From the sequence record OQ031493.1: 64,000 nt of DNA. The stretch is one strand, 5' to 3'. Below are positions 1-64,000 of this stretch, piece after piece (position 1 is the stretch's first letter; each line of letters opens with the position of its first letter). The translations under genes were made by a program, and so were the position numbers. A model generated the notes under the pieces. That model did not search any database. It was not told the origin of the DNA and worked only from the letters and a program-made list of their open reading frames with translations.

Positions 1-128
1 GCTTATCAGTAATGACTGAATAAACACGTTGACGATGTTTTACATAAGGGATCTCGCGACACTTTTCCAAAGCATAATCCAACATAATTGATTTACCTAT
101 TTGAAATTTAGATAGTTTTATCACATTT

Positions 129-136
129 GTAATATA
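129..136 (-). promoter_or_regulatory. phiKZ-type early promoter (TATATTAC), firing leftwards out of the window
   Basis: gtaatata on + strand = TATATTAC on minus; lies just downstream of a terminator hairpin and T-tract, as at the other copies; TATATTAC is the established phiKZ early (virion RNAP) promoter core. Confidence 0.75.
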
Positions 137-175
137 CTGTTTAAAATGCTTTAAATACAAAAAAATAAAATATAA

Positions 176-196
176 GCCCTCCCGCAATGGGAGGGC
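176..196 (-). terminator. intrinsic terminator
   Basis: gccctccc-gcaat-gggagggc hairpin followed by T-rich run on minus strand; identical to 38366-38386. Confidence 0.8.
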
Positions 197-209
197 AATA
201 TAATAACTA

Positions 210-644
210 TTACAATTTATTCGCCATTTTACCTGGTACTATAACCCAGTGTAAATTACATTTAATGTGTTTATTTTTAAGAGACATTCCTGAGATACAC
301 ACATCCTCTTTGGTTATGCTAATTTTAAATAAAGCTTCCCATTTATTAGCTGTGATGATTTCATCAACAGTGTGATGGAATTTAAGTGTGTTATCTAATA
401 CTGAAATATAAAAGTCTTTATTGGGTTGACCTTTAGTTAAATCAATTATTAACCTATTATTTAATTTAGGTGAAAAAGTTGTTAATGTACCATCTTCATT
501 ATTTTCAGATATATAAGAGCAACCAGTAACAATGAAGACATTATCATTTACACTATTGGCATAAATTATTTTTGGGTGTTTAAAAATATTAATTAGATAA
601 ACAATAATTGCTGACAGGATTAGTGCAATTACTATATCAGCCAT
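210..644 (-). CDS. hypothetical protein with N-terminal membrane anchor
   Basis: 144-aa ORF, hydrophobic N-terminus IVIALILSAIIVYLI. Confidence 0.75.
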   Translation of the reverse strand: MADIVIALILSAIIVYLINIFKHPKIIYANSVNDNVFIVTGCSYISENNEDGTLTTFSPKLNNRLIIDLTKGQPNKDFYISVLDNTLKFHHTVDEIITANKWEALFKISITKEDVCISGMSLKNKHIKCNLHWVIVPGKMANKL

Positions 645-646
645 TA

Positions 647-1021
647 TTAACCCCTATTAACAAAGATAAAATAATCTCGTAGTTCACCAGCTAAATCTAA
701 TGGTTGATAATTATCACTACCATCATCATAAGGGATATAATCAGCACCTGCTTCTACAGCCGCTAAATATTCTTCCTCACCAACTGCTGGAATTAAATGA
801 AACGCTGGGCAATCGTCATTATTGCCATCTAGTATATCTAGCATGCCTGTAATGACACTATCTGCTACAGCCCTGTCCCGATCAGCTGGCTCTGTAAATT
901 GATCAAGTTTAGAGTTATTGATAGCATTATCACGCATATTGACAACACTACTAATAAATAGTTCTTTAACTTGTTCCTGTGTTACAGGTTTAACATTACC
1001 ATCGCCTTCAAAATAGATCAT
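647..1021 (-). CDS. hypothetical protein, LDG-motif paralog family
   Basis: 124-aa ORF; ILDGNNDDCPAFHLIP...DLAGELR aligns by eye with the next gene. Confidence 0.75.
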   Translation of the reverse strand: MIYFEGDGNVKPVTQEQVKELFISSVVNMRDNAINNSKLDQFTEPADRDRAVADSVITGMLDILDGNNDDCPAFHLIPAVGEEEYLAAVEAGADYIPYDDGSDNYQPLDLAGELRDYFIFVNRG

Positions 1022-1065
1022 AATTACATACCTTGTTATCAGTAGCTTATAAATTTATTAGTTCA

Positions 1066-1752
1066 TTAACGCATTATTCGACTGATATCATCAGCTATTT
1101 GTGATTGTATCTTTTCCGCTTTTTCTTTAGCTTTTTCTACTAACATAGCAAGTTGCTCTTGCGTAAAATTACCCGAGTAATACTTAACAGGTTTCTCACC
1201 TGCTAAACTAAGGAAATGGTTCAATAGTGCATGTGGTCCTTTGAAAGGTTCCGTAAATGTCTTAGAAACTTGATAACGTAGATTACCAGAAATATCAACT
1301 GCATCACACTTTGCACGGATATTATCTTTTAAATTTTCAACTGGGTTTACTGGCCAATAATTCTCACCAATACTTATTAGGTAGTCAATATCCTCTTGAG
1401 TAACATTAGGTATAAGTTTGAATCCGGGTATATTTGGATCATTGCCATCTAGGCCAGCTGCGATGCTATATATAAATCCATCAAGCATATCTCTGATAGA
1501 TAGTGCCTTATCTGTATTTTGAGTATCGGTATACTGTTTATGCCAGTAATTACGTGTGCTTTGAAGCCAATTTACAAAGAGAGAAGTTTGTTCCTCTTTT
1601 GTATATTCTCTCGGATCATCTACTTTCTCCCATTCTTTTTGTTTATTTATCTTAGGAGTCTTAGTTTTCTTTACAGGTTGTTCAATCGGTGAATCTGAAA
1701 CCTTTGTTTCAAATCCTATACCAACTATAGTTTTATCGGTTGTATTGATCAT
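1066..1752 (-). CDS. hypothetical protein, LDG-motif paralog family
   Basis: 228-aa ORF; GLDGNDPNIPGFKLIP...DISGNLR. Confidence 0.75.
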   Translation of the reverse strand: MINTTDKTIVGIGFETKVSDSPIEQPVKKTKTPKINKQKEWEKVDDPREYTKEEQTSLFVNWLQSTRNYWHKQYTDTQNTDKALSIRDMLDGFIYSIAAGLDGNDPNIPGFKLIPNVTQEDIDYLISIGENYWPVNPVENLKDNIRAKCDAVDISGNLRYQVSKTFTEPFKGPHALLNHFLSLAGEKPVKYYSGNFTQEQLAMLVEKAKEKAEKIQSQIADDISRIMR

Positions 1753-1979
1753 AGAACATGAAACCTTTGTATATAGTTTGGTTTTATGCGTTTAGTAAAT
1801 TGCGCTGAATGCTCAATGTAATAAATGCATTTATCATTAAGTGAATACACTGTATAATAGGTTTTAGCACATATATGTCGTATGCCAATAGTAACACATA
1901 TTTCCCAACCGATCTTTGTAAATACATAACCTAACTGATTAGGCTCTATTTCTAAACATCTTTTGTCGAAGTTAACCAT
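1749..1979 (-). CDS. hypothetical protein
   Basis: 76-aa ORF overlapping both neighbours in the operon. Confidence 0.55.
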   Translation of the reverse strand: MVNFDKRCLEIEPNQLGYVFTKIGWEICVTIGIRHICAKTYYTVYSLNDKCIYYIEHSAQFTKRIKPNYIQRFHVL

Positions 1980-2419
1980 TGTGGCTTCCTCGGAATAGTT
2001 CGCAAGTACTGAACAATAAGTCGCGCGAATTCATCCATATCGTCTTCAACTAGAATTAACTCATCCAATGTATACCAGCCATCATCAGTTGTTTCAATTA
2101 GATTAGAATCATCTTTGATTTCTCTATCTAAGATGGCGTATAATCTAGTTGGTCCAAAATCAGGCTCTTCTATAACCCCAAGATGTATCAAAGAATTTCT
2201 ATTATTAGTATCATCTGTGATAGTTGGCTGAACACTAATATTGGAAGTTTCCTCTGGGAAGTTATAACTATCTAAAATAGCAAAATCAGTTAATTGTCTA
2301 ATAGCCTTTCTAGTGAAATCATAAACCTTCACTATGGGATGAATCACATAGGTTAGTTTATCATTAACTAAACGTTGCCTTAAATTAATAAATGCGCAGT
2401 TATTCATCGACATACTCAT
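1952..2419 (-). CDS. hypothetical protein, possibly degenerate Nudix-like fold
   Basis: 155 aa; LGVIEE...GWYTLDEL...FARLIVQYL resembles the C-terminal half of Nudix-like phosphoesterases; no Nudix box seen. Confidence 0.5.
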   Translation of the reverse strand: MSMSMNNCAFINLRQRLVNDKLTYVIHPIVKVYDFTRKAIRQLTDFAILDSYNFPEETSNISVQPTITDDTNNRNSLIHLGVIEEPDFGPTRLYAILDREIKDDSNLIETTDDGWYTLDELILVEDDMDEFARLIVQYLRTIPRKPQWLTSTKDV

Positions 2420-2774
2420 GTACCATTTTAATAGTTTTCAAAAATACTTCTTGATTATTACTATCATCTGCTTTTAGAATAACAGGATGACACATAAATT
2501 CATTTTCCAATGATACTCGATAATATTCATTAATTGTCTGAATGAAATCAAGCGGGGGATAAATAATAATATCCTTATCTGTTTCGGCGTAATTAACTAC
2601 ATTTGGTTCATGTTTAAATTTGGATTTATTTAATTTATAAACAAAGTATTTTATATCATTTTTATCTACTTGTGATACAAATACAATTCGTTCATACATT
2701 GATAAATCAATATCTTTACCAATATTGATAGACAGTGGCATACCAATAAATGAGCGTTTAATATTTTCATTCAT
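2400..2774 (-). CDS. hypothetical protein, first gene after an early promoter
   Basis: 124-aa ORF with AGGT SD. Confidence 0.7.
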   Translation of the reverse strand: MNENIKRSFIGMPLSINIGKDIDLSMYERIVFVSQVDKNDIKYFVYKLNKSKFKHEPNVVNYAETDKDIIIYPPLDFIQTINEYYRVSLENEFMCHPVILKADDSNNQEVFLKTIKMVHEYVDE

Positions 2775-2813
2775 TTTTTAATTACCTATTTAATAGTTTA
2801 ATGTTGTATTAGT

Positions 2814-2821
2814 GTAATATA
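2814..2821 (-). promoter_or_regulatory. early promoter TATATTAC
   Basis: exact octamer in a terminator-promoter cassette. Confidence 0.75.
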
Positions 2822-2848
2822 GATTTCAAAAAAAATTTAATGTAAAAG

Positions 2849-2868
2849 CCCTCTCCTTTGGGAGAGGG
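2849..2868 (-). terminator. intrinsic terminator
   Basis: ccctctcc/ggagaggg stem followed by TTTT on minus strand. Confidence 0.8.
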
Positions 2869-2877
2869 TTTATGACT

Positions 2878-2985
2878 TTATTTATATTTTTTCTTATGAG
2901 TGTGGTAAATATAGCTAAATAGCATACCGATTGACATTGATACAGCTACCATACCCACATAGAAAAGTTCATTACTAAGTTGCAT
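2878..2985 (-). CDS. small membrane peptide (35 aa), not in ORF track
   Basis: manual translation [35 protein letters not shown]; GAGGA SD; single TM segment plus basic tail. Confidence 0.65.
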
Positions 2986-3045
2986 TAGATTTCCTCAAAT
3001 AGTTTAATTTATCCCACCTAGTTTTAACCGTCCAGTCGGTTAAAA

Positions 3046-3065
3046 AGAGGACCCGAAGGTCCTCT
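3046..3065 (-). terminator. intrinsic terminator (UUCG loop)
   Basis: agaggacc-TTCG-ggtcctct then TTTT on minus strand. Confidence 0.8.
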
Positions 3066-3067
3066 AA

Positions 3068-3307
3068 TTATTTCTTATAACTCTCAGGGCATCCCATTTT
3101 GAGTTTGCCATCCTTTGGGTCTTCAGCGAATAATACTTCATCTGGACACTTCTTAACAGGAGTGTCCTTCGCCTTATCTTCCCATTCTACAACAGGCATT
3201 TCTAATTTCTTACGAAATTGATACGTATCATAAAGAACATACGTAATCATTCCCATAAGAGAGATTACCCATACCCATGCAACAATTAGGATGATTCTAG
3301 TTATCAT
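3068..3307 (-). CDS. small membrane protein with C-terminal Cys pair
   Basis: 79 aa; N-terminal TM segment, two Cys near C-terminus. Confidence 0.7.
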   Translation of the reverse strand: MITRIILIVAWVWVISLMGMITYVLYDTYQFRKKLEMPVVEWEDKAKDTPVKKCPDEVLFAEDPKDGKLKMGCPESYKK

Positions 3308-3674
3308 ACAACTCCTCGCCGACTATATTGAAACACCCATTACTGAGTTTTTCAGTCAGCATCTCACCAAGATCACTTCCCTCGCTCTTTGCCAAAAGCT
3401 TAAGTGCGGGATCAGTGAGATTTTGGTATATTACATCGACATTATCCAATGCGATATTAATAGCGAGTGCCTTATCACTCTGGTTTTTATCTATGGCAAT
3501 GGATAGTTCATCTTGCAGTATTGCATACATCTCCAATGGCTCACCGCCATTAGTGTAGAATTGAACCATATTCTTTGCCAAGCTGTGCAGCACGTAGCAA
3601 GATGACACGGTTACGGGTTGTGCATTAACCGACATTGCTACCATAGTGATAATGAGCGAGAAGACGTATTTCAT
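3297..3674 (-). CDS. exported helical protein, Cys-pair family
   Basis: signal peptide ending VNA; SSCYVL...NGCFNIVGE. Confidence 0.75.
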   Translation of the reverse strand: MKYVFSLIITMVAMSVNAQPVTVSSCYVLHSLAKNMVQFYTNGGEPLEMYAILQDELSIAIDKNQSDKALAINIALDNVDVIYQNLTDPALKLLAKSEGSDLGEMLTEKLSNGCFNIVGEELYDN

Positions 3675-3706
3675 CCTATTTTCCTTTTGAAAGTATTCGA
3701 TATGAA

Positions 3707-4162
3707 TTAAATGAGTTCAACAATTACCATGTGAGTGAATTTCTCACCAATATGCTTCATGCAGTAATTGCCATAATACCCGCTGATAAAAGCTGCCAGA
3801 TTAGGAGTAGTCACATTGTAACCTTGACTACGGATATAATCATGGATCTCTTTACTGTTAAGGTCATTATTGATTTTATTAAGACTATTGAATACGAATG
3901 TTAACGCAATCCAATTATTGGTATCCAACTCATCTTTGAGTTTAGCAGAGTTGTTGAGCATAAGCACACCAACTTCATCTGCGCTATGACCTTCACTCAT
4001 TCGAAATACAGCTTGTTTAGTAATGGTTTCAACCATTGCACACGACTGCACAGTGAGTTGAGCATCTTTTTTACCAATCTTGATTTCAGCCATTGCGGTA
4101 TTGAACATGATACCGGTAATGGCAATGAGACCAGCGAAAGCTGCTGCAATTACATTTTTCAT
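3707..4162 (-). CDS. exported helical protein, Cys-pair family
   Basis: signal peptide ending AMA; QSCAMV...NYCMKHIGE. Confidence 0.75.
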   Translation of the reverse strand: MKNVIAAAFAGLIAITGIMFNTAMAEIKIGKKDAQLTVQSCAMVETITKQAVFRMSEGHSADEVGVLMLNNSAKLKDELDTNNWIALTFVFNSLNKINNDLNSKEIHDYIRSQGYNVTTPNLAAFISGYYGNYCMKHIGEKFTHMVIVELI

Positions 4163-4179
4163 TTTAAATCCTTCTTCAT

Positions 4180-4563
4180 TTATTTAATGGTAAGAATAGT
4201 AATTTTTTCAGGATTTACTGGAACTTTAATTTTAGATTTATGTTGGAGAAACTCAACAACCACCATAGACTTATCCATTTTATACACTTCACATACTTTG
4301 ACAAGCCTATCTACTACGCAACCAATTTTACCGGCATTTTGAGAAAAGAAAGATTTTGCTTTTCTAATAGCCTCGCGTTTCTCAAGCATTTCCATACGCA
4401 TATTTTCAATATGTTTATCGCGTTGAACACGATTAAACTTACGCATATGTCGTTCGATCTTACTAATTTCAGAAGAGTGTAATGAATAAGCAGCAGCTTC
4501 TTTCAGTTTCTCATATACTTCCACTGCCATTACCACGTGATCATCTTCAAAATTTCTTTTCAT
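4180..4563 (-). CDS. basic hypothetical protein, paralog of 28972-29574
   Basis: shared N-terminal ~80 aa (MKRN..VVMAVEVY..IERHMRK..IRKAKSFF). Confidence 0.7.
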   Translation of the reverse strand: MKRNFEDDHVVMAVEVYEKLKEAAAYSLHSSEISKIERHMRKFNRVQRDKHIENMRMEMLEKREAIRKAKSFFSQNAGKIGCVVDRLVKVCEVYKMDKSMVVVEFLQHKSKIKVPVNPEKITILTIK

Positions 4564-4576
4564 ATCTATGCCTTTT

Positions 4577-5371
4577 TCACTGTTTGATTAAATTTGACAC
4601 TGCTTCTTGTTTACATTGAGTATTCATCCATAATGCAATGTCTTTGGGTTCTTGTCCAGTTTCCACCATATCGATAATGATACGGGCATTACGTTGTGCT
4701 TTCTCACGGGCATTTAACATATCAGGATCATTAATAATGAATTCCCTACCCATAACTGGATCTAATCCAATATAAGCTTTAGATGCAATAGTTCTCACCA
4801 TTGCTTCATATTGGTCACATCCACGTTCAGTTAATACAAGGTTATCTGCATTGGCACTACCGCCAAATAGCAAACCTAGGAATCCATAGAAAAAAGTGTG
4901 ACGTATTGTCTTCCAACAAATACGCATCTCTTCATTTTTTGTATAAAGCTTTTCCCAATCAAACATTAAATAGAAACTTTCTTTTTGGATAGAAGGGTGT
5001 AACCAAATAGGTTTAATACTTACTTCAAGAAGTTTACTATTTGGATTTTTACCAATAAAGATAACTTCAACAATGGCTCGTGCTAAAGCATCTTTTTCTT
5101 TACCATTCCATCCAAATTTTATTTCATCAGCCGTGATATAAAGACGTATTCCGTCACCCACGTATTTGGGTAACCAAACAGCTTTACCTAGTTGCATTGG
5201 AACACTATTAGGGATCCCCCCAACCATCCAGGTAGCATTGGTGAAATGAATAGCGACATCATCATTTAACCACTTTAGAATAGCTGGCCTTACCCAGCTA
5301 TCTACCAAATTACCACATGTCAATGCAGCTAGCATAGCCATGAGTATAATGACAATATAAATACTAACCAT
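4577..5371 (-). CDS. membrane-anchored protein fused to a Cys-pair exported domain (possibly two genes)
   Basis: 264-aa ORF with an internal signal peptide (MRICW...SANA) at about residue 160. Confidence 0.6.
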   Translation of the reverse strand: MVSIYIVIILMAMLAALTCGNLVDSWVRPAILKWLNDDVAIHFTNATWMVGGIPNSVPMQLGKAVWLPKYVGDGIRLYITADEIKFGWNGKEKDALARAIVEVIFIGKNPNSKLLEVSIKPIWLHPSIQKESFYLMFDWEKLYTKNEEMRICWKTIRHTFFYGFLGLLFGGSANADNLVLTERGCDQYEAMVRTIASKAYIGLDPVMGREFIINDPDMLNAREKAQRNARIIIDMVETGQEPKDIALWMNTQCKQEAVSNLIKQ

Positions 5372-5374
5372 ATT

Positions 5375-5734
5375 CTACTCCAAGTTAAATTTAGTACCAA
5401 TTGCTTCAACACAGTTTTCAGCTAGCCTATCTAGAATAGCTCCATTGGTAAATCCTTTTCGTTTATTTACGCGAATATCAACTAAGTTTAATTTAGCATA
5501 TACGGTACCTGCATAGAACTCTAAGTCATCCATATCCTTACGAGAGATCATATCTAACTGCATCATTATCTCAAATTGGGATAGGTTCTTATCATAAAGC
5601 TCAGTTGCTTTTTGTGAAAGATTTACTGCCACATTACATGATTTCTTAGTAATACCCACTTCTACAGCGTGGGCAGGCTGACATGCAATGGACAGGATTG
5701 GCAGGAAAAGGAATAATAGCCAATTCTTAAGCAT
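5375..5734 (-). CDS. exported helical protein, Cys-pair family
   Basis: signal peptide ending AHA; KSCNVA...ENCVEAIGT. Confidence 0.75.
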   Translation of the reverse strand: MLKNWLLFLFLPILSIACQPAHAVEVGITKKSCNVAVNLSQKATELYDKNLSQFEIMMQLDMISRKDMDDLEFYAGTVYAKLNLVDIRVNKRKGFTNGAILDRLAENCVEAIGTKFNLE

Positions 5735-5746
5735 GTTGTACCTCCA

Positions 5747-6154
5747 TTATTTTAGAGTAAGTGGTTTTGCTTCAAACGCACCTGCCGCTACACAACGCTG
5801 GAAATAACCATCAATGATGAATTTCTCAGGAGTGGTCTTATAGACTTTAGCAGCATTTGTTGCACGTGGCAAACTTGCCTCAATTGCCATTTTATCTACC
5901 TTAGACCATAGGTAAAATAGACCAGTGAGTTCTTCAACTTTAGACTGGTTGGTCTTTAGATCTTTAGTGTTATTAAGGATATAATGAATCCTTTCATAAG
6001 TCTTCATTTGCACTTCAGTTACAGATGCACCTTTTACAAACAATTCATCTGCCTGTTTTACAAACTCGATGCATGAATCACGATTAGTGTACATGACAGC
6101 CGAGTTAGCAGTGATAGTTACAATAGACAACATAAATACAATTACATATTTCAT
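5747..6154 (-). CDS. exported helical protein, Cys-pair family
   Basis: signal peptide ending ANS; DSCIEF...QRCVAAG. Confidence 0.75.
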   Translation of the reverse strand: MKYVIVFMLSIVTITANSAVMYTNRDSCIEFVKQADELFVKGASVTEVQMKTYERIHYILNNTKDLKTNQSKVEELTGLFYLWSKVDKMAIEASLPRATNAAKVYKTTPEKFIIDGYFQRCVAAGAFEAKPLTLK

Positions 6155-6180
6155 AATGAATTACCTCAAAATTAATTTTA

Positions 6181-6444
6181 TTAACTATTGGTTTCACCAC
6201 GAGTATTGAATTCTAAATCCAATACAACTTTAGTAAATTCTTCCAGTGCACCACCCTCGTAGATGAGTGGGTCACTGTCACCCCGGTACATGCTACCTAC
6301 CGGTACTTGACCACGAAACACCATCAGCATATCGTTTTTTACTATGACATGATGTTCATCCCCGACAGCAATGTCTTGGATGTGTCTCCAGCGTTCACGC
6401 AGTAAGCTGCAAGCGCACCATACGGATTTCAAACGTTCAGTCAT
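6181..6444 (-). CDS. hypothetical early protein
   Basis: 87-aa ORF, GAGGG SD, first gene after TATATTAC. Confidence 0.7.
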   Translation of the reverse strand: MTERLKSVWCACSLLRERWRHIQDIAVGDEHHVIVKNDMLMVFRGQVPVGSMYRGDSDPLIYEGGALEEFTKVVLDLEFNTRGETNS

Positions 6445-6477
6445 TGTATTGCCCTCTTGGTTATTAAATTCATATTT

Positions 6478-6485
6478 GTAATATA
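6478..6485 (-). promoter_or_regulatory. early promoter TATATTAC
   Basis: exact octamer downstream of terminator 6525-6544. Confidence 0.75.
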
Positions 6486-6524
6486 GCTTTTTAAATAGTT
6501 TAAATACAAAAAAAGATAAATAAA

Positions 6525-6544
6525 ACCCTCCCCGAAGGGAGGGT
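6525..6544 (-). terminator. intrinsic terminator (UUCG loop)
   Basis: accctccc-TTCG-gggagggt plus T-tract on minus strand. Confidence 0.8.
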
Positions 6545-6562
6545 GTATATTAAGTAATTATT

Positions 6563-7219
6563 TTAACATACAATTTCATTATCAGAAAATAGTTTATTAT
6601 ATTCTTTTAGTGCATCCCCACCAACCATAGTACACCTGCCATAGAGAACAGATATAGCCAGATCTTTAATAGCGGGGTGACAATTATTTAACTTACTGAT
6701 TAGTTGAGCTTTCTCAGTCAGATACAGTTCAGCAAAATCAGGCTTATCATTAACAATCGACCACATGTTTGAAATGGAATCTAGTAACTTAAGAGATTGA
6801 CCACTCCATGAAATGCGAGAAAGTCTTTCATGTTGTAAACTAATCCTAGTTTTACGATTACCTTCGTAAGTTACATTTGTTAGTTCAGTTACTAAATTAA
6901 CAACAGGGATTGAGAATAGTTTAGTTAGATCAGAAGCAGTTACAGCAGTATCCTCAATTACATCATGTAACCATGCTGCTTTATAAGCAGCGTGAGATAG
7001 GTCGAATAATTGCGCCATCTCAGCTACTTGTAATAAATGATGCCAGTAAGGTTTTCCTGAACCATCTCGCAATTGACCAACAGCAGTATGTGCCGCAATG
7101 GCATATGATGCAGCCATTGCATTACCCGCATTGGAATATTTGCCATTACCTAGATGGTTAGTTAAGAGAATATTCTCTTTCCCTCCTTCTAGAATATCGA
7201 TAATTTCATTCATTAGCAT
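6563..7219 (-). CDS. HD-domain phosphohydrolase, RelA/SpoT-hydrolase (small alarmone hydrolase)-like
   Basis: motifs AH..GQLRDGSGKPYWHH, AAWLHDVIEDT, LKLLDSISN match the HD_4 family pattern. Confidence 0.85.
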   Translation of the reverse strand: MLMNEIIDILEGGKENILLTNHLGNGKYSNAGNAMAASYAIAAHTAVGQLRDGSGKPYWHHLLQVAEMAQLFDLSHAAYKAAWLHDVIEDTAVTASDLTKLFSIPVVNLVTELTNVTYEGNRKTRISLQHERLSRISWSGQSLKLLDSISNMWSIVNDKPDFAELYLTEKAQLISKLNNCHPAIKDLAISVLYGRCTMVGGDALKEYNKLFSDNEIVC

Positions 7220-7249
7220 AGCTATATTCCTATTTAAATTATTGGAAAC

Positions 7250-7684
7250 CTAATATAGGTCTTCACTAAATAAATATTTAGTTACTAATCTATTTTCTAA
7301 TTCAGCTCGATATAACTGATTATTATTCTTAGCGATAATTACTGCTTCTTCCCTAGAGTGGAAGTTTTCATACTGATCAATAAAACCTTGTTCATGATCA
7401 TCTCCTGCATATTCATGCAATACCTTAAGACCACCATACATTAGCTGTTGTTGAGTCATTATGATTGATGAATGCCTCGCTGCAATGAAATAAACATCCT
7501 TCCATCTATTGCAGGCGGCAACTATCCTTAATTTCACATCGGGATGTTGTTCCCACCACCATAGACCAGTTTCCTCATTCCAATACCTTTCTTTCATTTG
7601 AGTTTTTCTAAACTCACCTTGTATGTCTAAAAGTCTAAATGCCTCTTCTTTAGACATAGCTTGTAGAATAGGATACTTATCCAT
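7250..7684 (-). CDS. conserved phage protein (C-terminal LFSEDLY motif)
   Basis: IVAACNR...ARH...QGFIDQ...SREEA..IA...QL...LFSEDLY is a recurrent phage family of unknown function. Confidence 0.7.
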   Translation of the reverse strand: MDKYPILQAMSKEEAFRLLDIQGEFRKTQMKERYWNEETGLWWWEQHPDVKLRIVAACNRWKDVYFIAARHSSIIMTQQQLMYGGLKVLHEYAGDDHEQGFIDQYENFHSREEAVIIAKNNNQLYRAELENRLVTKYLFSEDLY

Positions 7685-7713
7685 TTAATACAGATACCTA
7701 ATTGCGAAATAGA

Positions 7714-7733
7714 AAGAGCCCCGAAGGGCTCTT
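7714..7733 (-). terminator. intrinsic terminator (UUCG loop)
   Basis: aagagccc-TTCG-gggctctt. Confidence 0.8.
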
Positions 7734-7734
7734 A

Positions 7735-8091
7735 TTATACAAGTAGCTTTTCAATAGTGAAGCTTGTCCAGACCATTGCCCTATAACCAACACTCTCTTC
7801 AGTATAAGTGATATCATCAAACTTATTAGGTGGCATGAAACCACGTTGTGTACTAGCATCAGTCACAACAAGATTAGAATCTTTTAAAGTTTCATTTAGA
7901 GCCTTAAGTTTATCCTTACTAATTGATCCCTTAACATGGAACTTAAAATAAGCATAGCCTTTATGATTGATACGACAACTGTCAAGAACAGTTTGTTTAT
8001 CATTCATTTGACTCATCAGATCACTAATAACTGCATCATCTACAGGAGTATCATCATTGACAATATTGATTAATTCAATATAAGTTGGCAT
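7735..8091 (-). CDS. hypothetical protein
   Basis: 118-aa ORF with AAGGA SD. Confidence 0.7.
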   Translation of the reverse strand: MPTYIELINIVNDDTPVDDAVISDLMSQMNDKQTVLDSCRINHKGYAYFKFHVKGSISKDKLKALNETLKDSNLVVTDASTQRGFMPPNKFDDITYTEESVGYRAMVWTSFTIEKLLV

Positions 8092-8148
8092 TCTTTTTGT
8101 TTCCTTAATTAGATAAACTACATAAGATAATTTTTAATTGATATTCTA

Positions 8149-9048
8149 TTAAATTTTTAATAGGAGTCCACTGTGATTAAATGAGATAATACAGTTATGT
8201 CCCATCATGGCAATATGATAAGATATTATATTATCACGTGTATCATTTGAAATCTTGTTCACCTTAAATTCATTCATGATCGCATTATGAATGGCTAAGT
8301 CTTTTTCTCGATACTGCTTTGAGAAAAACATAATATCATTATGATTAATATTGATAGTATCCATTGTATTAAGAAAATCTTCAACATCAAACTTTTTAAT
8401 AGTTTCAGATTTTCCAACACAACGCTCGGTTTTATCAATTAATGAAAAACCAATAGTCCTAATTGGTTCATCCTTATTATGGAAGCTATAATTGGTAATA
8501 CTCATACCTACCAATAGTCCATTTTTATCTACATTAACTACTTTAGAATCAGTGTACTTATAAATATCATTGATTGCATAACCAGCTGAATATAATACAT
8601 CTTTAAAATGACTAGTTACTTTATCAATAATAAAGTTTTGATAATCTGATTGATATAGTTTATCACTATATTCAAGCTTTTTGATAATATCACTTAGTTC
8701 ATGATACACATTAGTAAAACTATTCGAAAAATAATTATCTTTTATTCCTAACCTAGTTAACAGATCTAGCTGGATTTCTTTTTTAGATAGTTTCGTAGAA
8801 TTACTAAGTTTTTCAATGACGGATGTAATTGTACGTAGATCAATTGCTAGTGAAAGTGATTTAAAGATATTATTAATTGGTGTATCAGATAGCTTTGAAA
8901 TAGCTATTAGTAGATTATCTAATTCATCATTAGTAATTTTCAGTTCTTTCACAATGTCATTATATTCAATTAGTTTACCATCAATAATATTACAGATTAG
9001 AAGTTTATGTAATTCTTTAATAGTGGTATTAACTTGTAGATTATTCAT
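8149..9048 (-). CDS. hypothetical protein
   Basis: 299-aa very AT-rich ORF, AAGGT SD. Confidence 0.75.
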
Positions 9049-9068
9049 TTTTTTACCTTTTAGTTAAT

Positions 9069-9506
9069 TTAAAATTTATTTACAGTTCTAAGAAAATATT
9101 CAGATGGATCGTCGAAGAAGACAATACTATCAACAACACTATTTTGTCGAGTACACCTTACTTTGATAAGATTATATTCTCTGAATTTATTAAGACCCCA
9201 AGCTTCTTTAGCACGATGGCGTAATCCACTACCAACAATAGCCCCATACCTAGTTTGTTCAACAAATAAATAAACATCCCAGCCATGATGATTATCATGG
9301 TATTTTGCGTAGTATTTATTGTCTTTAGTTTTGTTTAAACTAAGACTATACCTTTCTGTCTGTAGTTGATTAATATTCGATTTAATCATTTCATTTAATT
9401 TGGGTTCCACTATATGAATGACATCGCCAGCAGTAGTGGCCATTACCTTTAGTTTGTGATGCACGTTCGTAAGAACGTCCTCCCAAATGTTAGTAACTAC
9501 GTCCAT
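9069..9506 (-). CDS. hypothetical early protein
   Basis: 145-aa ORF, GAGGT SD, first gene after promoter 9552. Confidence 0.75.
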   Translation of the reverse strand: MDVVTNIWEDVLTNVHHKLKVMATTAGDVIHIVEPKLNEMIKSNINQLQTERYSLSLNKTKDNKYYAKYHDNHHGWDVYLFVEQTRYGAIVGSGLRHRAKEAWGLNKFREYNLIKVRCTRQNSVVDSIVFFDDPSEYFLRTVNKF

Positions 9507-9551
9507 CTATTAAAACCTCGACACATTAATTTGATTTTGTAATACACACAT

Positions 9552-9559
9552 GTAATATA
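9552..9559 (-). promoter_or_regulatory. early promoter TATATTAC
   Basis: exact octamer in cassette. Confidence 0.75.
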
Positions 9560-9585
9560 TATCTCAAATAAAATTTAGTGCAATA

Positions 9586-9605
9586 GCCCTCCCCGAAGGG
9601 AGGGC
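9586..9605 (-). terminator. intrinsic terminator (UUCG loop)
   Basis: gccctccc-TTCG-gggagggc. Confidence 0.8.
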
Positions 9606-9617
9606 CATATGCTCTTA

Positions 9618-9947
9618 TTATCGATTAACTACACGATAATTATCAATAATAAACTCGATGTACTGTTCGACATCATGTAAGAAGCAGTTGTAACTATACC
9701 GATCAAGTTTATTTAAAGCTTCAGTTAGAACTGGTTCGATATAGATATTTATTTCAGCTATTGATGGAATCTCAACATACTTGTTTTCATATTCGGTAAG
9801 CTGCTCCTTTACCTTAGCCATTTGCTTTTTGTAAATGTATTCCATCGACCATTCTTTATAAATGGAACGTGCCCCATCAAAGAGATGGTAACCAAATGCA
9901 ATACCACCAAGCACCAGAACACCAGTGGAAATAGTTGACATATTCAT
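9618..9947 (-). CDS. monocistronic early single-pass membrane protein
   Basis: 109 aa; N-terminal TM GVLVLGGIAFGYHLF; AAGGAG SD; own promoter and terminator. Confidence 0.75.
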   Translation of the reverse strand: MNMSTISTGVLVLGGIAFGYHLFDGARSIYKEWSMEYIYKKQMAKVKEQLTEYENKYVEIPSIAEINIYIEPVLTEALNKLDRYSYNCFLHDVEQYIEFIIDNYRVVNR

Positions 9948-9983
9948 GACATATCTCCTTTTTTCAAGATTGAATTCACATTA

Positions 9984-9991
9984 GTAATATA
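9984..9991 (-). promoter_or_regulatory. early promoter TATATTAC
   Basis: exact octamer in cassette. Confidence 0.75.
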
Positions 9992-10031
9992 CTGTTAAAA
10001 TATGTTTGAATACAAAAAATAAAATATAAAG

Positions 10032-10047
10032 CCTCCCCGAAGGGAGG
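10032..10047 (-). terminator. intrinsic terminator (UUCG loop)
   Basis: cctccc-TTCG-gggagg followed by T-rich run. Confidence 0.75.
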
Positions 10048-10075
10048 ACTTTATGGTGACTTTGTAAAAGACTTA

Positions 10076-10603
10076 TTATAGTTGAAAGTCTTTATCTTCT
10101 TCAATGATTTCATAACCTGGTAAATTAACTATATTTTTATTTAAACGAACTCGTTCATCTACTAGGTATTTAACTACTTTAAGTAATTGACTTATCGACA
10201 GGTCATTATTTTCATCAGTATCTGATTTAAAAATACGACCACTGGTAGGTGAAGCATTCGTAAAACAAATACCTTCATTATCTTTATAAATATCATAATA
10301 CCATACGACATATGGATTATTGGTATTACTTATGACAAATACTAAAAACAGATCTTCATCATCACCTTGACCATTCAGGATCCCGATATTTTTTCGATGC
10401 GTTATACCACCTGTAATAACTAGGCCGTTGACATCATCACTGAATTTAAATATATCATACCCACCTTCAAGTTTACCATTTTCAAAATACTGTAATAGCG
10501 CACCACCTACTACAGCACCCCATGAAAAGAAGTTATCTTTATTTAAATGCTCAACCATCTTAAAAATCCTCTTTAGGTTCAGTGATCCGAGAATAAAGAA
10601 CAA
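10076..10603 (-). CDS. hypothetical protein (true start probably 10558, MVEHL)
   Basis: 175-aa ORF; GAGGA SD precedes the internal Met. Confidence 0.7.
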   Translation of the reverse strand: MFFILGSLNLKRIFKMVEHLNKDNFFSWGAVVGGALLQYFENGKLEGGYDIFKFSDDVNGLVITGGITHRKNIGILNGQGDDEDLFLVFVISNTNNPYVVWYYDIYKDNEGICFTNASPTSGRIFKSDTDENNDLSISQLLKVVKYLVDERVRLNKNIVNLPGYEIIEEDKDFQL

Positions 10604-10742
10604 ACATATCAGTTAGGATATTTCTATCTAGTNNNNNNNNNNNNNNNNNNNNNNNNNNNNNNNNNNNNNNNNNNNNATTGGTACGTGTAAGTAAGATTCC
10701 ATATTGAAATATACCTGTAGTATACAAATTATAAAACAACAT
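10560..10742 (-). CDS. small hypothetical protein interrupted by N-run
   Basis: open frame across the N gap at 10633-10676; start uncertain. Confidence 0.35.
   Translation of the reverse strand: MLFYNLYTTGIFQYGILLTRTNXXXXXXXXXXXXXXXLDRNILTDMFVLYSRITEPKEDF
10633..10676. other. assembly gap (N-run)
   Basis: 44 N. Confidence 0.95.
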
Positions 10743-10745
10743 AAA

Positions 10746-10770
10746 AAGAGAGAGGATAAATTCCTCTCTC
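10746..10770 (-). terminator. intrinsic terminator
   Basis: gagagagga/tcctctctc stem with downstream T-tract; end coordinates approximate by 1 nt. Confidence 0.7.
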
Positions 10771-10789
10771 TTTATGCAACTAAATAGTT

Positions 10790-10912
10790 TTATTCTTTTT
10801 GCTTTTCTTTAGCTTCACGTTTAGCTTTGAGTTCTGCATTATTAAGCCGCCAAGCAGCTTGCATAGTAGCTAGATTGACAAACTTAGGCTGTTGCTTATT
10901 TTTAACTTTCAT
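10790..10912 (-). CDS. basic 40-aa peptide, not in ORF track
   Basis: manual translation MKVKNKQQPKFVNLATMQAAWRLNNAELKAKREAKEKQKE; GGA SD; fills the gap before a terminator. Confidence 0.55.
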   Translation of the reverse strand: MKVKNKQQPKFVNLATMQAAWRLNNAELKAKREAKEKQKE

Positions 10913-10983
10913 TTGCTAATTCCAAATTTATTTCAAATGGTTAATCTAAACTATTAAATTGCTTCATATTCTTCATGCATAAT

Positions 10984-11277
10984 TTAATCCTCAGTCAGCG
11001 TAGTATAATCTACATAAAGATCATTGAGTTGCTCTTTTAATGAAATATTTATTTTTAATTCATTAAGAGTAATCCTATTCCAATGTTTACGCGGATTACC
11101 ACATAGCATACAACGAGACCTACCGCAGTTAAACGGATTATGTTTACGCCATTTACCTTTAGCCTTTGCTGAAGGATTAGTGTCATTATAACGACTCTCG
11201 GCTAGTGAAACATAATAATTAACTATACGAGTATTGTGATGACGATTAAGTTGTGCAGATAGTTTGTTGCTTGACAT
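10984..11277 (-). CDS. small basic protein with CxxxxCxxCGNPR putative metal-binding motif
   Basis: HNPFNCGRSRCMLCGNPR; GGAG SD. Confidence 0.7.
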   Translation of the reverse strand: MSSNKLSAQLNRHHNTRIVNYYVSLAESRYNDTNPSAKAKGKWRKHNPFNCGRSRCMLCGNPRKHWNRITLNELKINISLKEQLNDLYVDYTTLTED

Positions 11278-11376
11278 ATTTATACTCCACCTTAATACCC
11301 CTACCCCAATATGGAGTAGGGTAAAGTATGTAGTAGAGTAAATTTAATACATTAACTTTTAACATTCTAAACTTCA

Positions 11377-11877
11377 TTAATTTTCCACAATATCCTGGAT
11401 GGTACGTAGACTTTCTTGCATTGTCAGTAAGAAATTACGATAAGGTTCACTGGTGTCCAAAAAAGGTGGCATGTTTAACCTATTAGTAACCTCTTCTAGA
11501 AATTCTTTATACTTATAAAGATTAATAGTGAATTTATTACAATCTGGATCAGTAGTAGTTGGGATAATATAATTACGAATAATGTAGTAAATATGAAAAC
11601 TGCTACCATATTCAATTAAAGTATAAGGATTATCATCAATGAATTTCTGTGCTTCTTTTCCTTTTAAGGCGAAATCTTCTCGTTCAACGATTTCATGAAG
11701 TAGCGGCCCTAAGAATTGCATTGGAATCACACCATACATTTTAGTGAATTCCTTAATATCTTTATATGTTACTTTTGGATTAGGATATACCTCACGATTC
11801 CTACCAATATTTCTAACTAGATATAGTTTTTCTTTTACTAAGATATTTTCGATGCATAGTTCATCTTTAAATAGCAT
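11377..11877 (-). CDS. hypothetical protein
   Basis: 166-aa ORF, AAGGA SD. Confidence 0.7.
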   Translation of the reverse strand: MLFKDELCIENILVKEKLYLVRNIGRNREVYPNPKVTYKDIKEFTKMYGVIPMQFLGPLLHEIVEREDFALKGKEAQKFIDDNPYTLIEYGSSFHIYYIIRNYIIPTTTDPDCNKFTINLYKYKEFLEEVTNRLNMPPFLDTSEPYRNFLLTMQESLRTIQDIVEN

Positions 11878-11926
11878 AAAATATTTTCCTTTTAATAAGA
11901 TGGTATTAAACTTTTTTCTTTATTGA

Positions 11927-12760
11927 CTAATATTTTCTTCGTTCGATATCCTGTAGTTTCGCGAATGTGTCGAGCTTGTATTGGTCAACAAAATGCCAGG
12001 CTAGATCGGTAAGTGTATAGATGTCCGGACGTTCGTATTTACCGAAGTCTGGTTTCTCACGACTCAATTGAAAATCGATGAACTGATCTAATATAGGGCA
12101 ACGATCTATCAGATCCTGTTCAATAGACCCAACCTTATCATTAACCAGTTCTTGGATACGTTTATAAAGGATAGGATCTGACAGAAGAGGCAGTAGGTCA
12201 TGGAATACCATCGGCGGATGTTCCAGACTTTCACGGACCCACATTGCAGCCAACAGAGGACGAAGAGAATAGAAGTATTTCTTCATCCGGATCTTCTCAT
12301 CTGACAACCAACGCATTTTGGTTTGTTTGGCCATCGAGATATAGTGCATGTAACTCGATTCAGGGATGAAGTGCTTTAGCGCAGCATCACGGATTAACTT
12401 GTAGTCCCGATCAACCTTACGGTAAACGATTGGGGAGTTTAGCCATTCCAAGAGAGTGGGGTTAGACTTGTAAGCAAGCTGAAGAGTCTTAGTGATACTC
12501 CAACCAGCTAGGTCTAGTTCTTTAGACACCATCTCTTCAATAGTATCACGTGCTTCATTATCCACACGAACATAATGACTCGGATGGTTAACGTAAATGA
12601 AACGAACGTCATAGTCACTATTAGTTGAAGCAAAGCCCCATCCACGACTACCGGACTCACAAGCATAAATAATCTTTACACCATATTTCTTTTCGATACG
12701 GTCTAGTTCTACATTAATCGTTACCCGCATCTCATCGTTAACTGGATGACGTTGATCCAT
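11927..12760 (-). CDS. pol-beta superfamily nucleotidyltransferase (RlaP/Nuc-transf family)
   Basis: IIYACESGSRGWGFASTNSDYDVRFIY, DLAGW, KSNPTLLEWLNSPIVY, KKYFYSLRPLLA. Confidence 0.85.
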   Translation of the reverse strand: MDQRHPVNDEMRVTINVELDRIEKKYGVKIIYACESGSRGWGFASTNSDYDVRFIYVNHPSHYVRVDNEARDTIEEMVSKELDLAGWSITKTLQLAYKSNPTLLEWLNSPIVYRKVDRDYKLIRDAALKHFIPESSYMHYISMAKQTKMRWLSDEKIRMKKYFYSLRPLLAAMWVRESLEHPPMVFHDLLPLLSDPILYKRIQELVNDKVGSIEQDLIDRCPILDQFIDFQLSREKPDFGKYERPDIYTLTDLAWHFVDQYKLDTFAKLQDIERRKY

Positions 12761-13167
12761 TATCCACCAACCTTTTCAAATTTGAGTTTTTCTTCTTTAC
12801 CTGTGTCCAGATACATGAACATCGATGTACCCAGCAAGTTGTATACAAACCAACCTTTGCTCACAAGTTCCTCTTCGAATTTCAGTGGTGCCGATAGTTC
12901 GCATATAGCCTCGTACGGGATGACAATAGGCTCTTTCTCGGGCTTAGTAAGAATCAGTGCATGATCTGCAAGCTTCAACCATTGCTTGCGACTACTGATA
13001 CCAAGACCAATACTAAACTCTTCACCTGGATCTTTTCCGTTAAAAAGGCTACAGCGAGTTTCTTTGGTTACTCTATTACCGGCGATACCGATCGTGAGAG
13101 GATCAGGAAAGACCCCCATCAGTTCAATAACCATTTCAAGTTGACGCTTCAGTTCAGTGTTGTTCAT
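12760..13167 (-). CDS. hypothetical protein
   Basis: 135-aa ORF translationally coupled (TAATG) to the nucleotidyltransferase. Confidence 0.75.
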   Translation of the reverse strand: MNNTELKRQLEMVIELMGVFPDPLTIGIAGNRVTKETRCSLFNGKDPGEEFSIGLGISSRKQWLKLADHALILTKPEKEPIVIPYEAICELSAPLKFEEELVSKGWFVYNLLGTSMFMYLDTGKEEKLKFEKVGG

Positions 13168-13275
13168 AGGACAAATTCCTTTGTATTGTATTTACGTACT
13201 ACATCGGTCCACTAGGCAGGAGTCTGTGCATAGTAGTATTCGCTGAATATCCCAAATGAACCATAGGGAAATAAA

Positions 13276-13293
13276 GCCTCCCCAAAGGGAGGC
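13276..13293 (-). terminator. intrinsic terminator after thyA
   Basis: gcctccc/gggaggc stem then TTTATTT. Confidence 0.75.
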
Positions 13294-13300
13294 ATTTATG

Positions 13301-14767
13301 TTAGACAGCAACTTTACCAGCAATGTGTGAATGATATTCGTAGTTTTCGATAACAAAATCATCTACACCAATTTCCCGAATATCTTTACCAATAGCTTCT
13401 TGTTTGAAACGAATAGTTGGTAGAACCTTCGGTTCACGAGTTAATTGAAGATCAGTCTGTTCTTGGTGATTAGAGTAAATATGTACATCACCACCAGTCC
13501 AGATAAACTCTTCAGCAATCATATTCATTTGGTTAGCTAACATGTGAGTCAGCAGACTATAGAATGTGATGTTAAAGGGTTTTCCTAAGAAAGTATCACA
13601 AGATCTTTGATAGAGTTGACAACTGATGGCTCGTTTCGGAGCACCATGTTGATCCAGCCATTCTACTACTGCTTCATCTGTAGCCTTTTCATAACCACGA
13701 CAGACACGCAGAAGTGCTTTAACCTGCTCAGCACTATCGAATGGAGGTTGACCACGAGTAATCTCACCACTAATCTTATCATGATAAGCATCAGCTTCGA
13801 ACTGGGTTTGGTCTAGAGCTTGCACTCGTTCATCTACGGTCAGTTCACGGGTCCAGAACTGAATAAATGCGTGGCAAGGTGGGAGTGCCTGCTCATCAAT
13901 AAGATGTGGCACCCATGCACAAACAATGATCCGACGAGAATCCGGGTTGGTGCGAAGTTGATCGATGATGTCTTGGATTTGGTCGATACGTCGAGTAACC
14001 ACGCATCTATCGGTTTCCATGGTTGTACCTGGGATATCCGCCACGAAGTCAAAACCACGCTTCTCATAATCAAACCACTCATATTTAGGGATTACACGAG
14101 TGTCTTCAAGATTACGCCATGTCTTACCGTAAACAGCACCTAGATCGCCGCCGACCAGACGCTCTGGTTCTTTATGCATCAAAGCACGATACAGTCGCTT
14201 GTTATATTCAGCACGAATACCTTCAGGATTTTTGGCTTCATCGAACCCTTCAGTAGCGAACCTATTCCACGACGTTACGCTAACTCCAATGATGTATTGG
14301 ATTTCCTCACGGTTAACTGGATATTCATCCCAGAAGGCCTGAATAGTCTCTGGAGTCATACCCGACTCGAATTCCGCTACAGTCTCAATGAATGGAGTAG
14401 AGTCATCGTTCATACAATGTAAGTACATTACGAATGGGGCACCAATGAGGGCAGTTACTGCTTTAAGAACGGCCTCATCGGTCATCGGCTCATATACTGC
14501 GGTTTCAGGTTTAACCCACTCGTTCCAGATGCGTACACCATTAGCGATCAGGTAATCCACCTTAGTATCACCTGACAGCATCCAGAACAATTCATGAATT
14601 ACAGAAGCTAGATGAATCTTCTTGGTGGTTACAACTGGTAGCTGATTATTACGCAGACTATAACGTTCTTGTTGACCAAACATGCTCTGAGTACCAGTAC
14701 CAGTACGGTCACCTTTATGTACACCGTGTTCTTTAACTAAACGGATTGAATTAAGATATTGTTCCAT
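13301..14767 (-). CDS. thyA: thymidylate synthase with two large insertions
   Basis: DRTGTGT, LPVVTTKK, IWNEW, DLGAVYG, SRRIIVCAW, ALPPCH, LYQRSCD, NITFYSLL, GDVHIY. Confidence 0.95.
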   Translation of the reverse strand: MEQYLNSIRLVKEHGVHKGDRTGTGTQSMFGQQERYSLRNNQLPVVTTKKIHLASVIHELFWMLSGDTKVDYLIANGVRIWNEWVKPETAVYEPMTDEAVLKAVTALIGAPFVMYLHCMNDDSTPFIETVAEFESGMTPETIQAFWDEYPVNREEIQYIIGVSVTSWNRFATEGFDEAKNPEGIRAEYNKRLYRALMHKEPERLVGGDLGAVYGKTWRNLEDTRVIPKYEWFDYEKRGFDFVADIPGTTMETDRCVVTRRIDQIQDIIDQLRTNPDSRRIIVCAWVPHLIDEQALPPCHAFIQFWTRELTVDERVQALDQTQFEADAYHDKISGEITRGQPPFDSAEQVKALLRVCRGYEKATDEAVVEWLDQHGAPKRAISCQLYQRSCDTFLGKPFNITFYSLLTHMLANQMNMIAEEFIWTGGDVHIYSNHQEQTDLQLTREPKVLPTIRFKQEAIGKDIREIGVDDFVIENYEYHSHIAGKVAV

Positions 14768-14967
14768 TACTTGATCCTCGGATTGTCTACTAGTCCACAG
14801 TTGAACCAGAGATGTTTATCATGGCGGCGCTCATCACTAATAGATACGATCGTACCCTTACCATCTTTAAAGTTAATAATCAATGCCCGAACTCGACCAT
14901 GGGTGAGAGCATTGAAAATTTTGTACGACTTTACACTGAATGCGATTCTTTCATCAAGACGATCCAT
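14767..14967 (-). CDS. hypothetical protein
   Basis: 66-aa ORF coupled to thyA (TAATG); GAGGA SD. Confidence 0.6.
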   Translation of the reverse strand: MDRLDERIAFSVKSYKIFNALTHGRVRALIINFKDGKGTIVSISDERRHDKHLWFNCGLVDNPRIK

Positions 14968-14994
14968 ACTTTATTCCTCTAGTCTTACTAATAA

Positions 14995-15288
14995 TCACAG
15001 ATCAACCTCTATCCGTTTGTATTTGATTTCAACCGGAATACCTAATTCATTTTTTACAAGATTAAATGAGTTTTTTGATGGAGTGTATGTAGCAATTATA
15101 ACGGCTTGACTATCAGCTACAGCTACATCTCGCCATTCCATGTGCATGTTATCGAAATCATCTTTACCCATAATCAAGTAATAAGACGTATCATTATGCG
15201 TAATGGTATTTTCAAACGGTCTAATTACAAAAGCACTTAAACTAGACTGTATACGGTGTCCTACTTGTTCAAGTGTAACTGTATACAT
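14995..15288 (-). CDS. hypothetical protein
   Basis: 97-aa ORF with strong AGGAGG SD. Confidence 0.75.
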   Translation of the reverse strand: MYTVTLEQVGHRIQSSLSAFVIRPFENTITHNDTSYYLIMGKDDFDNMHMEWRDVAVADSQAVIIATYTPSKNSFNLVKNELGIPVEIKYKRIEVDL

Positions 15289-15302
15289 AAAACCTCCTAG
15301 AC

Positions 15303-15363
15303 GGCATACGGGAGTCCCGAAGGACCCCCTAAGCGCAACTAACCAATCGGCCAGTATTTTGCC
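15303..15363 (-). promoter_or_regulatory. candidate structured 5' leader (three-stem) of the thyA operon
   Basis: GC-rich; GGGGGUCC-UUCG-GGACUCCC hairpin enclosed by GGCA..UAC/GUAUGCC; no U-tract; ends just before the SD. Confidence 0.45.
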
Positions 15364-15393
15364 TATAATATTAGTCTATTAAAAGTATTTTTA

Positions 15394-16101
15394 TTACAGA
15401 CCAATACGAGTCAAAATTTCAGCCCAACCTTTCTCTTTAGCATATCGCAATAGGCTATTTTCAATATGGGTTTCACTATAGACAATAGGCTCATGACCAC
15501 CTTGTACATGATACATTGTTAATGGTTCCACCACATGTTGACTAGACCAAGCATCGTATAAACGATCATTGATTTTAATCACCACATATACCATCAATTT
15601 ATCGTCGATGTCAAGATCAATACCTGCTACAAATGCATTAACATTGGAACGCACTTGGTCAGCAGTTAGTTGCACTTGCAGCCCGCCATGTACTTCAAAT
15701 TCGATATCACAGATATTCTTATTTAACCAAGTATACACTGCCTGATTAGCATATGTCTCAATTGGATCACTACTACGTAAATCTATTAATGGACCATATG
15801 TTTCTAATGATGAGACACTGGTATCAACTAAGTCATTCAATGAGTATTCGGTACTAGAACAACTATCTAAAACACAGATAGTGTTATCCTCGATATGGAT
15901 AGGTAATACCTTGAATACCACATTAGCAACATTAGGTAATGACGTATCTGGTTCAGAACTATTGAATGGAGTATAAAATAATCGATCAGCCACTTCAGTA
16001 TCAATAGTTGATACATCCATTGGAATGAATCCATTAAGATCTTGTTTGATTACGTCATTGTGTCCAATTCCAGAAAAAGATAAATACATTTTCTCAGACA
16101 T
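15394..16101 (-). CDS. hypothetical protein
   Basis: 235-aa ORF. Confidence 0.75.
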   Translation of the reverse strand: MSEKMYLSFSGIGHNDVIKQDLNGFIPMDVSTIDTEVADRLFYTPFNSSEPDTSLPNVANVVFKVLPIHIEDNTICVLDSCSSTEYSLNDLVDTSVSSLETYGPLIDLRSSDPIETYANQAVYTWLNKNICDIEFEVHGGLQVQLTADQVRSNVNAFVAGIDLDIDDKLMVYVVIKINDRLYDAWSSQHVVEPLTMYHVQGGHEPIVYSETHIENSLLRYAKEKGWAEILTRIGL

Positions 16102-16109
16102 ATCCGTAC

Positions 16110-16367
16110 CTATTTATTTACACAGATTAGAGTATGTTCTACTTTACTGGTACTAGAAGAAAAATAACGTAATAGAACACCATCGCTGATTTTTACAGTC
16201 TCTACATTATTACGAATAGCACTTGCTTTAGCTAGTTTTTGAATACGCTCAATCGCGCTAAAACAAGTAGTCATGTCAGAGAACTCAGTGGTTGACTGCG
16301 ATGCACCATTGGCTTGATAACCAGCGATACTGATACTACTAAAAAGAATTGCTAAAGTTGCATTCAT
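16110..16367 (-). CDS. small exported protein with two Cys
   Basis: 85 aa; signal-peptide-like N-terminus; EFSDMTTC...LIC. Confidence 0.65.
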   Translation of the reverse strand: MNATLAILFSSISIAGYQANGASQSTTEFSDMTTCFSAIERIQKLAKASAIRNNVETVKISDGVLLRYFSSSTSKVEHTLICVNK

Positions 16368-17272
16368 TTCTTACCACCTTTAATAACAGTGAGTTTTGGT
16401 GGACCAGTAGGACGAGAAGGTTTATTAATAATAATCTGCGAATTGGAAGAATTATTGAAATCCTCAACCATCTTATTTACATCATTGTCAAATGAATTAG
16501 ATGTATTATCACCCGAGTCCACAGTTGATTCACTAACCACATTTGAAATAGGGTAACTGAGGAGTTCCATCATAAGTACATTGATGTTATCCTGATAGTT
16601 TTCATTACGTGTACAATTAATAACCCGCTCACACCAATCCATAATTAATTCTGGTGCATTCTGTTTAATTGCAGTTACCGCTACTCTAATATGTGCATCT
16701 AATTCTGGATTACTAAATTCAGTTACTCTGTTAATGGCGCTTTCAATCATCTGATCATGCTCATTCTCAGATGTATTCCTTACAACTAACTTACCATTAG
16801 TGGTATCGGCTTTATTTTTAAAATTAACCTCAGTGACATTACCTACGGTAGTTAATACTGGGTTTTTGTCAACTACATTATTAACAGTTCCTTCTAATGT
16901 TGCACGAATAGTATCTGCATTGAGATATCTATCCACTAGCGGCATTTCAAAGAATGCGTTAGAATTATCATCAATAGGTGTAACTACACCCAATACTGCA
17001 TAAAGAGGAAGTTTAATACTGACCCCAACTCCATTTACTGTTACATTGAAAGAGATATATTCGTCACTGATATAAAAATTCTTTGCACAGCGTGGATGGA
17101 TATTGAAAGTGATAGTGTGATCTTCTTTCGCATGCTTTAGAGCTACCTCAGATAAATCAGGTACTAATTGAGTATGTGCTACAATTAGAATATCTCTGAA
17201 GTTATTCTCAAGAAACCAATCATAGGTAGCTCGAAGAATATGGCCAGTAAGTAATGATTTTACCTTTAGCAT
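16364..17272 (-). CDS. sspB: stringent starvation protein B (ClpXP adaptor) homolog
   Basis: ILRATYDWFLEN, ITFNIHPRC..N, ISFNVTVNG..IKLPLYAVLGV; C-terminal PKLTVIK resembles the ClpX-binding tail (LRVVK). Confidence 0.8.
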   Translation of the reverse strand: MLKVKSLLTGHILRATYDWFLENNFRDILIVAHTQLVPDLSEVALKHAKEDHTITFNIHPRCAKNFYISDEYISFNVTVNGVGVSIKLPLYAVLGVVTPIDDNSNAFFEMPLVDRYLNADTIRATLEGTVNNVVDKNPVLTTVGNVTEVNFKNKADTTNGKLVVRNTSENEHDQMIESAINRVTEFSNPELDAHIRVAVTAIKQNAPELIMDWCERVINCTRNENYQDNINVLMMELLSYPISNVVSESTVDSGDNTSNSFDNDVNKMVEDFNNSSNSQIIINKPSRPTGPPKLTVIKGGKK

Positions 17273-17294
17273 ATTTGTATTACCTTTAAATAAA

Positions 17295-17762
17295 TTATAG
17301 GAAGATATCTTCTACTGAGGGCACTATATTCTTTTCTTTTACAAGTTCAGTAGATTTGGTATAATGTGCATTAAATAGTTTCTTTAAATCTGCTTTTTCA
17401 TATTTTACAGTATCTGCTAATTTCCAAATAGTAAGACCTAGATGAATACTAACTGAATTAACATGTTTTACGCATAGATCAATTAATTTGTTAAACTCTT
17501 CTAATTCATTTTTAATCAACGTTGCATCTAAAGCTTGGTGCAAACGATTAGATAATTTAACTTTATCTTTGTCAATTGTAAAGTTATTTTCAATATCCTT
17601 AGCACTCATCGGTGGTTCAACTTTATACCACACATTGGTTAGTTTACCGTCCACACGCGTCGTGATGGGATGTTTATAATCAGTCCAACTTCTATGTAGA
17701 TTATGTTTATCATCAAGAACATCTACAGTAACTTTCTCATTACCTGTAAAGAATGGATACAT
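17295..17762 (-). CDS. hypothetical protein
   Basis: 155-aa ORF. Confidence 0.7.
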   Translation of the reverse strand: MYPFFTGNEKVTVDVLDDKHNLHRSWTDYKHPITTRVDGKLTNVWYKVEPPMSAKDIENNFTIDKDKVKLSNRLHQALDATLIKNELEEFNKLIDLCVKHVNSVSIHLGLTIWKLADTVKYEKADLKKLFNAHYTKSTELVKEKNIVPSVEDIFL

Positions 17763-17935
17763 TAGGTTGCCTTTATTTTATCAATGAGTAATTTTAATAG
17801 TTCATCATTAGTTAAATTGTTTTTATTTTTAATAATGTCTTTTAGTTTAAACATATTGAAAGTATACCACAACCACTTATGAATTATATAACAAATCACT
17901 ATAACTAATAATAGTAGTGAATGTAATGCTAGCAT
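17762..17935 (-). CDS. small membrane protein (57 aa), not in ORF track
   Basis: manual translation MLALHSLLLLVIVICYIIHKWLWYTFNMFKLKDIIKNKNNLTNDELLKLLIDKIKAT; AGGT SD; TAATG coupling; first gene after promoter 17972. Confidence 0.7.
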   Translation of the reverse strand: MLALHSLLLLVIVICYIIHKWLWYTFNMFKLKDIIKNKNNLTNDELLKLLIDKIKAT

Positions 17936-17971
17936 TATAACTACCTATTTTGATATGACTTGACCAAATAT

Positions 17972-17979
17972 GTAATATA
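17972..17979 (-). promoter_or_regulatory. early promoter TATATTAC
   Basis: exact octamer; 30 bp identical to 2813-2842. Confidence 0.75.
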
Positions 17980-18007
17980 GATTTCAAAAAAAATTTAATG
18001 CAATAAA

Positions 18008-18027
18008 GGAGAGCTAAATAGCTCTCC
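18008..18027 (-). terminator. intrinsic terminator
   Basis: ggagagct/agctctcc stem then TTTATT. Confidence 0.75.
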
Positions 18028-18036
18028 TATTTATGC

Positions 18037-18327
18037 TTATTTATTTTTCTTTCTTGACTTATCTTTAATAACTAAGTCTAATGCTTCAAACATTTTAACA
18101 GCAGTTAAATGGTCGATAGAGTATGCCTTTTTACGTAAACGTCCAATAGCTACTGTATACTGGTATTCAGATAAACCATCACTCATATTGTCAATAATTG
18201 ATAGTGCTTCTTTATAAAGCCTGTTACACTTTATCGTGTGTTTGATGGCATAATAACCCCAGTTAATTAAAGCCATCATTATAATCAGAAACAAAATACC
18301 TATAATTACTGTCATGATATCATTCAT
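18037..18327 (-). CDS. single-pass membrane protein, paralog of the adjacent gene
   Basis: N-terminal TM; IIDNMSDGLSEYQY. Confidence 0.7.
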   Translation of the reverse strand: MNDIMTVIIGILFLIIMMALINWGYYAIKHTIKCNRLYKEALSIIDNMSDGLSEYQYTVAIGRLRKKAYSIDHLTAVKMFEALDLVIKDKSRKKNK

Positions 18328-18637
18328 TTGCTGTTTCCCTATTATTACATTTTAATATAATCAATGAGTTGATATCGTAAATAAAAGATGTAAAAATATG
18401 TTGATTTGTTATTTTAGATGATTCTTTATCTATAATGTCTTGGACAGCATTTTGATAGAAAAAATAACTTATGCCATTGGGCATTTTATCTAATACATAT
18501 CTAACCTTATAAACACCCATCCAGTGAATATAATGATTTTTTATATTAATAATGAAAGTTACACATGTTGATATAGCCGTTAGTGTTATCATTGATATAA
18601 CAAATACTTTATACATTTGCAACCCACAGATTCTCAT
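18320..18637 (-). CDS. single-pass membrane protein, paralog of the adjacent gene
   Basis: N-terminal TM; VLDKMPNGISYFFY. Confidence 0.7.
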   Translation of the reverse strand: MRICGLQMYKVFVISMITLTAISTCVTFIINIKNHYIHWMGVYKVRYVLDKMPNGISYFFYQNAVQDIIDKESSKITNQHIFTSFIYDINSLIILKCNNRETANE

Positions 18638-18650
18638 CTAGATGAAATAA

Positions 18651-18670
18651 ACCAGCCCCGAAGGGCTGGT
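18651..18670 (-). terminator. intrinsic terminator (UUCG loop)
   Basis: accagccc-TTCG-gggctggt then TTATTT. Confidence 0.8.
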
Positions 18671-18672
18671 AT

Positions 18673-19041
18673 TTATTTTACAACCACAGCTTTACCGTAG
18701 TTGTTATCCATACAGGTTTTAAATGATGTAACGTATGCATCACGTGGGCTTTGTCTACGTGAATACACAACGTGCACCTCTTTAATTGCTGCTGGGAGAA
18801 CATTGTAAAGAACGTTATCTTTGTTCTTCACGCCGTACCCTTTTAGGGATCGTAGGTTTTCTTCCCATTGTAAAATGGGTGTTTTACGCTGACGTGCTTC
18901 TGCTGTGGCATGTGCTATAAGTGCAACACCATTACAGTAATTCTCGTCAACTACCAACGATGCAGCTAGTGGGTTTGATACGTATAACAACGTACTTAAT
19001 ACGGCCACTAACTTCATTACGTGTGTTAAACATTGCATCAC
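18673..19041 (-). CDS. exported helical protein, Cys-pair family
   Basis: signal peptide ending LAA; NYCNGV...KTCMDNNYGK. Confidence 0.7.
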   Translation of the reverse strand: MMQCLTHVMKLVAVLSTLLYVSNPLAASLVVDENYCNGVALIAHATAEARQRKTPILQWEENLRSLKGYGVKNKDNVLYNVLPAAIKEVHVVYSRRQSPRDAYVTSFKTCMDNNYGKAVVVK

Positions 19042-19094
19042 GTTGTACCTAGGTTGCTAAGATCAGAATATAAAGCTACTAAAATAGCCTTAAA

Positions 19095-19694
19095 TCATTC
19101 TACAACCTTAACGTTACCATCTTCAATAACTAGATCTTTACCTACAACATCGGCAAGATCTAACTTATCTTTTACTTCCAGTTTCTTGATACTGTGTACA
19201 AAACGGAATACAGATAGACGAAGAATTAGTTCTTCTGGTACATCAACAACATCAATAAAGTATTCTGATGGGTTGATATCACAATTGACATATTCCCAAC
19301 TTTGTCTTAGTTCAGTTTCATTCTCAGTTACTTGTGCATCAAGAACTTCTTCAAAGTTAATATTGGCAATATTAGTATCATTATCATTCAGATAAGTAAA
19401 TTGAAGACTAGCATTATTAATGAATTCTTCTTCAACTACAGTTAGTGCACGTTGAGCGTGAATGGGCAGATGATATCGAATACACCCATTAATAATAACC
19501 TCATTTGCCTTTTCAATATAACGTTCTTCTTTGAATTTTACATTAGATACGACGTAATCTAGGATTGCCTTGTAATATTCTTTATGATCTGGGTGGCTCT
19601 TTTCAATCCACTGTCGGCTACTTACGCTAATTTTTTTCTCGGCTAGAAAATCTCGGAATTTAGCACGATCGATATAAGCGGTACGTTTTTTCAT
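19095..19694 (-). CDS. hypothetical protein
   Basis: 199-aa ORF, AGGA SD. Confidence 0.75.
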   Translation of the reverse strand: MKKRTAYIDRAKFRDFLAEKKISVSSRQWIEKSHPDHKEYYKAILDYVVSNVKFKEERYIEKANEVIINGCIRYHLPIHAQRALTVVEEEFINNASLQFTYLNDNDTNIANINFEEVLDAQVTENETELRQSWEYVNCDINPSEYFIDVVDVPEELILRLSVFRFVHSIKKLEVKDKLDLADVVGKDLVIEDGNVKVVE

Positions 19695-19706
19695 CAGTAG
19701 TTCCTA

Positions 19707-20222
19707 TTATTTAACATTTCTAGGTGTTAGTTCGATATGTGAACAGATCACATAAGATGCACATGCCAGTACATCTAAACCATAATACTCATCATAATGG
19801 AAATATCCTCTGAGATTACCTTGTTTAGTAAAGGTGTATTCATCAGCTAAATCTAACTCGTTACTTGTCTCTAGCACATTGATTAATTTATCATATTCAA
19901 CTTTTAGTGCTATATCAGTACAGATTATTTGCTTGATATATTTATCAGAGTTTGGATCATTTTTATAATCTAAAGTATCAGTTAATACAGTGGTTAATGC
20001 TAGAATAACATAGTCATGGTAACTTTCCGGTTGTTTAATCTCACCTTCAGGTATTTCAATCCATTCCCAACCATGTCGTAATATATTTAGCATTACATGC
20101 CACTTACTGGTTTCATTACTAACCACAGCTATTGGTGAATCATTATAAGGTTTATACAAACCTGTTGTTTTTAAAAGATCTTTTTTAATAGCAGCTATAT
20201 ATAACGGGCGGTTTTCTGACAT
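19707..20222 (-). CDS. hypothetical protein
   Basis: 171-aa ORF. Confidence 0.75.
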   Translation of the reverse strand: MSENRPLYIAAIKKDLLKTTGLYKPYNDSPIAVVSNETSKWHVMLNILRHGWEWIEIPEGEIKQPESYHDYVILALTTVLTDTLDYKNDPNSDKYIKQIICTDIALKVEYDKLINVLETSNELDLADEYTFTKQGNLRGYFHYDEYYGLDVLACASYVICSHIELTPRNVK

Positions 20223-20231
20223 TTTTATAAC

Positions 20232-20561
20232 TCACATATATTTCAAATGTTTGCCAATTGGTCTGTTAGGGTTATACATATAACCACGACCTGCTGCTGC
20301 CCTAATTACTAATTTCTGCATATCTGTTAATTTTCTATAATTATCACCAATTAATTTAAGTATAATACTTTCTATAGAATCATTAGTTAATTCAGAAGGA
20401 TCTGTTACTTTGAAATAATTATATACTAATTCTCTTTTAACTAGAAAATCAACTCTTCGTTTTTCTTTAATTCGTTTATAACGTTGCGATACATGGATAA
20501 ATGAAAATAAAACAACTATCCAGAATAAGGTCAAAAGTAGGTACTCATCAACTACATTCAT
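20232..20561 (-). CDS. single-pass membrane protein
   Basis: 109 aa; TM LLLTLFWIVVLFSFIHV then basic stretch. Confidence 0.7.
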   Translation of the reverse strand: MNVVDEYLLLTLFWIVVLFSFIHVSQRYKRIKEKRRVDFLVKRELVYNYFKVTDPSELTNDSIESIILKLIGDNYRKLTDMQKLVIRAAAGRGYMYNPNRPIGKHLKYM

Positions 20562-20570
20562 TTTTAATCC

Positions 20571-20888
20571 CTATCTTTTTTTTTTCAAATTATCTTGTAA
20601 CTCAACTAGTGTTCTGTTTAATAAACTAATTTGTTTCTGTTGTTCACATACAAGTTCACTTAACGTATTAATCTGTGCCTGTAGTTCTTTAGTATTAGTA
20701 TCAATAACATCAAGAATATATTCTTTATTTTTCTTAGGCATTCTTTGCTTCCTCAACGTTAATTCACCAAACGGCAGAAAAGATGACTGGGCAGCCAACA
20801 CTCTTTTAGAATGTCTTTTGCCCAGTCTTTTAAATGTCTTACGAAGTTTAATTGGTATAAGCATTAAATAATATCTCTTGATGCCCAT
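20571..20888 (-). CDS. basic protein with C-terminal coiled coil
   Basis: 105 aa; heptad pattern in C-terminal half. Confidence 0.65.
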   Translation of the reverse strand: MGIKRYYLMLIPIKLRKTFKRLGKRHSKRVLAAQSSFLPFGELTLRKQRMPKKNKEYILDVIDTNTKELQAQINTLSELVCEQQKQISLLNRTLVELQDNLKKKR

Positions 20889-21298
20889 GTACCATCTACA
20901 GAGTCATTTACAAATGGTGCACGGTCACCAGGTATTACTTGAGCCCATAAATCCACTTCAAGTAATATCCGACGACATGCATAAAAAGGCTCTACTTCTA
21001 CCCTGTATGAATTATCTTTAGGATCAATATACACAGTAGCAACTAGCTTAGGCTGGGCTCTTCGCCATTTATCCCATACTTTAAGAATTACTTCGCCTTC
21101 CATTCTGGCTATACGTGGAGTTATCTTTACCTCACTAATGATTAGCCCATCTGGACCTACCACTCGTTTAGGGGATAGCCATTTATGATAACCAATATCA
21201 TTAATCCCATTCTTTGAAAATACCGAGTCTTCAAGATATCCTCTCACACCAGGGTATAACGGAACCATTGTAAGCATATGACACCTATAGTGATCCAT
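20864..21298 (-). CDS. hypothetical protein
   Basis: 144-aa ORF in an overlapping run. Confidence 0.7.
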   Translation of the reverse strand: MDHYRCHMLTMVPLYPGVRGYLEDSVFSKNGINDIGYHKWLSPKRVVGPDGLIISEVKITPRIARMEGEVILKVWDKWRRAQPKLVATVYIDPKDNSYRVEVEPFYACRRILLEVDLWAQVIPGDRAPFVNDSVDGTWASRDII

Positions 21299-21683
21299 TG
21301 GATGCCCATAAAACTGAATAAGGATTTTGAGTTAATTGGAATCTAATTGCAAAGTTTTCGATTTCCCAAAAACGATCAGTCTTATTCCACTCTAATTCCT
21401 TTTTCGCCAGATCAACATTAATTGTTGATATAATACGATTACGCTCTTCTTCAAATACAGTAAACCTGACGATTGCTGGAAATAAGCAATCTCTTTCTTT
21501 ATAAAAGTTTAGAGTATTCTTATCGATATAACCTGGTCCTGGAATAATTTCAAGGATATTAAAATCAGTCCATCCTAAGTCTGGTGTACCTAGATCAGGT
21601 AAATGTTTTAAAACCCCATTGCGTATAAAGGGTTTTCCATATTCTAGTGTGACCTCATGAAAAGAAGAACCATAGATTTTCAT
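21285..21683 (-). CDS. hypothetical protein
   Basis: 132-aa ORF, GGTGG SD. Confidence 0.7.
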   Translation of the reverse strand: MKIYGSSFHEVTLEYGKPFIRNGVLKHLPDLGTPDLGWTDFNILEIIPGPGYIDKNTLNFYKERDCLFPAIVRFTVFEEERNRIISTINVDLAKKELEWNKTDRFWEIENFAIRFQLTQNPYSVLWASNGSL

Positions 21684-21844
21684 ACAACCACCGTGCGTTT
21701 TAATTCATAGGGTTAGTATGTTTAGTACCGTTTGAATTTTATTTCATTACAGATGATCGCTTTGTTATATTTGGTGTTTGAATATTTTAGACTAGTTTCA
21801 ATAAATGCTTTCTTTTTCATATATACACTTACGCAAAATAAATA

Positions 21845-21865
21845 GGGACTCTCATTAAGAGTCCC
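21845..21865 (-). terminator. intrinsic terminator
   Basis: gggactct/agagtccc stem then TATTTATTTT. Confidence 0.75.
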
Positions 21866-21871
21866 TTAATA

Positions 21872-22204
21872 TTAAACGAATAATAACTCCAGTACTAATA
21901 CTGGAAATTTATGCCGATATTGTGGATGTACATACGTATGAAATTTATGTGTGCCTAAATGGAATTCAACGTACAGTACAATAAAATCTTTAGCTACATT
22001 TCGATCATGTACGTAAATAGTGAGTATTTCACCATCATCATCTTTCTTACGTCCATAATCAAAATAGTAATTTTTGTTATCAGCTATCCCTTCAGCATTT
22101 AATTGAATGCCCCTTACATCAACAACATTTAAACTAGAATCTTCATTAAATAAAGATCTAGTGCTACCATGGTAAACCATTAATGGATCTAATTGAATCT
22201 GCAT
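21872..22204 (-). CDS. hypothetical protein (weak paralog of 24373-24672)
   Basis: 110 aa; IQLDPLMVYHGSTR vs ISLDRRGAHHLGSR. Confidence 0.7.
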   Translation of the reverse strand: MQIQLDPLMVYHGSTRSLFNEDSSLNVVDVRGIQLNAEGIADNKNYYFDYGRKKDDDGEILTIYVHDRNVAKDFIVLYVEFHLGTHKFHTYVHPQYRHKFPVLVLELLFV

Positions 22205-22272
22205 GTGTTAGTCCTCTACTATGTAGTGAGGCACATGCCTCACTTATATTGTTTTAATTTTCATATTAATGA

Positions 22273-22620
22273 TCAATTAAAGTTAACAGTGCTATAAGCT
22301 TTGCCTAAAGCTGTAAATAGTTCTTCATTAAGTTCATCAAATTCTAACCAACCATTCATTTCACCTAAGATAGTTTTAACAATCGTAAGATTAACAATCT
22401 CAGAGCTAGGAATGATATCTCGAATTCGCTCATGGAAATTAACTACTTGTTGAATACTTACTTTAGTATCATTGACTGAGATATCATCATCAGTTAACTT
22501 ATTAATAGCCATCATTGCTATACGTGAGAATAGATCAGTATGTTCTTCCTTAACAATTTCCCATGCTGCATTAAAGGAGTCAAGAACATCTAGATCATCA
22601 GAATTTAGTTGCTTTTGCAT
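22273..22620 (-). CDS. acidic hypothetical protein
   Basis: 115-aa ORF, GAGGT SD. Confidence 0.75.
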   Translation of the reverse strand: MQKQLNSDDLDVLDSFNAAWEIVKEEHTDLFSRIAMMAINKLTDDDISVNDTKVSIQQVVNFHERIRDIIPSSEIVNLTIVKTILGEMNGWLEFDELNEELFTALGKAYSTVNFN

Positions 22621-22722
22621 TTTAACCTCTTAAACATTATAACACATATACCCCACAACATAAGTCATGGAGTATATGCCTCGAAAGGTACGTAATAGAA
22701 ATACTACTACATAGTATTGTAT

Positions 22723-23193
22723 TTACTCATTAATAACAGATACTTTGTTATTCTCAGCTTTATTTTTAGCCGATAGGGCTAAATAGAGACAACTATACCA
22801 AGTGAAGTAGTCTCTTGGGAAATAACCCTTTAAAAAAGTAGCCATATTTTTAGCACACGCTTTATTAATATTCTTATTAATGATTTTCCTCTCATTCATT
22901 ATTTTACAAGCTAACAATGAATAATGTAGTTGATTATTAGTACTTAGGTCTTCAAGGAATAGTTCTTTCACTGCTTGTGGCTTAGAACTTAGACACATTA
23001 TAATTTCTTGAACAATATAGTCATTCGTCACTGAATGAATGAGTTCAAGATAGAGTGAAAGATTAATCGAATACAGATCTTGTTTATTATTGAAAATGTA
23101 TCCATTTCTATCTAATGTAACTAATTTCTTATATGTGGGAGACATCTTTTCATTAACTATTTTATAAAAAAGACTAATCACTAATTTAATCAT
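22723..23193 (-). CDS. hypothetical protein
   Basis: 156-aa ORF. Confidence 0.7.
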   Translation of the reverse strand: MIKLVISLFYKIVNEKMSPTYKKLVTLDRNGYIFNNKQDLYSINLSLYLELIHSVTNDYIVQEIIMCLSSKPQAVKELFLEDLSTNNQLHYSLLACKIMNERKIINKNINKACAKNMATFLKGYFPRDYFTWYSCLYLALSAKNKAENNKVSVINE

Positions 23194-24323
23194 TTTAATA
23201 AACTTCCATCTACTCTATAAAAACCATGGACATCACGTTTACCATTTAGACTAGGTATCTCATATGGATCAGTTGATGGATTTATCAGTTTGATTTTGCA
23301 TTTATCTAAACGATCACGCAAGCTGATATTACCAGATAATGTTAAACCACGATACTGAATATCGATATTATCTAAATCAACAATGAGCGTACTAAGCTCC
23401 CCATTTGTTAAGTATGGTACTACAACCGAGTCAATTACTTTTGCAATTGTCTTAGCTTCAATATGTATCCAGTTTCCAATATGATTAGCAATCTCTGGAA
23501 ACTTATCTAGATCTAATATGATACTATAGTCACACCTAATTTTGATAATTCCATTACTTGACCAATAATGCATTGCACTATTTATACCACCTAAATGATT
23601 CTCCATAGGTGTGAACTTTAGCCGTCCATTGAAATCTATAAGCACTTTTGAGTTATTACATGTATCAACTATTCTTGACTGATACATAAACATATTAAGT
23701 AGTTTTCTATTGATGGCCACAGTTGTACCATTAGTTAGTTCAACTACGACGATATCACCATCTGCTTCATAAGACTCTACAATTAGAGTTATTGGGTTAC
23801 TATCAAATTTGGAATTATTAGATAACCCACCCATCACAATCTTGTAATTACTATTAACTGATTTAACTTGATCTATTAAAGATGGATCAATGAAATCCTT
23901 AGTGAGTGGTTTTGATGTGAAAATTACAGCCACATTTAGATCACTATTGATTGGTGTATTTACAGGTATGTATTGTTCATTAGAGAAATAGAATAATTTA
24001 AGATCTTCTATATCAGTTAGATTAATAATATCTAATGAATTATTAGTTACTTTATACATGAATGAATCAAAATTTTGTTCAACAAAATAAATCATCCATG
24101 TCTTAGTTTCTTTGGTATAATAACCCCATACTAAACTTCGATCATGTAATTTCCCAGATAGCATTCCTGTGAAATAACCTGACAGAATATCAATTTGATC
24201 AACATCTACATTTTCTCTGATGTATTTATCATTTAGATTAGCTATCTTTTGTTCTAATGTATCTACCTTTTTTGGTTTGTTAAAAATATCAATAACATTT
24301 TTTAAGTACTTAAACATAATCAT
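23190..24323 (-). CDS. hypothetical protein
   Basis: 377-aa ORF, AAGGT SD. Confidence 0.8.
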   Translation of the reverse strand: MIMFKYLKNVIDIFNKPKKVDTLEQKIANLNDKYIRENVDVDQIDILSGYFTGMLSGKLHDRSLVWGYYTKETKTWMIYFVEQNFDSFMYKVTNNSLDIINLTDIEDLKLFYFSNEQYIPVNTPINSDLNVAVIFTSKPLTKDFIDPSLIDQVKSVNSNYKIVMGGLSNNSKFDSNPITLIVESYEADGDIVVVELTNGTTVAINRKLLNMFMYQSRIVDTCNNSKVLIDFNGRLKFTPMENHLGGINSAMHYWSSNGIIKIRCDYSIILDLDKFPEIANHIGNWIHIEAKTIAKVIDSVVVPYLTNGELSTLIVDLDNIDIQYRGLTLSGNISLRDRLDKCKIKLINPSTDPYEIPSLNGKRDVHGFYRVDGSLLK

Positions 24324-24354
24324 AAATTACCTTTTGAGTATAAACACGGAATAA

Positions 24355-24374
24355 AAGCGGTGTACACACCGCTT
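24355..24374 (-). terminator. intrinsic terminator
   Basis: aagcggtgt/acaccgctt palindrome then TTATT. Confidence 0.65.
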
Positions 24375-24672
24375 ATTGTTCAAATTTGATTTTGATATAT
24401 CCACCACCAACATTAGGCTGCTTAGGTCTTAGCCATCCTAGATTAAGATCCATATTCAAAACAAACGTATATGCTGTTACTCCATTTTCATCATCAACAC
24501 TAATGGAGTGCCATCCATCATGATTTTGATCTTTAAGAGAATGGATTTTGGGATATAGTTGATTATGATTCAAATCAAATACTGTAACATCTCCAATTGA
24601 TCTAATTGGATAACCGCGAGATCCTAAATGATGGGCTCCTCTGCGGTCCAGTGAAATAATAGCTTCGTTCAC
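24373..24672 (-). CDS. hypothetical protein
   Basis: 99-aa ORF (GTG start, GAGGT SD). Confidence 0.7.
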   Translation of the reverse strand: MNEAIISLDRRGAHHLGSRGYPIRSIGDVTVFDLNHNQLYPKIHSLKDQNHDGWHSISVDDENGVTAYTFVLNMDLNLGWLRPKQPNVGGGYIKIKFEQ

Positions 24673-24716
24673 GATAATTACCTCATGTAGATGTTTCCAT
24701 TAGTATATGCTAATCT

Positions 24717-24770
24717 ATAATGTAGATCTCAAATAAAATTTAGTGCAATAGCCCTCCCCGAAGGGAGGGC
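24717..24770 (-). promoter_or_regulatory. terminator + variant early-promoter cassette (TACATTAT)
   Basis: 24726-24770 identical to 9561-9605; promoter octamer diverged. Confidence 0.6.
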
Positions 24771-24782
24771 TTTATGACAACA

Positions 24783-25013
24783 TTACCGCTTACTCATTAT
24801 CGCAGCTAGTTCAACTTTAAATAATGCTTCTTCGACTTTACGAGAAATAGCATTTATTTGAACACGTTTATTATTTTCACGATCTAATGCAATTGTATTT
24901 TTTCGTGTACAATAATCGTGTAAACCCAGTTGTCGCCTAACATAGAAAATAACAATTAATTTCAAAACACGAATATATCTCATAACGCGCTTGAACATTT
25001 TATAAATCCTCAA
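24783..25013 (-). CDS. basic hypothetical protein
   Basis: 76-aa ORF. Confidence 0.6.
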   Translation of the reverse strand: MRIYKMFKRVMRYIRVLKLIVIFYVRRQLGLHDYCTRKNTIALDRENNKRVQINAISRKVEEALFKVELAAIMSKR

Positions 25014-25017
25014 TAAT

Positions 25018-25209
25018 TTAAGGAATTGCTTTTAAAGCTTCTTCGCGTTCAGCTAAAAGCTTATCATATTGTATTTGTAATCGGTTAATTTCCGCACGAG
25101 TTAATTTTGTCTTAGCATTAGGTTTCAACTTATGGTTAATATCAACGGTAATACCATGGTACCTAAATAGAGCTTCCATTTTGGCTATTTTCTTTTCAAT
25201 ATCATCCAT
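25018..25209 (-). CDS. hypothetical protein
   Basis: 63-aa ORF. Confidence 0.65.
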   Translation of the reverse strand: MDDIEKKIAKMEALFRYHGITVDINHKLKPNAKTKLTRAEINRLQIQYDKLLAEREEALKAIP

Positions 25210-25240
25210 AGCTAAAATCCAAAAAAAATAATAATGACTA

Positions 25241-25260
25241 AGGGGACCAGAAGGTCCCCT
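25241..25260 (-). terminator. intrinsic terminator
   Basis: aggggacc/ggtcccct stem. Confidence 0.7.
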
Positions 25261-25266
25261 ATATCG

Positions 25267-25743
25267 TTAGGCAGTAATAGCGCGGCGGAAGACTGAATCA
25301 AACTCTTCCTGGTATGCTTTAATCAGCTTTGCAGTTTCTTCACAAATGGTATTATTACCATAAAATGCATCTGCAAAAGATTCTTGCTTACGTACTTCAC
25401 AACCGAATAGCTCAAGACCATTTTTTGCTAGCTCAACTTTGAACTTAGCTAATTCGGTCATACCAATTGGTTTGGCCCGCCCTTCTTCGATACCATTTTC
25501 TTTTAGTTTAATATTATCACATACACTGCAATGACGAACATCTTTTTGTTTGTTCTTACGGAAGTTAGGACTTGATTTAGTTTGTTTTGCAGCAATGTCC
25601 ATAAAGGTTTCCCTAGAATTTTTACGAACCGCAGCTTCATGATTCTTTTTAGCTCGATTTTTCTGTTTCTTCTGAACCGGCTTCGGCTGTACACCCAGCA
25701 TTGAACCAAGTTCACTCCAGGAAGAAATAGTATTGCGTGACAT
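25267..25743 (-). CDS. monocistronic early basic protein with a CxxC
   Basis: 158 aa, Lys/Arg-rich N-half, CSVC; AGGAG SD; own promoter. Confidence 0.75.
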   Translation of the reverse strand: MSRNTISSWSELGSMLGVQPKPVQKKQKNRAKKNHEAAVRKNSRETFMDIAAKQTKSSPNFRKNKQKDVRHCSVCDNIKLKENGIEEGRAKPIGMTELAKFKVELAKNGLELFGCEVRKQESFADAFYGNNTICEETAKLIKAYQEEFDSVFRRAITA

Positions 25744-25782
25744 GTATTAGAATCTCCTATATATGTTGATTATATCACATTT

Positions 25783-25790
25783 GTGATATA
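25783..25790 (-). promoter_or_regulatory. variant early promoter TATATCAC
   Basis: 25773-25810 matches 119-156 at 36/38 positions. Confidence 0.65.
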
Positions 25791-25833
25791 CTGTTTAAAA
25801 TGCTTTGAATGTATAAACCACTATGTTGGTCAA

Positions 25834-26070
25834 TCATAGATAGAATGGTTCATGAATAACAACCCGATAACGAGTGTTATATTGGTTAATTGGAAACATA
25901 TGAACAATCTTAAAATGCAGTTCAGCAACCAAATTAAAGAATTCAGCATGCATGTTATCAGTTGAAATATCAAATGAGATTGTATCATTAACTGCACAAA
26001 GTTCTGAATCAGATGCCTTTGTAATTTCAGTTAGCCGACTGACAAACTTTTCTTGGTTAGGACTAAGCAT
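25834..26070 (-). CDS. hypothetical protein
   Basis: 78-aa ORF immediately after dcd. Confidence 0.65.
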   Translation of the reverse strand: MLSPNQEKFVSRLTEITKASDSELCAVNDTISFDISTDNMHAEFFNLVAELHFKIVHMFPINQYNTRYRVVIHEPFYL

Positions 26071-26072
26071 TA

Positions 26073-26642
26073 TTAAAGTCTCGCTGTTGTGATACCAATT
26101 TGATTTTGATATTTACCATTACGTTTTGCATAACTAACTTCACATGGGGCATCACCTCTAAAGAACATAAACTGAGCAATACCCATATCAGCATAAATTT
26201 TTAGAGGTAGTGTAGTGCAGTTTGCAATCTCAATAACGACTTGTCCTTTGAAACCTGGTTCAATAGGAGTGACATTAACAATTGCACCTAGTCGTGCATA
26301 GGTTGATTTACCTGTGCAAATAGCTAGGACATCATCTGGAATATTAAACGATTCTACAGTATGACCAAGAATATAACTGTTAGGTGGAATAATACAATAA
26401 TCACCAGTCCAATCTACTAAGAATCCATCACTAGGGTCTAATGGGTCAATAACTGCACTTGTTACATTAGAAAAGATCTTAAAATTACGGGCTAGCCTTA
26501 CATCGTACCCATATGAACTAAGCCCATAACTAATAATCTTTTTACCATCTTTTTCACGGACCTGGTGACCAATGAAATCCGTAATCATTGGTTCACGACC
26601 TTTAGATAAGTCAGTGATTGTTTTATCAGATAGAATAGCCAT
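26073..26642 (-). CDS. dcd: dCTP deaminase
   Basis: ILSD, ISYGLSSYGYDVRL, ICTGKSTYARLG, VTPIEPGFKG, EIANCT, GIAQFMF, YQNQ. Confidence 0.95.
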   Translation of the reverse strand: MAILSDKTITDLSKGREPMITDFIGHQVREKDGKKIISYGLSSYGYDVRLARNFKIFSNVTSAVIDPLDPSDGFLVDWTGDYCIIPPNSYILGHTVESFNIPDDVLAICTGKSTYARLGAIVNVTPIEPGFKGQVVIEIANCTTLPLKIYADMGIAQFMFFRGDAPCEVSYAKRNGKYQNQIGITTARL

Positions 26643-26665
26643 TTTTAACTTTTCCTGTTAAGTAA

Positions 26666-27250
26666 TCATCCCCAGAATCGGGCGATGAAGTGAACACACT
26701 CCATCTTTTTAGTTTCTTCCAGGAACTTGAAATAACCATCATCCACACCATTGCTCAAAAATAGCTGGCGATAGGTTTTTTCCGAAATGACTTCACCATT
26801 AACATCTTGATCGAACATCGTTGGCTTCTGATCATAATCGAAGTTCCAGAGGTCTTCCATATTGAAGATCATTGTAAGTGGGTACCAACCATCTTCACTA
26901 TAATAGGCGTACGGTGTTAGATTGTCCTGTTTGGAATTGACAATTTGTGAAAGGCGACCTTCAAAGTTGTTCCATACTGGATGCGAGTCATCACTGACGA
27001 GTGTACCAAATCCACAGCCTTTAAGAGTCGGTCGACAGAATCGGTTGGTATACTCATTATTATCGGTTAACCAATCCCAAAGATAATAGCAACGGCTAAA
27101 GTTAAGAGCCTCGCATGTATGCATGTCAATGAATTTAAGTACACGTGCACCATCTGAAGAACGTGTGGAACGTTTGGTAACTACAGGGAAAACATCAATA
27201 CCCATTTTAATCATCCATTTAACAGAATTTTTCTTGACCAGGGATTTCAC
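26666..27250 (-). CDS. hypothetical protein
   Basis: 194-aa ORF. Confidence 0.7.
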   Translation of the reverse strand: MKSLVKKNSVKWMIKMGIDVFPVVTKRSTRSSDGARVLKFIDMHTCEALNFSRCYYLWDWLTDNNEYTNRFCRPTLKGCGFGTLVSDDSHPVWNNFEGRLSQIVNSKQDNLTPYAYYSEDGWYPLTMIFNMEDLWNFDYDQKPTMFDQDVNGEVISEKTYRQLFLSNGVDDGYFKFLEETKKMECVHFIARFWG

Positions 27251-27563
27251 CGTCCATAACCTCTAGTACCCAACGGCCAGTCATCAACTCACGTGCAACA
27301 TCACATGCCGCCCCGCCAATCTTCTCAGCTACTTTGTCCAGCAGAATTGGATGATAGTTGTGATCACCCATTACTGCGAACTTGCTTTCCCGTTCTATTT
27401 CAGCAAGTAAATCAGTGTCAACCCATTCAACACGCCCATCTGGATAGACAATATTAAGACCATACCACTTACAATAGTTTTCGATGGTTACAACTGGAAT
27501 GTCATAAACACCTTTAAAACACAGCGGTAACTTACGATCTGAGTAATGAATACGTTCAGTCAT
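27219..27563 (-). CDS. hypothetical protein
   Basis: 114-aa ORF, ATGA overlap with upstream gene. Confidence 0.7.
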   Translation of the reverse strand: MTERIHYSDRKLPLCFKGVYDIPVVTIENYCKWYGLNIVYPDGRVEWVDTDLLAEIERESKFAVMGDHNYHPILLDKVAEKIGGAACDVARELMTGRWVLEVMDGEIPGQEKFC

Positions 27564-27979
27564 TTGCCATTCACCAATTCAAAATAATTTTTTAGTAGAT
27601 CTTCAGTTATTGGACGAGTATGTTCTTTAATCGATAATTCCTTACTGTCCATTTCAATTTCATATTCAGAAATTTGAAATTGCTTATGTGGCACTGAACC
27701 ATCTAACATAATGATCACATCTGCTAAGACTTGATCCACTGCACATTGCAACAAATTATTAACTTGTTGATTATCAGTAAGTGAGTAATCATTGATGGCT
27801 TTATTACGAATGTCATATAGCCTTTTACTTAAAGGAGTATTACGTTCAATATGTTCTGTTCGCCACTCTTCTAAAATCTGTTCTGTACTTAGTTTGGATA
27901 ATGACGATCCGCCAAGTTTCTTCCTAACTTCATTTTCTGAAAATGGTTTATCATGCCAGAATTGATGATCTTGTTTCAT
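27560..27979 (-). CDS. hypothetical protein, LDG-motif family (distant)
   Basis: RNKAIND...AVDQVLADVIIMLDG resembles RDNAINN...AVADSVITGMLDILDG of 647-1021. Confidence 0.7.
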   Translation of the reverse strand: MKQDHQFWHDKPFSENEVRKKLGGSSLSKLSTEQILEEWRTEHIERNTPLSKRLYDIRNKAINDYSLTDNQQVNNLLQCAVDQVLADVIIMLDGSVPHKQFQISEYEIEMDSKELSIKEHTRPITEDLLKNYFELVNGK

Positions 27980-27991
27980 AGTAAATCCTTT

Positions 27992-28249
27992 TTATAATTT
28001 AGAAATAGGTTTTAATACCGTATCTTTTTCATTGAATGGATTATAAACTTTATGCGGATTAATCATCTTTAGTTGCTCATTCTTTCTTTCTAAATAAGCA
28101 TCTGATGGTTTAATTGTTTTAGTTTTCCAAAAGTCATCGATTGGTTTTAACTTATCCATTTCTGACTGTTCGTTATCAAAAGGAGTTTCCCGATTTCTTA
28201 GTCGGGTCGAATTGAATAGGAGTCGTAAACTCCCGTCGTAATTCCTCAT
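27992..28249 (-). CDS. hypothetical protein (start uncertain; may be the 3' part of a frameshifted gene)
   Basis: 85-aa ORF overlapping 28176-28340 in another frame. Confidence 0.5.
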   Translation of the reverse strand: MRNYDGSLRLLFNSTRLRNRETPFDNEQSEMDKLKPIDDFWKTKTIKPSDAYLERKNEQLKMINPHKVYNPFNEKDTVLKPISKL

Positions 28250-28340
28250 CTAAATTCTTCTCTTGAATTAATTTAGGAAAATGTTTTCTAACTGTTTTAA
28301 TTGAAGCTATTAAATTGGAATAGGCTTTTTCTATGGACAT
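28176..28340 (-). CDS. 54-aa ORF, not in track
   Basis: manual translation MSIEKAYSNLIASIKTVRKHFPKLIQEKNLDEELRREFTTPIQFDPTKKSGNSF, ending TCC TTT TGA. Confidence 0.5.
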   Translation of the reverse strand: MSIEKAYSNLIASIKTVRKHFPKLIQEKNLDEELRREFTTPIQFDPTKKSGNSF

Positions 28341-28365
28341 TTTTATAACTCAAAATACATTATAA

Positions 28366-28389
28366 AGACAGTGGCTAAAACCACTGTCT
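28366..28389 (-). terminator. intrinsic terminator
   Basis: agacagtgg/ccactgtct stem then TTAT. Confidence 0.65.
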
Positions 28390-28500
28390 AATTATTTCCC
28401 ATAATGATCCACCTATAACTGCACTTAGAAAAAGCATTTTGAATATGGGTGGTTCTTCTTGTTCATGTTGCATGTCTGATTTATTATTTTCGCTAGCCAT
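28375..28500 (-). CDS. 41-aa peptide with C-terminal hydrophobic segment, not in track
   Basis: manual translation MASENNKSDMQHEQEEPPIFKMLFLSAVIGGSLWEIIRQWF. Confidence 0.55.
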   Translation of the reverse strand: MASENNKSDMQHEQEEPPIFKMLFLSAVIGGSLWEIIRQWF

Positions 28501-28511
28501 TTTCTTTTACT

Positions 28512-28880
28512 CTAATGCCCACCATATTCTCTAATTTTCTCACCATCCCAAAACTCATAACCAGTCATATTGTGATTAAATGGCTTTATTTTAGTAAACC
28601 CACTACGATAGATCCAGAAATGACCAGTGCCTCTTTTTAAGCGGCACTTATACATTGCTTTTTTCTCATATTCCGTGGGAGGGCTAATTTCTAGAACTTC
28701 AAGTTCATCACCCCGTATACAGAATAGCGCTGGTGGATGCTCACAGGATGCTTTCATACCGAGAACACCTGTTGACCAAACTGTATCACCTGGCTTAATA
28801 ACAGTGATGTCATTTGATACAGGTATTACAGGAATTGCACACATATTAGATGCTCCAGAGTAATTACCTCCAAAGAGCAA
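28512..28880 (-). CDS. hypothetical protein, possible SH3/KOW-like barrel (likely start 28844)
   Basis: IKPGDTVWS...IRGDELEVLEI; GGAG SD precedes MCAIP. Confidence 0.65.
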   Translation of the reverse strand: MLFGGNYSGASNMCAIPVIPVSNDITVIKPGDTVWSTGVLGMKASCEHPPALFCIRGDELEVLEISPPTEYEKKAMYKCRLKRGTGHFWIYRSGFTKIKPFNHNMTGYEFWDGEKIREYGGH

Positions 28881-28971
28881 ACACTGATATATTCATAGTC
28901 TGCTCTTTAGTAATATTTAAGAAGTTGGAATACTCATACTGGAGATAAACTAATGTCCATTTATACTAATC

Positions 28972-29574
28972 TCATTGTGTATAATAATTCTTTTTGAGAT
29001 TATCCATATCGTAAGAATCATGTTTGAACTCAAACTTCTTAGCTATCTCACTCGAAAAAGCTTGTTTACGTTTTTCTTCTTGTTCACGGATATCGTAAGG
29101 ACCATTCTCTTTAACAAGATATTTTTTATACGGCCCAGTTCCTTGGATATATCCATCAGGAATAATGGTTGTGAGATATTTAGCCTCTACCAACCGGATG
29201 CACCGTCCATAACCAACTTCATTGGCATGACGAACTTGGATTAGTTGTCTATTCTTGGCAATACGTTCAGATATGCATGGGAAGTAAACCGGATCATCTC
29301 CTTTTTTACAGTTACCCATATCAACCTTTGCGTACAGAATTTTTCTATGATTGGCTTCGAAGAAAGCCCGAGCTTCACGAATACGTTGGGACCGAATAGC
29401 TTCCTTAGTTCTGACATTCTTTAGATGTGCAGGTTGTAAAAAAGGATTCATCTTTCGCACGTGACGTTGGATAAGTTTTGTCGTGTAATGAGGTGAATCA
29501 TTAGCCATAGCCAGTAGGCTATTGTACATCTCAATCGACATGATTACTTGCTGCGGGTCATTATTGCGCTGCAT
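28972..29574 (-). CDS. basic hypothetical protein, paralog of 4180-4563
   Basis: 200 aa; GGAG SD; shared N-terminus. Confidence 0.75.
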   Translation of the reverse strand: MQRNNDPQQVIMSIEMYNSLLAMANDSPHYTTKLIQRHVRKMNPFLQPAHLKNVRTKEAIRSQRIREARAFFEANHRKILYAKVDMGNCKKGDDPVYFPCISERIAKNRQLIQVRHANEVGYGRCIRLVEAKYLTTIIPDGYIQGTGPYKKYLVKENGPYDIREQEEKRKQAFSSEIAKKFEFKHDSYDMDNLKKNYYTQ

Positions 29575-29681
29575 GCTGATCTCCGTATGTGAAATAATGC
29601 TTTACTTTAAGGTCATCAGGATTATAAATAACACGTTGGAATTCATGTTTCTTCGCTAGTTTAAAAGCAGCTTACTTTTCC

Positions 29682-30782
29682 TTAGAAACCTACACGACTT
29701 GCTTTGCGTGGGCTACTGCAAGAACTAGTATTCAATGCTTCAGCTAAAGTAAGATTATTACCGACAAACTCAACTGGATCTAGACCATTAGCTAAACGAG
29801 CTGCATTCGCTTGTTCAGCAGTAAGTGTTTTGAAGGTAAGAATATCGAAAGCACGGCCAGGTCGAACTAAAGCTTCATCAACATCACGAAGAGTCGGAAG
29901 ATTAGTAGAAATGATAATCTTGGTCTTAGTAGATACTAGACCAGCTGTAGCATTTAATAGCCCTGACATATTACTATTACCATCTACACGTTTAGCCACC
30001 ATTTTATCAGAGTCTTCTGTAATAATGAGTGAATTATCCTCAACACCACGAATAAAATTAGTCAAACCGGCGTGGCCAAGTACATCATCTTGATCAGCTA
30101 GATACACATTACGATCATTATAACCACGAGCCCGAATAATCTCATTGATATAATTAGACTTACCAGTACCAGGAGGACCAATCAATAGTAGAACATTAGA
30201 TTCAGATGCAGCGAATTCAGTCCAGATTTCAGCTGGAGATCGATCTAGGAATGGATACATTTCCATCATATTTGGATTGTAGTTACGAACAGAAATAACT
30301 TCACTAAAGCTATATAGTTCATTATTTTGATAGTTAACCCGAATTCTTTTAATACTAGGTGGACGAGTCTGATCAAATACTTCTTCAAAACGTAATTTAA
30401 ATACTTTGATCAGTTCTTCATTGGAGTATAATCTAAAGTTCTGACTAGTGGTACCTTCCATTCCATTCATTAGGAAACCAATGATTCCTTCATCATCTAG
30501 TAATGCAAAACCACCACTAATTCTGAATGCTTTCAGATTTAAAGGGCTTATAACTTCATCACATAGTTTGTAAATTTGTTCTTTGATGAATTCTTTTCTA
30601 TCAACTCCAAAAGGATAGTGAATACGTAGATCTTCACTATCTGAACTAATTCCCTGTTCATTAAGAGTATAGCGATATGCATTGGAAATTGCACGGCCAT
30701 TATCAACCTCCATAGCAATGGAGATAAAACGATCAATCCACTTCTGCTGGACTAACGTAAGTTTGCTATTACGATAATTCAT
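29682..30782 (-). CDS. AAA+ ATPase
   Basis: Walker A GPPGTGKS, Walker B IITED, LLN, IIISTN, DEALVRPGR (SRH). Confidence 0.9.
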   Translation of the reverse strand: MNYRNSKLTLVQQKWIDRFISIAMEVDNGRAISNAYRYTLNEQGISSDSEDLRIHYPFGVDRKEFIKEQIYKLCDEVISPLNLKAFRISGGFALLDDEGIIGFLMNGMEGTTSQNFRLYSNEELIKVFKLRFEEVFDQTRPPSIKRIRVNYQNNELYSFSEVISVRNYNPNMMEMYPFLDRSPAEIWTEFAASESNVLLLIGPPGTGKSNYINEIIRARGYNDRNVYLADQDDVLGHAGLTNFIRGVEDNSLIITEDSDKMVAKRVDGNSNMSGLLNATAGLVSTKTKIIISTNLPTLRDVDEALVRPGRAFDILTFKTLTAEQANAARLANGLDPVEFVGNNLTLAEALNTSSCSSPRKASRVGF

Positions 30783-30827
30783 TTGATGTTCCTTTTCTAA
30801 TTGATAATCTAATTTGAGACGATATAA

Positions 30828-30849
30828 ACCCTCCTACTAAGAGGAGGGT
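30828..30849 (-). terminator. intrinsic terminator
   Basis: accctcct/aggagggt stem then TTAT. Confidence 0.75.
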
Positions 30850-30885
30850 TTATTTTGGCTATTATAACTAATTCATTTGAGAAAA

Positions 30886-31539
30886 TTAATTATTATATTC
30901 ATCCATCAATTCAGGTAGACGGCTATCTCTAGGATCTAAGATTTCAGACCAATCAATTGGCATATATGGCTCATCAGATTCATTTTTATTTAACCATTCT
31001 TCTAGTCTCTTTACATCATCGGACCAGTATAGGTTATACATAGTTGGCACATTTGCATCTAATGCCAACTGCCACGCTGTATTAGTACCACCACTAATTA
31101 CAGAGGTTGGTGTCTTTTGTTCACCGTATGCAATAATAGTTGAAACAGGTTCACGTAAAGTATGGCCATGAATTTGAAATACATTACGAGTATGTAGTTC
31201 AATACCTGTTCTACCTAAACCATTGAAACTTCCCCGAGCTGCACAGGCCATTGCCATAGCTGTGGGAATGGTATCAGTATATACGGAGGCATCATGAAAC
31301 CACGCTAGATTCTCAATTCGTCTTCCAAGAAATCCATTTCGAATAATGTAAATACGACTTTCTACTGTATCCCATTTATCAGACTGAATTGCACCATACC
31401 AACCAGCTCTATCTGATCCATATGCATCGCCTGATGAAATACCTATACCTAGATCAACAAATGTTCTTCCTGCGCGTATCATCAATTCTAGGGCCCATGT
31501 AGGGGCATAGCGACTACCGACAATAGCTGTCATTGCCAT
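30886..31539 (-). CDS. SLOG (DprA/Smf-like Rossmann) domain protein
   Basis: AIVGSR, ISSGDAYGSD, RNVFQI, SGGTNTAWQLA. Confidence 0.7.
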   Translation of the reverse strand: MAMTAIVGSRYAPTWALELMIRAGRTFVDLGIGISSGDAYGSDRAGWYGAIQSDKWDTVESRIYIIRNGFLGRRIENLAWFHDASVYTDTIPTAMAMACAARGSFNGLGRTGIELHTRNVFQIHGHTLREPVSTIIAYGEQKTPTSVISGGTNTAWQLALDANVPTMYNLYWSDDVKRLEEWLNKNESDEPYMPIDWSEILDPRDSRLPELMDEYNN

Positions 31540-32249
31540 TATCTAACCCTCATTAGAAGACGGATATCACCGTACTTAAGAACGGCATTTCGGACTTGAT
31601 AAATAAAAGGTTTAAATTCTTTTCGCTGTTGATCAGCCGTGAGTGTATAAGTTACTTTGATAGGTTCATTAGGAACATTGCAGAAAGATAGATAACGCGA
31701 TACTCGACGTAGATTACGTAGGTGATTCTTACCACATTTAGGCCCGACTCGTTGTAACCGACCGTCGATAACCTTCCAATCATAATTAGCTTTAAGGTTT
31801 AGAGAATAAAAACTTTCAGTTAAATTCTTATAATACTGTAATTGTTTTTGAGAGATTTTATTAATTTTTGGTTCATCTGTTACAAGACGTGGGCTATACC
31901 GTGAATAGCAATCTGGTTCTGACATACGATCCAAGGACATATAAGTATATAGACTCATATATACTGTTTTAGTAACTGGTTTAAGCTCACTCATACCTTT
32001 TAGAATAGCTTCACCACTAATCCATGCATCACAGCGTGGATCATCATCATAACTACTCCACCATTCTGGTTTCTTTTTCAGATCATCAGGAACACCATTA
32101 TGGTAAGCAAATGGTTTTACATCCCAATAATTGCGAATATCAAGTAGATATGCATAAAGATCATAATTCTGTGTTAGTTCAATATCTTCGATACCAATCC
32201 ATTCATTATTTACTTTAGCTTGAGTTTCTAAATATACATAATCACCCAT
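31539..32249 (-). CDS. conserved phage hypothetical protein
   Basis: 236 aa; MG.....W...QNYDLYAYL.DIRN...GVPDD pattern recurrent in phages; coupled to the SLOG gene. Confidence 0.7.
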   Translation of the reverse strand: MGDYVYLETQAKVNNEWIGIEDIELTQNYDLYAYLLDIRNYWDVKPFAYHNGVPDDLKKKPEWWSSYDDDPRCDAWISGEAILKGMSELKPVTKTVYMSLYTYMSLDRMSEPDCYSRYSPRLVTDEPKINKISQKQLQYYKNLTESFYSLNLKANYDWKVIDGRLQRVGPKCGKNHLRNLRRVSRYLSFCNVPNEPIKVTYTLTADQQRKEFKPFIYQVRNAVLKYGDIRLLMRVR

Positions 32250-32453
32250 TTTCTTTATTTCCTGTATTAGATTAATATAAATGTTTTATAACAACTATTT
32301 CAATATTGAATAACGTATTATTGGTTGTTTTAATTTACTACTCAACCTGATAATGTGTAATACGTCTATCTATATATCTCTTTTCTCTGGTGAAGAGCAT
32401 TAGCATTATTCCAAGGTAGAGTCCTTATTCTATTAAACATATAAGTAAATAAT

Positions 32454-32475
32454 CCCTCCCCAATAAAGGGGAGGG
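32454..32475 (-). terminator. intrinsic terminator
   Basis: ccctcccc/ggggaggg stem. Confidence 0.75.
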
Positions 32476-32491
32476 TATATGTTATCTTAAT

Positions 32492-32893
32492 TCATGCTTT
32501 TGAAAGATCATATTTAATAGCTTCATCTTTCATAGGAGTTAATACAATAGTCACTTTTTCAAAACCATGTATATCCCTACCATTATAAGAAATATCAATA
32601 CTCTCCCAATCCTGGTTAACTACTTCAGCATGAAGAATATTTTTAATATTGATAGCATCTGTTTTATCAAACCATTTAAAAACCTTTGGGTTAAATACAA
32701 GTTCGAAAGTAGTTTGATATGGATAGCTTTTCTGTTTAACAAGCCTACTAGATGCTAGTGATGTATTCTCAATATTTCGAATAACATCAATCATTGCTTT
32801 ACGGATAGTAAGTAATTTACTTTTCAGAACCAAATCAATAAATGCTGGATCAGTTGTCATTACTTCTTTTACAGATGGAAATGTGATTTCCAT
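32492..32893 (-). CDS. hypothetical protein (FPS-motif paralog)
   Basis: 133 aa, GAGGA SD. Confidence 0.75.
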   Translation of the reverse strand: MEITFPSVKEVMTTDPAFIDLVLKSKLLTIRKAMIDVIRNIENTSLASSRLVKQKSYPYQTTFELVFNPKVFKWFDKTDAINIKNILHAEVVNQDWESIDISYNGRDIHGFEKVTIVLTPMKDEAIKYDLSKA

Positions 32894-32909
32894 AGCATCC
32901 TCTTATAGG

Positions 32910-33086
32910 TTAATTATTAAAAGATAAATCATAATCACTTTGTCTGCGATTCGGATTAACAGGATCAGGATATTTTCCAGTTTTGATAACTTCTTTTATA
33001 GCTCTAAAATCACGTTCTAGAAAATCTAGTTTTTTAACTAACTCTTTTTCTAATTCTTTATTGAGTAGTCTTCTTAATTTGCTCAT
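32910..33086 (-). CDS. 58-aa ORF, not in track
   Basis: manual translation MSKLRRLLNKELEKELVKKLDFLERDFRAIKEVIKTGKYPDPVNPNRRQSDYDLSFNN fills the gap. Confidence 0.55.
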   Translation of the reverse strand: MSKLRRLLNKELEKELVKKLDFLERDFRAIKEVIKTGKYPDPVNPNRRQSDYDLSFNN

Positions 33087-33453
33087 CTACGTATACTCTC
33101 ACAATGAACCAATTGATTAGGCCAAAACCTTTTGGTGTGATGGTAATGTCATCTTTATATCCATTTTTAGTGATTACATTACGTAATACTTTAATTGCTT
33201 CAGGTGGAATAAGATTAGCATTACCGGTAACACTATACTCGAAATAATAACCTACACCTGGTAAATAACCTGATGCAATCTGGTTAGTACCTGTGATATT
33301 ACTAACGTGTTGGAAGTCACTAAAAGCATTCTTGTAGAATAACAAAATATTAGGAATTACTTCATCCCTAATAGTAGAACTAGTAATGGCATCCGCCGAT
33401 GGAAAATAAGGTACTAATTCATCTGTTACATTGGTGCTATTAATATCGGACAT
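33058..33453 (-). CDS. hypothetical early protein (FPS-motif paralog)
   Basis: 131 aa, GAGGA SD, first gene after promoter 33500. Confidence 0.75.
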   Translation of the reverse strand: MSDINSTNVTDELVPYFPSADAITSSTIRDEVIPNILLFYKNAFSDFQHVSNITGTNQIASGYLPGVGYYFEYSVTGNANLIPPEAIKVLRNVITKNGYKDDITITPKGFGLINWFIVRVYVDEQIKKTTQ

Positions 33454-33499
33454 AATCTTTTCCTCATTATAAAAGGATAAATATCTTTATGGTAATCCT

Positions 33500-33507
33500 G
33501 TAATATA
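33500..33507 (-). promoter_or_regulatory. early promoter TATATTAC
   Basis: exact octamer upstream of 33453. Confidence 0.75.
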
Positions 33508-33537
33508 GATTTAAATTAATTTATAATGAATGGCATA

Positions 33538-33560
33538 AAGGAGCCCCTGGTGGGCTCCTT
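33538..33560. terminator. intrinsic terminator-like hairpin (possibly bidirectional)
   Basis: aaggagccc-ctggt-gggctcctt with T runs on both sides; no gene ends here, so it implies an upstream non-coding transcript. Confidence 0.65.
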
Positions 33561-33571
33561 TAATGTAATAG

Positions 33572-33740
33572 GTCCGACCCCTATCTAGAGGTCGGTGAGT
33601 AGCAAGGCACCGTAGTTGGGGTTCGTGTCGTTCCTGACGATACTTTAGTACCCCGGTTTATTTACGACTGGATCACCCCCTTAAAGTGCAGTGCGTTTTA
33701 CGCAAACTGCCTTGCTCTATATCATTGCACTGTGCGTATT
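33572..33740 (-). ncRNA. candidate structured ncRNA complementary to the 16S rRNA 3' end
   Basis: no ORF; GC-rich; several stems; 33663-33683 and 33599-33615 match the 16S 3'-terminal sequence on the + strand; strand inferred from G-U compatibility and the terminator. Confidence 0.55.
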
Positions 33741-33803
33741 TTTATTCGTTAGCTAATCTTATGACTTAGAGTTATATTTACATACCCCTTAAGGAAAAAT
33801 GCA

Positions 33804-35915
33804 ATGATAGACTCATTTAGGAAGCTAATGGGCTCGCTATCAATTACTGAAACTGATCAAGAAATTATCATCAGTGGTTTTGATGGTGCTGCATTCATTA
33901 GAGATATTAACAAGTATTGGCGAACCACTAAATTAGCTACGCAGTTATTTAACACGGTTAGTCGTCGTAGTATTTCATTTTATAAATTCTTTGCTCCTGA
34001 AATATATTACATGCTAGAAGCAGTAAAGAATTATAGAAGTAGATACATCTCTATTAAAACTGTTAATGCCATCCGTGAAGCAATGCTTCAATATACCTGG
34101 TTAAAAAATACTCGTCCTGTAGATACCAACTCTGTACCAGGTAGACTCAATTTCAAGATGTTAGACAAATTGACATTTACACCAGATGAGTCTCAAAAAG
34201 CTTATTTTGAAAATTATAATTATCGAATTGACCAGTATGGTTTACGTGGTGATATTGTTGCAGGTAAACCTGGTACTGGTAAGACATTCATGACGATGGC
34301 TATTGCTGAAATGGTTGAGTCGGATATCATTATAGTTGTTTGTGAAAAGAAGTCTATTGATCTAATATGGAAGCCATCTATTATTGAGATGTATAAGGAA
34401 AGACAAAAAGTATGGTCGACCATTGATGATAAAGCCTACAACGGTCAAAGAATACTTATATCCCATTACCAGGCGCAAGATAAAATAATTGATCTATTAA
34501 GAAGCGGTATATTCAAAGGTAAGAACATTACGGTGATTCTGGATGAATCACACAATATGAACGATCCTAATTCTGCACAATCTCTTAAGTTCCAGCAAAT
34601 ATGTTTTATGTCTAACTCTAATAACAGATTATTAGCGTCAGGTACCCCTGTTAAAGCACTTGGTTCTGAATTAGTAAGTGCATTAAGAGTATTAGACGAT
34701 CTCTTCACCAATGAGGTTGAAGAACGTTTTAAGAAAGCATTTGGAAAAGAGACACAGAAAGGATTAGATATTGTCCAACATCGCTTTGGGTTAATTGCGT
34801 ACGTCATTGAAAAGAAAGATACTGAGGTTTTACCACCGAGGATAAAAGCGTATCGTATCAAGATACCAAATGGATCACAGTATACTCTTAATGCCATTAA
34901 ACGTGATTGTGAAGCTTTTATTAGAGAACGTGTAAAGTTCTATGCTGCGCGCCGACCAGAAGATGAGAAGTATTGGGCTAAACTAATGGCGATACACGAG
35001 AACTCTCTTAAGACCCAGGCGCAGAAAGATGGTTTCGCTCGCTATAAGAATTTGATTAAAATAATTCAGAAGAATCAAGACCCGCGATACATTGGTGAAG
35101 AAATTAAAGAATCTAACCAATATGAAAAAATGTTTATAGAGCCAACTTTACCTCGTAATGAAATAGCTGCTTTTAGAGATATTAAATCAGTTATAAAATA
35201 CGTTATGCTAAAGATACAAGGTGAATGTTTGGGAAGGGTTTTAGGTGCTAAACGCATTCAGTGCCATGTGGACATGGTACCGTATATTGACTGGGTTGGT
35301 ATCACTGAATCAACTATGAAGAAAACGATTGCATTTACATCGTTTGTTGAGGTTGTTGATACTGTTGATAAGTACACCAATAAATTAGGTATGCATCCGG
35401 CGGTGGTGTATGGTAAAACCAATGACAATTTACCTCAAATAATCAGTAGATTTGAGAAAGACCCTAAATTAAATCCATTGGTAGCTACATATGCTTCCCT
35501 TTCAACAGCGGTTCGTATGACGATGGCTGATACTATGGTGACAATTAATTCACCGTTTAGGCATTACATTCTAGAACAAGCTATTGCTCGAATTTACCGT
35601 AAAGGTCAGGATTCACAAACAGTCGTATATCAATGTACTCTCGATACAGAAGATGAACCGAATATCTCAACAAGGTCAGATGACATTCTAAAATGGAGTC
35701 AGGCAATGGTTGAAGCTATTATGGGTATTAAATCTCCATTTGAGATCACAGAGTCATTAGAAAGTTATGTTGATAAAAATAATAATTTTGATGAAAATAA
35801 AATCATTTATCAGATGCTAAAAGAATCATTTGAGAAGTATGATATCGCAATTGATTTTAATGACTTTGATACACGTATGTATAAACCATATCAGCCCGCA
35901 TATATGCGGTTTTAA
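33804..35915 (+). CDS. SNF2/DEAD-like superfamily 2 helicase (phiKZ gp203-like)
   Basis: Walker A GKPGTGKT, DESH, SGTP, QAIARIYRKGQ. Confidence 0.85.
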   Translation: MIDSFRKLMGSLSITETDQEIIISGFDGAAFIRDINKYWRTTKLATQLFNTVSRRSISFYKFFAPEIYYMLEAVKNYRSRYISIKTVNAIREAMLQYTWLKNTRPVDTNSVPGRLNFKMLDKLTFTPDESQKAYFENYNYRIDQYGLRGDIVAGKPGTGKTFMTMAIAEMVESDIIIVVCEKKSIDLIWKPSIIEMYKERQKVWSTIDDKAYNGQRILISHYQAQDKIIDLLRSGIFKGKNITVILDESHNMNDPNSAQSLKFQQICFMSNSNNRLLASGTPVKALGSELVSALRVLDDLFTNEVEERFKKAFGKETQKGLDIVQHRFGLIAYVIEKKDTEVLPPRIKAYRIKIPNGSQYTLNAIKRDCEAFIRERVKFYAARRPEDEKYWAKLMAIHENSLKTQAQKDGFARYKNLIKIIQKNQDPRYIGEEIKESNQYEKMFIEPTLPRNEIAAFRDIKSVIKYVMLKIQGECLGRVLGAKRIQCHVDMVPYIDWVGITESTMKKTIAFTSFVEVVDTVDKYTNKLGMHPAVVYGKTNDNLPQIISRFEKDPKLNPLVATYASLSTAVRMTMADTMVTINSPFRHYILEQAIARIYRKGQDSQTVVYQCTLDTEDEPNISTRSDDILKWSQAMVEAIMGIKSPFEITESLESYVDKNNNFDENKIIYQMLKESFEKYDIAIDFNDFDTRMYKPYQPAYMRF

Positions 35916-35926
35916 AGGAGACAGAA

Positions 35927-36397
35927 ATGTCTGATCCACATTCATCTAATACTGGTGAAGATCTTATTCTTGGGCCTGAAGCCACCAGTGAAGAAATGTA
36001 TAATGCGATTTTAAGGTGGGTTGACAAAGTAACAACCATCCTAGAATCTGGTGGTGGCCCTGGTCCAGGTCCTAGTACTGGTTTAAAACCAATTCTATTT
36101 CAAACTGGTACATTAAACCCAGGAGATGTAGTTACTTATGATCTTTCCAAAGTTATTACTTCTATGGGTGATTATACTCTGGCTACAGCCATCGTTGATC
36201 TCAAGATTATCGACCCTGAAACTACTAGTCCTACTAGTGGTAAGCTTATTAGCGCTTCTGCTAGTATTGGTTGGGATCTCGATTCATCTACAGGGATTTT
36301 AAATATCCGTGGGTATAGCCTGTCTGTACCAATCACTTATTATATTCGAGTTGACTCACCTATTAAGACGGCTGATATTCCCGTGTATACCCCGTAA
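35927..36397 (+). CDS. probable virion structural protein
   Basis: 156 aa; GGGPGPGP linker then beta-rich domain; AAGGAG SD; same operon as the helicase. Confidence 0.6.
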   Translation: MSDPHSSNTGEDLILGPEATSEEMYNAILRWVDKVTTILESGGGPGPGPSTGLKPILFQTGTLNPGDVVTYDLSKVITSMGDYTLATAIVDLKIIDPETTSPTSGKLISASASIGWDLDSSTGILNIRGYSLSVPITYYIRVDSPIKTADIPVYTP

Positions 36398-36407
36398 GGA
36401 GTGAGAA

Positions 36408-38357
36408 ATGCCTTCTATTGTCCCGTCGCAAGTGCCGGGTCCTGTGGCACTAAACTCTAAAGTTAAATTTAACTTTAGTTCAGATATTCAGAAGGTGTAT
36501 TATACAGTGAGCCCGGAGTTACCTCCGGTGCTCTCTGAATACATTGCTTATGATGGTGACCCTGCAACAGGTGGTAGTCCATTTATTGCTGTTGTGCAAG
36601 ATGGCACTGGTAATGTTCTTTATGATTGTAGTTTTCCAAAATTCTATAATTTAAACTATGATACTTACCAAATTCCGGCTAATACAACAAACCCTCAAGA
36701 TCTATGGGGATGGGTAAGATATTTTTATAATGCTATTGGGTTTATTAGGAATGGTAGTAAGTACGAATCAACTGGAAAGAAATTCTTAGTAATCACAGAT
36801 AGTAATCCTAGTGAACCTTATTCAGTCCTCAATACGTCAGGTAATGGTTTTAAAAAGATACTAGATACGGCTGCTCGTGTACAAGATTCTACCTATGATG
36901 TTTATTACCCAGAAATGATGGGTGGCACAGTAGACCTTACTTTAACAGATCTTAATAAGTATTATGCATGTATTCTATTCTCTACTAAAGATCATAATAC
37001 TGGTGCATTAACTCCTGAAAGAGTGAGTCAGGCGACTATTGATAATCTAGCTACTTGGCGTAAATCGGGTAATGGTATCTTTGTTATAACTGATTCTGCT
37101 TCAAGAGATTACACTAATATTGAAGATGCTAAAGAAAATAATGGTAGTTTTGCATTTACCGCTAATAGACTAGCCTTTAATTTTGGTTCTTATTTCTCTG
37201 GTGTTGTTGATAGGTCAGATGTTCAATATACTGTAAATCAGATGCTAAGCTGGTCACCAAAAGCTGCATCATCTGGTTTGTTTACAGGTATGAATAAATC
37301 TATTGGTAATGGTCAAGTAACTGACTTTGTTATCAAAGGTGATTCAAGTGAAAGTGAGATTAAGCTTGTTACTTTCCCAGCGTATAACAAAGAAGATATT
37401 CCTGAATTTACCTTCGATCATACTGGCGAGTACATTTACAATTTTCTTTGTACGACATCTGAAAATCCTAATAAACCGTATGCTATTTCATTTAGATTCC
37501 AAGTTGGTGTAGATGATGGTATCTTTGTTGCACGTGATAATGGCCAAGCTATTGATACTACTCAGATACTAACAGCTAAGCGTTATTTTGATCTTAATCT
37601 AGGTTACTCAAATGGCACTGACCATCAGGACTATTTAGGTGATATTCAAATAAATGGCTATTTAGTTGGATCATTCTTATTTAGTCAGGGCATTACTCAG
37701 TGGGATCTGATAACTCATGGATCAACTCTTTTAATCCATGATAATGATCAGATACGTATTAACGTACGTGTACCTTATACTTACACAATGCAGCATCAAG
37801 TGGTACTTAGTTCAAAACCTGCTTCTCTTTATAATGAAGCATCCCTTATAGGTACAATGGCATGGGATGATTATAAAGGGATAAGTAAAGCTAAAATTTA
37901 TGAATATATTAATCTTAGCATGACCAAGTATATGTATCGTGTAGCGAATGCATATAAGAATAACATTAATATAAAACCAATAGTATTGACTGCATTACGT
38001 CGTACATTCCTTGGTGAGACATTGAATACAGCTAATGTATATGTTTATGATAATAACTCCACATGGGGTAAACTATCACAACGTGTCCAGAACGGACGAC
38101 ATGGTGATATTGTTATCTTTGCAGATACTTCTAAAGTTGTCCAGTATGATGAACTGGCTTCAACACCTGGCTGGTATGTAATGAAAGATCCAGGATTAGC
38201 TGATGTAACAGTAGCTAAACTAGTTCCATTCTTTGGAAATAACCGAGCTATTAAAAATAGGTTAAAGACTGGTGACATTCTTGATGAGACCACTGGTCAA
38301 CCAATTTCTTTCCATGCTAATTGGAAAATAGAAAATGATAAACTTGTAAAAGTTTAA
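36408..38357 (+). CDS. probable virion/tail-associated protein
   Basis: 649 aa, S/T/G/N/Y-rich; PFIAVVQDGTGNVLYDCSFPKFYN motif resembles jumbo-phage tail-associated proteins. Confidence 0.6.
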   Translation: MPSIVPSQVPGPVALNSKVKFNFSSDIQKVYYTVSPELPPVLSEYIAYDGDPATGGSPFIAVVQDGTGNVLYDCSFPKFYNLNYDTYQIPANTTNPQDLWGWVRYFYNAIGFIRNGSKYESTGKKFLVITDSNPSEPYSVLNTSGNGFKKILDTAARVQDSTYDVYYPEMMGGTVDLTLTDLNKYYACILFSTKDHNTGALTPERVSQATIDNLATWRKSGNGIFVITDSASRDYTNIEDAKENNGSFAFTANRLAFNFGSYFSGVVDRSDVQYTVNQMLSWSPKAASSGLFTGMNKSIGNGQVTDFVIKGDSSESEIKLVTFPAYNKEDIPEFTFDHTGEYIYNFLCTTSENPNKPYAISFRFQVGVDDGIFVARDNGQAIDTTQILTAKRYFDLNLGYSNGTDHQDYLGDIQINGYLVGSFLFSQGITQWDLITHGSTLLIHDNDQIRINVRVPYTYTMQHQVVLSSKPASLYNEASLIGTMAWDDYKGISKAKIYEYINLSMTKYMYRVANAYKNNINIKPIVLTALRRTFLGETLNTANVYVYDNNSTWGKLSQRVQNGRHGDIVIFADTSKVVQYDELASTPGWYVMKDPGLADVTVAKLVPFFGNNRAIKNRLKTGDILDETTGQPISFHANWKIENDKLVKV

Positions 38358-38365
38358 CGGCATAA

Positions 38366-38386
38366 GCCCTCCCGCAATGGGAGGGC
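38366..38386. terminator. bidirectional terminator between convergent genes
   Basis: gccctccc-gcaat-gggagggc, identical to 176-196. Confidence 0.8.
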
Positions 38387-38397
38387 ATTATGTTGTT

Positions 38398-39057
38398 TTA
38401 ACCACGCGTTATATTAAATAACCGTCTTTTCTGATCAAGTAATAAAATAGCGCTTGTGGTAATTTTAATGTTAAACCTACGTTTAGCTAAACTCTGAGCT
38501 ACTAGTTCAATAGCATCAACTAGATCGATTGATTCTATATCACCTGTATTTTTAGATTTACTAATTGGTTTACTAAGAATTTTCCATCCCTTAGTAAAAT
38601 TACTAGCTGACGGCTTTTGACCTATCTTGCTACGAAAAAATAGTCCAACTAATTTACTAGCTAGTTCACGTGGATCATTAAAATCTGTTTCTGGTGAATG
38701 TAAGGTAATATTACTGTTTGCCAGGAATTCATGGTTCTCCGCACGATCCTCGATGGTTTTAGCACGTGGATCAAAATCCCAACAATTAACAGTTATATTT
38801 ACGTCATTACCATTACGACGTAGATCAATACATCTAATGAAATCAGTCATATCAAACTTACGTTCAACATCACGCATGTCATTAGCAATCTTCTCTAATT
38901 CATCGTTATCAGTAATACCAACTTGCTTAGTAATATCAAAAGTCAAATCGGCTAAAACGGATTGAGGAAAACTGGTTGCGATCAGCAAACGCAGTACGAT
39001 TTCTGGACGACTTTTTCTATCTTTGTCGCCTGACATCTTCTCAAAGGTATTAGTCAT
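38398..39057 (-). CDS. hypothetical protein
   Basis: 219-aa ORF. Confidence 0.75.
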   Translation of the reverse strand: MTNTFEKMSGDKDRKSRPEIVLRLLIATSFPQSVLADLTFDITKQVGITDNDELEKIANDMRDVERKFDMTDFIRCIDLRRNGNDVNITVNCWDFDPRAKTIEDRAENHEFLANSNITLHSPETDFNDPRELASKLVGLFFRSKIGQKPSASNFTKGWKILSKPISKSKNTGDIESIDLVDAIELVAQSLAKRRFNIKITTSAILLLDQKRRLFNITRG

Positions 39058-39076
39058 GATGGCTATCCCAAAAAGG

Positions 39077-39508
39077 TTAGTTCACACCATTTAAACGCTC
39101 CCAGTCATCTAGGGTTGCACGAGCATCAAATAGTGCGTTGTGAAGCATTTTAGAACCTTTTCCACTTAGCTCATGATTTAATTCAAATATAGTTGGTAAC
39201 TCAACAACTTGTTTACCTTTACCCATATCCATAGCTTTACCAGTGTAAACCATATCGTTAACATGATTAGCTATAAAATGTAATCGAGCAAACTGACCAA
39301 GAAACTTGGCTAGTCTATCATGGAATTCTTCTAAAGAGATTGGTTCTTTTTGAAGAATAGGAATAACGTTTTCTTTAACCCATTCATCTTCAATATTGTC
39401 ATATGGTAGAACTTCGTAGAATTCACAACGTCGATCTTCACTAACAATACCGAGTGAAATAAGAGTACCAGTAGGCGTATCAAATTCTGTATCAACAAAA
39501 AGTAACAT
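39077..39508 (-). CDS. DEDDh 3'-5' exo(ribo)nuclease, Rv2179c-like
   Basis: FVDTEF, LISLGIVSED..EFY, WVKENVIP, HNALFDA. Confidence 0.8.
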   Translation of the reverse strand: MLLFVDTEFDTPTGTLISLGIVSEDRRCEFYEVLPYDNIEDEWVKENVIPILQKEPISLEEFHDRLAKFLGQFARLHFIANHVNDMVYTGKAMDMGKGKQVVELPTIFELNHELSGKGSKMLHNALFDARATLDDWERLNGVN

Positions 39509-39564
39509 AGTAGTTTTCCTTATACGAAAGTCTTATCATAACAATAATGCACTTACGTCAAAAA

Positions 39565-39587
39565 GAGAGAACCATGGCGGTTCTCTC
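39565..39587 (-). terminator. intrinsic terminator
   Basis: gagagaacc/ggttctctc stem then TTTT. Confidence 0.75.
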
Positions 39588-39598
39588 CTATAAAAGTA

Positions 39599-40087
39599 TT
39601 AGACTTTTAGTCCACGAATATTGAAGATTATTTGACAAGCTGCAATTATTCTATTTCTAGAAATCTTTACAGGAATTTTGTAGTGGTTGAGTACAGCTTT
39701 AGGATTCTCAACACTCATCAATTCTTTAAGTAATTCGTCGCTAATTTTATTATGTGTCAGGACAAAGGTTGCGACATCGTGGTCCCAGCATCGTTTTATT
39801 GCACTACAAGCACGAATATACTTCTCGGCTAATTCGGGGCTAAAATCTAATGCTTCTAGCCATCTTTTGCGACCAGCAGTGTAAATCACTCGTGTACGAG
39901 TATTCGATGGGACAGCTACAATGTAGCCTGTACCTGGTGTCCTACGCTCTTCAATAGGTCTGATATTCCAATCACCAATCGTCCTAATTAGTGTAGATAA
40001 ATCATCATTAGCACCATAGTAGCCAATAGGTAAACCTAAACTTACTTGTGTATCTATTTGGTCTACAGTTTGATGTGTAATAACCAT
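39599..40087 (-). CDS. hypothetical protein
   Basis: 162-aa ORF. Confidence 0.75.
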   Translation of the reverse strand: MVITHQTVDQIDTQVSLGLPIGYYGANDDLSTLIRTIGDWNIRPIEERRTPGTGYIVAVPSNTRTRVIYTAGRKRWLEALDFSPELAEKYIRACSAIKRCWDHDVATFVLTHNKISDELLKELMSVENPKAVLNHYKIPVKISRNRIIAACQIIFNIRGLKV

Positions 40088-40196
40088 TGTAGTTCTCTTC
40101 CCAATAGGGTTTTATAAACTTCCACAAGACTAAACTCCATTATAGCCCTATCAGATTGGGTAATAAAACTTAATAAAAAAAAATATTAAACATAAA

Positions 40197-40218
40197 ACCC
40201 TCTCCCGAAGGAGAGGGT
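40197..40218 (-). terminator. intrinsic terminator (UUCG loop)
   Basis: accctctcc-TTCG-ggagagggt then TTTATGTTT. Confidence 0.8.
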
Positions 40219-40229
40219 AATATATAACT

Positions 40230-40592
40230 TTATCCATACATCACGAAAGGTACTTCGTAAACAATTAGATAAGTATACATTAGTTTAAAACCAATGTGTA
40301 ACCACTGATCTTGATTAAATGTAATTTTATTATCACATTTTAAATAATCAATAATGCAGTGAGAAATTGTTTCAATAAGTCCTAAAACTAATGAACCAGT
40401 AATGAAATAAACTGCGCCACCATGCATGAAGCTGTGTGCAGGTAATACCCATTTCCAATATAGTGAACCTAGTTCAGTAGTATGATTTTTAGCCTTTGCA
40501 ATGAAATCATTTTGCAATGAAAAATCAAAGATGAAGTGCGCTACAATTAAACCAAAGAATAATGCCATTGAGTTGACACTGATTAATTCCAT
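40230..40592 (-). CDS. DUF3307-family membrane protein
   Basis: AHFIFDFSLQ, H..MH, HCIID..K, DQWLH. Confidence 0.8.
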   Translation of the reverse strand: MELISVNSMALFFGLIVAHFIFDFSLQNDFIAKAKNHTTELGSLYWKWVLPAHSFMHGGAVYFITGSLVLGLIETISHCIIDYLKCDNKITFNQDQWLHIGFKLMYTYLIVYEVPFVMYG

Positions 40593-40603
40593 TTTATTTC
40601 CGC

Positions 40604-40966
40604 CTAGAAAGGTATTTCATCTTCAACAATGTGTGAATAGTCGATATTATGTTTTTCACATAATTCTTTAAATTTATCTATTTTGGTCATAGCCTCTAAT
40701 AAATCATTATGTAATTTATTTTTATAATTCTTACCAAAATCAGCAGGGTCAAATACAGATTTATAATAGGCATATATTTCAGAATATTCTTTCTTTAAAA
40801 TATCAATAACTACTGGATCATTACCATCACCAAGATAACTAATCAGATGACATAAATCATAGTTTTGACGACGAGCTGCTTTTAAGATAAGTTCATTAAT
40901 TTCAATTAATTCAGACTTATTACATCGCCTTCTTTTTATAGATCGAGTGATTTTATTAAATATCAT
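40604..40966 (-). CDS. hypothetical protein
   Basis: 120-aa ORF. Confidence 0.65.
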   Translation of the reverse strand: MIFNKITRSIKRRRCNKSELIEINELILKAARRQNYDLCHLISYLGDGNDPVVIDILKKEYSEIYAYYKSVFDPADFGKNYKNKLHNDLLEAMTKIDKFKELCEKHNIDYSHIVEDEIPF

Positions 40967-40967
40967 A

Positions 40968-41342
40968 TTAAGTTATCCCTAACCATTGTAGATAACCACT
41001 ATCACTTAATCCACGATAATAATCATCTTTATTTTTACGTAAATAACAATAAACTATTTTACCCATTAATTGATAGTTAGCTTCATTATCAAAGGTAAAT
41101 TCTTTTTCTAATCTATTATTACTATCCACTAATGAGATTACTACATTACCGTAACGTACTGTTAATTTAACTGTACGAGTAGAGTCGGTATCATGAAAGA
41201 TATAAGTCAACCCATAATTCAACTCATTATTTAATACTTGAATACTAGTAGATCTATTAGATTTAATCTGAAGTGGATGCTCAACAATCGCCTTGAATGC
41301 TTTATTGCATAAGAGAATATTTTGTATTTTTAATGAATCCAT
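40968..41342 (-). CDS. hypothetical protein
   Basis: 124-aa ORF, AGGT SD. Confidence 0.7.
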   Translation of the reverse strand: MDSLKIQNILLCNKAFKAIVEHPLQIKSNRSTSIQVLNNELNYGLTYIFHDTDSTRTVKLTVRYGNVVISLVDSNNRLEKEFTFDNEANYQLMGKIVYCYLRKNKDDYYRGLSDSGYLQWLGIT

Positions 41343-41497
41343 GACATTACCTGACTTTGTATTTATAATTTACCTATATCAAATTAGAAGTAGGCAATAA
41401 TGAGCTGACCCAGTAGTCTTCAATCTCAGCCTAATTGGATCAGTGTTTAGACTGAGATTGAATATTAAGCTGTAGTGGTACTTTAATCAATGATGTA

Positions 41498-41854
41498 TTA
41501 TGGATTTCCGGCAAGCCAGCTTACTGCACATATTGCTGCCTCATCAAATTGATTCAATGAGAATTTGGTTATCCGAACAGCCTGTGCCATATTAAGAACT
41601 TTAAATTCACTATCACCAGACTCAATATGAGATATCATGCCAAGATGATCATTGCTGGTATCATAAACTGCAATGCGGATATCCTTGCCTCTCTCAACCA
41701 CATATGCAATAGATCGTTTTGTTACAGGGTTATCGATGACATTAACTGTTTCACGCAATGTAGCGTCAATCCGGGATGCATTAATATGAATGCTAATTGC
41801 ATTCAGCAAATGATGCTCAATCTGTCGCCCTGTTTCAAGAGTTAGAGAACCCAT
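41498..41854 (-). CDS. hypothetical protein
   Basis: 118-aa ORF, AAGGAG SD. Confidence 0.75.
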   Translation of the reverse strand: MGSLTLETGRQIEHHLLNAISIHINASRIDATLRETVNVIDNPVTKRSIAYVVERGKDIRIAVYDTSNDHLGMISHIESGDSEFKVLNMAQAVRITKFSLNQFDEAAICAVSWLAGNP

Positions 41855-41866
41855 TATAATCTCCTT

Positions 41867-42229
41867 TTAGAATCCAAGATAATCAAAGAATCCATGGTAA
41901 TCGAATGTGCGTGTTGGGATACTTGTATCCGAAAAGAACGTATTTATTTGTTTGGCTAATTCAGTGTAGTAATGTGAATTATATTTGTTGATCTTAGTAA
42001 CCATCTTCTCATCAAAGAGATAGGTTACACGCATATTCAGTGGTTTAACTACATTGATCTCAATAACTACCTTACGAACCATATCCTCAGATAAGAGTAT
42101 ACACTTAGCGTCACATGGTGAAACCTCTATTTTAATACCTACACAAGGCTTGAGGTTATCGTGATATTTCGTGAGTTCCTCTAATACAGCATCCATAGTT
42201 TGGATGAGCTTTATATTGGTAATGTTCAT
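41867..42229 (-). CDS. hypothetical protein
   Basis: 120-aa ORF, TAATG coupling. Confidence 0.7.
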   Translation of the reverse strand: MNITNIKLIQTMDAVLEELTKYHDNLKPCVGIKIEVSPCDAKCILLSEDMVRKVVIEINVVKPLNMRVTYLFDEKMVTKINKYNSHYYTELAKQINTFFSDTSIPTRTFDYHGFFDYLGF

Positions 42230-42966
42230 TACAGCCCCTCGTAAATATCCTTTCGTTTTGGATTGATGCCTGCAACCTTACCTTTATCATTATTGATGTA
42301 ACAAAGGAATTCATCGCAAGTGGTGGTCTTTACAAATGGGATAATTTGATTGAGTTCTAGTAAAGTATATTCTTTACCAAAGTATTTACACATTTGTGTA
42401 AGTTGACTACACACTACATTATAAAAGCCCCTAGTATTTTGTAGTGTAAGATACTCACCATCAATCACTCTATCATTATTTACCATGTATACATCACGAA
42501 TAGGATAAGTGTCTTTTAAGGGACCATTGCCAAATTTGACACCATGTACCCCATTAGGCCCATTTAGTAAATAGTATCCAGTTGGTACTGACCAATAAGT
42601 AGTTCCTTTAAATCCCAATAGATACCCATATGGTTCATGATAATCAGATGTATAGCACTGATCATTCTCACAAATAACCTCTTGATACATCGAGTATTCA
42701 ACAGGTAGTTGTTTAGTTGGATCACTAGGGTGAACCACCAATATTATTGAATTTTCTGGATAACTGGTCCAACCGCAACTACCCAGTTTGGACTGCTTAT
42801 TGAAATTACATGGAGCAATTCGCGGAGTATGATTAGAGTAGAATAATGGTACTCCATAAAAAGCAAGTGGTTCGTAATTAACACTAGCTTTAGTATACAT
42901 GCCAATACTAATCAGAAATACTGCACAGAATATACGCATCGATAATTTAAACATCAGTGCGTCCAC
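42229..42966 (-). CDS. exported Cys-rich protein
   Basis: 245 aa; signal peptide; four closely spaced Cys pairs in the mature part. Confidence 0.75.
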   Translation of the reverse strand: MDALMFKLSMRIFCAVFLISIGMYTKASVNYEPLAFYGVPLFYSNHTPRIAPCNFNKQSKLGSCGWTSYPENSIILVVHPSDPTKQLPVEYSMYQEVICENDQCYTSDYHEPYGYLLGFKGTTYWSVPTGYYLLNGPNGVHGVKFGNGPLKDTYPIRDVYMVNNDRVIDGEYLTLQNTRGFYNVVCSQLTQMCKYFGKEYTLLELNQIIPFVKTTTCDEFLCYINNDKGKVAGINPKRKDIYEGL

Positions 42967-43738
42967 CCTCGGTTTCCTTAATTGCTAATTTTACTAATAC
43001 ACTTACCCATGCGCCTTCATCGAGTAGCCAACCAGCTGCACCCGTGCCATGCTCGGCAAATCCAAGACTATCTAAATAATGTAGCATGAATGTAGTCGGA
43101 CCAAATCCATATTTCTTATCACATTCATTACGTTTAGAAATATTCCACCCTTGGCGATATATATCCAATACATCATCAATATACTGCAATTCTGCTTCTG
43201 GATGGCCACAACCACACAGGTTTAATAATTTGCGTGTAATGGTATTGCATGTATCACTATATTCTTTTTCATTATAATCAATGAAAGTGCCTTCCCGTTT
43301 GAATAGTTGCTTATCGGATGTTAAATCATTAAAATGACCAGGATAATCTTGAGATGGAAGTGCACCTAGTGCCATTAGTATAATAACACGCGGATCTTTA
43401 CGCTCAACTGATTCAATGAGTACTTTAAAGTTGAGTTCTCGTTGTACCACATTGTTATCAATGTTGATATTATTCAGAAGAATGTCCATAGCTTCTTGAC
43501 CATGCCAACTACGGAGGTTAGGTTGATTATTAGTATAACCAGTGATGGTCAATTGGTTAGCTGTGTTTGATTTACCAACAGTAACATGTAAGTAATAAGG
43601 GCATTGTTCTAATTTATCAGCAATACCAGTTGAAGATTTGTTACCCTCAAGTAGTCCAACATCGCCATGACCGATATACAAACAGATACCTTCTGTAGAA
43701 GGTTGAGTAGTATAGTTAAAGTTCAAGGATTTAAACAT
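42947..43738 (-). CDS. hypothetical protein with C-terminal CGCGxPE...EHG domain
   Basis: 263 aa; LCGCGHPE...LDSLGFAEHG...WL is a recurrent phage motif. Confidence 0.7.
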   Translation of the reverse strand: MFKSLNFNYTTQPSTEGICLYIGHGDVGLLEGNKSSTGIADKLEQCPYYLHVTVGKSNTANQLTITGYTNNQPNLRSWHGQEAMDILLNNINIDNNVVQRELNFKVLIESVERKDPRVIILMALGALPSQDYPGHFNDLTSDKQLFKREGTFIDYNEKEYSDTCNTITRKLLNLCGCGHPEAELQYIDDVLDIYRQGWNISKRNECDKKYGFGPTTFMLHYLDSLGFAEHGTGAAGWLLDEGAWVSVLVKLAIKETEGGRTDV

Positions 43739-43765
43739 ACTCTTTCCTCTATTATAAATGATTAG

Positions 43766-44206
43766 TTATTTACCGTTTATATAAAGATTAAATGGACATT
43801 GACACATGAATTCCGCATTTAGAATACTTTCAATATTGTAACTAATTGATTTATCAGTGATGATGTTGATATCTAAATACCACGTTTTAGTATTTTGAGT
43901 AACTAGTCTGTATTCAATGTCAATACTAAAGCCAGGTGCATCGACTGGGTCATTATCACCTTCATGCTGATAAATAAAGTGTGAAGATAATGTATATCTG
44001 GCTTTAATATATTCATCTGGTTTTATAACTTTTAAAGGGGCACTAATATGTGAAATAAAACCATGATAATTAAATTCTTTATCCCTAATGTCGATAACTT
44101 TAGGAGTAACCGATATATAGGCTGGCCATTGTGGTAAATCTAGTTCACCATGTTTAGATTGGTCTTTATCAACAATATGGAAAGCTCTAACAATCCTATT
44201 AAACAT
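43766..44206 (-). CDS. hypothetical protein
   Basis: 146-aa ORF, AAGGT SD. Confidence 0.7.
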   Translation of the reverse strand: MFNRIVRAFHIVDKDQSKHGELDLPQWPAYISVTPKVIDIRDKEFNYHGFISHISAPLKVIKPDEYIKARYTLSSHFIYQHEGDNDPVDAPGFSIDIEYRLVTQNTKTWYLDINIITDKSISYNIESILNAEFMCQCPFNLYINGK

Positions 44207-44239
44207 TTGATATACCTTTTAACAAAAAAATTATAAAGA

Positions 44240-44262
44240 AGAGTCCCCATAATGGGGACTCT
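44240..44262 (-). terminator. intrinsic terminator
   Basis: agagtcccc/ggggactct stem then TCTTT. Confidence 0.75.
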
Positions 44263-44275
44263 ATTATATCGTGCT

Positions 44276-44527
44276 TTATTTTTTATCGCGACTAGATGGA
44301 GCTAGCTTATAGAACTTCCGGAACTTATTAATAGACAATGTAAATGAATCTTCCCTACCATCTGGATAACCGAGATAAACATCACGTCGAGATAGTTTAA
44401 TTAGCTTATGTGCAGTTGATACACCATTGCGCTCAACTAGAAAAGTTCGACCAATATAAGCTTCTAGATTATCAAGCTCAGTTGCAGGAATATATTTAGA
44501 TTCTTTCAGAGTCAGGGTAGTGCTCAT
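44276..44527 (-). CDS. hypothetical protein
   Basis: 83-aa ORF. Confidence 0.7.
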   Translation of the reverse strand: MSTTLTLKESKYIPATELDNLEAYIGRTFLVERNGVSTAHKLIKLSRRDVYLGYPDGREDSFTLSINKFRKFYKLAPSSRDKK

Positions 44528-44563
44528 TTAATTTCGTCACCAGTTACGAAGTAATAAATTGAT

Positions 44564-44892
44564 TTATTTCCAGAGTGTTTTACCAATTAGATCATTTTCT
44601 GTGATGAAACTATCTAATTGATGTCCATAGTAAAGTAGACTATGAATTTGTTGATTTAGACGTTCTTTATTTGACCCTAGGAACATCTTATGCTTTTCTT
44701 CATCCGGTAATTTATCATAGACAAGTTGGCAATACTTTTTAGCTACTACCTTACCTGATGCAAGAAAACGTTCATCCCCTGTAAATAGTTGAGGAACGAT
44801 ATTTTCATCNNNNNNNNNNNNNNNNNNNNNNNNNNNNNNNNNNNNNNNNNNNNNNNNNNNNNNNNNNNNNNNNNNNNNNNNNNNNNNATCAT
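44564..44892 (-). CDS. hypothetical protein interrupted by N-run (start uncertain)
   Basis: open 81-codon frame DENIVPQLFTGDERFL...IGKTLWK below the gap at 44810-44887. Confidence 0.5.
44810..44887. other. assembly gap (N-run)
   Basis: 78 N. Confidence 0.95.
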
Positions 44893-44905
44893 TCCATGGT
44901 ATGTC

Positions 44906-45625
44906 CTAACTTTCACTTTCACTATCAAATTCGCTATTACTTGTGGATGTGTTAGATATCTGCTCATCAAAAGATGACTGTTTATTCTTTTGTTTTTCAC
45001 GCAAGAAGATAATCGATTCAACAATTTCATTAACCATGACATCTAGACCACGTTTAGCATCGACCGTAATTGAACTAGGTTGATTGATAAGTCGTTCAAA
45101 ACCTTTATCAACCTTATCGAAGTAATCGGATCCTTTAGATTCATAATAATCAAGNNNNNNNNNNNNNNNTTCAATTCGTTCTTCACGTACTTCTTTAGGT
45201 GCAGTCAGGAAGAAGGTAGCTGGCTCTGGGATAGAGTGTAAGGTTCCTTGAAGGATATCCATAAACAATTTTGATAGATATGGATTAGTTTCTTCGAAAG
45301 GATACACATTTAGAGCATATGTCGATGCAATGAATCGCTCGGTAATAACAATCTTATCTTCTTTAAGAGCAGGTAAGATGATATTCTCTACATTCATCAC
45401 TCTATATGCACTATGCATCAGTACATCAAATTCCGGTGGTCGAACATCATTGTGTTTAGGCCAAATCAGCATTTGTCGGATTTCTTCTGATGTATTTGTA
45501 CCGCCAGGTTCACGTAGTGTTACGACATCATATCCACGTTTAAGAAGCTCCGCAACAACCATTTTTGTAACGGTCGTTTTACCGACACCTTCATTCCCTT
45601 CAATACTTACAAATAAACCATTCAT
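44906..45625 (-). CDS. tmk: thymidylate kinase
   Basis: FVSIEGNEGVGKTT, LREPGGT, ITERFIAST; 15-N gap keeps the frame. Confidence 0.92.
   Translation of the reverse strand: MNGLFVSIEGNEGVGKTTVTKMVVAELLKRGYDVVTLREPGGTNTSEEIRQMLIWPKHNDVRPPEFDVLMHSAYRVMNVENIILPALKEDKIVITERFIASTYALNVYPFEETNPYLSKLFMDILQGTLHSIPEPATFFLTAPKEVREERIEXXXXXLDYYESKGSDYFDKVDKGFERLINQPSSITVDAKRGLDVMVNEIVESIIFLREKQKNKQSSFDEQISNTSTSNSEFDSESES
45155..45169. other. assembly gap (N-run) within tmk
   Basis: 15 N, in frame. Confidence 0.95.
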
Positions 45626-45966
45626 TACTGATCCTTCATCTTAAATTCAATTATTGCTTCAACGTTATCTTTTAAATCTTGTTGCGATAATTTTAATGAA
45701 GCCCTATAACCTAAGCTATATAGAACGTCAACTAATGCATCAATGCTTAGAGCTGGTAAATTACACATTTTAATATTTTCACTAAGTTCATCAGAGATAC
45801 CTAGTTTAGTGAAAACATCGTCAATCAATACTTTTTGAGAAATGGCTTTTTGTCGAACAGTTTGTACAATTACAATAACTAGATTAGATTTGATATCGTT
45901 AGAATGTGATTTTTTATTATCACCATAAACTTCTTTAAATAAATTCTGATCCGCCATGATACCCAA
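45625..45966 (-). CDS. XRE-type helix-turn-helix protein
   Basis: ISQK...LGIS...LSIDALVDVLYSLG pattern of HigA2/HTH_37-like proteins. Confidence 0.6.
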   Translation of the reverse strand: MGIMADQNLFKEVYGDNKKSHSNDIKSNLVIVIVQTVRQKAISQKVLIDDVFTKLGISDELSENIKMCNLPALSIDALVDVLYSLGYRASLKLSQQDLKDNVEAIIEFKMKDQ

Positions 45967-46023
45967 TTCCTTAAATTATTAAAATGTATTATTTAACCAT
46001 TAAACTTTTTAATATAAAATGAC

Positions 46024-46044
46024 CAGTGGGTAATGCACCCACTG
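46024..46044 (-). terminator. intrinsic terminator
   Basis: cagtggg/cccactg stem followed by T-rich run. Confidence 0.65.
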
Positions 46045-46074
46045 ATCTTATTATATTGACATAGCTAGTATATA

Positions 46075-46479
46075 TTAGCTATTGACATCTTCAAAGAAGC
46101 TGGCTACACTTTCAACAACATCATTCATAGCGCTGCTCTTATATTTGGTATCTACCACCGTAACAAGCTCGCCTTTACGATCGATAATACCAGAAACAGT
46201 TGCACCACCTGCATTATAGGAATAACCCAGTTCAGCAATGTTTTCATTTTCTTTCATGTACGGTGCAGCTTTTTCAGCAAATACATAACTTACAGCTGCT
46301 GCCAGTTGCCCTGCACCTTCATGTACCTGAGCATACTGCTCGGCGGTCACGCCTGCCGGTTGTAGAACAACTTCTTCAAATAGGCCATCCGGGATTTCGA
46401 ATACCCCGGCATCGGACATGCTTACTTTTTCATTTAGGTTGTGGGTTTCGATAAACTTCTTGGTGGTTTCGATGGACAT
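46075..46479 (-). CDS. acidic hypothetical protein, probably highly expressed
   Basis: 134 aa, visibly higher G+C codon usage, GAGAG SD. Confidence 0.8.
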   Translation of the reverse strand: MSIETTKKFIETHNLNEKVSMSDAGVFEIPDGLFEEVVLQPAGVTAEQYAQVHEGAGQLAAAVSYVFAEKAAPYMKENENIAELGYSYNAGGATVSGIIDRKGELVTVVDTKYKSSAMNDVVESVASFFEDVNS

Positions 46480-46509
46480 TTTAGTACTCTCTCTATTTAG
46501 GGTGGTGGT

Positions 46510-46806
46510 TTAATTTACATCTTTCATTACAAAGCAACTACCATCATTAAAGACAATCTTAATTGGATTGTCAGTTAATGGTCGTTTATATACAACACAT
46601 TTTACATCGGGGAGTTTAACTACTTCTTTTAAAGCATCTGGCATACCAATTAGATTAATGGTGGCTGCTACTTTATTTAGTGTGTCAAGATGTGAAATCA
46701 GCTCATGTGCTGACTTAACCAAATCTACCATTGTTTTGTCTTTATCTACCATGCTAGTTACTCGATTTGATATATGATGCACATACATCGCCAAAGTCTT
46801 CGCCAC
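46510..46806 (-). CDS. hypothetical protein
   Basis: 98-aa ORF. Confidence 0.65.
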   Translation of the reverse strand: MAKTLAMYVHHISNRVTSMVDKDKTMVDLVKSAHELISHLDTLNKVAATINLIGMPDALKEVVKLPDVKCVVYKRPLTDNPIKIVFNDGSCFVMKDVN

Positions 46807-47248
46807 TAGTATCAGCTACAATTGCAACTGGTGACCATCGAGCGGCAACAGCCTCACATACACCGATCGAATTCACTCGACGAATCGCATGAGCACCAGT
46901 ATCAATTACACTGAAACTGAGTTCACTAATGATTTCCACTCCTTTTAGTTCAGCGCTACTATCAATAACCTGGGTACTAATTAGATAGTTAGCTGTATCA
47001 TTATTATACGCAAGTACTAGTCTAAAAACCATGAGGGAGTTATCATTATCGGTGATGCCAGCGACTAGCTCATGATTCGAAGTGAGTGTATAGATACAAC
47101 TACTTTCTTGAGTGGTAATTGGTAATCCTGGTGAAGAACTATATACACTAGGTGCATTAGCTGTATGTAGTTCAAACTTATTTACAGCGGAGTTAGGACC
47201 AGGAACTTTATAACCAATAGGTCGGGCAGTGAAGATTACAACGTTCAT
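46754..47248 (-). CDS. hypothetical early protein
   Basis: 164 aa, GAGGA SD, first gene after promoter 47294. Confidence 0.75.
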   Translation of the reverse strand: MNVVIFTARPIGYKVPGPNSAVNKFELHTANAPSVYSSSPGLPITTQESSCIYTLTSNHELVAGITDNDNSLMVFRLVLAYNNDTANYLISTQVIDSSAELKGVEIISELSFSVIDTGAHAIRRVNSIGVCEAVAARWSPVAIVADTSGEDFGDVCASYIKSSN

Positions 47249-47293
47249 TATGATTCCTCTTTACTAGATAGTTATTTTCCTAATTACACATTA

Positions 47294-47301
47294 GTAATAT
47301 A
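47294..47301 (-). promoter_or_regulatory. early promoter TATATTAC
   Basis: exact octamer downstream of terminator 47332-47349. Confidence 0.75.
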
Positions 47302-47331
47302 AATCTCAAATTTTTTTTAATACGATATAAA

Positions 47332-47349
47332 GCCTCCCCGAAGGGAGGC
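47332..47349 (-). terminator. intrinsic terminator (UUCG loop)
   Basis: gcctccc-TTCG-gggaggc then TTTAT. Confidence 0.8.
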
Positions 47350-47355
47350 AATATG

Positions 47356-48075
47356 TTAATTACCACTATAGGTACCTTCAGTACCTTGTTCTTTACGCCG
47401 TACTAAGCGTTGATGAATTGCACTAAGAGCACGGTCCATTGAATTAATCACTACCTGATTCTCTTCACATGCAAATGGGCCTGTTTGGTAACCTTCAAAT
47501 AAATCTTTAACGATTTTAATTAGACAGTCAGCAGTTAGGCCATTTACACCAACTTCTGGAACAAGTCCATTCTGCATTAGGATAACACATTCAGTCAGGT
47601 TATCACCAGGCATAGCAGCTGGGTTAGTCTGAGCATTATAACCAGTTACCACATAACGTTTAGTTGCACCTGATTTCTGGTCAATGCCACTTGCTTCAAT
47701 ATTTAGACCATTTTCATCAAAATGTTCATGGCCATAAATACCTTGCATAGTTACCCATCCACCATCTTCTTGATAAATCCAATCTACCCCATTTACATGA
47801 TAAGTATCGCCTGGTTCAGGGTCAGCTGGAAGATCTTTAGTAGTGGTTAATGCACGGATACGCGCATATTCTTCAATTGCAATTTGTATATCAGTTGCAG
47901 TTATATTCTTCTCAGTTTCAGAAGCTTCGTCATGTTGTGATTTATCACTACCTTCCTTTTGGTCATTATCCATATCAGAAGCATCTACTGTACTTTTAGC
48001 TTCTTTACTTTCTAAGGAAGCTAACCACTCAAGATTAGGTTTAGACATACTTACCTCAATAAATGAAACCACCAA
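47356..48075 (-). CDS. tad1: Tad1-like nucleotide-signal sponge with acidic N-terminal extension (likely start MSKPN, 48048)
   Basis: C-terminal MQNG..PEVGVNG...LIKIVKD...YQTGPFACEEN......ALSAIHQR..RR...GTEGT parallels Tad1 FQKG......QHG...LLEIVRD...FQAGPFSSREN......ALMWMNRR..DR...VLGT. Confidence 0.8.
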   Translation of the reverse strand: MVVSFIEVSMSKPNLEWLASLESKEAKSTVDASDMDNDQKEGSDKSQHDEASETEKNITATDIQIAIEEYARIRALTTTKDLPADPEPGDTYHVNGVDWIYQEDGGWVTMQGIYGHEHFDENGLNIEASGIDQKSGATKRYVVTGYNAQTNPAAMPGDNLTECVILMQNGLVPEVGVNGLTADCLIKIVKDLFEGYQTGPFACEENQVVINSMDRALSAIHQRLVRRKEQGTEGTYSGN

Positions 48076-48361
48076 TGTAAAGTGACACTACAACATCGGC
48101 AACCCGAGGGTCTTGTGAATATTTAGATTTGACTAGTTTAATAAGTTCGGCTCGATTTTTAATGAAGCCTAGTTTCTTATTATCAATTTCTTCAGCTTCA
48201 ATTAGGAAGTCATTTAACTTCTTCTTACTACCCAGTACATTAATCACCATTTGATCAATAACTGCATTAGTATTTGATAGTTTAGTTAACTCTTGTTCAA
48301 AAACTTCCTTACGTCCTTCTGATCCAATTAGAGCAAGACCGATCTTTTTAAGTAGAGACAT
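48056..48361 (-). CDS. hypothetical protein
   Basis: 101-aa ORF between the gp182-like and Tad1-like genes. Confidence 0.7.
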   Translation of the reverse strand: MSLLKKIGLALIGSEGRKEVFEQELTKLSNTNAVIDQMVINVLGSKKKLNDFLIEAEEIDNKKLGFIKNRAELIKLVKSKYSQDPRVADVVVSLYIGGFIY

Positions 48362-48419
48362 GTTAATTACCTATTACATTGGTTTAAGAATGGTTACAAT
48401 AAATAACTATTCCAAGTAT

Positions 48420-57192
<8,773 letters not shown>

Positions 57193-57255
57193 TGACGATT
57201 AGTAAAGTATCATATCGTTGTTTAACTTAGTATTACCAAAATAGGAAAATAGAAA

Positions 57256-58908
57256 ATGAAGAAGGCATTAGTTCCTTTTAATATTTCTTTACTTATTCCT
57301 ACTAAAGAACAATTAAAGTTCTTAGGTCAAGTAAAGAGTCATGAGATATTTGAAGGTTTAGGTGGTAACTTTCATGAAGATGGTTTGTTCTCTGTTTCCA
57401 TTTTTGGAAGAGTTGGATCAACTGATCGTGAGAGTTTATTTGGATATATTCATTTAGGTTTAGAACTTATCCATCCAGCTGTATATCGAAACTTAATTAA
57501 ATTAAAAGCTTTCTATGAAGAAATTATTCTTGGTAAGGCATTTGCAGTATTTGACGAATCTATTAAAGATTTTATCCGCGCCGATGAACTAACTGGTAAA
57601 ACTGGTTATACATTCTTTTTTGATAACTGGAAACGAATTGACTTTGGGTCCACTAAGTCAGGGGTTCGGCTATCAAGGTTACAATTAATCGAAAAATATA
57701 AAGATAACTGTATTTTTAAAGACATGCTTGTAACACCAGCCGCTTATCGTGATGCAGAGATTGATGAGAATAATCGTGTTGAGATGGATGAGATCAATGA
57801 ACACTATAGGTATCTATTAAATCAGTCGTTTGGTGTACCTGATAGCTTTGGACCAAATGATGACTTGAGTATCTATGATCGCAAACGAGTAGCAATGCAA
57901 AACACCGTATTAGCTATTTATGAACATTATGAACGACTGCTATCCGGTAAACGTGGATACATTCAATCTAAATGGGCATCCCGTCGTATTGCCAATGGTA
58001 CACGTAACGTCATTAGTTCGCTAGATACTAATGCTGCTGATCTTGATTCACCTAATCGACCAACATTCAAAGATGCCGTAGTTGGCTTACATCAAGCAGC
58101 TCGTTCAGTTGCACCGCGTACAATCTTTGCACTAAGGCAAGGTGTAGTTGGTGAAGTGTTTGATACAGTTACTAACACTGTACAGCTCATCAATAAGAAA
58201 ACACTACGTTTAGAATGGGTTGATATCTCTAACGAAGATATGGATCTATGGGGAACTCCTGAAGGGCAAGAACAAATCATCAATGAGTTAGATGTCATTG
58301 AAAAACGTTCACGTGCAATTGAAATTGCTGATCATTATCTAGCCCTTATTTACGTTGATGATAAACAGAATTTTAAAATATTCCGCAACATCGATGAGTT
58401 ACCTACTAATCTAAATAAGAAATTTGTTAGACCTATTACTTATGCCGAATTAGTTTACCTTAGTGGATTAAGTATGTGGCGAACAAACTCAGCGTTTGTT
58501 ACACGATATCCTGTAGAAAACTACAATAGCTCTATCCCCTGTAAGATGTATGTTAAAACAACCGTAGTGGGTGAATTACGTTATCCGTTAAATGATCAAT
58601 GGGAACGTGATGATACGTTGGAACCAGCCTTAGAATTCCCTGTGTTTGAATTAAATAAACCAGCCCAGTGGCATGACTCAGTATCCATCTCTCCTTCTAT
58701 TCTCGCGCCATTGGGGGCGGATTTCGACGGGGACACTGTATCATTTAACGCAGTTTATTCAGAGGAAGCTATCGCTGAAACAGATGCTTTCTTTAAGAAA
58801 CGTATTGCATATATACATGCCGATGGTCGACTGGCATTTAGTGTTGGTATCCATACACTCAATTTAACTCTTCGGTACATGACTGGGGAACCCAAACAAA
58901 GGGATTAA
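57256..58908 (+). CDS. rpoC: virion RNA polymerase beta' subunit (catalytic part, phiKZ gp180-like)
   Basis: GLFS..IFG, FGYIHL, LSGKRG, VTRYP, LGADFDGD catalytic motif. Confidence 0.92.
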   Translation: MKKALVPFNISLLIPTKEQLKFLGQVKSHEIFEGLGGNFHEDGLFSVSIFGRVGSTDRESLFGYIHLGLELIHPAVYRNLIKLKAFYEEIILGKAFAVFDESIKDFIRADELTGKTGYTFFFDNWKRIDFGSTKSGVRLSRLQLIEKYKDNCIFKDMLVTPAAYRDAEIDENNRVEMDEINEHYRYLLNQSFGVPDSFGPNDDLSIYDRKRVAMQNTVLAIYEHYERLLSGKRGYIQSKWASRRIANGTRNVISSLDTNAADLDSPNRPTFKDAVVGLHQAARSVAPRTIFALRQGVVGEVFDTVTNTVQLINKKTLRLEWVDISNEDMDLWGTPEGQEQIINELDVIEKRSRAIEIADHYLALIYVDDKQNFKIFRNIDELPTNLNKKFVRPITYAELVYLSGLSMWRTNSAFVTRYPVENYNSSIPCKMYVKTTVVGELRYPLNDQWERDDTLEPALEFPVFELNKPAQWHDSVSISPSILAPLGADFDGDTVSFNAVYSEEAIAETDAFFKKRIAYIHADGRLAFSVGIHTLNLTLRYMTGEPKQRD

Positions 58909-58910
58909 TC

Positions 58911-61900
58911 ATGCGCTTAAATATTACACAGTTTCTGAAAAATTATAGTGTACGCGAATATGCTAAACTTCAGTCACCTAAGTTGCATGCTCTAAATAAA
59001 CTTGATCTACCTTTCGAATCCATTTATCAGTTCTTCGATGGTAATAATGCAGTAATGGGTCCTAGTCAAACAGACCCATTATTCTCCAAACATCAAGGTA
59101 AAGTATATATTGAGCATGTTACTGATATGCTTACATTTGAAGGTAATCCACGTAGGACTTCAAATATCCCAGCAACAATGATTCAAGAGTTTCGCCGCCA
59201 GAACCGTTTCTTTAAACCTTTACGCAGTGATACCGGTTTTAAATTATCAAACCAGAACATTCTGGTAATGAATTATAATTTAATTAACCCTCAATGGAAT
59301 TATATGGCTTCTTATAAAGCTACATGGTTCCGTTGGTCAAATGACATGCGTACATTCTGGAGTGGCGTAGCGGCTGCATGTGAACGTTTTCCTGGTTGGA
59401 ACCAGTTCATTGATGTACACTTACCTGAGTTAGTTCCACCTCCTTCTTCTTTTAATAAACTACGAGGGGGTTTAACTCAAGATCTAGCTAATCAATTCAA
59501 TACACCTGATATTCTAAATATATTTGATTTAGTTCGCTGGGTTTCTGATGATCGTGAAAGTTCTTTCATGAATGTCATCGATGCTAAGTATTACGGTAAC
59601 ATTAATCTTTTATTCCGTGTACAAAGTTCATTCTTTGTTATTAACTTAGGGATGCTTGATCAATGGCGTCGTGATCCAGAAATTAAAGATGATAAAGGTT
59701 ATGATACCCAGCAAATAGCTAGGCGCCTTATTTCACTAGTATCAGCGATGGTTGAATATAACCAAGGTAATACTTCATTAATTAAAGAAGATACGCCTAT
59801 CTTTAATGAAGATATTATTGTTGATGAAGAAACTCCGGTTAGTTATGAAGAAGGTGAAGCAGAAGAGGTTGAGGATGTTGAGTCTAATAACGTTGAAGAA
59901 GAAGTAACTGAAGTTGATGTTATTGATGATGTTCAATTTGACCCAACCAACTTAACTAACTTAATTGATATTGGCGCAATTGAGGTAACATATACCCCAC
60001 CACCAGAAAGTGATCTTGAGGTAACAAAGCTTATCATTGAAAAAGATCCACTGGAATCTTCACCTTCTCGCCAAATTAAAGAAGAGAAGGAACTCATTGT
60101 AACAGATGTACCAGAAGATGAGTTATTCATCAATACTGAAGTTGATGAAGAAGATAAACTAATCGATGCCATTAGAGCTAAAGCATACGACATGTATCGC
60201 GTGAATATGATTTCTGCGAATACATTCGAGCAAGCTCAAGAAGATTCGATTATGTATCGTCGTCTACCTGATCCATTTACCGATCCTAATGATGAATCAG
60301 TAGAACCTATGACGATCGCTGAGGCGATGGAATATCATCCAGATGATCTTAAGATTCCAGAAGACACCACTTTTGAAGATAAGCCAACCATTGTTGATAA
60401 ATCAATGTTGGGTAGTAAGTTAAAAGCCATCCAACGCAAATACAACAAGGTCTTATTAAAGAAAGATATTTTAAACAGTGTGTTATCTGTTCAGAAACAA
60501 GGCGTATCAGTAACTAATTACAAAATTGAAACTGTACGCGATTCTGGTAACCATTACCAAATCCACAAAGTTACATTAAAGCCTATTCGTGGTAGAAGTT
60601 CACAAGTAATGTTCCGTATCCCTGTCATTGATAATGACGGTAGGTTCATGTCTAATGGGGTAACATATCGCCAACGTTTACAACGTGCTGATATTCCAAT
60701 TCGTAAAGTTAATCCACGTAAAGTTGCATTGACCTCTTATTATAATAAGACCTTTGTGACCAGATCTGAACGTGCTGAAAACAACTTTGATAATTGGTTA
60801 ATCAGAGCGATTACCAACCGTGCATTAGATGGAAGTGATATGTCTGTACATTCAGTTACCTATGCTGAATTAGATCAATCCAACTATGTTCTACCAAGGG
60901 TGTACACTACTTTAGGAACAGCTTTTAAAGGCTTCCATAATCACCGTAATGTGTTCTATTTTAATTTCAAAGATCGTAATGAATTCTTTGCAAAACAAGG
61001 ATTACACATCGAAGATTATGAAACTGATGATTTGATAATGGTGGGGTTCAATGGCACTGATGCTATCTTGTTAGATAAGAATTCCATCTTTTACATGAAA
61101 ACAGGTAATGAGCTAGAACCTATTGGTACCATTACAGATATACTTGGCTTAGATCTAACCAAAGCGCCGTTAGAAGCTATTCTAATGTCAATTGGTGGTA
61201 AAGAGCTACCATTAGGTTTCATTTTAGCATATCACCATGGCTTAAACAATCTACTTAAGAAGTTGAATGTTAATTATCAGCGTCATCAGCGTGGTACCAG
61301 GATTGTTGTCAATAGTACGGATTATACATTAGCGTTCGCTGATGAGATCCTAGTATTTGATCGAGCTGATTATAAAGCAATGCTTGTATTAAGTGGACTC
61401 AAACGTTATCATAAATCACTGCGGCGTTATTCTGTTTATGATTTCAATAAACGAGATGTTTACTTCAGGGTTCTTGAAGAAGCTGGATTAAGTAATAGAT
61501 TTACACGTGATATTGATACACTCTTCTCAGCATGGGTCGATCCAATCACTGAGGGTCTACTCAAGGAGATGGGTGAACCAACTACTTTTGAAGGATTGCT
61601 TTATCGGTCTGTCGAGTTATTAACGAACGACTGGAGTCCAGCAGAAGTAGATGGTGCATATATGCGCTATCGTGGTTATGAGCGCATGGCAGGGGCTATT
61701 TTTAATGAACTCAATAGAGCGGTACGTGTATTTAATATGCGTAATGGTGGGTCAGTGCAAACTGTCGAGTTAGATCCACACGTGATCTGGCGCAAGATTG
61801 TACAAGATCCGACAGTAGCCACTATTGAAGATTCTAACCCCATTGCAAATATCCGTGAACAAGAAGCGATGACTTATCGTGGAGATGGTGGACGCGGTCC

Positions 61901-63266
61901 AACTTCAATGGTTGCACGTACACGTATTTACGGTGAAGCGGATGTTGGTGTGGTTAGTGAATCAACTGTGGACTCAGGTGACGTTGGTGTTATTGCTTAC
62001 TTAGTACCTGATGCTAACTTTGTAAACATGCGTGGTGTTACGCGTATGTTTGATCCAAAGACAGATGGGCCAGCTAGACTACTCTCAACTAGTGCACTGC
62101 TTGGTGTTGCAACCGAACATGATGACCCTAAGCGAATTAACTTTATATCAATTCAGCAGCAGCAAGGTATTTATGCTGATGGGTATACAGTTACACCAGT
62201 TCGTACAGGCTATGAACAAATCATAGCCCAAAGGACTAGTTCTATCTTTGCTGTAGCAGCAGAACAAGATGGTGAAGTTGTAGCTATTGATGAATATGGT
62301 ATCCAAGTTAAATATGCTGATGGTAATGTATTTGGATATCAATTAGGTACAGTTCATGGCACAGCAGCTGGTGTTAACTACCCACACATTCTTGTTACCT
62401 CATTAAAGAAAGGTGATAAGTTTAAACGTGGAGATACTATCACATATAACAAACGTTATTTCTCTGAAGATAGGTATACGCCTGGGCAAGTATTATGGAA
62501 AGCCGGTTGTATGGCTGTTGTAGCATTTGATGATAACCTTGACACTTTAGAAGACGGTTCAGTTATTTCTGAAGACCTAGCTAAAAGGTTAAATACTCAA
62601 ACAACTGCAATCAAGAATATCGATGTTAGGTTTGATCAGACTATTCGAGATATGGTGAAAGTTGGGGATCATGTCGACTTAAATTCAATTCTATGTATAA
62701 TTGAAGATCCTGAAACAGCTGCTCACTCACTATATGACGAGGCATCTATTGAGACATTACGCAAACTATCAGCATATTCGCCACGTGCTAAGCTCGTAGG
62801 TACAGTATCAAAGATTGAATGCTTCTATCATGGTGAAATAGACGATATGACACCAAGTTTACAAGCATTAGCTAATACGTCAGATAAACAACGCGCTGAA
62901 CGAGCTAAATCATTGAAAGAACCTACTTTCACTGGACAAGTAGATGCTAACTATCGAGTGAAAGGACGAGCCTTAGAATATGACCACATGATTATTCGAG
63001 TGTATATCGATCATGATATCCCATGTGGTGTTGGAGATAAAGGCGTAGTAGCTAACCAGATGAAAACGGTATTCTCCCGTGTAATGACTGGACGTAATGA
63101 AACTGAAGATGGCCGTAATATTGATCTACTATTCGGTAATACATCGGTAGAAGAACGAATGGTTCTATCTCCTAAAATCATTGCTACAACAACTGGTATC
63201 TTGTGGGCAGCTGGAAAACATCTTGTAGCTGTATATAGAGGAAACACTAATGCAAAAGCTAAGTAA
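58911..63266 (+). CDS. rpoB: virion RNA polymerase beta subunit (phiKZ gp178-like)
   Basis: 1451 aa; FMSNG, ESTVDSGDVG, HDDPKR, SIQQQQ, EDG, GDK...NQMKT; adjacent to beta'. Confidence 0.9.
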   Translation: MRLNITQFLKNYSVREYAKLQSPKLHALNKLDLPFESIYQFFDGNNAVMGPSQTDPLFSKHQGKVYIEHVTDMLTFEGNPRRTSNIPATMIQEFRRQNRFFKPLRSDTGFKLSNQNILVMNYNLINPQWNYMASYKATWFRWSNDMRTFWSGVAAACERFPGWNQFIDVHLPELVPPPSSFNKLRGGLTQDLANQFNTPDILNIFDLVRWVSDDRESSFMNVIDAKYYGNINLLFRVQSSFFVINLGMLDQWRRDPEIKDDKGYDTQQIARRLISLVSAMVEYNQGNTSLIKEDTPIFNEDIIVDEETPVSYEEGEAEEVEDVESNNVEEEVTEVDVIDDVQFDPTNLTNLIDIGAIEVTYTPPPESDLEVTKLIIEKDPLESSPSRQIKEEKELIVTDVPEDELFINTEVDEEDKLIDAIRAKAYDMYRVNMISANTFEQAQEDSIMYRRLPDPFTDPNDESVEPMTIAEAMEYHPDDLKIPEDTTFEDKPTIVDKSMLGSKLKAIQRKYNKVLLKKDILNSVLSVQKQGVSVTNYKIETVRDSGNHYQIHKVTLKPIRGRSSQVMFRIPVIDNDGRFMSNGVTYRQRLQRADIPIRKVNPRKVALTSYYNKTFVTRSERAENNFDNWLIRAITNRALDGSDMSVHSVTYAELDQSNYVLPRVYTTLGTAFKGFHNHRNVFYFNFKDRNEFFAKQGLHIEDYETDDLIMVGFNGTDAILLDKNSIFYMKTGNELEPIGTITDILGLDLTKAPLEAILMSIGGKELPLGFILAYHHGLNNLLKKLNVNYQRHQRGTRIVVNSTDYTLAFADEILVFDRADYKAMLVLSGLKRYHKSLRRYSVYDFNKRDVYFRVLEEAGLSNRFTRDIDTLFSAWVDPITEGLLKEMGEPTTFEGLLYRSVELLTNDWSPAEVDGAYMRYRGYERMAGAIFNELNRAVRVFNMRNGGSVQTVELDPHVIWRKIVQDPTVATIEDSNPIANIREQEAMTYRGDGGRGPTSMVARTRIYGEADVGVVSESTVDSGDVGVIAYLVPDANFVNMRGVTRMFDPKTDGPARLLSTSALLGVATEHDDPKRINFISIQQQQGIYADGYTVTPVRTGYEQIIAQRTSSIFAVAAEQDGEVVAIDEYGIQVKYADGNVFGYQLGTVHGTAAGVNYPHILVTSLKKGDKFKRGDTITYNKRYFSEDRYTPGQVLWKAGCMAVVAFDDNLDTLEDGSVISEDLAKRLNTQTTAIKNIDVRFDQTIRDMVKVGDHVDLNSILCIIEDPETAAHSLYDEASIETLRKLSAYSPRAKLVGTVSKIECFYHGEIDDMTPSLQALANTSDKQRAERAKSLKEPTFTGQVDANYRVKGRALEYDHMIIRVYIDHDIPCGVGDKGVVANQMKTVFSRVMTGRNETEDGRNIDLLFGNTSVEERMVLSPKIIATTTGILWAAGKHLVAVYRGNTNAKAK

Positions 63267-63447
63267 TAATGTAGCACATGGTCAGAACATTGCTGTTCTT
63301 CATGCTGCTGTTAAACTAGGTACTCAAGCAATTCTACAATCGCTTGGTGGCACCACCAGCTCCCCATCTCTGAATGGGGAGTTTTTAACTGAGGCTGATA
63401 TTGCAGCAGCTTTAAACGCTCGCTTAATGAAGAACCTCAATATCTAA
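63250..63447 (+). CDS. small hypothetical protein
   Basis: 65-aa ORF overlapping the rpoB stop, in the conserved phiKZ-like position. Confidence 0.55.
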   Translation: MQKLSNNVAHGQNIAVLHAAVKLGTQAILQSLGGTTSSPSLNGEFLTEADIAAALNARLMKNLNI

Positions 63448-63458
63448 GGAGTGTTAAA

Positions 63459-64000
63459 ATGTTCTGTAAAGAAACCCAAGCTGCGATTGTTGGCTCAGCA
63501 CGTAGTCTAACTGAGGATAACCTTGTTCTAGTTATCCCTAATGAAACATATCCCCTTGCGGTCTTTGCAGATGGTTTCAGTGTAGATGGCAACTCTAATA
63601 AAGTTGCCCTCTCTGAAGAGCTGGAAGCATCTGTAGAAGAGTTCTTCGAGGAAGCTAACCAAGAGCAACCTGTTAGTGTAGAAGAAGAGCAAGAAGCTCT
63701 GATTGCACATGTCTGCTCATCATTACAAAAGATCCAATTCAATACGCAGAATGTTATTTGCCCTGCAATTGAATATATGGTACGTGTTTTTAATGAGCGT
63801 CAAAGCATTAGTTGTCAACCAGATGTAAGCGCTACATTCTACCACTATAATGCAGTTCATAGTGATCCACGCTTAACTGCACACGTTAGTACACGATACA
63901 ATAATTTACAGCCGCTACCTGAGTATCGTACCTTTATTCTAGAATCAATTGATGCTAATGAAATTATTCGGTTAGTGTCAATGGGTAATCCGCATCTAGA
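63459..64000 (+). CDS. partial ORF, probable virion head protein (runs off window)
   Basis: AAGGAG SD; open frame MFCKETQAAIVGSARSLTEDN... to window end; acidic segment with several S/A-x-E sites. Confidence 0.65.
   Translation, partial: MFCKETQAAIVGSARSLTEDNLVLVIPNETYPLAVFADGFSVDGNSNKVALSEELEASVEEFFEEANQEQPVSVEEEQEALIAHVCSSLQKIQFNTQNVICPAIEYMVRVFNERQSISCQPDVSATFYHYNAVHSDPRLTAHVSTRYNNLQPLPEYRTFILESIDANEIIRLVSMGNPHL

What the first reader, a model, noticed from the sequence alone, without database searches (positions are those of the whole stretch)
33599..33683. Phage intergenic sequence complementary to the 16S rRNA 3' end (anti-SD plus both strands of helix 45): candidate ribosome-targeting RNA
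Seen: + strand 33663-33683 is TACGACTGGATCACCCCCTTA. The Pseudomonas-type 16S 3' end (from memory) is TGCGGCTGGATCACCTCCTTA, so 18/21 positions are identical. All three differences (G>A, G>A, T>C) become G-U wobbles if the minus strand is the RNA, so UAAGGGGGUGAUCCAGUCGUA could pair along all 21 nt with the anti-SD and the 3' strand of h45. A second block 47 nt away, 33599-33615 GTAGCAAGGCACCGTAG, matches 16S GTAACAAGGTAGCCGTAG (1492R-primer region and 5' strand of h45) with one bulge, one wobble and one mismatch. It lies in the same order as in the rRNA, and a hairpin occupies the place of the GGAA loop. No start codon follows this super-SD at usable spacing, the region is ORF-free, and an orphan terminator (33538-33560) lies downstream on the minus strand. 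Inference: a phage sRNA that clamps or unzips h45 and the anti-SD to trap, remodel or redirect host 30S subunits. Alternatively, a + strand decoy of the 16S 3' end for anti-phage ribonucleases, or a captured rDNA relic. I know of no described system of this kind, but I cannot check the literature.
Basis: partly seen in the sequence, partly recalled or inferred. Interest (0 to 1): 0.92.

Follow-up and report, generated by a model that had tools for sequence, protein, structure and literature searches.

The report
Phage RNA matching the ribosome's mRNA-docking tail
The flagged sequence lies inside a previously unannotated, conserved, folded ~185-base non-coding RNA gene of phage phiKZ and its Pseudomonas relatives; its only invariant stretch is a perfect, start-codon-less "super Shine-Dalgarno" able to pair with the whole free 3' tail of the host 16S rRNA, so the phage probably makes an RNA that docks on host ribosomes.

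Summary
The window is Pseudomonas phage phiKZ, reverse-complemented. The finding lies in the 350-nt gap between PHIKZ204 and the PHIKZ203 helicase.

Judged on phiKZ alone they are weak. An unrelated 18/21 match to 16S occurs elsewhere in the window, and block 1 is marginal (p≈0.04).

Comparative data change the picture:
- The gap holds a ~185-nt structured RNA gene on the minus strand (about 33717 to 33532). It has a phiKZ middle-promoter-like element and a canonical phiKZ intrinsic terminator.
- Its helices covary strongly: 23 of 25 pairs show compensatory changes across 15 sequences.
- I found 18 distinct homologues, all in phiKZ-like phages or related viral and metagenomic contigs.
- In 17 of the 18, the stretch AGG(G/A)GGUGAUCCA between helix P2 and the central domain is unchanged; the 18th carries a one-base insertion. 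It is fully complementary to the 16S 3' tail.
- The predicted duplex is about -20 to -22 kcal/mol, the theoretical maximum; ordinary SDs give -5 to -9.
- No start codon follows the stretch.

Block 1 is the 3' arm of the RNA's own closing helix. Complementarity to h45 is not supported.

Best reading: a trans-acting RNA that binds 30S through the anti-SD. This is sequence-based only; expression and binding are untested.

The parts
33532..33717 (-). The whole predicted non-coding RNA gene, about 180-186 nt. The 5' end lies at or a few nt upstream of 33717; the 3' end lies in the UUUAU(GCC) after the terminator hairpin.
   Evidence: The core matches the covariance model at 33597-33717 (-), 101.9 bits. 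It sits in a GC island of about 50% against a 30-35% background. The minus strand folds with z=-4.6. Homologues with the same architecture occur in other phages.
33735..33743 (-). Middle-promoter-like element AAAAATACG, at -26..-18 relative to the G at 33717.
   Evidence: AAnnWTAC sits at the same distance in phiKZ, PhiPA3, PS119XW, 201phi2-1, L145 and L189. The published phiKZ middle-promoter motif is AAanTTACc at about -24 (PMC4666361).
33717..33726 (-). Invariant AAUGAUAUAG: a TATG-like start region (TATAG in clades 1 and 3, TATG in clade 2). AUAG may also extend P1 by pairing with CUAU.
   Evidence: Alignments. The late-promoter consensus is TATG with G as +1 (PMC4666361). The exact start site is not mapped.
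33711..33716 (-). P1 5' arm (AGCAAG).
   Evidence: All 6 P1 pairs show compensatory changes. P1 duplexes are found in all 16 homologues analysed, with different sequences.
33688..33710 (-). P2 hairpin (GCAGU-UUGCG-loop-CGCA-CUGC).
   Evidence: RNAalifold and pair counts, with compensatory changes in 5 of 7 pairs.
33668..33681 (-). Invariant junction strand AGGGGGUGAUCCAG, the 'super-SD', complementary to 16S CUGGAUCACCUCCU.
   Evidence: Unchanged in 17 of 18 homologues, except G/A at the one position where both bases pair with the 16S U; L158 has a one-base insertion. Duplex with the 13-nt free tail is -18.2 to -21.7 kcal/mol, against -21.0 for a perfect 13-mer. It is the only site in the window with 11 or more contiguous pairs. 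It is left unpaired by the consensus structure.
33618..33654 (-). Central domain: P3 (GGGGU/ACCCC) enclosing the P4 hairpin. P4 carries a GNRA tetraloop in most relatives but not in phiKZ.
   Evidence: All 12 P3/P4 pairs show compensatory changes. In the CM alignment, phiKZ GGGG/CCCC is homologous to GGUAC/GUACC of the relatives.
33599..33615 (-).
   Evidence: It pairs with 33711-33716 and covaries with it. Its 16S complementarity is marginal (p=0.036).
33574..33595 (-). P5 hairpin between the core and the terminator. It is present in clade 1 and absent in clade 2.
   Evidence: Per-sequence folds show a hairpin at this place with different sequences.
33532..33561 (-). phiKZ-type intrinsic terminator: GGAGCCC-ACCAG-GGGCUCC followed by UUUAUGCC.
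   Evidence: It matches the published phiKZ terminator motif, a hairpin followed by YTTATKYYGT (PMC10914365). It is one of 14 such sites in the window. It is conserved on this strand in all homologues. In W10-2 the loop is inverted while the stem is intact.

Best explanation
The 350-nt gap between PHIKZ204 and PHIKZ203 encodes a stand-alone, folded, non-coding RNA of about 185 nt on the window's minus strand.

**Anatomy (shown by comparative analysis)**
- It is transcribed from a middle-type phage promoter and ended by a standard phiKZ terminator.
- Closing helix P1 encloses hairpin P2, a 14-nt single-stranded junction, and a P3/P4 domain.
- The junction, AGG(G/A)GGUGAUCCAG, is the only strictly conserved part. 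It is the exact complement of the free 3' tail of 16S rRNA (…CUGGAUCACCUCCUUA-3').

**Proposed mechanism (inferred)**
1. In the infected cell the junction pairs with the anti-SD tail of 30S subunits, as an mRNA's Shine-Dalgarno does, but over 13-16 bp or more.
2. No start codon follows, and a folded domain sits where an mRNA would enter the decoding channel. The RNA would therefore occupy the anti-SD and platform without being translated.
3. The most likely consequence is competitive occupation of host 30S subunits from the middle phase of infection. This could damp or re-route SD-dependent initiation, or it could use the 30S as a docking site for the rest of the RNA.

**Shown versus inferred**
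- Shown: gene boundaries, strand, fold, conservation and pairing potential.
- Inferred: expression, actual 30S binding and the downstream effect.
For: **Identity and place**
- The window is phiKZ at 100% identity. The gap lies between divergent PHIKZ204 and PHIKZ203.
- The gap is a GC island and folds better than shuffled sequence.
- It matches no Rfam family and no tRNA or tmRNA.

**Homologues**
- The same architecture occurs in SL2, PhiPA3, PS119XW, 201phi2-1, Phabio, Psa21 and Noxifer.
- It also occurs in nine IMG/VR contigs and one metagenome contig.
- All copies lie within about 2 kb of the SNF2 helicase gene.

**Fold**
- 92.9% of cells are paired, and 23 of 25 pairs have compensatory changes.
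- 0 of 500 shuffles reach the observed values. Slid controls give 43% paired or less.

**Strand**
- The terminator matches the published phiKZ motif only on the minus strand.
- The middle-promoter-like element sits at a fixed distance.
- Helices contain 30 G-U against 11 A-C pairs.
- The minus strand is more stable in 13 of 16 homologues, by a mean of 6.4 kcal/mol.
- In PhiPA3, 201phi2-1 and Phabio both flanking genes lie on that strand.

**Stand-alone gene**
- In PS119XW the gene past the terminator is convergent, so the RNA cannot be a leader there.

**Ribosome link**
- For every homologue, the best local alignment to antisense 16S is the 3' end.
- The duplex with the 13-nt tail is at the theoretical maximum.
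- The only variable position in the block is G/A opposite a 16S U, and both bases pair with U.
- It is the only site in 64 kb with 11 or more contiguous pairs to the tail.
- No ORF or start codon follows.
- The consensus structure assigns the block no partner, and thermodynamic partners differ from member to member.
Against: - There are no expression data. The main texts of the phiKZ transcriptome and Grad-seq papers do not mention this locus, and their supplementary tables were not available.
- Thermodynamic folding leaves the block only about 40-60% unpaired.
- An invariant junction strand in a folded RNA could be conserved for tertiary or protein contacts instead.
- phiKZ genes themselves use SDs. 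The PHIKZ203 RBS is one example. An indiscriminate 30S sponge would therefore also hit phage mRNAs.
- The family was not found next to the helicase in chimalliviruses of Xanthomonas, Ralstonia, Erwinia, E. coli or Serratia, nor in three of the closer metagenomic relatives.
- All named hosts are Pseudomonas, so co-variation with host 16S cannot be tested.
- The covariation alignment was fitted to the model, and it includes one doubtful row (L167).
Confidence: 0.55

Rival explanations
1. The SD-like block is a non-translated ribosome-loading or stabiliser element of the STAB-SD kind. A bound 30S would protect this RNA, or terminator read-through transcripts into the next gene, from RNases, or would act as a standby site. 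The RNA's real function would lie elsewhere or in cis.
For: - Non-translated SD sequences that stabilise transcripts by binding the 16S 3' end are known: STAB-SD (Agaisse & Lereclus 1996) and the polypurine 5' stabiliser of Hue et al. 1995, both listed in the references of PMC3997798.
- In phiKZ, PhiPA3, 201phi2-1, Phabio and Psa21 a gene follows on the same strand, 50-100 nt after the terminator.
- Many phiKZ 5'UTR-derived short RNAs that arise by premature termination have been reported (PMC10914365).
Against: - The downstream genes are not homologous between phages.
- In PS119XW the neighbouring gene is convergent.
- In phiKZ a separate early-promoter-like site lies between the terminator and PHIKZ204.
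- The block sits 26-38 nt inside a helix-enclosed core rather than at a free 5' end.
- 14-16 invariant nt is far more than stabilisers need.
Confidence: 0.15
2. The invariant junction is conserved for a reason unrelated to the ribosome, such as a tertiary contact or the binding site of a phage or host protein or of another RNA. Its identity with the perfect SD would then be incidental.
For: - Junction strands are typically the most conserved parts of folded RNAs.
- The usually GNRA-capped P4 and the multi-helix core suggest a compact tertiary fold.
- The block is only about half unpaired in thermodynamic models.
- CCCCUUAA in the adjacent helicase 5'UTR is complementary to UUAAGGGG of the block, so other RNA partners are conceivable.
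Against: - A 13-14-nt exact complement of the functional 3' tail of 16S is about a 1-in-10^8 coincidence for a given conserved block.
- The only tolerated variation (G/A) is the one that keeps pairing with 16S.
- In 11 of the 16 members analysed the two bases after CCAG are CC or UC, which both keep pairing with 16S; this flanking pattern was read off the sequences and not tested statistically.
- No other match to the block's complement exists in the window.
Confidence: 0.12
3. One reading: the RNA pairs with both the anti-SD/3' strand of h45 and, through block 1, the 5' strand of h45 and the 1492 region, clamping or unzipping h45.
For: - The two blocks are colinear with 16S in phiKZ and PS119XW (second-best alignment at 1489/1493-1510).
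- Restricted-target p is 0.036, 0.008 and 0.034 in phiKZ, PS119XW and L158.
- In nearly all members the best restricted match falls at the P1 3' arm.
- In phiKZ, L152 and L158 pairing continues into UGCGG of h45.
Against: - Block 1 is the P1 3' arm and covaries with its own 5' arm. Its sequence is not conserved between clades.
- 11 of 16 members have p above 0.05.
- Against the whole 16S, equally good matches occur at unrelated sites.
- Extension beyond the invariant block is not significant.
- h45 is a stable helix that is buried in the mature 30S subunit (established ribosome structure).
Confidence: 0.07
4. The + strand is the RNA, acting as a mimic or decoy of the 16S 3' end for proteins or nucleases that recognise it. 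Alternatively, the region is a decaying captured piece of rDNA with no function.
For: - The + strand carries CTGGATCACC(C/T)CCT, identical or nearly identical to the 16S 3' end.
- All Watson-Crick helices could also form on the + strand.
Against: - The terminator motif, the promoter elements and the orientation of neighbouring genes fit only the minus strand.
- G-U pairs outnumber A-C pairs 30 to 11.
- Similarity to 16S is limited to about 16-21 nt within a 185-nt covarying fold that is otherwise unlike rRNA.
- The block is invariant while its flanks diverge, which indicates selection rather than decay.
Confidence: 0.04

Closest known systems
STAB-SD and polypurine 5' stabilisers (Bacillus thuringiensis cryIIIA leader; the Bacillus subtilis polypurine stabiliser of Hue et al. 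1995)
   Same: Each has an SD sequence with no start codon behind it, and its job is to bind the 3' end of 16S rRNA rather than to start translation.
   Different: Those are short cis elements near the 5' end of mRNAs in Gram-positive bacteria, and they protect the same transcript. Here the block is 14-16 nt, lies inside a helix-enclosed core of a stand-alone ncRNA of a Gram-negative phage, and has no conserved downstream gene.
Structured mRNA operators that trap 30S subunits on the platform (for example the rpsO/S15 pseudoknot and the thrS operator); from general knowledge, not tested here
   Same: A folded RNA is held on the 30S by its SD-anti-SD helix, with the fold placed so that the mRNA channel is not entered.
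   Different: Those are parts of translated mRNAs and need a repressor protein. This RNA has no ORF and a much longer SD duplex.
Ribosome-associated ncRNAs (for example tRNA-derived fragments that bind the small subunit and compete with mRNA in Haloferax and yeast); from general knowledge
   Same: A small trans-acting RNA has the ribosome itself, not an mRNA, as its proposed target.
   Different: Those are processing fragments of cellular RNAs and do not use anti-SD pairing. This is a dedicated phage gene with its own promoter, fold and terminator.
phiKZ and 201phi2-1 short non-coding transcripts found by Grad-seq and ONT-cappable-seq (3'UTR_PHIKZ298, 5'UTR_p40, sRNA upstream of gp182/gp277)
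   Same: They occur in the same phages, have the same kind of promoter and terminator, are ORF-free, and are conserved between genera (PMC8545117, PMC10914365, PMC11512511).
   Different: They are different loci. None is described as carrying anti-SD complementarity, and this locus is not mentioned in the main text of those papers.
Synthetic antisense oligonucleotides and universal 16S reverse primers against the 16S 3' end (AAGGAGGTGATCCAGCC); from general knowledge
   Same: The sequence is practically the same as the RNA's junction in PhiPA3 and PS119XW (UUAAGGGGGUGAUCCAGCC). Such oligomers are known to bind the 16S tail.
   Different: Those are artificial. Here the sequence is presented by a natural folded RNA.

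Membership tests
Any Rfam 15 family | A match at or above the family's gathering score. | tested here: not met
   There are 0 matches in the whole window at the gathering threshold. In 33440-33810 only chance-level hits appear, with E above 5.
tRNA / tmRNA | A cloverleaf or tmRNA fold detected by ARAGORN. | tested here: not met
   There are 0 such genes in the window.
Ribosome-binding site of a protein-coding gene | A start codon 4-12 nt downstream of the SD core, followed by a conserved ORF. | tested here: not met
   No ATG, GTG or TTG lies at usable spacing in phiKZ, PhiPA3 or the Noxifer clade. This was read directly from the sequences. The gap has no minus-strand ORF of 20 aa or more.
phiKZ-type intrinsic terminator (Putzeys et al. 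2024) | A GC-rich hairpin followed by YTTATKYYGT. | tested here: met
   The minus strand reads GGAGCCCACCAGGGGCUCC-UUUAUGCCAU. The same pattern is present in all homologues.
phiKZ middle promoter (Yakunina et al. 2015) | AAanTTACc centred near -24, with a TATG-type start. | tested here: inconclusive
   AAAAATACG lies at -26..-18 relative to the G of TATAG, and it is conserved at the same spacing in clade 1. The start motif is TATAG rather than TATG in clades 1 and 3, and the start site is not mapped.
Structured non-coding RNA (generic) | Helices supported by compensatory base changes across homologues. | tested here: met
   23 of 25 pairs show changes on both sides, 92.9% of cells are paired, and 0 of 500 shuffles reach this. 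Caveat: the alignment was fitted to the model.
STAB-SD-type non-translated SD element | An SD complementary to the 16S 3' end, not used for initiation. | tested here: met
STAB-SD-type non-translated SD element | It acts in cis to stabilise a downstream mRNA. | tested here: inconclusive
   The stabilising effect cannot be tested with these tools. Gene context argues against an obligatory cis role: in PS119XW the adjacent gene is convergent, and the downstream genes are not homologous.
16S rRNA gene fragment or relic | Similarity to rDNA extending beyond a short motif. | tested here: not met
   The best alignments cover only 16S 1510/1520-1538. The second block is not significant in most members. 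There is no SSU rRNA model hit.
Ribosome-binding trans-acting RNA | Physical association with 30S or 70S. | not testable with these tools
   Only pairing potential could be computed.

The most novel reading that the evidence does not exclude
phiKZ-like nucleus-forming phages make a dedicated folded RNA that plugs the anti-Shine-Dalgarno tail of host 30S subunits. This would be a natural trans-acting anti-ribosome RNA. It could be used from the middle phase of infection in one of three ways:
- to withdraw ribosomes from SD-dependent initiation;
- to re-route initiation;
- to tether ribosomes through the P3/P4 domain to a phage partner, for example at the phage nucleus surface where mRNAs emerge.
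Probability: 0.45. Interest if true: 0.9.

Novelty: new variant of a known kind. Interest (0 to 1): 0.8.

Why it matters
Phages are known to take over host translation with proteins; in phiKZ itself, gp014 binds ribosomes. No phage RNA is known whose target is the ribosome's mRNA-docking sequence.

phiKZ-like phages separate transcription, inside a protein 'nucleus', from translation in the cytoplasm. How ribosomes are allotted to phage messages is an open question. A conserved RNA with a maximal-affinity anti-SD ligand gives that question a concrete, testable handle.

The finding also adds a new structured RNA family, with at least 18 members in three clades and none in Rfam, to a well-studied model phage. 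In addition, it is a natural example of a folded scaffold that presents an anti-SD-binding strand, which may interest people who design orthogonal translation systems or antisense tools.

Tried and rejected
- **Rfam and ARAGORN:** nothing found.
- **phiKZ-only statistics:** an 18/21 match to 16S is matched by an unrelated site at 46901, so I did not use it as evidence.
- **Block 1 and the extension into h45 as 16S-pairing arms:** tested against shuffles and against the whole 16S, and rejected as unsupported. I initially saw resemblance to antisense 16S by eye in clades 2 and 3, but it did not survive the tests.
- **Pairing of the GGGGG of the block with CCCC at 33618-33621 (the phiKZ minimum-energy fold):** rejected, because the CM alignment shows that CCCC pairs with GGGG at 33651-33654 as helix P3, homologous to GGUAC/GUACC in relatives.
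- **Pattern CGTAGTT…TGGATCACC in viral contigs:** mostly noise.
- **Single-protein helicase search:** found only phiKZ itself. The alignment-based search worked.
- **Metagenome scan:** only 3 loci, yielding one new member.
- **BLAST of the L150 and L152 elements against GenBank phages:** only terminator-motif hits, or none.
- **Helicase flanks in chimalliviruses of other host genera, looking for co-variation with host 16S:** the element was absent, so the test could not be made.
- **Supplementary tables of the transcriptome papers:** not held.
- **Identity with the published p40 5'UTR ncRNA, which co-sediments partly with 30S:** rejected, because it lies in a different operon.
- **Small-ORF reading:** rejected.
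Full report
**What the window is**

The 6-kb stretch around the finding is identical to Pseudomonas phage phiKZ and about 45 near-identical isolates. The window is the reverse complement of the reference, so phiKZ position = 246571 − window position.

The finding lies in a 350-nt gap (33454-33803). The gap has no ORF of 30 aa or more, and none of 20 aa or more on the minus strand. It sits between two divergent genes: PHIKZ204 (minus strand, 33058-33453) and the SNF2/DEAD helicase PHIKZ203 (plus strand, 33804-35915). No feature is annotated there in any of the records I looked at.

**Checking the observation**

The 54-mer GTCGTAACAAGGTAGCCGTAGGGGAACCTGCGGCTGGATCACCTCCTTAATCGA occurs in more than 100 genomes, mostly Pseudomonas. 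I took a complete P. putida 16S from one of them as a yardstick.

On phiKZ alone the statistics are modest:
- Scanning the window against all 16S 21-mers gives two ungapped 18/21 matches. One is this site; the other is unrelated, at 46901.
- Block 1 reaches only p=0.036 against dinucleotide shuffles, even when the target is restricted to 16S 1479-1519.

Measured as pairing with the last 16 nt of 16S, however, the site is unique in 64 kb. It has 16 contiguous pairs. Nothing else reaches 11, although the window holds dozens of real ribosome-binding sites.

**What is really there**

The gap is a GC island: about 50% over 33540-33740, against 30-35% around it. It folds better than shuffled sequence, more so on the minus strand (z=-4.6 against -3.2). 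Rfam and ARAGORN find nothing.

Sensitive BLAST shows that part of the gap is conserved in other genera of phiKZ-like phages: PS119XW, PhiPA3, 201phi2-1 and Phabio. In each it lies in an ORF-free gap of 260-320 nt near the helicase gene. Further members came from these searches:
- a pattern scan of viral contigs;
- a helicase-anchored fetch of 70 viral loci searched with nhmmer, regular expressions and a covariance model;
- one metagenome locus;
- phage Psa21.

This gives 18 distinct sequences in at least three clades:
- Clade 1: phiKZ, SL2, PhiPA3, PS119XW, 201phi2-1, Phabio, Psa21, L009, L018, L145, L189, L336.
- Clade 2: Noxifer (L153), L146, L147, L148.
- L150 stands on its own.
- Clade 3: L152, L158.

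The adjacent helicases are 44-58% identical to PHIKZ203, or 93% for SL2.

**Which strand**

Four independent lines point to the window's minus strand.
1. The left end of the element is, on that strand, a GC hairpin followed by (C/U)UUAUG(C/U)(C/U)(G/A)U. This is the conserved phiKZ intrinsic-terminator motif of Putzeys et al. (PMC10914365). My scan finds 14 such sites in the window. On the plus strand the hairpin is not followed by that motif.
2. At the right end, the minus strand carries AAnnWTAC at -26..-18 from the G of an invariant TATAG (TATG in clade 2). The spacing is the same in phiKZ, PhiPA3, PS119XW, 201phi2-1, L145 and L189. Yakunina et al. describe phiKZ middle promoters as AAanTTACc near -24, and the late consensus as TATG with G as +1 (PMC4666361).
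3. In PhiPA3, 201phi2-1 and Phabio both neighbouring genes lie on that strand, and the upstream gene has its own terminator.
4. Helices hold 30 G-U pairs against 11 A-C pairs. The minus strand is the more stable in 13 of 16 members.

The RNA therefore runs from about 33717 to about 33532, roughly 185 nt. The exact 5' end is uncertain by a few bases. AUAG just upstream of 33717 often pairs with CUAU after P1, which would place the start at the G of AAUG instead.

**The fold**

The architecture runs as follows: closing helix P1; hairpin P2 directly after its 5' arm; a single-stranded junction; a central domain (P3 enclosing P4, which ends in a GNRA tetraloop in most members); the 3' arm of P1; in clade 1 an extra hairpin P5; then the terminator.

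P1 exists in all 16 members analysed, with different sequences: AGCAAGGCA, CCAAGGC, UCAUGAAGGC, GUGCAAGG, GUACAGGC, GUGUUGGUAG, GCACUGGUAG and others.

On the model-based alignment of 15 sequences:
- 92.9% of cells form standard pairs;
- 23 of 25 pairs show changes on both sides;
- none of 500 column shuffles reaches the observed values;
- sliding the partners by 1-3 columns drops pairing to 31-43%.

Two caveats apply. The alignment was fitted to the structure, and one row (L167) is doubtful. RNAalifold on plain MAFFT alignments independently recovers P2, P3 and P4 with compensatory changes.

**The invariant junction**

Between P2 and the central domain, 17 of the 18 members carry AGG(G/A)GGUGAUCCA, followed by G in all of them but Phabio. 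L158 has a one-base insertion (AAGGAAGGUGAUCCAG). This is the complement of 16S …CUGGAUCACCUCCU….

- The single variable position (G or A) lies opposite a 16S U, so both variants pair.
- In 11 of the 16 members analysed the next two bases are CC or UC, which both keep pairing with 16S GG.
- For every member, the best local alignment to antisense 16S is the 3' end (1510/1524 to 1536/1538).
- The predicted duplex with the 13-nt free tail GAUCACCUCCUUA is -18.2 to -21.7 kcal/mol. A perfect 13-mer gives -21.0, and ordinary SDs give -5 to -9.
- No start codon follows at usable spacing in any clade, and the gap has no minus-strand ORF.
- The consensus structure gives the block no partner.
- Thermodynamic models leave it 40-60% unpaired, with partners that differ from member to member.
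- The GGGGG/CCCC pairing seen in the phiKZ minimum-energy fold is not homologous. The CM alignment shows that CCCC belongs to P3.

Positions 33599-33615 are the conserved CUACGG plus the 3' arm of P1. That arm covaries with its own 5' partner and differs between clades. This is what a structural helix does, and it is not what a strand selected to pair with an invariant rRNA would do.

Its complementarity to 16S 1489-1512 reaches p<0.05 only in phiKZ, PS119XW and L158, and p is 0.06-0.6 elsewhere. Against the whole 16S, equally good second hits fall at unrelated places in most members. Extension of pairing 3' of the invariant block towards the h45 loop is not significant either. I therefore regard the 'both strands of h45' idea as unsupported, although it is not excluded for phiKZ itself.

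**How it most likely works**

Shown: a stand-alone RNA gene with its own promoter-like and terminator signals, a covarying fold, and an invariant strand with maximal pairing potential for the anti-SD tail.

It is not an obligatory leader. In PS119XW the gene beyond its terminator is convergent. Elsewhere the downstream genes are unrelated. In phiKZ an early-promoter-like site, conserved with Phabio, lies between the terminator and PHIKZ204.

Inferred: the junction pairs with the 16S tail of 30S subunits as an SD does, but over 13-16 bp or more. No codon follows, and P3/P4 begins about 10-20 nt after the SD core. The RNA would therefore sit on the platform and occupy the anti-SD, and probably the entrance of the mRNA path, without being translated.

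The net effect could be any of three things: competitive withdrawal of 30S from SD-dependent initiation from the middle phase on, a re-routing of initiation, or use of the 30S as a docking site for whatever the P3/P4 domain binds. I cannot tell these apart.

One difficulty is that phiKZ genes use SDs themselves, so an indiscriminate sponge would need abundance control or a partner.

**Rivals**

The rivals are listed with their confidences in the structured fields:
- a STAB-SD-like self-protecting or standby element;
- a junction conserved for protein or tertiary contacts, with an incidental match to the SD;
- a + strand 16S decoy, or an rDNA relic.

**Comparison with what is known**

The closest known mechanism is the non-translated SD that binds the 16S 3' end to stabilise a transcript: STAB-SD, and the polypurine 5' stabiliser of Hue et al. 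1995 (cited in PMC3997798). Those are short cis elements of mRNAs.

From general knowledge, 30S-entrapping mRNA operators and ribosome-associated ncRNAs are functional analogues.

The published phiKZ and 201phi2-1 short RNAs are at other loci: 3'UTR_PHIKZ298, 5'UTR_p40 and the sRNA upstream of gp182/gp277. Three full-text searches found no paper describing a phage RNA complementary to the anti-SD. The transcript may nevertheless be listed without comment in supplementary tables that I could not read.

**Distribution**

All named hosts are Pseudomonas: aeruginosa, chlororaphis/atacamensis, fluorescens and syringae. Within ±8 kb of the helicase gene, the element is absent in chimalliviruses of Xanthomonas, Ralstonia, Erwinia, E. 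coli and Serratia. It is also absent within the fetched flanks of three closer metagenomic relatives.

**Verdict**

The locus is a new, well-supported structured RNA family whose defining feature is a start-codon-less, maximal Shine-Dalgarno. Ribosome targeting is the best explanation (about 0.55), but it rests on sequence alone.

Noticed in passing
L152 9205-9330 (+): Directly after the homologue's terminator, the promoter-like stretch TTAAGTATTTGTTTGTGTA…TATATAG is repeated. It is followed by a second ORF-free unit of about 90 nt with its own hairpin and terminator tail. This may be a second small RNA made from a duplicated promoter.
   Followed up: partly
L167 13137-13575 (+): An ORF-free gap about 2.4 kb from a distant helicase homologue (37% identity) carries a perfect AAGGAGGTGATCC 10 nt before a phiKZ-type terminator. 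Its architecture is otherwise different. The covariance model gives E=0.007. It may be a remote or independent version of the same idea.
   Followed up: partly
L335 (phage W10-2), equivalent of window 33547-33551: The five-base loop of the RNA's terminator hairpin is inverted (ACCAG to CTGGT) while the stem is intact. This looks like a hairpin-loop flip between near-identical phages.
   Followed up: no
window 33785-33795 (+): The helicase PHIKZ203 5'UTR reads CCCCTTAAGGA just before its start codon, and the same sequence occurs in PS119XW. CCCCUUAA is complementary to UUAAGGGG in the RNA's invariant block, so pairing between the RNA and the helicase RBS is conceivable.
   Followed up: no
window 33500-33513 (+), that is minus-strand TAAATCTATATTAC: An AT-rich motif between the RNA's terminator and PHIKZ204 is conserved with Phabio. 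It looks like a phiKZ early promoter, although I recalled that consensus from memory. If so, PHIKZ204 has its own promoter.
   Followed up: partly
window 46901-46921 (+): ATCAATTACACTGAAACTGAG matches 16S 301-321 at 18 of 21 positions. It lies elsewhere in the window, has no conservation argument behind it, and serves as the chance yardstick.
   Followed up: yes
SL2 MF805716.1 74235-77165; PhiPA3 gp233; PS119XW gp231: The helicase genes of these relatives are 0.8-1 kb longer than PHIKZ203, and tblastn hits them in two pieces. This suggests an insertion, such as an intein, an intron or an extra domain; the genes are annotated 'DarB-like' in RefSeq.
   Followed up: no
window, 14 sites (for example 13295 +, 18672 +, 38366 -, 40196 -): Hairpin+YTTATK terminators of the published phiKZ type recur through the window. 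Several form back-to-back pairs on opposite strands (13275/13295, 18651/18672, 21842/21908), which suggests bidirectional terminators.
   Followed up: partly

What the first reader, a model, noticed from the sequence alone, without database searches (positions are those of the whole stretch)
47356..48075. Tad1-like immune-signal sponge with a head-protein-style propeptide: possibly virion-delivered anti-defence
Seen: the C-terminal ~110 aa follows the Tad1 pattern (xQxG, GV/NG, LxxIVxD, Y/FQxGPF, EN, AL...R). It is preceded by an acidic low-complexity N-terminus containing SLE, ASE, AIE and GHE, plus a short DLPADPEPGDTYHVNGVDWIY module. The gene is co-oriented directly behind the gp181/gp182-like virion genes, and the next TATATTAC lies downstream of it. 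Established: Tad1 proteins sequester Thoeris gcADPR and some CBASS cyclic nucleotides; the phiKZ prohead protease cleaves acidic propeptides of internal head proteins at S/A/G-x-E. Inference: the sponge is packaged, matured and ejected with the genome, so it acts before phage gene expression. A phiKZ ortholog may already be reported.
Basis: partly seen in the sequence, partly recalled or inferred. Interest (0 to 1): 0.72.

Follow-up and report, generated by a model that had tools for sequence, protein, structure and literature searches.

The report
Virion-packaged Tad1 immune-signal sponge (phiKZ gp184)

Summary
The window is a Phikzvirus (100% identical to Pseudomonas phage MRostami-2023c). 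The gene runs 47356-48048 on the minus strand and encodes 230 aa from an ATG behind a GAGG ribosome site, not 239 aa from the TTG at 48075. It is 96% identical to phiKZ gp184 (PDB 8y6v chain I).

I read four parts:
- A 13-residue leader ending S-L-E, placed as in the ejected inner-body proteins gp93, gp95 and gp97.
- An acidic linker, residues 14-59.
- A small beta 'wedge', residues 60-108. This is the only part resolved in the phiKZ capsid map.
- A C-terminal Tad1 domain, residues 109-230.

The Tad1 call is solid. A family profile hits solved Tad1 at E 2e-26. A pLDDT-95 model matches only Tad1 structures (TM 0.70-0.77). The gcADPR pocket residues are kept. The cyclic-trinucleotide and hexamer residues are not.

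Papers already describe phiKZ gp184 as Tad1: a minor capsid protein, cleaved by gp175, injected and non-essential. Verdict: observation confirmed, interpretation supported, already known.

- The G-H-E site before the Tad1 domain is kept in all 20 homologues.
- That site coincides with the natural C-terminus of wedge-only proteins in Psa21-like phages.
- The wedge also occurs in a non-Tad1 head protein, PhiPA3 gp096.
- Some metagenomic jumbo phages fuse Tad1 to a major-capsid-protein fragment.

The parts
47356..48048 (-). Whole gene, gp184/Tad1 ortholog: 230 codons plus the stop at 47356-47358
   Evidence: ORF. ATG with GAGG 5 nt upstream. Matches PDB 8y6v_I 'gp184' over 1-230 at E 1.7e-150, 9 substitutions. 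PHROG 22140 over its full length.
48010..48048 (-). Residues 1-13: N-terminal leader ending S-L-E, read as a capsid-targeting or first-cleavage leader (inferred)
   Evidence: phiKZ gp93, gp95 and gp97 have S-L-E at 11-13, and gp94 at 9-11. gp93 SLE-13 is a published gp175 cleavage site. The site is kept in 17 of 20 homologues.
47872..48009 (-). Residues 14-59: acidic, predicted-disordered linker or propeptide with further protease-type triplets (A-S-E 42-44, A-I-E 57-59)
   Evidence: Residues 1-70 have pI 4.4, with 16 D+E against 8 K+R. pLDDT is below 50 over 1-68. Seven of the 9 substitutions against phiKZ lie in residues 1-75.
47725..47871 (-). Residues 60-108: capsid-binding beta 'wedge' module, ending in G-H-E (106-108)
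   Evidence: Strands predicted at 82-100. Only 34 residues of gp184 are modelled in the phiKZ capsid map. They match this part of the model at 97% identity, TM 0.78, and the paper places them between gp86 and hexamer 1. Homologous to the whole C-terminal half of the 91-aa Psa21 gp249 (41% identity, E 4e-12, ending at ...YGH). G-H-E sits in a low-pLDDT hinge, 102-113. A protease-type triplet occurs at this column in 20 of 20 homologues.
47359..47724 (-). Residues 109-230: Tad1 domain (antiparallel beta-sheet plus two long helices), the nucleotide-signal sponge
   Evidence: Model pLDDT 95.3. The Foldseek top 20 are all Tad1, TM 0.70-0.77. The profile hits Tad1 chains at E about 2e-26. Pocket residues Y187, N197, R214 and R218 correspond to CbTad1 F82, N92, R109 and R113.
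47332..47349 (-). Terminator-like GC-rich hairpin directly after the stop codon
   Evidence: 7 pairs, 6 of them G-C, loop of 4, followed by a T-rich tail.
47294..47301 (-). TATATTAC octamer downstream of the gene and upstream of the next ORF (46754-47248). Promoter role not tested.
   Evidence: Assigning it to a phiKZ promoter class rests on memory only.
48056..48361 (-). gp183-like 101-aa ORF between gp182 and the gene. Its stop overlaps the ribosome-binding region of the gene.
   Evidence: No PDB relative.
48420..50414 (-). gp182-like virion protein, 664 aa
   Evidence: PDB 9xqs_K 'PHIKZ182', full length.
50470..57192 (-). gp181-like giant virion protein (2240 aa) with a lytic transglycosylase domain
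   Evidence: Residues 1869-2054 match phiKZ gp144 lytic transglycosylase at E 4e-57. The syntenic genes in PhiPA3, 201phi2-1 and Psa21 are annotated as virion or tail proteins.

Best explanation
The gene encodes the Phikzvirus Tad1 protein (phiKZ gp184 ortholog), a sponge for TIR-derived gcADPR immune signals built as a pre-loaded virion cargo.

Proposed sequence of events:
1. The protein is made with the late virion genes.
2. It enters the prohead by way of an inner-body-type N-terminal leader.
3. [quoted passage not shown]
4. The gp175 prohead protease cuts after Glu in [S/A/G]-x-E triplets. I place the cuts after E13 and, for release of the cargo, after E108 in the flexible hinge.
5. This frees a 122-residue Tad1 domain, which leaves the head with the DNA and binds Thoeris signal before the phage has expressed any gene.

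Shown here by computation: orthology, domain limits, Tad1 fold, a conserved gcADPR pocket, a leader identical in layout to gp93/95/97, and a conserved hinge triplet.

Shown by others for the 96%-identical phiKZ protein: location in the capsid, cleavage by gp175, injection, non-essentiality and the Tad1 designation.

Inferred: the exact cleavage positions, gcADPR as the main ligand, and loss of the cyclic-trinucleotide site and possibly of the hexamer.
For: Orthology and family:
- Full-length match to PDB 8y6v_I gp184 at E 1.7e-150, and matches to Tad1 chains.
- Family profile against Tad1 chains at E 2e-26.
- Domain model at pLDDT 95.3. Foldseek top 20 all Tad1, TM 0.70-0.77, next hit E 0.16.

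Ligand pocket:
- The pocket residues defined by mutagenesis in CbTad1 are F82, N92, R109 and R113.
- They align to Y187, N197, R214 and R218.
- In 68 relatives these columns are aromatic in 66 of 68, N in 68 of 68, R in 68 of 68 and R in 65 of 68.

Leader and cleavage:
- The leader carries S-L-E at 11-13, as in gp93, gp95 and gp97. gp93 SLE-13 is a proven cleavage site.
- The hinge triplet is kept in 20 of 20 homologues and lies in a low-confidence linker.
- Wedge-only proteins of Psa21, RVTF4 and related contigs end exactly there.

Capsid location:
- Only 34 residues, within the wedge, are ordered in the capsid map.

Literature on phiKZ gp184:
- Cleaved minor capsid protein of the vertex-binding complex.
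- Injected.
- Named gp184/Tad1, non-essential, C-terminus liberated and injected; review statement.

Distribution and synteny:
- Synteny with virion genes is conserved in PhiPA3 and 201phi2-1, where gp280 was detected by mass spectrometry.
- The gene is intact in all 47 Phikzvirus records, at 95% protein identity or more.
Against: - The primary papers giving the gp184 cleavage coordinates (Thomas et al. 2012) and the phiKZ Tad1 experiments (Li et al., Nature 2024) could not be read. The 2023 preprint of the latter does not mention phiKZ. The E108 cut is therefore my inference.
- The capsid paper says only that the modelled part is shorter than the cleavage product. That also fits a product of residues 60-230 that stays tethered.
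- Copy number is small. About 55-60 protomers per virion would be roughly 0.1 micromolar in a 1-fL cell (my arithmetic).
- Injected phiKZ proteins associate with the early infection vesicle. Access of the sponge to cytoplasmic signal is not shown.
- The CbTad1 R90/T97 (CmTad1 R88/T95) trinucleotide site is E195/N202 here. Only 1 of 11 CmTad1 hexamer or trinucleotide-site residues is kept. The published 'blocks CBASS' statement is therefore not explained by the canonical trinucleotide site.
- The local Pfam, NCBIfam and PADLOC scans return nothing for this protein.
Confidence: 0.82

Rival explanations
1. The protein is chiefly a structural cement of the capsid vertex. The Tad1-like domain stays tethered inside the head, flexible and therefore invisible, and has no delivered function.
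For: [quoted passage not shown] The paper says the modelled part is shorter than the cleavage product 'likely due to flexibility'. Wedge-only homologues exist as stand-alone proteins, which shows the wedge has a role of its own.
Against: The phiKZ gene tolerates transposon insertions and shows no competitive defect. Tagged gp184 was detected as injected. The ligand pocket is under strong conservation. A protease-type triplet is kept at the wedge/Tad1 hinge in 20 of 20 homologues.
Confidence: 0.07
2. The sponge works mainly as newly made cytoplasmic protein during infection. Packaging of some 55-60 copies is a side effect of carrying a head-protein leader.
For: The copy number per virion is low (arithmetic mine). 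Stand-alone Tad1 genes of Bacillus phages sit among replication genes, between SSB and UvsX, and carry no leader.
Against: The gene lies at the end of a late virion gene block. A late-expressed sponge would come after Thoeris has fired. The leader, hinge and Tad1 architecture is conserved across several chimallivirus genera. Injection has been shown.
Confidence: 0.08
3. The domain is a Tad1-fold sponge whose preferred ligand differs from that of characterised Tad1s, for example another ADPR-derived or cyclic-dinucleotide signal, and which may act as a dimer rather than a hexamer.
For: The trinucleotide-site and hexamer-interface residues of CmTad1 and CbTad1 are not conserved. The R90-equivalent column is acidic in 27 of 68 relatives and R in only 8. 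Binding spectra are known to differ among Tad1 homologues.
Against: All four gcADPR/dinucleotide pocket residues are kept. Secondary literature states anti-Thoeris and anti-CBASS activity for phiKZ Tad1.
Confidence: 0.2

Closest known systems
phiKZ gp184 (Tad1), PDB 8y6v chain I
   Same: Ortholog: 230 aa, 221 of 230 residues identical, same flanking genes (gp181-183 upstream). The published properties carry over by orthology: inner-capsid vertex-binding complex, gp175 cleavage, injection, non-essentiality.
   Different: Nine substitutions, seven in residues 1-75 and two in the Tad1 domain (I177L, T189A, window residue first). Nothing that changes the reading.
Stand-alone Tad1 sponges (Clostridium botulinum prophage CbTad1, PDB 7uav/8kbe; C. 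mangenotii CmTad1, PDB 8kbb; Bacillus phage SBSphiJ7 Tad1)
   Same: Same fold and the same gcADPR/dinucleotide pocket residues.
   Different: The stand-alone forms are about 125 aa with no leader or wedge, and in Bacillus phages they sit in the replication module. They have R/T at the cyclic-trinucleotide site and a hexamer interface that are not conserved here.
phiKZ ejected inner-body proteins gp93, gp94, gp95, gp97
   Same: The N-terminal leader ends S-L-E at residue 13 (11 in gp94). All are processed by gp175, packaged and injected.
   Different: Their cargo is the helix-rich PF12699-type domain, not a nucleotide sponge.
Wedge-only proteins (Psa21 gp249 at 91 aa, RVTF4 at 92 aa) and PhiPA3 gp096 (321 aa)
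   Same: They share the beta wedge module at 41-60% identity. The Psa21 and RVTF4 genes occupy the same genomic slot, after the gp181- and gp182-like genes.
   Different: No Tad1 domain. Psa21-type proteins stop at the hinge. PhiPA3 gp096 lies in the inner-body gene cluster and continues after G-F-E into an unrelated C-terminus.
201phi2-1 gp280 and PhiPA3 gp217
   Same: Same slot, same leader type, an acidic linker and a Tad1 domain at 54-58% identity. 201phi2-1 gp280 was detected by mass spectrometry.
   Different: They lack the beta wedge.
T4 internal protein IPI* (own knowledge, not tested here)
   Same: Concept only: an anti-defence protein packaged in the head through a short N-terminal targeting sequence, trimmed after Glu by the prohead protease and injected with the DNA.
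   Different: Unrelated sequence. It inhibits a restriction enzyme by direct binding, not by sequestering a signal.

Membership tests
Tad1 (Thoeris anti-defence 1) sponge family | Significant sequence similarity to experimentally characterised Tad1 proteins over the whole domain | tested here: met
   phmmer E 9e-7 to 3e-5 on residues 117-226. A profile of 68 relatives hits CbTad1 at E 2e-26 over chain residues 8-124 of 125. Homologues carry a precomputed PF24729 annotation, named Acb2_Tad1_hairpin. The local Pfam copy gives no hit for this protein.
Tad1 (Thoeris anti-defence 1) sponge family | Fold: N-terminal antiparallel beta-sheet followed by two long C-terminal helices | tested here: met
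   The model at pLDDT 95.3 has strands 2-50 and helices 65-81 and 87-112 in domain numbering. The Foldseek top 20 are all Tad1, TM 0.70-0.77, probability 1.00.
Tad1 (Thoeris anti-defence 1) sponge family | gcADPR/cyclic-dinucleotide pocket residues (CbTad1 F82, N92, R109, R113) | tested here: met
   They align to Y187, N197, R214 and R218. The columns are invariant or nearly so in 68 relatives.
Tad1 (Thoeris anti-defence 1) sponge family | Cyclic-trinucleotide site (CbTad1 R90/T97; CmTad1 R88/T95). This is a property of the characterised members, not of the fold. | tested here: not met
   E195 and N202 occupy these positions. The R column is R in only 8 of 68 relatives.
Tad1 (Thoeris anti-defence 1) sponge family | Hexamer (trimer of dimers) | tested here: inconclusive
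   Of the 11 CmTad1 interface or trinucleotide-site residues (C87, R88, A91, M92, T95, K96, Q98, E99, M102, W103, K106), only C194 is kept. No multimer prediction is available here.
Tad1 (Thoeris anti-defence 1) sponge family | Binding of gcADPR and rescue from Thoeris | not testable with these tools
   Stated for phiKZ gp184 in secondary sources that cite Li et al. 2024. The primary paper is not held.
phiKZ-type processed, packaged and ejected head proteins | Physical presence in the capsid | tested here: met
   Met through the ortholog. 8y6v_I gp184 is 96% identical, and 34 of its residues are modelled on the inner capsid surface.
phiKZ-type processed, packaged and ejected head proteins | N-terminal leader with a prohead-protease site (cleavage after Glu in an S/A/G-x-E triplet) | tested here: met
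   S-L-E at 11-13, the same position as the proven gp93 SLE-13 and as gp95 and gp97.
phiKZ-type processed, packaged and ejected head proteins | Experimentally mapped cleavage and injection | not testable with these tools
   Reported for phiKZ gp184. The coordinates of the mapped sites could not be read.
Acb2 (anti-CBASS 2) sponge | Sequence or structural similarity to solved Acb2 | tested here: not met
   No Acb2 chain appears among the sequence hits or the fold hits. Only the shared hairpin Pfam family links the two.

The most novel reading that the evidence does not exclude
The roughly 45-residue beta wedge followed by a protease-type triplet may be a portable, cleavable capsid anchor of chimalliviruses that has been joined to different cargos. 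It occurs with nothing attached in Psa21-like phages, with Tad1 in Phikzvirus, and with an unrelated domain in PhiPA3 gp096.

Pre-loading a Tad1 sponge into the head may have arisen several times by different tethers: leader only in 201phi2-1 and PhiPA3, leader plus wedge in Phikzvirus, and a major-capsid-protein fragment in metagenomic jumbo phages (P0142, P0063).

The Phikzvirus sponge would be a gcADPR-only, possibly dimeric variant. I could not check whether Li et al. 2024 or Thomas et al. 2012 already say any of this.
Probability: 0.3. Interest if true: 0.5.

Novelty: already known. Interest (0 to 1): 0.27.

Why it matters
An immune-signal sponge delivered ready-made with the genome closes the window between DNA entry and first phage gene expression, when signalling defences such as Thoeris would otherwise fire. 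For phiKZ this is already in the literature, so the window adds only another Phikzvirus copy. The value here is as a positive control: a tool-free reader recovered a published mechanism from sequence alone. The modular anchor/hinge/cargo layout seen across relatives could guide annotation of other packaged anti-defence proteins in jumbo phages.

Tried and rejected
- Local Pfam, NCBIfam and PADLOC scans of the protein or its C-terminal half gave nothing useful. The homologues nevertheless carry a precomputed PF24729 annotation, and the local copy does hold that family.
- The full-length AlphaFold model was poor (pLDDT 54). It gave the right neighbours but meaningless TM and rmsd values. The domain-only model with a deeper alignment replaced it.
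- The primary papers could not be opened: Thomas 2012, Thomas and Black 2013, Thomas 2010 and Li 2024. The supplement of the capsid paper is not held. The published gp184 cleavage coordinates therefore remain unknown to me.
- A full-text search for the octamer TATATTAC returned only irrelevant papers. Its promoter class is left as untested memory.
- A region-restricted homology search with the wedge found only the two closest relatives. A pattern scan of viral contigs with a three-sequence wedge alignment worked instead.
- A scan of the window for other ORFs with a similar leader found only one unconvincing extra candidate, 30886-31533.
- Acb2 was considered and rejected.
The protease pattern was corroborated from a paper only afterwards. 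If this counts as using letters quoted from memory, it is a slip, and I record it here.

Full report
**What is there**

The window is a Phikzvirus genome segment. Bases 46000-50500 are 100% identical to Pseudomonas phage MRostami-2023c and 95-99% identical to 44 other Pseudomonas jumbo-phage records.

The finding's ORF is real and lies on the minus strand. The mechanical ORF starts at a TTG (48075, 239 aa). Three things point to the ATG at 48048 instead:
- It is preceded by GAGG with a 5-nt spacer.
- It gives a 230-aa product.
- That product aligns end to end with PDB 8y6v chain I, 'gp184' of phiKZ (E 1.7e-150, nine substitutions).

The number of [S/A/G]-x-E triplets is not in itself unusual, at 7 against 4.7 +/- 1.8 in shuffles. 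What carries information is where they are.

**Anatomy**

Homologues (19 clusters; alignment A1), a full-length model and a domain model divide the protein into four parts.

1. Residues 1-13 form a leader ending S-L-E.
   - In the phiKZ record, gp93, gp95 and gp97 also carry S-L-E at residues 11-13, and gp94 at 9-11.
   - SLE-13 of gp93 is a published gp175 cleavage site (PMC5694885).
   - These are the proteins shown to be injected together with gp184 (PMC10449902).

2. Residues 14-59 are acidic and predicted disordered. They hold most of the differences from phiKZ.

3. Residues 60-108 form a short helix end and a three-stranded beta module.
   - Foldseek shows that 8y6v_I contains only 34 modelled residues. 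They match this module at 97% identity, TM 0.78.
   - The single mismatch must be residue 75, which places the resolved segment inside residues 55-108.
   - The capsid paper describes gp184 as the mostly beta-stranded member of the inner vertex-binding complex, inserted between gp86 and hexamer 1 (PMC11297242).

4. Residues 109-230 are the Tad1 domain.

**Is it Tad1?**

Yes.
- The single sequence already hits solved Tad1 chains (E 9e-7 to 3e-5).
- An exhaustive search with the domain finds 2045 cluster representatives at E up to 0.001.
- A profile of 68 of them hits CbTad1 at E about 2e-26 over its whole length.
- The domain model (pLDDT 95.3) has Tad1 structures as its 20 best PDB neighbours (TM 0.70-0.77). 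Hit 21 is at E 0.16.

The residues whose mutation abolishes gcADPR and 2',3'-cGAMP binding in CbTad1 are F82, N92, R109 and R113 (bioRxiv 10.1101/2023.11.15.567273). They align to Y187, N197, R214 and R218, and those columns are essentially invariant in the 68 relatives.

The cyclic-trinucleotide site is different. CbTad1 R90/T97 (CmTad1 R88/T95) corresponds to E195/N202 here. Of 11 CmTad1 residues named for the hexamer interface or trinucleotide contact, only the cysteine is kept. I infer a gcADPR (and perhaps dinucleotide) sponge that does not use the canonical trinucleotide site and may not be a hexamer. This inference is untested.

**Is it delivered in the virion?**

For the phiKZ ortholog this is published:
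- gp184 is a minor capsid protein cleaved by gp175.
- It was validated as injected.
- A 2025 transposon-sequencing preprint calls it 'gp184/Tad1'. It describes the gene as non-essential, with the N-terminus wedged in the capsid and the C-terminus liberated by the head protease and injected.
- A 2026 review says Tad1 is injected by phiKZ and blocks Thoeris and CBASS.

Both of these cite Li et al., Nature 2024. I could not open that paper, and its 2023 preprint does not mention phiKZ.

The hinge.
- A protease-type triplet sits immediately before the Tad1 domain in all 20 aligned homologues. It lies within a low-confidence linker, residues 102-113.
- Psa21, RVTF4 and three metagenomic jumbo-phage contigs carry, in the same slot behind the gp181- and gp182-like genes, 91-92-aa proteins consisting of a leader, a linker and the wedge only. 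These end ...YGH, exactly at the G-H-E of the window protein.
- The wedge is therefore an autonomous unit, and the Tad1 domain is joined to it at a likely cleavage point.

Other architectures.
- 201phi2-1 gp280 (detected by mass spectrometry) and PhiPA3 gp217 keep the slot, the leader and the Tad1 domain but lack the wedge.
- PhiPA3 carries the wedge elsewhere, in gp096. This is a 321-aa 'virion structural protein' inside the inner-body gene cluster, followed by G-F-E and a non-Tad1 tail.
- Two metagenomic proteins join a Tad1 domain to a segment matching chimallivirus major capsid proteins.
- In Bacillus phages, Tad1 is a stand-alone 126-aa gene between SSB and UvsX.

**Mechanism proposed**

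The protein is made with the virion genes. The gene is last in a co-oriented block with a hairpin after its stop. It is targeted to the prohead by the leader and docked by the wedge, trimmed after E13, and released after E108. The 122-residue sponge is then ejected with the DNA.

With five complexes per vertex there would be about 55-60 protomers per particle. In a 1-fL cell that is about 0.1 micromolar of pocket sites (my arithmetic). This is enough to buffer only the first burst of signal.

Weak points:
- The E108 cut is inferred, and a tethered 60-230 product is not excluded by what I could read.
- Injected phiKZ proteins associate with the early infection vesicle, so access to cytoplasmic signal is not demonstrated.
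- The reported anti-CBASS activity is not explained by the trinucleotide site.

**Comparison and verdict**

The gene is a member of the Tad1 family by sequence, fold and pocket. It also belongs to the class of phiKZ processed and ejected head proteins, by its leader and by orthology. Acb2 was considered and rejected.

The same interpretation is already in print for a 96%-identical protein, so the finding is 'already known' and scores low on interest. The modular anchor/hinge/cargo pattern and the loss of the trinucleotide site are modest, unverified extras.

**Transparency**

I used the protease triplet pattern and the octamer quoted by the finding as search patterns to check the observation. 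The protease pattern was corroborated from a paper afterwards.

Noticed in passing
L006:2857-3132 (Psa21 gp249), L007:2857-3135 (RVTF4), L016:1357-1635, L017:1357-1632: Proteins of 91-92 aa sit in the same genomic slot as gp184. They consist of a leader, a linker and the beta wedge only, and end ...YGH(V/Q), exactly where the window protein has its G-H-E hinge. They look like a Tad1-less form of gp184.
   Followed up: partly
L012:943-1908, equal to L018:4128-5093 (PhiPA3 gp096): A 321-aa 'virion structural protein' in the inner-body gene cluster carries the same wedge at 60% identity, followed by G-F-E and an unrelated C-terminus. PhiPA3 therefore has the wedge and the Tad1 domain in two separate genes.
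   Followed up: partly
P0142 (L003:10001-11455, 252-kb metagenomic contig) and P0063: These are Tad1 domains at the C-terminus of 455-484-aa proteins. Both have an N-terminal match to Pfam PF25620 (PhiKZ_MCP). For P0142, residues 13-101 also match solved chimallivirus major capsid proteins (Goslar MCP at E 7e-10, phiKZ gp120 residues 250-332). This may be a different way of tying the sponge to a capsid.
   Followed up: partly
Representatives P0021, P0026, P0092, P0100, P0135, P0154: Many proteins of 260-460 aa carry the Tad1 domain at their extreme C-terminus, behind N-terminal extensions with no Pfam match. The nature of these extensions is unknown.
   Followed up: no
L009:1366-1746 (Bacillus phage Bc431v3 orf166) and hits H75, H78, H80, H83: Stand-alone Tad1 homologues of several Bacillus herelleviruses are annotated 'putative structural protein', although the gene lies between SSB and UvsX. 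Elsewhere (OLIVR5, Shewanella phage SXP01, PDB 7uav) Tad1 homologues are labelled 'ABC transporter ATPase'. Both labels look like inherited misannotations.
   Followed up: partly
window 48420-50414 (-): Residues 331-549 of the gp182-like protein match two differently named virion proteins of other jumbo phages in the PDB, at E about 1e-67: 'tail tube initiator complex protein gp203' and 'capsid decorator gp77'.
   Followed up: no
window 10633-10676, 44810-44887, 45155-45169: Three runs of N (137 bases in all). The last two fall inside or next to a thymidylate-kinase-like ORF (44906-45625, minus strand) and show up as X in its translation.
   Followed up: no
window 30886-31533 (-): This is the only other ORF in the window whose N-terminus has an [S/A/G]-L-E triplet within the first 16 residues (A-L-E at 13-15). 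It is probably chance.
   Followed up: no
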